A stretch of DNA of 64,000 bases from Octopus vulgaris (taxonomy: Eukaryota), in NCBI GenBank assembly GCA_951406725.2, contig OX597837.1, forward strand, positions 6,944,001 through 7,008,000. Direction: 5' to 3'. Positions 1 through 64,000 of this stretch are shown here, one piece after another; within the stretch, counting starts at the first letter, position 1; every line of letters starts with the position of its first letter. The position numbers were made by a program, and so were the translations under genes. A model generated the notes under the pieces. The model was given only the letters and a program-made list of their open reading frames with translations. It had not been told where the DNA came from and ran no database searches.

Positions 1-576
1 AGAAAACAAGAAAATTATGAGTTTGTTTTAATACTTATTACATAGAGAGTAATTATCGTAGGATATGGGAAGCTCCGATGAGCACTATCTTTTGAATGAA
101 GATTTTAATACAATATTAATATCTGTGGATAGTCAATATATAATACTATTAAGTAAGTATACACTGAAAAATACGAGACATATTCATAGCATACAAATGT
201 TTAAAAGAAAGTTGTGGGACGGATGATAGCGATGTGGCCCTCCTGATACAGGAAGGCCCTTAGGGATAATCGAGGAACGCCACTGTCCAAGATTTCCATG
301 AAACCCCAGGAGCAAGTGGCCTCTCATTATTATTAACGAAGTTGAAAGACTGACCTCAAAAATATTTGGCTGCTATTTTTAGCACATCCGTTGACCACAT
401 ACAAGTTTTCTCACTCTATTTCGCCTCTTTGCCTCCAGGAACTACATTGGAATTTAATAGAAATCGTATTTAACAATGACCTTTGCAACCAATATACTTA
501 TCGTATTTCATACAATTATACCATTTCTTACAAAACATATATACGTGAACAATATATTGTATTTTCAGAAAAGCGC

Positions 577-621
<45 letters not shown>

Positions 622-1023
622 GGTATAAGGAAATTAATATCTGGTATTATATATTGACTATTCAGAGATATCAATATTGAATTTAAATCTTTATCACAAG
701 ATATAGTATGCGAAGGAATGAATAGAGCGGATTTCAGAGAAATGGAAAGACGTGGATAAGAATTCTATACAGAAATATACATACTCAAATGCATATGCAT
801 GCATGTATACATACATACATACATACATATATAAATACATGCATACATGTATTCTTTTATTTTGCTTCTCTTAGTCATTTGATTGCGGCCATGCCGGAGT
901 ACCGTCTTATGTGCGTCTGTGTGTGTGTGAGTGTGCATATATATATATATATTTATATTTGTATATATGTATATATATATATGTGTGTGTGTATGTATAT
1001 GTATATATATTTATATATATATG

Positions 1024-1080
<57 letters not shown>

Positions 1081-1727
1081 TTAGATAAACTTAGATAAAC
1101 TTAGATATGTTTCGACCAATGATTGGTCCAGGCCATGTCTAACTTAATAGCACCACCTGATATATAGATATATATATATGCATATATTTTATTCATTTAT
1201 TCTTTTGCTTGGTTCAGTCATTTGACTGCGGCCATGTGTGTGTGTGTGTGTGTGTGTATTTACATGTACGTTTGTGTATGTATGCATATAATGTATATTT
1301 GAGGGTGAACGTATGTATATCAAAAAGCAATGAATATACATAGTAAATTAACTGGTGTTCAATTTAGGAGTTTTACACAACACACAAATATATATATACA
1401 TATATAACATACAAATATATATATATATTTCCATATATACATGCGCGTGTATAGACATGTTACTAATCTATGTCTATATATAAACATGTATATATGAGGT
1501 TGAGTGGGAGTGCATAGATATATATACACATAATAATAGTAGGGAATATAATTTCTATATGGTGTGAATAACATCTTTCATTATCGAATTAATTAATAGA
1601 GGTTTTTCTCGAAATTATATACATATATTATATATACACATACTTATACATACCTATCAGTATAATTTTTATAGATTGATAAAGAAACACAGAGATGTTT
1701 ACGTTCATATGCATTCAACACACACAC

Positions 1728-1778
<51 letters not shown>

Positions 1779-2573
1779 CTATAGATATATGCGCTTGTGT
1801 ATATGTGGGTGTATGTATCTCTGAGTATTCACATACATGTTTATATGTATGGCGACCTGTAAGTCTATTCGTTCATCGTCTGTATAACGCGGCTTCGTGT
1901 CCGTTGGTTAGTTTAGCTAAATTTATAGTGATAACATTCCTTTGGTTTCTCGCCAGAGGAATTATTAATATCGTTCAAGCCATCTTGAACAACATGTTAT
2001 TGTTGTTGTTCTTGTTCTTGTTGTTCTTCTTCTTGTCTTGTTGATGTTGTTGAGACTGCTATTATATACAGCTTCATTTGAACTTTTCGTTTCACAATGC
2101 AAAATCACTCGGACGAGATTGGCATTTCTCAAAGAATATATATGTAAGTAAATGAATAAATAGTCGCTCATACACACGCAGACACACGCAGACACACATA
2201 AAAATAGAGAAAACCTGAAGAATATCTCTGTATATAAATATATGTGTGTGTACATGTATGTATGTCTAACGATGTATGAATATAAATATAGGTAAGCATG
2301 CATCTATGTATACATATATATATATGCATACATCTATATATATTAAATATATGCATGTATCTATGTATATATGTATATAGGTGTATGTGTATGTATACGT
2401 CACATTGGTATTTTTTATAGGGTTGAAGTAACACGATTGCCAATGTAAATGCCATGTAATACAGCACTTAAGTACGAATAGATATATATATATATATATA
2501 TACACAAGTATATATATCTACATTAACACACACGTAGATATATTTACATATATATACATATATATATATATAC

Positions 2574-2685
<112 letters not shown>

Positions 2686-2875
2686 CGCTTGCACGTATAT
2701 GTGTGCATAATTAGGTACATATTGATATACATTTGTAAACATCTGTGTATATAGAAATACCTGATATACCGACTCACATATATATATATACATATAGTAC
2801 GTATGTGTATGCACACACATTTATATGTGTGTATGTATGTTTATATATACATACAAATAAGTATATTATATTTAT

Positions 2876-2952
<77 letters not shown>

Positions 2953-3305
2953 TATATATATATATGCATGTATGTATGTATGTATGTATGTATGTATGTA
3001 TGTATGTATGTATGTATGTATGTATACACATACACACACATACATGTACATACAATATTTCAACTCATAAAATTGACTCCAACAAATTAGCTATATCGTT
3101 TCGCCGATGGCTCTTCAGAGGATAAAAATAATGAAAAGTTGAACATTACATGAAGAATGAAGTAAAACAAGAAATAAAAAGAACAATAAAAGCAAAATTC
3201 AAACAAAAACTAAATTAAAATATGAGCGCATTAAAATACACATGAATATAAGGAAGACAAACACACCTACATACATGCATGCATTTACATACATATACAC
3301 ACACG

Positions 3306-3337
<32 letters not shown>

Positions 3338-4056
3338 TGTATGTGCATATGTATATGTATACACATACGTAAGTTCCTGTTAAGTCGTTTGACTGTAATG
3401 CGATGAAATTTTAGCGGTTGTTACATCCTTGTTTGTGTGTTAAATTGAGAGAACATAAAGCAAATCGAAATTACCGTTAGATCGAAAGGAGAAGATATGA
3501 AGAACGATAATCAGGCGGAGAATGTTAAAGAAAAACGAAAGCGCTGTTATATAATGAACTCATTGGATGTAAACAAGAAACTGAAATGGAGTTGATGGGG
3601 TTTTAACTTCCGTTTGATGATTTGAAGATGTTGGTAAGTTTTCTAGTTAAATACAGACAGACTAGTGAAATTTAGACAGATATACGCTCTCGCGTTCTAA
3701 GTGTATATATATGAGTATGTTGGCATGTGGATGTATATGTATATGTATATGTATATAATATATCTGTTATCTTTTTCTAACTTCAAACACCGGCTGAGGT
3801 CATGCCGGAGCAGCGCCTATTATGGTGTTGGGTTTTACTTTACTTCACTGTTTCCGGTGAAATAGAGAGTACGACAGAGCTCCCCCTTTTGCGCTTCTTG
3901 GCGCTGAATGTTCCATCTGGTATTTCATATATATATATAGGTACTGGAAATTTAGGGTGAATACTTGATAAGTGTAAGCACCTGTATATGCTAGATAGTG
4001 GCAGAGCTGAGAGAGAATATATCTAATAAAATTAAAAACAGACCACAAAGGATATC

Positions 4057-4148
4057 GCGGTACACGTGTTTCAAGCCTTATAAACAATCCGTTATTACAT
4101 CAGTGTATTAGTGATATAAAAGATGGTTTAAAGCTCTCTTCAGCCCAC
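4057..4148 (-). ncRNA. Type I hammerhead ribozyme-like motif (Penelope pLTR-type), slightly decayed
   Basis: Minus strand reads gtggg-CTGAAGA-gagcttt...aaggctt-GAAAC-acgt-GTA-ccgc: core intact, long stem II, palindromic cacgtg at stem III, imperfect stem I. Confidence 0.6.
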
Positions 4149-4597
4149 AAACATTGTCCAAAGAAAAAATATGAAATGTACATGTAGTATTACCCATTAT
4201 AAAAAAGTGTATTTGTAAAATTTCCTAACTGTATAAATGTGTAACTGTAAAATGTATAATTTTACAAATATATATATATTCTTACCTCCCTTATACATAA
4301 TCTTTTTATTCAGGGACTAGTAGACCCAACACCGTTTGTTAATCGGTTCGCATTCAAAGCCAGTGAACAGTAATTGACGATACCGGTATGACTTTGAATC
4401 CATTTAGCAATTCATAATAATGACTTTTATGCCTCTTAATTCTACCTCAGTTCATCAAATTGTATATATTTATCGCTACTTTTCATAAAAGTGGCTTTTT
4501 TATATCCAATGTGCATCTTCACCTTTTTTCTTCTTACTTTCCCCATATCTTTTCCACGAGTAGTTTCTATTTTCTTTTTGAAACATATTTCTATTAA

Positions 4598-4715
<118 letters not shown>

Positions 4716-4840
4716 GAGGTGCGTTCTGTTAAGAACGTATAAGAGTACATATAGAGACCGTTCACCCTTAGAATTCCCAAATAGCCGATAGTATTCTTAT
4801 GGTATGCTACCAATTCTAATCCTTGTGTGCGAAAATAAAA

Positions 4841-5172
4841 AGTAAAAAGAAAGAAAAGGAAGATTAAGTACGGTTAGGCAGCTATTTAATCGCTACAAAT
4901 GTTTCGAGACATACAGAAACTCGTATATAGAAGATTTAAAGTTAAGTTTAAATTAAATTATGTAACTTTTTACCTGTATAAGAAGATCTATATGTATCTC
5001 TCAGGCGATATTCAGTTGCTGTCTCCGTAAGTAAATCTAGATTTCTATGCTAGAACATCCATGGCTTCTTCTTTGAAACTATACATACGTGGACCTGTAT
5101 GTTTCATAACATTTGTAGCGATTAAAAAGCTGTCTAACCGTATTTACTCTTCCTTTTGATTCTTTTACTTTT
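4841..5172. mobile_element. Fold-back (inverted repeat) element, probable Penelope-like pLTR relic with decayed hammerhead
   Basis: 4841-4916 is the imperfect reverse complement of 5095-5170; minus strand has atcgc-CTGA-gagatacata...tatgtctc-GAAAC-attt-GTA-gcgat with a shortened core. Confidence 0.55.
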
Positions 5173-5173
5173 T

Positions 5174-5226
<53 letters not shown>

Positions 5227-5235
<9 letters not shown>

Positions 5236-5523
5236 TAAAAAGAATTCCAACCTTGTCTGATTTTCACGTTTTATTTACAATCTTATAATGATATATTATA
5301 AGATAATATATTACTTAAAATTTAGGTATTGATGTGTGTCTGTGTGTTTATAGTATATATCTGTGGTGATGGTGGTGTCTTTTTTAATTACCATTATATC
5401 CAGGAATGGATATAATTACCATTATATCCTGGATTATAATATATTATCTTATAATATATCATTATAAGATTGTAAATAAAACGTGAAAATCAGACAAGGT
5501 TGGAATTCTTTTTATTAATATAT
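5227..5523. repeat. Apparently perfect ~87-bp inverted repeat with ~125-bp spacer, flanked by (TA)n
   Basis: 5227-5313 (atatattaataaaaagaattccaaccttgtctga...) is the reverse complement of 5437-5523. Confidence 0.9.
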
Positions 5524-5547
5524 TCTTCTATACACAATCACACACAC

Positions 5548-5624
<77 letters not shown>

Positions 5625-5631
5625 CGTTATA

Positions 5632-5983
5632 TTTGTTTCATTAGGCTGCAGTCATCTTGGGACGCCGGGTTGAAGAATTTTAGTACTTGTTCTATCGGAC
5701 TCTATACCGAACCACTAAGTTACGGGAACGTAAACACACCAACACTGATTGTTAAACGGTGGTAAGAAACACAGACACAAAGATACACACACGTTGGTAT
5801 ATACATATAAATATATATATATACGCTCACACACATATATATATGCCAAATCTACTCAGAAGGGTTTAGGTTCACCGAGGCCAAAGTAGAAGGAAGATAC
5901 TTACCCAAGGTGAAACCACACAGTGTGACTGAACCCGGAAGCATGTGGTTAGGAGACAAGCATCTTACCACACATCCACGCCT
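5632..5983 (-). mobile_element. tRNA-derived SINE family 1, diverged copy
   Basis: Reverse complement similar to the full copy at 17923-18375 (ttccgggttcagtc head; gcatggccgcagtc-like tail). Confidence 0.75.
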
Positions 5984-6472
5984 ATATATATTTGTTTGTG
6001 TGTGTGATTGTGTGTGTGTGTATGTATGTATGTATGTATGTATGTATGTATGTATGTATGTATGTATGTATGTATGTATGTGTATATGTATGAATTAATC
6101 AGACTCACACTTAGCAGCATGGAATGGAATAATTAAATGTAATTATGTACATGTTCTTTTACTTTCGGCCATGGGAAAACGAAAAGCTTCACGTGTTGTC
6201 TCGAGAGAAGTAATTCTCCTGTTGCGCAGCTAATCTATTCCAGAGCGACATGACTTTTCACGCGTCGGAAAATGTTCTATTTGCCGTCAGAATATGACAG
6301 CAAACAGCTCTAAGTTGCCGAGAACGACGGTTCGGTATACGTAGCTGATAAAGCGTAACGTTGCAGTAACAGTTGTCATGGGTGGAGTGCGGTGGAACTG
6401 CAGCCGAAACGATATTCCTGGTGAGTAAGCTTCGTAAGCACACAGCCATAACGGCCTCATTATCTGTATCTT

Positions 6473-6640
6473 ATTTTGACCCTGCGCGGTTAAGCGAAAG
6501 CAGGGTATTGTAATCACATGTCTTTGTTTGTCTGTATGTTTGCAGGATTACTGGAAAACCACTGGACGGATTTTCATCACGTTTGGCAGAAACATTCATT
6601 GGCTGAGTTGCTCAAAATGATGAACCTTTGGTTTGATTAT
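6473..6640 (+). mobile_element. DINE-1/Helentron-like non-autonomous element, 5' fragment
   Basis: accctgc...gcagggt short inverted repeat, gtttgtctgt microsatellite, ggacggattttcatcac motif; same layout as 6904-7495. Confidence 0.5.
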
Positions 6641-6903
6641 CTTTAAAAGAAAAATCGAACTTACAGATTTCCCGATAAGCAAGTGGTTATATTATTTTGT
6701 TCACTTTCTATTTCATATGAATCGACCCTCCTCTGCGTGTGTATAGATCATGGTGTATCTACGCGCGTAGACACGAGTGGGCACATACCTACATACATAC
6801 ATAAGTATGCGACTCTGTGTGTGTGTATACGTGCGTGCATGCGTGCGTGCATGCGTGCGTGCGTATGTGTGTGTATGTACACTGACGGATTTGAGGGTTT
6901 CGT

Positions 6904-7495
6904 TTATTACCTCCGCCTTAGCAAAGGTGGAGGTATTGTTTTTCAATTGTGTTTGTTTGTTTGTCCGTGGACAAGATATCTCAAGAATCGCCGGATGGAT
7001 TTGGATGAAACTTTCAGGGATGTTTGGCCTTATGACTGGCACGAACTGATTAGATCTTGGGATCGATCTGGTACCGGACAAGGATTCTGGATTATTTATT
7101 ATATTTACTTTATATGATTACGATCTTACGTTAACTTTCATGTCTTTCTCGGTTATCTGCCTTTAGGCTCTAACTATTTTGAACGAGGAATTCGTTAACT
7201 GTAGCTCGTATTAGATAAAGATAAACTATTTATTCTGGTTACTAAATTTTTTACAGCCAACTTCACATTCCATGACTACCACTGGAATCGATCAGGTACC
7301 GGACAAGGATTCTGGATTATTTTCCAGATTATTTTTTTTTACATAATTTTTGAGAACGGTCGGATCATTTTTAGCATTCTCGCTTGTGAAAGCAGTCAAG
7401 TTCATTTCCGATATTCTCATTTCAAAAATAAACTCCGGCTAATCATTGAGAGGTCGTTGATGGGGAAGGTTTGCACTCTCTGAGTGCTATTGTTT
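6904..7495 (+). mobile_element. DINE-1/Helentron-like (HINE) non-autonomous element
   Basis: 5' ttattACCTCCGCC followed by inverted ggtggaggt, (gttt)n, ggatggatttggatgaaac, internal repeat gtaccggacaaggattctggattattt twice, 3' subTIR-like ggggaaggt, then stem-loop gcactc-tct-gagtgc and T-rich end. Confidence 0.7.
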
Positions 7496-7689
7496 ACGAG
7501 TTGAATTTTAATTTCACCAGAGTATAAATACTTATAATGGTGATATTCAAAAATAAAAGAAAATTGATTGAGTTCAATTAAAAAGCATTGGTAAGGAATG
7601 CATTATAAACCACATTATAATTTGCAAAAGAATTTATCTGCACCCAGGATATGCATCGCTCCTCCGATGGCCTTTTTTTCATTTGTATT

Positions 7690-8235
<546 letters not shown>

Positions 8236-8270
8236 ACCCTCATATCTACATCTATATCTATATCTATTTA

Positions 8271-8376
<106 letters not shown>

Positions 8377-8593
8377 TATACATATATATACTCATACCAG
8401 ACGTACATACATGCATACACCCGTCCATACTTATGCATAGATATATATTTAAAGAAGCATATACACACACACACAAACATACACATATCGTGTGAGATGG
8501 AGAGAGGAAGAGAGGGACAGAGAGAGAGGAAAATAGGAGATAAAAAAACAAAAAGCTAGTGATACAGAGAGACAGAGAGAGTGAGAGTGTGTT

Positions 8594-8640
<47 letters not shown>

Positions 8641-9270
8641 GAGATAGAGCGGAGGCAGAGAGGGGGGACATTCTTTCTTGTTGCCATTTTGATTTTCTAT
8701 AAATGGTGCTCCATTAGAATTCTTCAAACCAAAAACTAAATTGAAATTCTCCTGATAATTTCTAAACCAGAATTCATCGAGATTAGCCTATAATTATTTC
8801 ATTTCGCTTACCAATTCTTTGTTTTGTTCTACCGACGTGCGCTGACGGAGGTGGGGGGTGGTTCGGGGTTGTGTGGAGGTGCGGTGTCTGTCTGTCTGTA
8901 GCTGGTGTGTGATTGGCGACCTCTTCGGGTATCTGTGTTTGTATGTACATGTGTAGTCTGTACGTAATATCTATAGGTTCGTGTGAGTGTGTATGTGTAT
9001 GTCTTTCTAACTGTGTGTATGTATGTATGTGTATGTGTATGTATTTATGTATGTGTGTGTATGTATGTATGTATGTATTTATGTATGTATGTATGTATGT
9101 ATATATGTATGTATGTATTTATGTATGTATATATGTATGTATGTATTTATGTATGTATTTTTTCGTGTAAAGATGCTCATGCGTTGCTTCTTTCTACTTC
9201 CGTCTATGCACGTCTATGTGTATATGTATGTCTATTTCTGCCTATTGGTGTATAAGCATGTGTGTGTGTT

Positions 9271-9316
<46 letters not shown>

Positions 9317-9516
9317 TGTGTGTTTGCATCCGTATTTATGTTTGTATGTACCCTTTCTGTCTTTTCCTTCTCTCTCATTCTCACACTCTCCGAAATATAT
9401 GTGTGTGTATGTATGTATGTATGTATGTATGTATGTATGTATATATATATGTGTGTATTTATGTGTGTATATATATATATATATACACACACATATATAT
9501 ATACATATTTTTGCAT

Positions 9517-9549
<33 letters not shown>

Positions 9550-10025
9550 CAAATATATACATGCATACCTATATAAACATATACATAGTTACATATACAT
9601 CCATACACACACATACACACTTACACACACAGACACATATATATATACATATATATACATATATATACATTCACTCACACACACACACTTATACATATGC
9701 ATATATATGTCTGGCTGTGTGTCTGCCTTCCCGAGTGTTTATTTGTTTATATGTGTTTGCCAGGGTATATACCCGCTTTCGTGTAGGTCTGCGTATGGGT
9801 TCGTGCGTTTGGTTTGTATGCGTGTGTGTCCATGTGCACGTGTTTCTATGTGTGGATATATATATAGATATATAAGTGTCTGTTTGTGTGTGTGAGAGTG
9901 TTTGAGTGCTTGTGTCTGTGTGTTCTTATGTATGTGTGTTTATGTATATGTGTAACTGCTTTTGAATGTAGATTTTTTTCGGCCTATATGTATGGCTGTG
10001 TGTGTGTGTGTAATTGTGTATGTGC

Positions 10026-10087
<62 letters not shown>

Positions 10088-10169
10088 GTGTGTAATTGTC
10101 TGTGTGGATGAGTGGTGTCTTTTGTCTGTTTCTATGCATGGATGTGTGTATATATTTATATATATATTG

Positions 10170-10329
10170 TGAGTTTGCGGCTGGGGGTGTTTGTCTCCCC
10201 TTCGTAAATGTATATAAGGACACAGGAAAAATGTGTCAAAGCCATCAGGAGGCGCCGATGCTTCCTAGGGCTAAACAGCGGTGGTGTACCCCCTACTGTC
10301 ACGTTCGTGTTAGATTGACAGTATACAAC

Positions 10330-10337
<8 letters not shown>
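10170..10337 (+). repeat. Dispersed repeat shared with 17675-17827 (distal part of a hammerhead-bearing element)
   Basis: gctgggggtgtttgtctccccttcgtaaat...cctagggctaaaca...gtatacaaccattcta is near-identical at both sites; both lie next to TA/CA repeats. Confidence 0.85.
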
Positions 10338-10372
<35 letters not shown>

Positions 10373-10404
10373 ACTGTTAGTATATATGTGCGAATATATC
10401 TGAA

Positions 10405-10567
10405 GCACAGCTGTAGATATGTGGTAAGAAGCTCCCTACCCAACCACATGGTTCCAGGTTCAGTCTCACCGCGCGGCAACATAGAGAAATGTCTTCCACT
10501 ATAGCCTAGGGCCGACCAAATACTTGTGAGTGGATTTGGTCGACAGAAACTTTGAGAAGCCCGTCGC
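10405..10567 (+). mobile_element. SINE family 1, 5' half
   Basis: gtggtaagaagct...ggttccaggttcagtc...gggccgaccaaa...gaagcccgtcg. Confidence 0.8.
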
Positions 10568-10761
10568 ATACATACATACAAACGTACATACATACATACA
10601 TACATATATACATACATACATACATACATACATACATACATACATACATACATACATACATACATACATACGTACATACATACATGCATACATAATACAT
10701 ACATACATACATACATACATACATACATACATACATACATACATACATACATACATACATA

Positions 10762-11150
10762 CAGTGTGCGGTGAATAAGCTGTCGTTTAAATCACGCAAA
10801 AATGAAAATAACACTAACATCTCATTTTAACAGATATATTTACCGAAATTACATTCAAATATCTTGAAATATTAAAGAGTAAATTCATTCAATAAAATCG
10901 CCATTGGCTTCAACCATGGCCTCCAAAACAACGTCGGAATCTCCTGTAACTCTTCTGGATGGTCTCCTTGTTTAAGTTGGTGAATGCTGCCATAATCCAT
11001 GCGTTGAGTTCATCTTTGGTGTTACAAGGAGTTTTGTTGGTCTCCCGCTCAACTGAGCCCCCCACACAATAATCAAGAGGGTTGCAGTCTGAGGAGTTAC
11101 ATGACCATATGTTAGAGGTGATGTGGTCGCAAAAATTTCCTGACAGACAT
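10762..11150 (-). pseudogene. Tc1/mariner-superfamily transposase C-terminal relic with terminal repeat
   Basis: ORF 10910-11155 contains WSCNSSDCNPLDYCVGG (decayed WPPNSPDxNPLDYxVWG) and ...KDELNAWIMAAF; TA-CAGTGTGCGG terminus at 10760. Confidence 0.8.
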
Positions 11151-11430
11151 GACATATATATACATATATATATATATATCTAATATAGGATGACATTTTT
11201 TTCGATGTATTTTTTGGATGTATTTGAGGTACTTAATTATGCTCATGGCTTAGTGTTTGCTTCTTCCATGGGTATGAGTAAGTATCTCATTTATTTCTTT
11301 TGCCACATTTATCACTGACGAAGAAATTTCTGTCGACCTTGTTTCGAGTAGCGAGCGTATTGTGAAAAAATGATATGGATAATGAACAATATGTCCAATT
11401 TTTTTCGTTTGCCCTTATTTATGAATTGCA

Positions 11431-11842
<412 letters not shown>

Positions 11843-12642
11843 GTATTCAGTGACTGAAAAGTCAGCCTGCTAAATACAAAGTCATTATCTGAAACAGAAA
11901 TAGTAATAGTTTAATATATCTAAATATAACCAACTGTGTAATTTGGCTCTTCGCGATATATTTGCATGGAATATGATACACAGATGGCAAAGAATTTATT
12001 TGTAGTGTCTCTTTTTCAGCAGATTCTCTTTTCAGCAATAATCTTTCAATTTATATTCAACGTTTTTCTTGTTATTACAACCCCAAACGTTTATTTTTAA
12101 TTTCAATACGTTGTTTTACCAATACCAAAAGCCGATAGCATATTATGTCTAAATACCTCTACAGTGGACACACGTACAATTCGCAACAGCGACATACAAC
12201 TCCATTACGTATATCAAAATATGTGTTATTCTCTTTCCATCAATCATGTATTTAACACAACTTTGCGATCTGTCATCTCTGTTTATTCTTCGTTATGTTT
12301 TCCAATTCTTCCGAATCAAACACACACCAAATTACCTCGTCCATTAACCTACACAATACACGCGCACGCACGCACACACACACACATCCACACCCACACC
12401 AACAACCACCCACACACACGCACATATATATACATATGCACGCATGCATACAAATATGTATACGCACACATACACACACACATATATATATATATATAAC
12501 TATATATATACACTTAATATATATCTACATATACATATATATATGTGCATACATATATATATACATATATACATGCATACATACACACACACATGTATAA
12601 ATATGTATATACATACATATATATATATATATATACATATGC

Positions 12643-12673
<31 letters not shown>

Positions 12674-13013
12674 CATACATGCATACATACATACATATAT
12701 ACATACATACATACATACATGCAATTTAAAGTTAAAATTTCACGGTCAATTAACCAGAATTTAGTATTCCGTGTATATACTGCTGTTTGTGTTATTGTCC
12801 TCGTATCATTTAATATAAAGAATACGTTTTGTTTTGCATTACATGTATATATATTTATATATATATAAATATATATATACATACATACATACATAGAGAG
12901 AGAGTGGGGAAGTAAAAGATTTTGTCTTCTATTCTTCCTCAGCGTAAAACTAGTACACACTTTTTTATTCTTCGCTTTCATGCTTTTTCCCCTCTAACTG
13001 TATTCTATCTGTC

Positions 13014-13365
13014 ACTTATGCTGTTAAATTACGGGGACATAAACTCACCAGCACCGGTTGTAAAGCGATGGTGGAGTACAAACAGAGACACAAAGACACA
13101 CATACACAAACAGACTTACACACACCCACACACCCACACAAATACACACACATAAATACACACACATAGATACACACACACACACATTTATATATATATA
13201 TATATTGCGATGGGATTGTTTCAGTTTCCATCTACCAAATCCACTCACAAGTCCTTGGTCGGGCCGAGCCTGTAGTAGAAGATACTTGCCCAAGATGCCA
13301 CGCAGTAGGACTGAACCCGGAACGATGTGACCGGGAAGCAAGCTTCTAACGACACAGCCACTTCT
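13014..13365 (-). mobile_element. SINE family 1
   Basis: Reverse-complement match to 17923-18250. Confidence 0.8.
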
Positions 13366-13368
13366 ATG

Positions 13369-13660
13369 CATACATACATACATACATACATACATACATA
13401 CATACATACATACATACATACATACATACATACATACATACACACATACACACATACATACATACATACATACATACATGCATACATACATACATACGTA
13501 CGTACATACATACATACATACATGCATACATACATACATACGTACATACATACATACACACACACACACACATACATACATACATACATACATACATACA
13601 TACATACATACATACATACATACATACATACATACATACATACATACATACATACATACG

Positions 13661-13694
<34 letters not shown>

Positions 13695-13697
13695 TAC

Positions 13698-13728
<31 letters not shown>

Positions 13729-13760
13729 CATACATACGTACGAACGTACGTACATACATA
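13369..13760. repeat. (CATA)n compound microsatellite
   Basis: Directly visible. Confidence 0.95.
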
Positions 13761-14074
13761 AATACCTGTGTGAGTTCGTCTGTGTTTGTGTGTGTGTGTG
13801 CGCACGTTTTTCTCTGTGTGTGTGTGTGTTTTATCGAAAGCGTACATTATTGTTAAATGCTTGAAATACGAGACTAGAGAAACAGTCAACAACTGATGAA
13901 GGGTTGTTATTTATGTTGTTTGTTTTGTTTTCTATTTGTGTCTTTCGTTTTTCTAAAGAATAGTTCATGTATCCATGTACTCGTGCTTCGTAAATTTTTG
14001 TTTCGTTCACGTTTCGTGATGTCGCAAATACACAAACATATATATAAATAATCTTAATAATAATAATACTGAAG

Positions 14075-14191
14075 ATTGATGATGATAATGATGGTGATGA
14101 TGATGATGACGACGACGACGATTGATGATGATGAGGATGATGATGATGATGATGATGATGATCATTCATGATGATGATGATTAATGATGAC

Positions 14192-14231
<40 letters not shown>

Positions 14232-14420
14232 GATGTTGATGATGACGGCGAAGACATGATGATGATGATGATGATGATAATGATGACGATGAGGATTAAT
14301 GATGACGATGATGATGATGATGATGATGATGATTATGATTGATGTTGATGATGATGACGACGACGACGACGACGACGACGATGATGATGATGATGATGAT
14401 GACGTAGACGACGATAATGA
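14075..14420. repeat. (GAT/GAC)n microsatellite
   Basis: Directly visible. Confidence 0.95.
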
Positions 14421-14925
14421 TTCGTGTTATATAGCAGAGACTACTTGTTTTAAGGTGCCGCGCGGGGGCTGTGGTCTACTGACCCCGAAAACACACACGC
14501 TTGCAATGCGACCTTCTTAACCAAACCACACACAGCAACACAACAACTATTGAAGAGTATAAAAAAAAAAGAATCTATAGACTTGTTGTCACAACACCAT
14601 AGAATCAAAATATCAGCTCACCGAAGTGTATGCATTAATTAGTCGGAGAGAAACAGTAAACAAGATACGAAGACGTATTCAATAGGAAAAATTTAAAAAA
14701 AGAAAAAGAAACGGAGATATATTAACGTTAGGGATGTGTGTTTGTTGTTGTGTGTTTGTGCGTTTTGTTTATTTGATCAGAGTTTCTGCTTAAGTAGTTA
14801 TTCCTTAGTGCGGTGATACTGTTGCCATATTTACAGAAGTTTGTTAAGCAGAGTGGAATTGATGAGAAACAGGAAGTGACATCGGAAGAAAGTGAAACGG
14901 AAGTGATTACATACATATATATATA

Positions 14926-15030
<105 letters not shown>

Positions 15031-15031
15031 C

Positions 15032-15097
<66 letters not shown>

Positions 15098-15184
15098 TAT
15101 ATACATATACATATATATAAATATATATATATGTATGTATATATATATGTATATATATATATACAAACATATATATATATACAA

Positions 15185-15237
<53 letters not shown>

Positions 15238-15370
15238 GTATATGTATATATATATGTATATATATATATACAAACATATATATATATATATATATATATA
15301 CATACATATATATATATTTATATATATGTATATGTATATATATATATGTATATATATGTATATATATATT

Positions 15371-15443
<73 letters not shown>

Positions 15444-15696
15444 ACAGCAAATGAATTTCATCGTTGTTTATGTGTTGTGTGTGTATGTATGTATGCGTGT
15501 GGGAGAGAGAGGAAGAGAGAGAGGGTGAGAGGGAGAGAGACGGGGAGAGTGAAAAGGATACACACGTTTTTTGCTGCATTTGCATATTTTCGACTGAATG
15601 AATAGTTATGCAGGTTTTGTGCACCGAGCATAGCAATATTCACACATGCATATATATGTGTGTCTGTATGACTGTGCTTGAATATATAAGTATGCA

Positions 15697-15744
<48 letters not shown>

Positions 15745-15810
15745 GGTCCCGGTTTGAGTCGGGGTTAACCACAGTAAATAAGGTACTCAATACATAGCAG
15801 AGTAAATTAA

Positions 15811-44291: not shown

Positions 44292-44535
44292 GTGTGTATA
44301 TATGCATATATATATACATATACATATGTGCATAATATATACATACATAACATATATATATATACATATATGCATAAATACATTTATATAAATATATATG
44401 AATGTATATATATTCATATATACATATATGTATATATACATAAATTCATGCATATATATAAATGTACATAAATGTAAATATATTCATATATACATGAACA
44501 TGAATATATCTATAGCTATCAATTGTTTGTGTGTT

Positions 44536-44573
<38 letters not shown>

Positions 44574-44929
44574 CATATATACATACATACATATATACAT
44601 ACATACATACATACATACATACATACATACATACACGCTCTCGCTGAATGGTTGAATGTTTGAATGTTCCATGTGACATAAAAGACGGACGATTTGATTG
44701 ATTCTACATTGAAGCGAGTGGAGAAATTGCTCTATTGTTAAAGAAGTTTTCCAAACAACTACCCAACTATGTAGTTTCCAGTTCGACTTCATTGCGCAGC
44801 ACGTTACGTAAGTGTCTTCTGCCACCGCTTTGTGTCAACCAAAACGTTGTGAATGAAACGGATAGACGGGAACTGTGCAGAAGACTGTAAGAAGAGCAAC
44901 CCTGTGCTTCTGGGCCGTTGAACTCTTTA

Positions 44930-45085
44930 TATTTTTGTCATTCTTTCTCCCTTTATTTTTTCTTACTTCCTTTCTGCTGAAGAGCGTTGGCTCAAAACAT
45001 AAAATATTTTTTTTCATTTTTCCCGAGCGTTAAACTAATACACTTGCTTGTTGTTCATACACTTATCTATGTCTTTTGTTTTATC
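44930..45085 (+). mobile_element. Same family as 11549-11760, decayed hammerhead-like motif at 44969-45004
   Basis: ccttt-CTGCTGA-a-gagc-gttg-gctc-aaaacata. Confidence 0.55.
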
Positions 45086-45087
45086 TA

Positions 45088-45446
45088 TTGTGTTGTGTTG
45101 GCACTTCGTCGATCAACGGAACAGCCTGCTCGTGAAATTAACGTGCAAGTGGCAGAGCACTTCACAGACACGTGTACATTAAATGTAGTTCTCGGGGAAG
45201 ATTCAGCGTGACACAGAGTGTGACAAGGCTGGCCCTTTGAAATACAGGTACAACAGAAACAGGAAGAAAGAGTGAGAGACAGTTGTGGTGAAAGAGTACA
45301 GCAGGGTTCACCACCACCCCCTACCGGAACCTCGAGGAGCTTTAGGTGTTTTCGCTCGATAAACACTCACAACGCCCGGTCTGGGAATTGAAACCGCGAT
45401 CGTAAGACCGCGAGTCCGCTGCCCTAACCACTGGGCCATTGCGCCC
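45088..45446 (-). mobile_element. SINE family 4 (tRNA-derived)
   Basis: Minus strand gggcgcaaTGGCCCAGTGGttagggcagcggactcgcggtc...GGTTTCAATTCCCagacc, non-tRNA body, (aacac)n tail. Confidence 0.85.
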
Positions 45447-46356
45447 ATTGTTTTATCTATAGATTTCAACGATATAATATATCACCCTGTTTAAACAGCC
45501 TGCACATGGTGCTTTAGTGATTATTGCAAAGTTCACTTTGTTGCAGATATTAACTCTGTGGTCTGCGGACGAATCCATCCCTTTCGTTCATCAAAGTCAA
45601 AGTTTCTGCAAAGAGGTCGAGGTTGAACCATTACTCCTGCCACTCGATCTATCTGCCAAGCATTCACACACTGCAGAGGAGAGTGCAAGTCACGTGGGCA
45701 GGTCACCTTGTTAGAATTCCTGTGGTCTATTTCTTCGACTAAAAACCCTTTAAGTCGGTGCTCCAGCATGACCGCAGTCTGATGACTGAAACACATATAA
45801 AAGAATGCGAATATTGAACGTGGCACTTTCTGATTGCTAAGCAAACCTTGTAAACCATTCGGTGTTGTCTTCTTTGTGCGCACACAGTCTATTAAATTCC
45901 ATTACAAGGTTGCGGAAGAATATAGTTGCTGAACATGACTGCTGACCTTTCAAATACAAATGGCAATTAACTTAAGTGGACTGGGGCTGGCGAAACATTT
46001 GATAACGAAATGGACACACTTTGAGAATATTGTGAATAAATTTGTAAATTCTTCTTAACAAACTTATTATTCATATCTAAACGTTGATTCCACCAATGGC
46101 GTGTCAAATGTACTTTTGTTTAGTTATTGTGGGATTACTAACAAAGAACAAGAGGTCAAGCGCAGGAATTTCAACAATGGTATTAGGTGTTGCATGATGA
46201 GCATTAGAAAAGGGCCTATATTTACTGTTCAGTTTCCGGGTTGTATATATATATATAAGAAATAATTAAGATTTAGTTGAATAAGGTACTGAAGCTGGCG
46301 TACAAAGTCAGTCTGGTATTATCCGCACAGCTCGAAGTAAGCTGAATAAAAAGCAA

Positions 46357-46788
46357 ATAAGTAGCAAGGATGTCTAGGTATTAGTGTATTACGGCCGTTT
46401 CAGGCGGCTCTATTTAATCGATCAATGCAACTATTACATCAATTTGAAATAGAGCCCCATCTTCAGTTGCAACATACAAATTTTATTCTATTATAATCTT
46501 TAGCAAATATTTCATCAGAACTAGAGAAGGAAAAAAATTCACACTGCTACTAATGTGGTAGAATATTGTTGTTGTTTTTTTAACCTTATTCTGTCACATT
46601 TGTAGCAGCAAGGAATTGTTTCCTTCTTTTGGTCTGATGGAATATTTTCTAAAAATTATAATAGAATATCCTGACTATTGAAAATCTGTATTTTGCAACT
46701 GAAGATGGCGCTATATTTCAAATTGCACTGTTCGATTAAATGGAGCCGCCTGAAACGGCCGTAATGCACTATTACCTTGTTACTTATT
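46357..46788. mobile_element. ~430-bp imperfect fold-back element with a hammerhead-like motif in each arm
   Basis: Arms pair from the ends to the centre near 46572; motifs at 46385-46471 (-) and 46694-46768 (+): tgcaa-CTGAAGA-t-ggc...gcc-t-GAAAC-ggcc-GTA-atgca. Confidence 0.75.
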
Positions 46789-46876
46789 GGTATTATATAT
46801 ACATATCTATGTATGTATAAATATGTATATGTATATATATACATATACACACATACACATGCACACACACACAAAC

Positions 46877-46942
<66 letters not shown>

Positions 46943-47006
46943 CAGCACGACTGTCAAGCGATAGCGAGTGGGTAGGGAACAAACACAGACAGACAGAGAC
47001 AGATAC

Positions 47007-47400
<394 letters not shown>

Positions 47401-47968
47401 AGATATGAACATATATATACTCAGCAAATATACACAGAAAACTCGTGAATTTGTTACAGTAGTGGCTATGCCACTACGTTGAGAAGCAGCGCTATTGTAA
47501 AGACGATTGCAAGCAGGAATTAAAACATGCAGATGGATGTATATTCTGTTAATATCAACAAATATAAATAGTGAGCGAGACAGGTCCCATTAATTCCGAA
47601 ACGCTATGACAAATGTTCACAATAATCACTTAGATACCAACCAGTTGACATCTAATTAGAAAATTTGACGTAATTTATTTAACCGCATAAAACCTAAATA
47701 CGACTAAAGGTACTTTAAAACATTATAATGTAATATAATTGTCTTTGGAGCGACTGATGTGGTTGTTGTTGTTGCTGTTGCTGGTGGTCGTGGCGTGGTT
47801 GTTGTGTTTGCAATGATTTATGTCAAGGAACGGGAAATGTTTATGACAATAAAGGGTAAAAAAGCACAGATTCTGCGTGTTGAAATTGTATGAAAAGTAC
47901 AAATATTTAGGTGAGTGAATGGATATTTAAAGAAAAACCGATAAAGACATACGCCAATATGTGTGTAT

Positions 47969-48000
<32 letters not shown>

Positions 48001-48008
48001 ACACACAT

Positions 48009-48305
<297 letters not shown>

Positions 48306-48971
48306 ATGTATAAATGAATGAATGAATTATCCTTTGTTTACCGTTACAGAGCGATCTTGCAAATGTAAGCACTGGCAGAAACATGCCTTTAGCTCATATA
48401 AGTAATTATACCTTTATAGTTTGAACATTTAGTTCAACGTGTACTTTACTTCAATAGAGAAATCTACTTCCAAGCCTTTGAACATTTTTTCAACCAATGT
48501 ATCCCACTTTATTTGTAAGTACTAGGCCTACAAAGAATATGTCCTGGGGCCGGTTTGTCCGACTGAAGGCGGTGCTCCAGCATGGCCGCAGACAAATGAC
48601 TAAAACAAGGAAAAGAATAAAAGAGTAAAAGCACACATATATACATTATATATATATATATATACGTGTATACACAGGAATACATCGATATATGTGTGTG
48701 TGTGTGTGAGTGTGTGTGTGTGTGTGTTTGTGTGTGCGTATGCATATATATATACAGATAAAGAAGAAGAAGAAGAAGAAGAAGAAGAAGAAGAAGAAGA
48801 AGAAGAAGAAGAAGAAGAAGAAGAAGAAACGCACATGAATATGTACTATATACAGATTGCCAAGAGGAAATAAACCGTTATATGATATCATTTTATATAT
48901 AAAGGGAAGGTGGGTGGATATATCCACAACGTGTGCATATTCCTATGTTGCAAAAATACAGAAATACATGC

Positions 48972-49049
<78 letters not shown>

Positions 49050-49163
49050 AAATATATGCATATATGCATTTGTATATATTTATACGTATATATGTATGTT
49101 CATATATATGCATAAATAATTTTGTTTGTATACATTTTTGTGTATATACATATTCCTACTCAC

Positions 49164-49203
<40 letters not shown>

Positions 49204-49266
49204 ATACATATATATGCATATATATACACAAACATGCACAAACACATATATATATATATACGAATA

Positions 49267-49329
<63 letters not shown>

Positions 49330-49790
49330 GAGATGAGTGAGATAGAGGAACTGAGAGAGTCTGGGCATGTGTCTTTGAGTGTGAAAATGAAAAATATTTA
49401 TAAAACCACTTATTCTCCTTTTATCATACATTTTTTGTGACAATTGTGTGTCTGCTTGGTGTAAGTTTCTAATTTATTTCAATTTTTTTTTTTCTATTTT
49501 ATTGTAAATTTATTTCTTCTGTAATTCTCCGTTTCATTCCAAGAGAATCTATTTGGAAAAGAATCATCATCATAAAATTTCTAATTCAAATGGATTTTTA
49601 GAAACAGCCATATTTTCAACGATTTTATATTCCTCATAAAATTCTCATTTAAACCCATAGATACTGAAACATGCTCACCCACAAACGTAAGTGTGTACAC
49701 ATATACACACAGTATATATATGTTTGCGTATGTGTGTGTGTATGCGTGTAGAATAGAGAGTGACACATATACATTCATATGTAAATGTAC

Positions 49791-49825
<35 letters not shown>

Positions 49826-49832
49826 CATATAT

Positions 49833-49892
<60 letters not shown>

Positions 49893-49929
49893 ATGTATAT
49901 ATATAATTGTATATACATATGTATATATT

Positions 49930-50224
49930 CTTTTATCTGTTTCAGTCAATTGTGTGCAGCTATGCTGGAGCGCCGCCTTTACGCGAAGAAATCGACCCCC
50001 AGGTTTTATTCTTTGCAAGCCTAGTACTTATTCTATCGGTGTCTTTTGTCGAACCGTTAGATCATGGTCAAGCGATGGTTGATGGGGACAAACACAGTCA
50101 CAGAAATACACGCACTCACACACACACATATATGTATGACAGGATTCTTTCAGTTTCCGTCTACCACCAAATCCACTCACAAGGGTATAGTAGGAGAAGC
50201 TTCACCAAGGCGGCACGCAGTGGG

Positions 50225-50225
<1 letters not shown>
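49930..50225 (-). mobile_element. SINE family 1
   Basis: tgtttcagtca...atgctggagcgccgcc tail and ctttcagtttccgtctacc body. Confidence 0.75.
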
Positions 50226-50263
<38 letters not shown>

Positions 50264-50271
50264 CTCTATAA

Positions 50272-50357
50272 TTGGCTGATGAGTACTCAGCATCTTAAAT
50301 CTGTTTTAATACTTACAACATTTAATAAAATGATGTAGTACGAAACGATCGTACCAA
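50272..50357 (+). ncRNA. Intact-looking type I hammerhead ribozyme
   Basis: ttgg-CTGATGA-gtact...agtac-GAAAC-gatc-GTA-ccaa: all core positions consensus, G10.1-C11.1 pair present, palindromic cgatcg at stem III. Confidence 0.8.
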
Positions 50358-51674
50358 ATTACCGGAGTCATTCTTGTTGCTTATTTTGATAAATATATAT
50401 AGTCGATTCAAATAAGCAAACAATTCAAATAAGCGGATAGAACACGATGAAAGCAGAAGACAACGAACGTAGGGACATGCGCAAAAGATATATTAGCTTA
50501 ACGCTCAGTGACGTTTGACGTTTCGAGCATAGCTCTTCGTCGGAGAGTGGAAAGGGAAAAGTCCAAATATGAAGAAGAAGTAATCGCCAACGGCTCACCT
50601 GTTGTTATATATACATTTATGTATGTATGTATATAATATATATATATATTAAAGGAGCAAGGACGAAAACGACCTGTCTCCAGCATGCTTGAAGTGCCGA
50701 TGCCTTCAAAAAGTACCAAAAACCTCAGATAAATATGCTCGTGGTTGAAAGCGTGCTAATGAAAGGAAATTAAAAAGACCTCACGTTAATTGTGAACTGT
50801 TGTGAATCATTTTTTGTTGTTATTAATGTAGCCCTTGCTGCTACTACCGCTGCTCCTGTTCTTGTTGTTATCCACAAAATTATCTTCGACTGTACACGGG
50901 TCGTTCCAACCGTGACAATTCCTTCTGTCGTGCTTAATATTTTGTTTTTATTTCTAAACTTCGTACCTGACACAGCGCCATATTATGAGTCACTAAGTCG
51001 TTTTACAAACATTAGATTTCATATGATGGTTATTTAAACTCTACATCTAGCAGTTTGAATGACTGACTAAGCAGAATTCTCTCTCGATGCTTCTTGAAAC
51101 GTGAAGAAATATTGGCGCCAAGAACTGAAGAAATCCAAGACACAAGCAATTCAAAATAATAAACTAGAAGTCAAGACAGCAATGAATTCTTCCAAAGCGA
51201 AGCCGATAGAAAGTTCTTAATGGTTCTTTGATGAATATATTTCCTGTCAATTTGTATATACGACTACGTCCAAAATGGAACAGAACTTTTTAAAAACAGA
51301 TTTATTAATTCCTTACAATTTAAATCAGACACGTCGTGTTTTAAAATAGTTCTGCTTCAGCCTACGCCGACGCCATTCTTTCTTTTCTTTTTCTTTTTTT
51401 TTTCTAGCTTTAGAACAAGTCCCCGAACACTTTTACATGAGCAGTTTGCGAGTATTTGTATGTGTATATATATGTATATTTGTTGTTTGTCTATTTGTAT
51501 GCATATATGTATATGTATTACGTGTATGTATACGTATGTATGTATGTAGGTTTGTTTGTTTGTGTTTGTCATATTTAGTTTTATTTCCGGGTTTCTTGCA
51601 ATAGAGAAAGAACCGGTTTCTAGCATACATCCAAGGCTTCTTCATTGGAATTTCAACATAAACAGGATGTTCTT

Positions 51675-51727
51675 GTATGCATTTATGTATGTATGTATGT
51701 AGGTATGTATGTATGTATGCATTTATG

Positions 51728-51759
<32 letters not shown>

Positions 51760-51789
51760 TGTATGTATGTATGTATGTATGTATGTATG

Positions 51790-51821
<32 letters not shown>

Positions 51822-51915
51822 TGTATGTATGTATGTATGTATGTATGTATGTATGTATGTATGTATGTATGTATGTATGTATGTATGTATGTATGTATGT
51901 ATGTATGTATGTATG

Positions 51916-51947
<32 letters not shown>

Positions 51948-52027
51948 TGTATGTATGTATGTATGTATATGTATGTGTGTATGTATGTATGTATGTATGT
52001 ATGTACGTACGTATGTATGTATGTATG

Positions 52028-52059
<32 letters not shown>

Positions 52060-52215
52060 TGTACGTACGTATGTATGTATGTATGTATATGTACGTATGT
52101 ATGTATGTATGTATGTATGTATGTATGTATGTATGTATATGTATGTGTGTATGTATGTATGTATGCATGTATGTATGTATATGTGTGTATAAATGTATGT
52201 ATGTACGTACGTATG
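51675..52215. repeat. Long (TATG)n array
   Basis: Directly visible. Confidence 0.95.
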
Positions 52216-52614
52216 TCATTATTCAGTTTTATTTCAAGGTTTCTTGCTAAATAGAGAAAGAGCCGATTTCTAGCCTAGACCCATGGCGCCTCCATTGGAA
52301 TTTCAACACTATCAGCAGGGTATTTTGTATGTATTAATAAGACGCTCAGAGATGGAAAGTAAGGGTGCTTTATGTTTCGAGCAAAGCTCTTCTTCGAGAG
52401 CAGGGGACACAGGAAAGTCCAAAAGACAAAGGAGGAGGAAAAAATCGCCAACAGTCCGCGTGTAGTTACATATAATATTTGTAAACAAACCCGGAGTCTT
52501 GATAAGTACGTAGAAAAGCGACTACAGATGTCTTTTTTATGCAATAATAATTATATCATTACAGAGATGTACTTGCATAGCAAGTGATCTGATCTGAGAT
52601 CGTGTACTGAAACA

Positions 52615-53020
52615 AAAACAATTGAAGCGTGAAGGTGTTTAAAAGCCATGTAAAAACACACAAAAGCCGTTAAATTCACTTTAACATTTAAATTAATTTG
52701 TCAAGATATTTTCATCGCTTTGAAACCACGACAAAATATATATATATATATATATGTATACGTATATGTGTATGTATATATATATATATATTTATATATG
52801 TGTGTGTGTGTGTGTGTGTTTATGTATATATATATATGTATGTATATATATATGCATATATATACATATATATATATATAAACAATTGCGAGCGTGGACG
52901 GTGTTTAGAAGCCATTTAAGAAACACGCAAAAACCGTTAGATTCATTTCAACATTTAAATTTAATTTGTCAAAATATTTTCGTCGCTTTGAAACCGCGAC
53001 CTGTTCACTGACAAAATTTC
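52615..53020. repeat. Two diverged direct copies of a ~115-bp repeat (52615-52732, 52880-53000)
   Basis: aacaattg..gcgtg..ggtgttta.aagccat...ccgtta.attca...tcgctttgaaacc.cgac occurs twice. Confidence 0.8.
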
Positions 53021-53649
53021 GTGCTGCATATAATAATATATCATTATAATAATATAAGAATAAATGTTTTTATATATAATGAACGTGAAATACAGGAAGG
53101 GACGAACACGGAACACAGACAAATCATTCGAAGCCTTCAATCTTCAGTCAGACACCGAATCATCATAGCAAATTTCGGCTGTTCAATTATGATATTTGCT
53201 CCAACTCGGCCAGCCCCAAGAAAAAAAAAAACTAAGCTGTAAGCATTAGATTTCTCGGTAGAAGACAGGAATGTGAACGCACAAGACGGATGTAAATACA
53301 AGAGACGAAAACGAAATTGAAAACAGTCATGAATAAACAAAATATATATAACGGTGGTTGTCATACGACTTTAGACCAAATGAGACAGAAACAACAACAA
53401 TATAATAATAATAATATATATATATACTCCGATTTAAAGAGACTGACTGAAAAATGATGGGCTACCTCAGGTTACAATCAAACCCACCCCCACATTTTCA
53501 CACCTATATATGCACACACACACCAGCCCTCTTTCACACGCACATACGTACTCTCTTACACACACGTGCACCTTCGTTTTGGGGATCACTATTACTCTGT
53601 TATCTCCCCTGCTTCTTCACTCTCCTGTGTAACTCTTCTTTCCGGCAGT

Positions 53650-53834
53650 CGCCATGATAGATCAGTAGCCACTACATACATATTTTCTCTCCTTGTTTTT
53701 TCTGTGTCCCTTTCTGTAGAAGAGCGTAGGCTCGAAATGTAAAAGACTTTTTCAATTCCCGAGTTTTGTACTAATACATTTGTTTGTTTTCCACACCACC
53801 TGTCTTCGTCTTTTATTTTATTTCGTGAATTCTA

Positions 53835-53835
<1 letters not shown>
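53650..53835 (+). mobile_element. Same family as 11549-11760, hammerhead-like motif at 53709-53746
   Basis: ccttt-CTGTAGA-a-gagc-gtag-gctc-GAAAT-GTA-aaaga. Confidence 0.65.
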
Positions 53836-53873
<38 letters not shown>

Positions 53874-54351
53874 TGTATGTATATATACATAACACACACG
53901 CACACTTCATGCACAAATTTAAACATGTACAGAGACACCGCCACATAACCCACACATACACACACAGAAAATCTGAAACACACACTGAACCTAATATCGT
54001 CCTTTAAACCAATTTGACTGCACGAGCATACAAATTTTCTTGTATTAAATTTCTCCGCATCCTGTATACGTATGACCTCAAGATGTGTAACGAATGCTGT
54101 AGATAGCGAACAAGTGGAAAGCTTCTTACATCGGAATACATGGATTCAATAGAGAAATTGGTATGTTATTTGGTTGTTCAGAAAAATGCTGCAAGGCAAT
54201 CTTTGTAGAGAAGAAAATTAATTAAACTCCCGATATCATGTTAGATAAAGAAAATAACGATAAGAAAATTACATCAAACAAACTCACAAGTACTTTGAAA
54301 TTAATGAATTTTTCAGAGTTGTACATAGGTACAACATACATACATACACAG

Positions 54352-54426
<75 letters not shown>

Positions 54427-54452
54427 GATATATGTATGTATATATATATATA

Positions 54453-54552
<100 letters not shown>

Positions 54553-54609
54553 TCATATATATATATACATATATATATATACACACACACATATATATAT
54601 ATATATATA

Positions 54610-54679
<70 letters not shown>

Positions 54680-55224
54680 GAATTTAAAGAAAAAATAATT
54701 GGGAAGGAATATTAGAGAAACGTTACATTAATACTAAATGCTAAGTAATGAATGCTAAAAAGAAAATAAAAGCATCTTCACACTAGCTGTGTCTCTAATA
54801 AGTTGCAGAGACGTTTAGCCTTGCAATGCTTTGAATTAAATGCTAAAACAAGACAAAAACCTCAACGCTTTAGTTGTGTCAGTAGTGCGATATATAGAGA
54901 CGTTTAGAATAGCCGCTGGTAATCTTGGTGGAGTAACTTTTGATGAATAACGCTCCAGCTGTGACCATCCGTTTCATCTTTTCCTTTCCTGGCATTGAGT
55001 AACCTTGGTTGACATTTTATCATGTGACCTTCAATTTTAAGTGTGACTTTTATCCTTTACGTTTTATTTTCTATTTATTTCATTTAGTGTAGCACAGCAT
55101 TGAAAGGGTTTTAGTCGAACAAAATGACCCCAGGACGTAATTTAAAAAAAAAATATTCTGTATGTTACTTTGCGAGCGGTTGTCAGATGGTGAGGGACAA
55201 ACACAAATACAAAATCACATACAC

Positions 55225-55266
<42 letters not shown>

Positions 55267-56228
55267 ATATATGTGTGTGTGTATGTGTGTGTGCCTATAT
55301 TTGTGTGTATATATGTGTTTCTGTGTGTGTATACATGTATATATATGTATGTATATGGAAAAAAGTCAAGATAGAAAATGCAAATATAATTTCATAAAAA
55401 ACATTTTAGTACCAGTTTTAGTCATTGAGACTTCTTCAACTGTAAGTATTGAAAACAATTAAATTTTGGAAAAATTAAAAGAAAAGTTTTATTAAAAGAA
55501 TATTTGTATAGTGTTCAAATACAAGGGGCATTTTCCTTGTTTCTTCCTGTCTCTGTCTCTCTTGTTTACTCATGTGGGTTCGAGGTCATTGTGAATTCTT
55601 GGCAGAGAAGAAGGAGAAGAAGAAGAAGAAGAAGAAGAAGAAGAAGAAGAAGAAGAAGAAGAAGAAGAAGAAGAAGAATACGCGAGTGCTATGATGAGGT
55701 TGGCCTGGGGCTATAATATAAAACACTGGCTCAAGATTTGATCAAATAGGAATTAAAGAGAATTAATGGGATCAGGAAGTAAACTTTTTACCAGGGGGCC
55801 ACACCTGCTCCCGTACGCTGCGTTTTTAATGAAATTCCTGTACTTTTGACTGTATAAACACACCAGCATCTCATCGTGTAAATTATAATTACTTTCCCAG
55901 CTGGAAACTAAACATAACAGTAAGTTTAGATAGAATAAGAGAATTCATATAAAATAAATTAACAAAGACCACTTAAATGGTAACCTTTGACCGAGCAGCT
56001 TTCTAATCTCTTTGCGTAAAATCACTTTTTAATCGTATATTACACCCCGCCCTATCACATGAGTTAAGGAATACGTCTATGCATGATGATGCGACTGGCT
56101 AGAAAATGGTCGCCCAATGTTCTTAAAATTGCACCAGTTGTCATATGTATGTAAATATGTGTGTGTGTCTGTGTGTGTGTGAGTGAATGTGTGTGCACGC
56201 TTCTGTGTATGTGCGTGTGAGAGTATGT

Positions 56229-56320
<92 letters not shown>

Positions 56321-57296
56321 GAGAGAGAGAGAGAGACAGAGAGAGAAACAAAGACAGGCAGACAGAAAGAGAGAGAGGCAAACAGACGGAAAGAAAGATA
56401 GGAAGGAAGGAAGGAAGGAATGAAAGCTCTATAAAAGCAAAAGAAAAAGAAGGGCTGAGGCACAAAGAATGTTGAAGAATCGGAAGACTTGAGCGAAAAT
56501 AGCAATAGACAGAGCCAGAGATAGAAAACAGAGACACAGACAGACAGAGAAACAGACAGGCAAAGACAGAGAGATTTCAGGAGACCAAAATATTCAGTTT
56601 GAGAGACTGACAAGAGTGAAATGTCTTTGAGATTTCTTCCAAACTGTCGGCAAATTTGACAACTTGAAGAATAGTAAATTAATTATATATAACCATTTAG
56701 TTCTTAAGCTTTATACTTCGGGTCTTTTTTTCTTTATCATTATCTTTTTAGTTTTTCTGGGGGGTTTTTTCTGCTCCAATTTATTTTTGGTAAAAAGTAA
56801 GAACGGCGTGGATGGTGGAATGGAATAATGGGGAACGAATTTTTTGTCTGTAAATATTATCTCGATTTTCAATAATTTAGGTTACTAGCCCTGCTGCTTC
56901 TTGGAAATCGATTTTGGTCACTTCGATAAATGGTTAATGATTAGCAAGGAGATGGGTAGAATACGCCGAAGTGCTTCACTTGTCACGATCGGTATATATA
57001 TGTATATATGTATATGTATATGTATGTGTAAGTACGTATGAATGCATGAATGTATGTCTGTGTGTGTGTGTGTGTGTACGACGAAAAGAAATATGTGTAG
57101 GTATAATCAAATATATATATATAGGTATATATCTGCAGATAAATCTATACGCATATAAATAGATACATGTATGTGTGTATATATGTGAATACATATATAT
57201 ATATATATATACAGAGAGAGAGGGGGAGTGGTGAGAGGGGGAGGGGGAGAGATGTAGATATATGTGTGAGCGTGCATACATTTATATACGCAGTCC

Positions 57297-57371
<75 letters not shown>

Positions 57372-57436
57372 CAGACAGACAGATAGATATATGTATGTAT
57401 GTATGTATATATAGGGAGAGAGAGAGATAGATAGAT

Positions 57437-57474
<38 letters not shown>

Positions 57475-57727
57475 TATACATATATATATATATATCGTAT
57501 GTGTAGCGTGTGCGAATACTTTTATACCTACATATAGATGGATGGGTGCGTATGAATATACATACGTATGCACACATACATACATACACGCACACAAACA
57601 CACACACACCCATGTAAAATTATACATACAGCTCCCTTTTCCTATACACACATTCATATATGTGTCTATTTCTTATAAACGTGTCTATACATATGTGGCT
57701 GCGTATGTATGTATATATGTATGTATG

Positions 57728-57761
<34 letters not shown>

Positions 57762-58209
57762 TGTATGTATATATGTATGTATGTATTTATGTATACGCGT
57801 GCATATGTGTGTGTGTCTCTTCTTTTTTTCTCTTTGAGATATATTTAACTTCTTAGCAAGAATTCAAGCTGTTCATTAAGAAAGTGAATGGCACTTTGGT
57901 TTAAATCAAGGCAATTCCAAGAAAGTGGAAATGTGCGTATATGGAGATGCATGTGTATATTCTTCCATTCATTTTATATGAATCTCTGTCAGTTTCGAAA
58001 GTAAATGGATGCTACCGCTATTTTTGTACATCTGTGTGTCACAAATGCATATATATATATATATAATATGTATACGTTTGCGCATATATACATACATATT
58101 CTTTTGATTTTTTTTCTTTTGCTTCTTTCATTTATTTGCCACCAGGGCGAAGAATGAGGGGGGATAACACAGACCAAAGATTCTAGCAGCTCACCACCGA
58201 ATAATAATA

Positions 58210-58302
<93 letters not shown>

Positions 58303-58333
58303 TTTATAGATAGATAGATAAATAAATAGATAG

Positions 58334-59030
<697 letters not shown>

Positions 59031-59031
<1 letters not shown>

Positions 59032-59584
59032 CCCTGATGCAGTACCAGGCAGTGGCTCTCATGGCTTCTGATCTTAACTGATTGGAAGTGTTATCATGTA
59101 CATTGTTTTGTCTTGGTATAAAAGATGGGCTACAGCAAATATTCTGCTCAATACCACAGATTTGCTTGTCAGGTGTTTGACCTTAACCAGTTGACCATGT
59201 CCCTTAGTGGCTGACGATATGTGCATCTCTGATCACGAGCAGAAGTAGTGGGGGAGCATCATAGCCATGTGTTGAGAAGGATTCTTTGGGGTTTGAATAA
59301 TTCACCTCTGGAAACATGGGTGTTTCGTTCAACGTCCTTAAACAACCCTTATTCAGGGACCTTTTGAGCGGGATGGGTTACTCAACCTGAACAAAATTCT
59401 AACTGGGCCCCACCTGCAAGGTCATGCGCTGTTTATCTTGATATGAGATCCTCATGTCGCGCACATATGGTTGTGATGCATGTGCCTGGTGTACCCTTAT
59501 CAGACGGGTAGTCATGATGGGTATACTGGGCTTCGTATATTTTACCCCAGTGTCACTTTGATGGCATGCTCTGCTCGCTCACTC

Positions 59585-59585
<1 letters not shown>
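59031..59585 (+). mobile_element. Unclassified ~555-bp insert in (TAA)n, possibly a decayed third R4/Dong-like family
   Basis: Bounded by (aat)n on both sides; broken frames contain PDAV, LILTD, SKY and HVLRRIL in the same order as the endonuclease motifs of the neighbours. Confidence 0.4.
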
Positions 59586-59627
<42 letters not shown>

Positions 59628-59640
59628 GTAATAATAATAA

Positions 59641-59960
59641 TGTCTCTCTAAAGAAATGGAGAAACTTTCAAAATACAAAGACTTGGAAATAGAGGTAACC
59701 AGAATGTGGAATCTAAAAACAGAAACAATTCCTATCATAGTAGGTGCATTAGGCATTATAAAAAAATATTCAGACAAATACATAACAAAAAAAACAGGAC
59801 TTACAAACACATATAACATACAGAAAATTGCACTTCTAGACACTGCACACATCTTACGCAGAACACTTTCCATACAATAACAAATCACAGCACATACCTA
59901 AGGCACACAGAGCTGCGCTCGGTAGTGAAGTGAAAGCACGCTATAAAAATGAAACTACTG
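59641..59960 (+). mobile_element. R4/Dong-like family A 3' fragment
   Basis: Near-identical to 43189-43524; ends actactg followed by (aat)n. Confidence 0.9.
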
Positions 59961-60002
59961 AATAATAATAATAATAATAATGACAACATCAACAACACTC
60001 TA

Positions 60003-60189
60003 GGCACTCCCGAAATTTTGGCGGGAGGAGGCCAGTCGATTAGATCAACCCCACAACGCAACTGGTACTTAATTTATCGACCCCAGAAGGATGAAAGGCC
60101 AAGGTGACCTCGGCGAAATTTGAACTCAGAACGTGGAATACCGGTAAGCATTTCGTCCGGCGTGCTAACGAATCTGCCAGCTCGCCGCC
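60003..60189 (-). mobile_element. SINE family 2
   Basis: Minus strand ggcggcgagctggcagattcgttagcacgccgg... Confidence 0.85.
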
Positions 60190-60250
60190 ATAAATAACAA
60201 TAAGAAGAAGAAGAAGAAGAACAACAACAACAATAATAATAATAATACTA

Positions 60251-60306
<56 letters not shown>

Positions 60307-60353
60307 GTAATAGTAATAGTAATAGTAATAGTAATAGTAATAGTAATAATAAT

Positions 60354-60393
<40 letters not shown>

Positions 60394-60440
60394 GTAATAG
60401 TAATAGTTATAGTAATAGTAATAGTAATAGTAATAATAAT

Positions 60441-60480
<40 letters not shown>

Positions 60481-60521
60481 GTAATAGTTATAGTAATAGT
60501 AATAGTAATAGTAATAATAAT

Positions 60522-60567
<46 letters not shown>

Positions 60568-60608
60568 GTAATAGTTATAGTAATAGTAATAGTAATAGTA
60601 ATAATAAT

Positions 60609-60648
<40 letters not shown>

Positions 60649-60676
60649 GTAATAGTAATAGTAATAATAATAATAA

Positions 60677-60707
<31 letters not shown>

Positions 60708-60726
60708 AATAGTAATAGTAATAGTT

Positions 60727-60785
<59 letters not shown>
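60190..60785. repeat. (AAT)n/(AGTAAT)n higher-order microsatellite
   Basis: Blocks of about 70-90 bp repeat several times, each carrying an aattat marker. Confidence 0.9.
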
Positions 60786-61523
60786 TCTATGCAACTGCCT
60801 GTTCGTTGTTTCTCCGTAATCTGCCGATGTTACTTTGCTTTACTTTCACTTTCTCCTCTTTTTATTTTTATTTTTGTTTTTTTGTTTTTGTTTTGTCTTT
60901 TGTTTTATATTTCGTAGTGACTGCTGAATACATTTTGGTCGTCTGTTATAATTTCCGATCAATATCTGTTATTTCCATCTGTTGGCGAATGGTAATTGCA
61001 ACACGATGCAGTAAAGACGTAGAATGTCCAAAAACTAGGAGAGCGTCATTTCATGCTGGCGAAACTAAATCGATCACGGTTAACATCAAGTCAGTTCAAT
61101 AGGCTTTTCTTGTTTTTTTCTTTTTCATTTTCTCTATTTTTTTTGTTTTGTTTTGTATTGTTTTTTCTATCGACTCTTGGCATAACGTAATGATTCTTTC
61201 ATTCTTTCATTGAGTAGCTTCTTGATGTAAACATACAGCGAAGTTCTCCTTAAATCTTTCTGTGAGAAGTTTTATGACCCTGCTTTATAACCTTTACACT
61301 CTTCCGTTTGTCCCTAAAGAAGCTACACGCTTCTTCGATTAATAGCGCCCGCCCTATTTTTATGCCTTTGTTGTCGGTTTGGCTTTGTTCGAGTTCCATG
61401 TTTTTAGCAATTTTCTAGGGAGCACAATATACTAATGCTATGATACTGTTATCTGTTATACTGTTTGTTAAAGAGAAGAGTATATTTCTTCTCAACAAAC
61501 GTAGATGCATAAATACATAGATA

Positions 61524-62326
61524 CAGGAGTTGGACAAAATAATGGAAACACCCAGCATCATAGCATCATAATTTTGAATTATCAATAAAACTGTCAAAGC
61601 TTGTTTATTTTTATCGTTTTTGATTTATTATTAGTGTTGCTTAATACGTTTTGTTAAATTACTATTTGTTTTCAGATATCGTCAGAAGAAGGTAATTAAA
61701 ATTCATTAAAATGACAGATCTATCGGACTTTCAAAGAGGTCAAATTGTTGGTGATCTTATTGCCAGGCGCCAGCGTAACGAAAACTGCCGAAATATTTGG
61801 TGTATCAAGAAGTACTGTCTCGAAAGTAATGACAGCTTTTGAGAAAGAAGGAAAAAAACCTTCTCGTCGAAACAAAACTCCGGAAGAAAAAACAAAACTT
61901 TCAGATAGGGACCGTCGGACTCTTACGCGAATTGTTAGAAAGGATCACAAAAGCACAGCTCCCAAAATTACTGCAGTGCTTAATGACCTCCTTGAGAACC
62001 CAATTTCCACAAAACTGGCCGAGTATACATGTGGAGACAGCCAAAAGAAGCATTTGACCCAAACTGCCTTCTTCCAACTGTTACTCATGGAGAAAGATCT
62101 GTGATGATCTGGGCATATTTATCTTGGAAATCCACCGGCCCAACGGTTTCCTTCCATGGCATAATTAATAATCAAGACTATTGAAGCATTTTATCTGATC
62201 AAATTCATCCTATGGCTGTGGAACTATTTCCGGATGGAAACGCAATCTTTCAGGATGATAATGCACCAATTCTCACAGCTAAAGTTGTTACTGAACGGCA
62301 GGAGGAACATTCTAGTGAAGTTGAAG
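61524..62326 (+). pseudogene. Tc1-like transposon relic (left TIR plus frameshifted, internally deleted transposase)
   Basis: TA-CAGGAGTTGGACAAAATAATGGAAACACC; ATG at 61711 MTDLSDFQRGQIVG; HTH AEIFGVSRSTVSKV; PTVTHG..SVMIW; IFQDDNAP; 3' end missing. Confidence 0.9.
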
Positions 62327-62439
62327 GGATAGAGGTATCCATAGGCACTCCTGGTATTACCTCAGTATGTATGGTCCTTGTTGTAAGGCATACAGTAGTA
62401 GGTAATTTAAAGATAAAACCGTGGTTTAATATATACAGA

Positions 62440-62562
62440 GACGATAAGAAATGGAGCGATAAGCAGTGAGAAGTGGATCTTTGGCGTTATAAAGTCATTA
62501 TTCAGTCATTTATAACACCAACGATCCACTTTTCACTGTTTATTGCTCCATTTCTTATCGTC
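62440..62562. repeat. Hairpin with 54-bp arms and 15-nt loop
   Basis: gacgataagaaatggagcgataagcagtgagaagtggatctttggcgttataaa pairs with 62509-62562 (five differences). Confidence 0.9.
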
Positions 62563-62606
62563 ATTATATACATGTATATACATATATATATACATATACA
62601 CATATG

Positions 62607-62675
<69 letters not shown>

Positions 62676-62677
62676 CA

Positions 62678-63297
62678 TAATAAATATAAGGGTAGCAAAA
62701 AATTCTAGAAAAAATTCTCCGCTACCAGCGGTCTAGTGAGAAAGAAAATATAGTCAAAGACTATATAATATACATTCAACAATATAAGGAATGGCCATAT
62801 AGGACATTCGACTCACTAGAAAGGGCAGCCAACCTCAAACCGCTAAATAGTTGTAATTCTGAAATAGAAAGAGAAATAAAAACGTTTACCCCTTCATCTC
62901 TGGACTATGCATAGTTTCGGCAAACTTAGGCAAATGAATTAATTAAATTAAATTAAATTCATTTACATCTGGCGTGCCTCGTCAGCAGAGAGCCTAGGAC
63001 GAGTATATGTCCACGAGGCTATGGTAATATGCTCTAAATTTTCAAAATTCCACCGCGATCGTGCGGTCAACTCAGCAGCAAATATATACTCTTGTTTTAA
63101 TTTCAAAATTAGCCAAAAAATCATTAATTAATAAATATAAGGGTAGCCTTCATTTGCCTAAGTTTGCGAAACTATGCATAGTCCAGAGATGAAGGGGGTA
63201 AACGTTTTTATTTCTCTTTCTATTTCAGAATTACAACTATTTAGCGGTTTGAGGTTGGCTGCCCTTTCTAGTGAGTCGAATGTCCTATATGGCCATT

Positions 63298-63304
<7 letters not shown>
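62678..63304 (-). mobile_element. 451-bp hammerhead-containing unit with 19-bp terminal direct repeat plus an inverted partial copy (Penelope pLTR/retrozyme-like)
   Basis: taataaatataagggtagc at 62678 and 63129; 62782-62938 is the near-perfect reverse complement of 63149-63304; (TA)n on both flanks. Confidence 0.8.
62897..62991 (-). ncRNA. Intact-looking type I hammerhead ribozyme
   Basis: Minus strand tctctg-CTGACGA-ggca...(long AU hairpin)...tgcc-GAAA-ctatgcata-GTC-cagaga: consensus core, 6-bp stem I, G-C-closed stem II, palindromic stem III, GUC triplet. Confidence 0.85.
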
Positions 63305-63368
<64 letters not shown>

Positions 63369-64000
63369 AACACACATATGTATATAATATATATATACAT
63401 AAAATCTATTTCATCCGATGACATAGCTCAAATTACTGATTATTTTCAAAAAAATATTTTACATTTGGTATCAGTGCAGACACGTAGGTTTATTATTAAA
63501 TATGATAGTATAAGCTATTTACCTGTTTTTTTTTTTTTAGTTATAAAACAAATCTGAGATATTTGAATTTTTTATCGTTATATAAAGATTGATCTAAATA
63601 TATTGTGAAATGGCCGTTGGCAACGAAAAATCCAACGTCAAATTTCAGTGCTGTCCTGTTGATGACGCTTATTGATGCAGAATCACGTGGTGACAGCTGC
63701 CTACTTGTCTTCCACAAAAGAAAAAATAAATAAATAATAAAAAGCTTCTTCAGCACTTTTTTCAATTCTATAGATTATCTGCCCTTCTTATCATTTGCTA
63801 CTAGGGGTTTGCTTACTTCTTTCGGAACGAAGATAGTTTTAACAAACCACGAATACATTTTATATAGTATTAAGCACGCTTTCCTTCAACTTTTTGTTTA
63901 CATATTTCTGTATACATATAAACACACACACACATGTAATATAATATTATATATATATATATATGTATGTATGAATATATACACACACATATATATATAT

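Follow-up and report, generated by a model that had tools for sequence, protein, structure and literature searches.

A young two-armed insertion of a non-coding hammerhead repeat in Octopus vulgaris, likely a non-autonomous Penelope-type element

Layout of the insertion and its hammerhead motif

We analyzed a 64,000-nt window of the Octopus vulgaris genome (assembly GCA_951406725.2, contig OX597837.1, positions 6,944,001 to 7,008,000 of the forward strand), in which positions 62678-63305 hold two arms of one repeat in opposite orientations. Arm A (62678-63147), whose RNA sense is the minus strand, comprises one full monomer, 451 bp in this copy, plus a 19-nt overrun into the next turn; its head-to-tail junction lies at 63128/63129. 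Its 3′ end is site A (62678-62691, minus strand), at which a CCTTATATT motif is followed by TATTA and then the TA run. Read in RNA sense, site A is preceded at a distance of 98 nt by an internal copy of a second end site, B (CCTTATATTGTTGAAT; 62774-62789, minus strand), and the stretch of 98 nt between the two sites on the minus strand corresponds to the tail of Penelope-like elements (PLEs). Arm B (63149-63305), with the plus strand as RNA sense, is an inverted, 5′-truncated copy that runs from stem II of the hammerhead to site B and ends in the TA run, 8 nt short of the usual B end. It begins within the 3′ strand of the stem II extension and thus contains no more than half of the ribozyme.

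An earlier sequence-only reading had described a 451-bp unit bounded by a 19-bp direct repeat, a near-identical inverted copy of ~155 bp starting inside stem II, (TA)n on both flanks and no ORF. The inverted copy was borne out as a 157-bp arm with no substitutions and two one-base indels relative to 62782-62938, the flanks are (TA)n target runs at 62610-62672 and 63301-63364, and stop-to-stop reading gave no ORF longer than 72 aa wholly inside the unit. The direct repeat is likewise real, with 19/19 nt identical between 62678-62696 and 63129-63147 (minus strand) at a spacing of 451, but the length of 451 bp proved peculiar to this copy, which has a 17-bp deletion relative to a family monomer of ~468 bp. 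An ORF with reverse transcriptase (RT) and GIY-YIG endonuclease, the mark of an autonomous PLE, was not found in the element. The unit (451 nt, GC 0.35) fits what is expected of a retrozyme monomer: it should be short and non-coding, contain a type I hammerhead and have a GC content under 45-50%. The proposal that the insertion is recent also held: alignment of arm against arm showed no mismatch over 147 columns, where the family averages 3.1%, so that the window copy is young relative to the family and, by arm identity, among its youngest members. A possible intron (GTGAGT ... CACTAG, ~62814-62731, minus strand) was spotted by eye in this copy, and no splice joint for it occurred in the sequence-run contigs holding family sequence.

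The hammerhead motif lies at 62897-62991 on the minus strand, as the earlier reading had it, and was the single match returned by our own motif scan of both strands of the window. It has CUGANGA, GAAA, NUH and helices I-III in type I order, with a stem I of 6 bp (TCTCTG at 62991-62986 and CAGAGA at 62902-62897), a CUGACGA core (62985-62979), an extended stem II whose 4 bp (GGCA/TGCC) enclose 51 nt of loop region that include an AU-rich hairpin, then GAAA at 62918-62915, and a self-complementary stem III (CTATGCATAG, 62914-62905) followed by GUC; cleavage is predicted after 62903, between 62903 and 62902. Rfam scans gave no hammerhead family match for the motif, probably because of the long stem II, and returned only spurious microRNA matches on TA runs. 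The minimum-energy fold predicted for the isolated motif does not show the core. For stem III, predicted energies were -0.3 kcal/mol for the monomer hairpin and -12.5 kcal/mol for the intermolecular duplex; with a hairpin this marginal and a duplex this stable, the ribozyme is predicted to act as a dimer through its palindromic stem III, in agreement with the dimer model for metazoan hammerhead motifs (PMC4209133).

Across the family, we saw stem III in the form of three distinct palindromes, at 44, 23 and 2 sites, and the variants CGATGCATCG and CAATGCATTG are found in older subfamilies. We examined covariation in 24 hand-picked motif rows (23 distinct), in which 96% of cells were paired and 10/25 pairs showed two-sided changes, compared with 0-3 pairs in slid controls; 0/500 shuffles scored as high, a result that is not a probability, the rows being related by descent. 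Stem II switches between G-C and A-U in half of the rows, and two rows account for most of the changes in stems I and III. Compensatory changes are seen in all three ribozyme stems, across subfamilies 75-95% alike, and their pattern implies that the hammerhead fold is under selection. At 22/69 sites in the second of the two mapped sets described below, CCGAUGA stands in place of CUGANGA with the palindromic stem III kept; older subfamilies with the CCGAUGA core include L142, L148 and L152.

In a read-through transcript of the window copy, the inverted arm is predicted to pair onto GAAA, stem III and the cleavage site, forming a perfect duplex of ~155 bp. Two consecutive complete ribozymes are absent from this copy, which has one complete motif and, in its inverted arm, half a motif on the other strand. 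A single complete ribozyme, which the inverted arm would mask, makes the window copy probably a dead end, and by itself it could not release a monomer circle.

To the left of the insertion, 61700-62330 holds a broken remnant of a Tc1/mariner-type transposase with N-terminal HTH matches, and a DDNAP-type motif in another frame of this remnant is presumably part of the same transposase. Just left of the TA run, an imperfect hairpin of ~95 bp (62454-62548) is possibly a short inverted-repeat element, and a minisatellite with a 9-15-bp period extends from 60148 to about 60900.

A dispersed family with two 3′ ends

The repeat belongs to a family dispersed in the 2.8-Gb genome of 227 contigs. Exact matches genome-wide numbered 197 for a 22-mer, 744 for the stem III 16-mer (1 for the reversed control) and 1064 for a downstream 16-mer, and older subfamilies added 242; all of these counts are minimum values and refer to arms, not to insertions. 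The sequence-only reading had staked its interpretation on the existence of other genomic copies, and at least 744 exact ribozyme-core matches bear it out. Nineteen other full monomers were 90-97% identical to the window copy, and older subfamilies were ~75-85% alike. Head-to-tail tandem units of the ~468-bp monomer are present; of 12 other copies measured, 11 had a period of 467-471 bp and one had a period of 457 bp. Contigs of three runs guessed to be RNA and of one unlabelled run also contain family sequence and the head-to-tail joint; in these contigs a circle is inseparable from a genomic tandem, and RNA from DNA. As for traces of A-to-I editing, A>G changes read in RNA sense were no more frequent than T>C changes (55 vs 95 events, 6.4 vs 6.9 per 1000, p 0.68); C>T slightly exceeded G>A in the family (p 0.04, uncorrected).

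We mapped 146 places, 83 in a first set (110 loci merged, one without match) and 63 further places in a second. Places were chosen either for the best match or, in chromosome order, for an exact motif, which biases the sample towards intact copies. Read in RNA sense, the arms have their 3′ ends at either of two fixed sites. These sites, A and B, lie 98 nt apart, read CCTTATATTTATTAAT and CCTTATATTGTTGAAT, and are alike at 13/16 positions. A or B ends ran into (TA)4 in 106/113 cases in the first set and 76/83 in the second. The 5′ ends are scattered, with arms of 31 to 936 nt, and single-armed 5′-truncated copies are common. Because arm length is variable, the 19-bp redundancy of the window copy is a chance overrun past one turn and not a fixed terminal feature, a refinement of the earlier reading. 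We also looked in older subfamilies for A and B motifs that had changed in concert, and such a change was not established.

Two-armed insertions almost always joined one A end to one B end. This held for 32/33 scorable insertions in the first set (window copy included; 16 more were not scorable) and for 20/20 in the second (4 more were not scorable), giving 52/53 A+B, one A+A and no B+B when pooled (p about 1e-14 vs random pairing). The window copy is itself A+B, its arm A measuring one monomer plus 19 nt and its arm B ~157 nt. We found together the partial tandem, inverted 5′-truncated copy, tail at one end and microsatellite target that form the signature of Penelope-like insertion, and the direct-plus-inverted layout, already recognized by the earlier reading as the usual Penelope pattern, matches the known PLE layout (PMC8557442).

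Some mapped copies were observed in particular settings. L094-L096 share an upstream flank and represent one local duplication, and L111-L113 (G000:C1:212.56-212.59 Mb) are a truncated copy within a local 1.5-kb tandem duplication, beside an AT-rich minisatellite. In a single case, L231 (G000:C6:130879356), an internal deletion rejoins exactly at the ribozyme cleavage site.

PLE machinery is present in the genome. We found a young coding PLE family with a 765-aa RT and GIY-YIG ORF, a CX4CxxC linker and an upstream 466-aa ORF, which by its linker would be of the Neptune/Nematis type (PMC8557442). Copies of this PLE likewise have two end sites, separated by 38 nt, in (TA)n. Two copies have an inverted arm (L066 and L068); one pairs the two ends, and the other, with a further partial tandem, gives the same result. 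The pLTR of this PLE showed no similarity to our family (best E 0.11). With 150/6136 GIY-YIG candidates scored, the family pLTR was joined to an ORF at 0/50 GIY-YIG loci, one neighbouring copy occurring at L078 and a short fragment at L033, and no autonomous partner was found through the GIY-YIG loci, through shared upstream flanks or by reading L033, L217 and L226. In the other direction, 0/146 places had a coding PLE joined to a family copy (flanks of 1.5-3 kb for most loci). The earlier reading had reasoned that copies always adjoining a coding PLE would make the element an ordinary pLTR; with none so joined, a non-autonomous retrozyme-type element is indicated instead.

The young coding PLE is abundant (L064:244-5460, G000:C6:133343000-133350000, and L061-L076), and its 466-aa ORF overlaps the 765-aa RT-GIY-YIG ORF; its pLTRs are ~500 bp and contain only a non-canonical hammerhead-like motif (TTGATAA ... 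GAAA). At L226:2339-6320, a family copy has landed in the TA run already occupied by a different coding PLE copy with two arms, and is nested there where the inverted pLTR of that PLE ends. Type I hammerhead-like motifs unrelated to that of the family occur near the PLE loci L034, L038, L039, L069 and L073.

Template, proposed mechanism and alternative explanations

Four junctions had suggested that arm starts accumulate at the cleavage site or just before it. This was unsupported genome-wide: 157 matches keep TC before the downstream stem vs 1 without it, and controls at four other offsets gave 1, 0, 2 and 1. Arm 5′ ends fell within 10 nt of the cleavage site in 4/136 cases, with 6.1 expected. 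Since copies show no pile-up of 5′ ends there, the template is intact at the scissile bond, that is, a circle or an uncut multimer. Within insertions, tandem units diverged by 3.14% and inverted arms by 3.15%, compared with a median of 8.6% between insertions. This equality is as expected if the pieces came from one RNA species at one time, and is supportive, not decisive, of one template per insertion; the pairs are not independent, and while for 43/100 pairs within an insertion no other insertion was closer, the remaining 57/100 had a closer match in another insertion.

Taken together, the sequence features indicate that the window copy is a young two-armed insertion of a non-coding hammerhead repeat, likely a non-autonomous Penelope-type element (non-LTR retrozyme) for which a PLE RT-endonuclease would act in trans. 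Transcription would start from multimeric source copies; tandem dimers exist at L114, L142 and L185, and multimeric copies such as these are plausible sources of new insertions. Paired ribozymes would cut the RNA into monomers, which would be ligated into circles. A PLE protein would then nick both strands of a (TA)n run, with one nick priming cDNA at site A and the other at site B of the same RNA species. Each cDNA would run a variable distance round the template, and the two would be joined tail to tail into a direct and an inverted arm, which for the window copy would mean one turn plus 19 nt in arm A and about 157 nt in arm B. We infer with good confidence the part played by a PLE protein in trans, with nicks in both strands, priming at A and B and tail-to-tail joining, and we lean modestly towards a template produced by cleavage and circle formation. 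A more specific version, which we put forward tentatively and would not yet back, pictures a circular RNA parasite in which a PLE dimer binds two CCUUAUAUU..AAU motifs 98 nt apart on one circle, each subunit priming from one nicked (TA)n strand before the cDNAs are fused tail to tail. If true, it would account at once for the inverted copy and for a tail found at one end only, and a 468-nt RNA could serve as the minimal cis-template with which to reconstitute PLE insertion.

An alternative that we find possible, if rather doubtful, retains the same non-autonomous PLE derivative and takes as template an uncut linear read-through of tandem sources, with no circle and with the ribozyme carried along or acting at another step. 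Read-through of the cleavage site fits this, equal divergence of units and arms also fits a homogeneous tandem source, the three tandem dimers could serve as such sources, and uncut RNA was the dominant substrate of the anole PLE in vitro (PMC11167929). However, the compensatory changes in all three stems imply a selected fold, and a linear route only shortens arrays, so some step must regenerate multimers. The monomer is also predicted to fold well as a circle (z -4.2 vs 40 shuffles), though local hairpins may explain this score. The PLE-supplied retrozyme that we prefer has observations against it as well: no coding PLE with the same pLTR appeared among the 50 GIY-YIG loci; arrays are short, with 8 arms crossing two ribozyme sites and at most 2 ribozymes per arm in the first mapped set of 83 places; the core is missing from the minimum-energy fold of the isolated motif, and the 22/69 sites with CCGAUGA depart from the consensus. 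In addition, 8/9 Xenopus retrozyme dimers failed to cleave in vitro (bioRxiv 10.64898/2026.07.22.740005), and anole PLE insertion did not need ribozyme cleavage (PMC11167929).

That the insertion is an ordinary 5′-truncated pLTR remnant of a coding PLE seems improbable, though a coding parent may still be the family's ancestor. The layout is typical of PLE remnants (PMC4209133), and PLE ORF remnants lay within 1.5-3 kb of 13/146 places. None of these was continuous with an arm 5′ end: the two loci with the longest ORF remnants, read base by base, are separate neighbouring insertions, and the others are set apart from family arms by TA runs, orientation or distance. Moreover, arms read upstream regain their own start after ~468 bp and enter no ORF, the free 5′ flanks of independent places share no sequence (55 flanks), and for the window copy its own head-to-tail junction at 63128/63129 largely refutes this origin. 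We give scarcely any credence to a DNA-level repeat, whether a satellite unit or a foldback of MITE type, for which recombination or a DNA transposase would have caused the spread and the ribozyme would be incidental. Inverted arms and a TA target are superficially MITE-like, and the Tc1-like remnant lies 350 bp to the left, but the outer ends, being different (A and B), are not terminal inverted repeats; the inner junctions shift freely and so do the lengths of the arms, with no fixed ends or fixed length seen across copies; single-armed 5′-truncated copies are common, and the ribozyme covaries.

Comparison with known systems

The family is new, and the class of element is already known; our literature search, which covered octopus retrozymes and hammerhead-Penelope elements as well as the two-strand tail model and was thin on subscription journals, yielded no publication on the present family. 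Two questions are described as open in PMC8557442, PMC11167929 and bioRxiv 10.64898/2026.07.22.740005: by what route PLEs produce tandem and inverted insertions, and whether PLE proteins serve animal retrozymes. The octopus family supplies a large protein-free set of insertions with a near-absolute rule of one A and one B end, a common start-site motif and a template intact at the cleavage site, and both questions therefore become testable with a short RNA.

Judged by sequence and at the level of the family, the repeat has the features by which animal non-LTR retrozymes are recognized. As in those of coral, mussel and axolotl (PMC7229834) and of vertebrates (bioRxiv 10.64898/2026.07.22.740005), the monomer is non-coding, low in GC (35%) and a few hundred bases long, and carries one type I hammerhead in which helix III is palindromic; copies stand head to tail, and PLEs co-occur. 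The monomer is slightly longer than the 170-400 nt circles reported for metazoan retrozymes. Unlike those retrozymes, the family consists mostly of dispersed monomers and short partial tandems with inverted arms rather than long arrays, and its stem II is extended, with an AU-rich hairpin. By the definition given in bioRxiv 10.64898/2026.07.22.740005, two consecutive complete ribozymes, the window copy is a monomer derivative and not an active retrozyme; the same preprint argues that retrozymes derive from PLE pLTRs.

PLE insertions, as described in PMC8557442, comprise a partial tandem and an inverted truncated copy, often with a tail at one end. The family resembles the Neptune/Naiad pattern of endonuclease-positive PLEs given there in its partial tandem, inverted 5′-truncated copy, tail at one end, (TA)n target and lack of a discernible target-site duplication, and its hammerhead lies upstream of the ends, as in PLE pLTRs (PMC4209133). 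It differs from endonuclease-positive PLEs in having no ORF and a tail of 98 nt, compared with 30-40 nt in the PLEs described. With the anole Poseidon element PAc in vitro (PMC11167929), it shares two internal reverse-transcription start sites downstream of the hammerhead that define the tail, as well as cutting and extension of both strands of an AT-rich target, which for the family we infer from genomic copies. The start-site difference between strands is where they part, since none was seen for PAc in vitro, whereas one A and one B end were found in 52/53 genomic insertions of the family; and, unlike PAc, the family has start sites ~130 and 228 nt past the cleavage site that have a common sequence motif.
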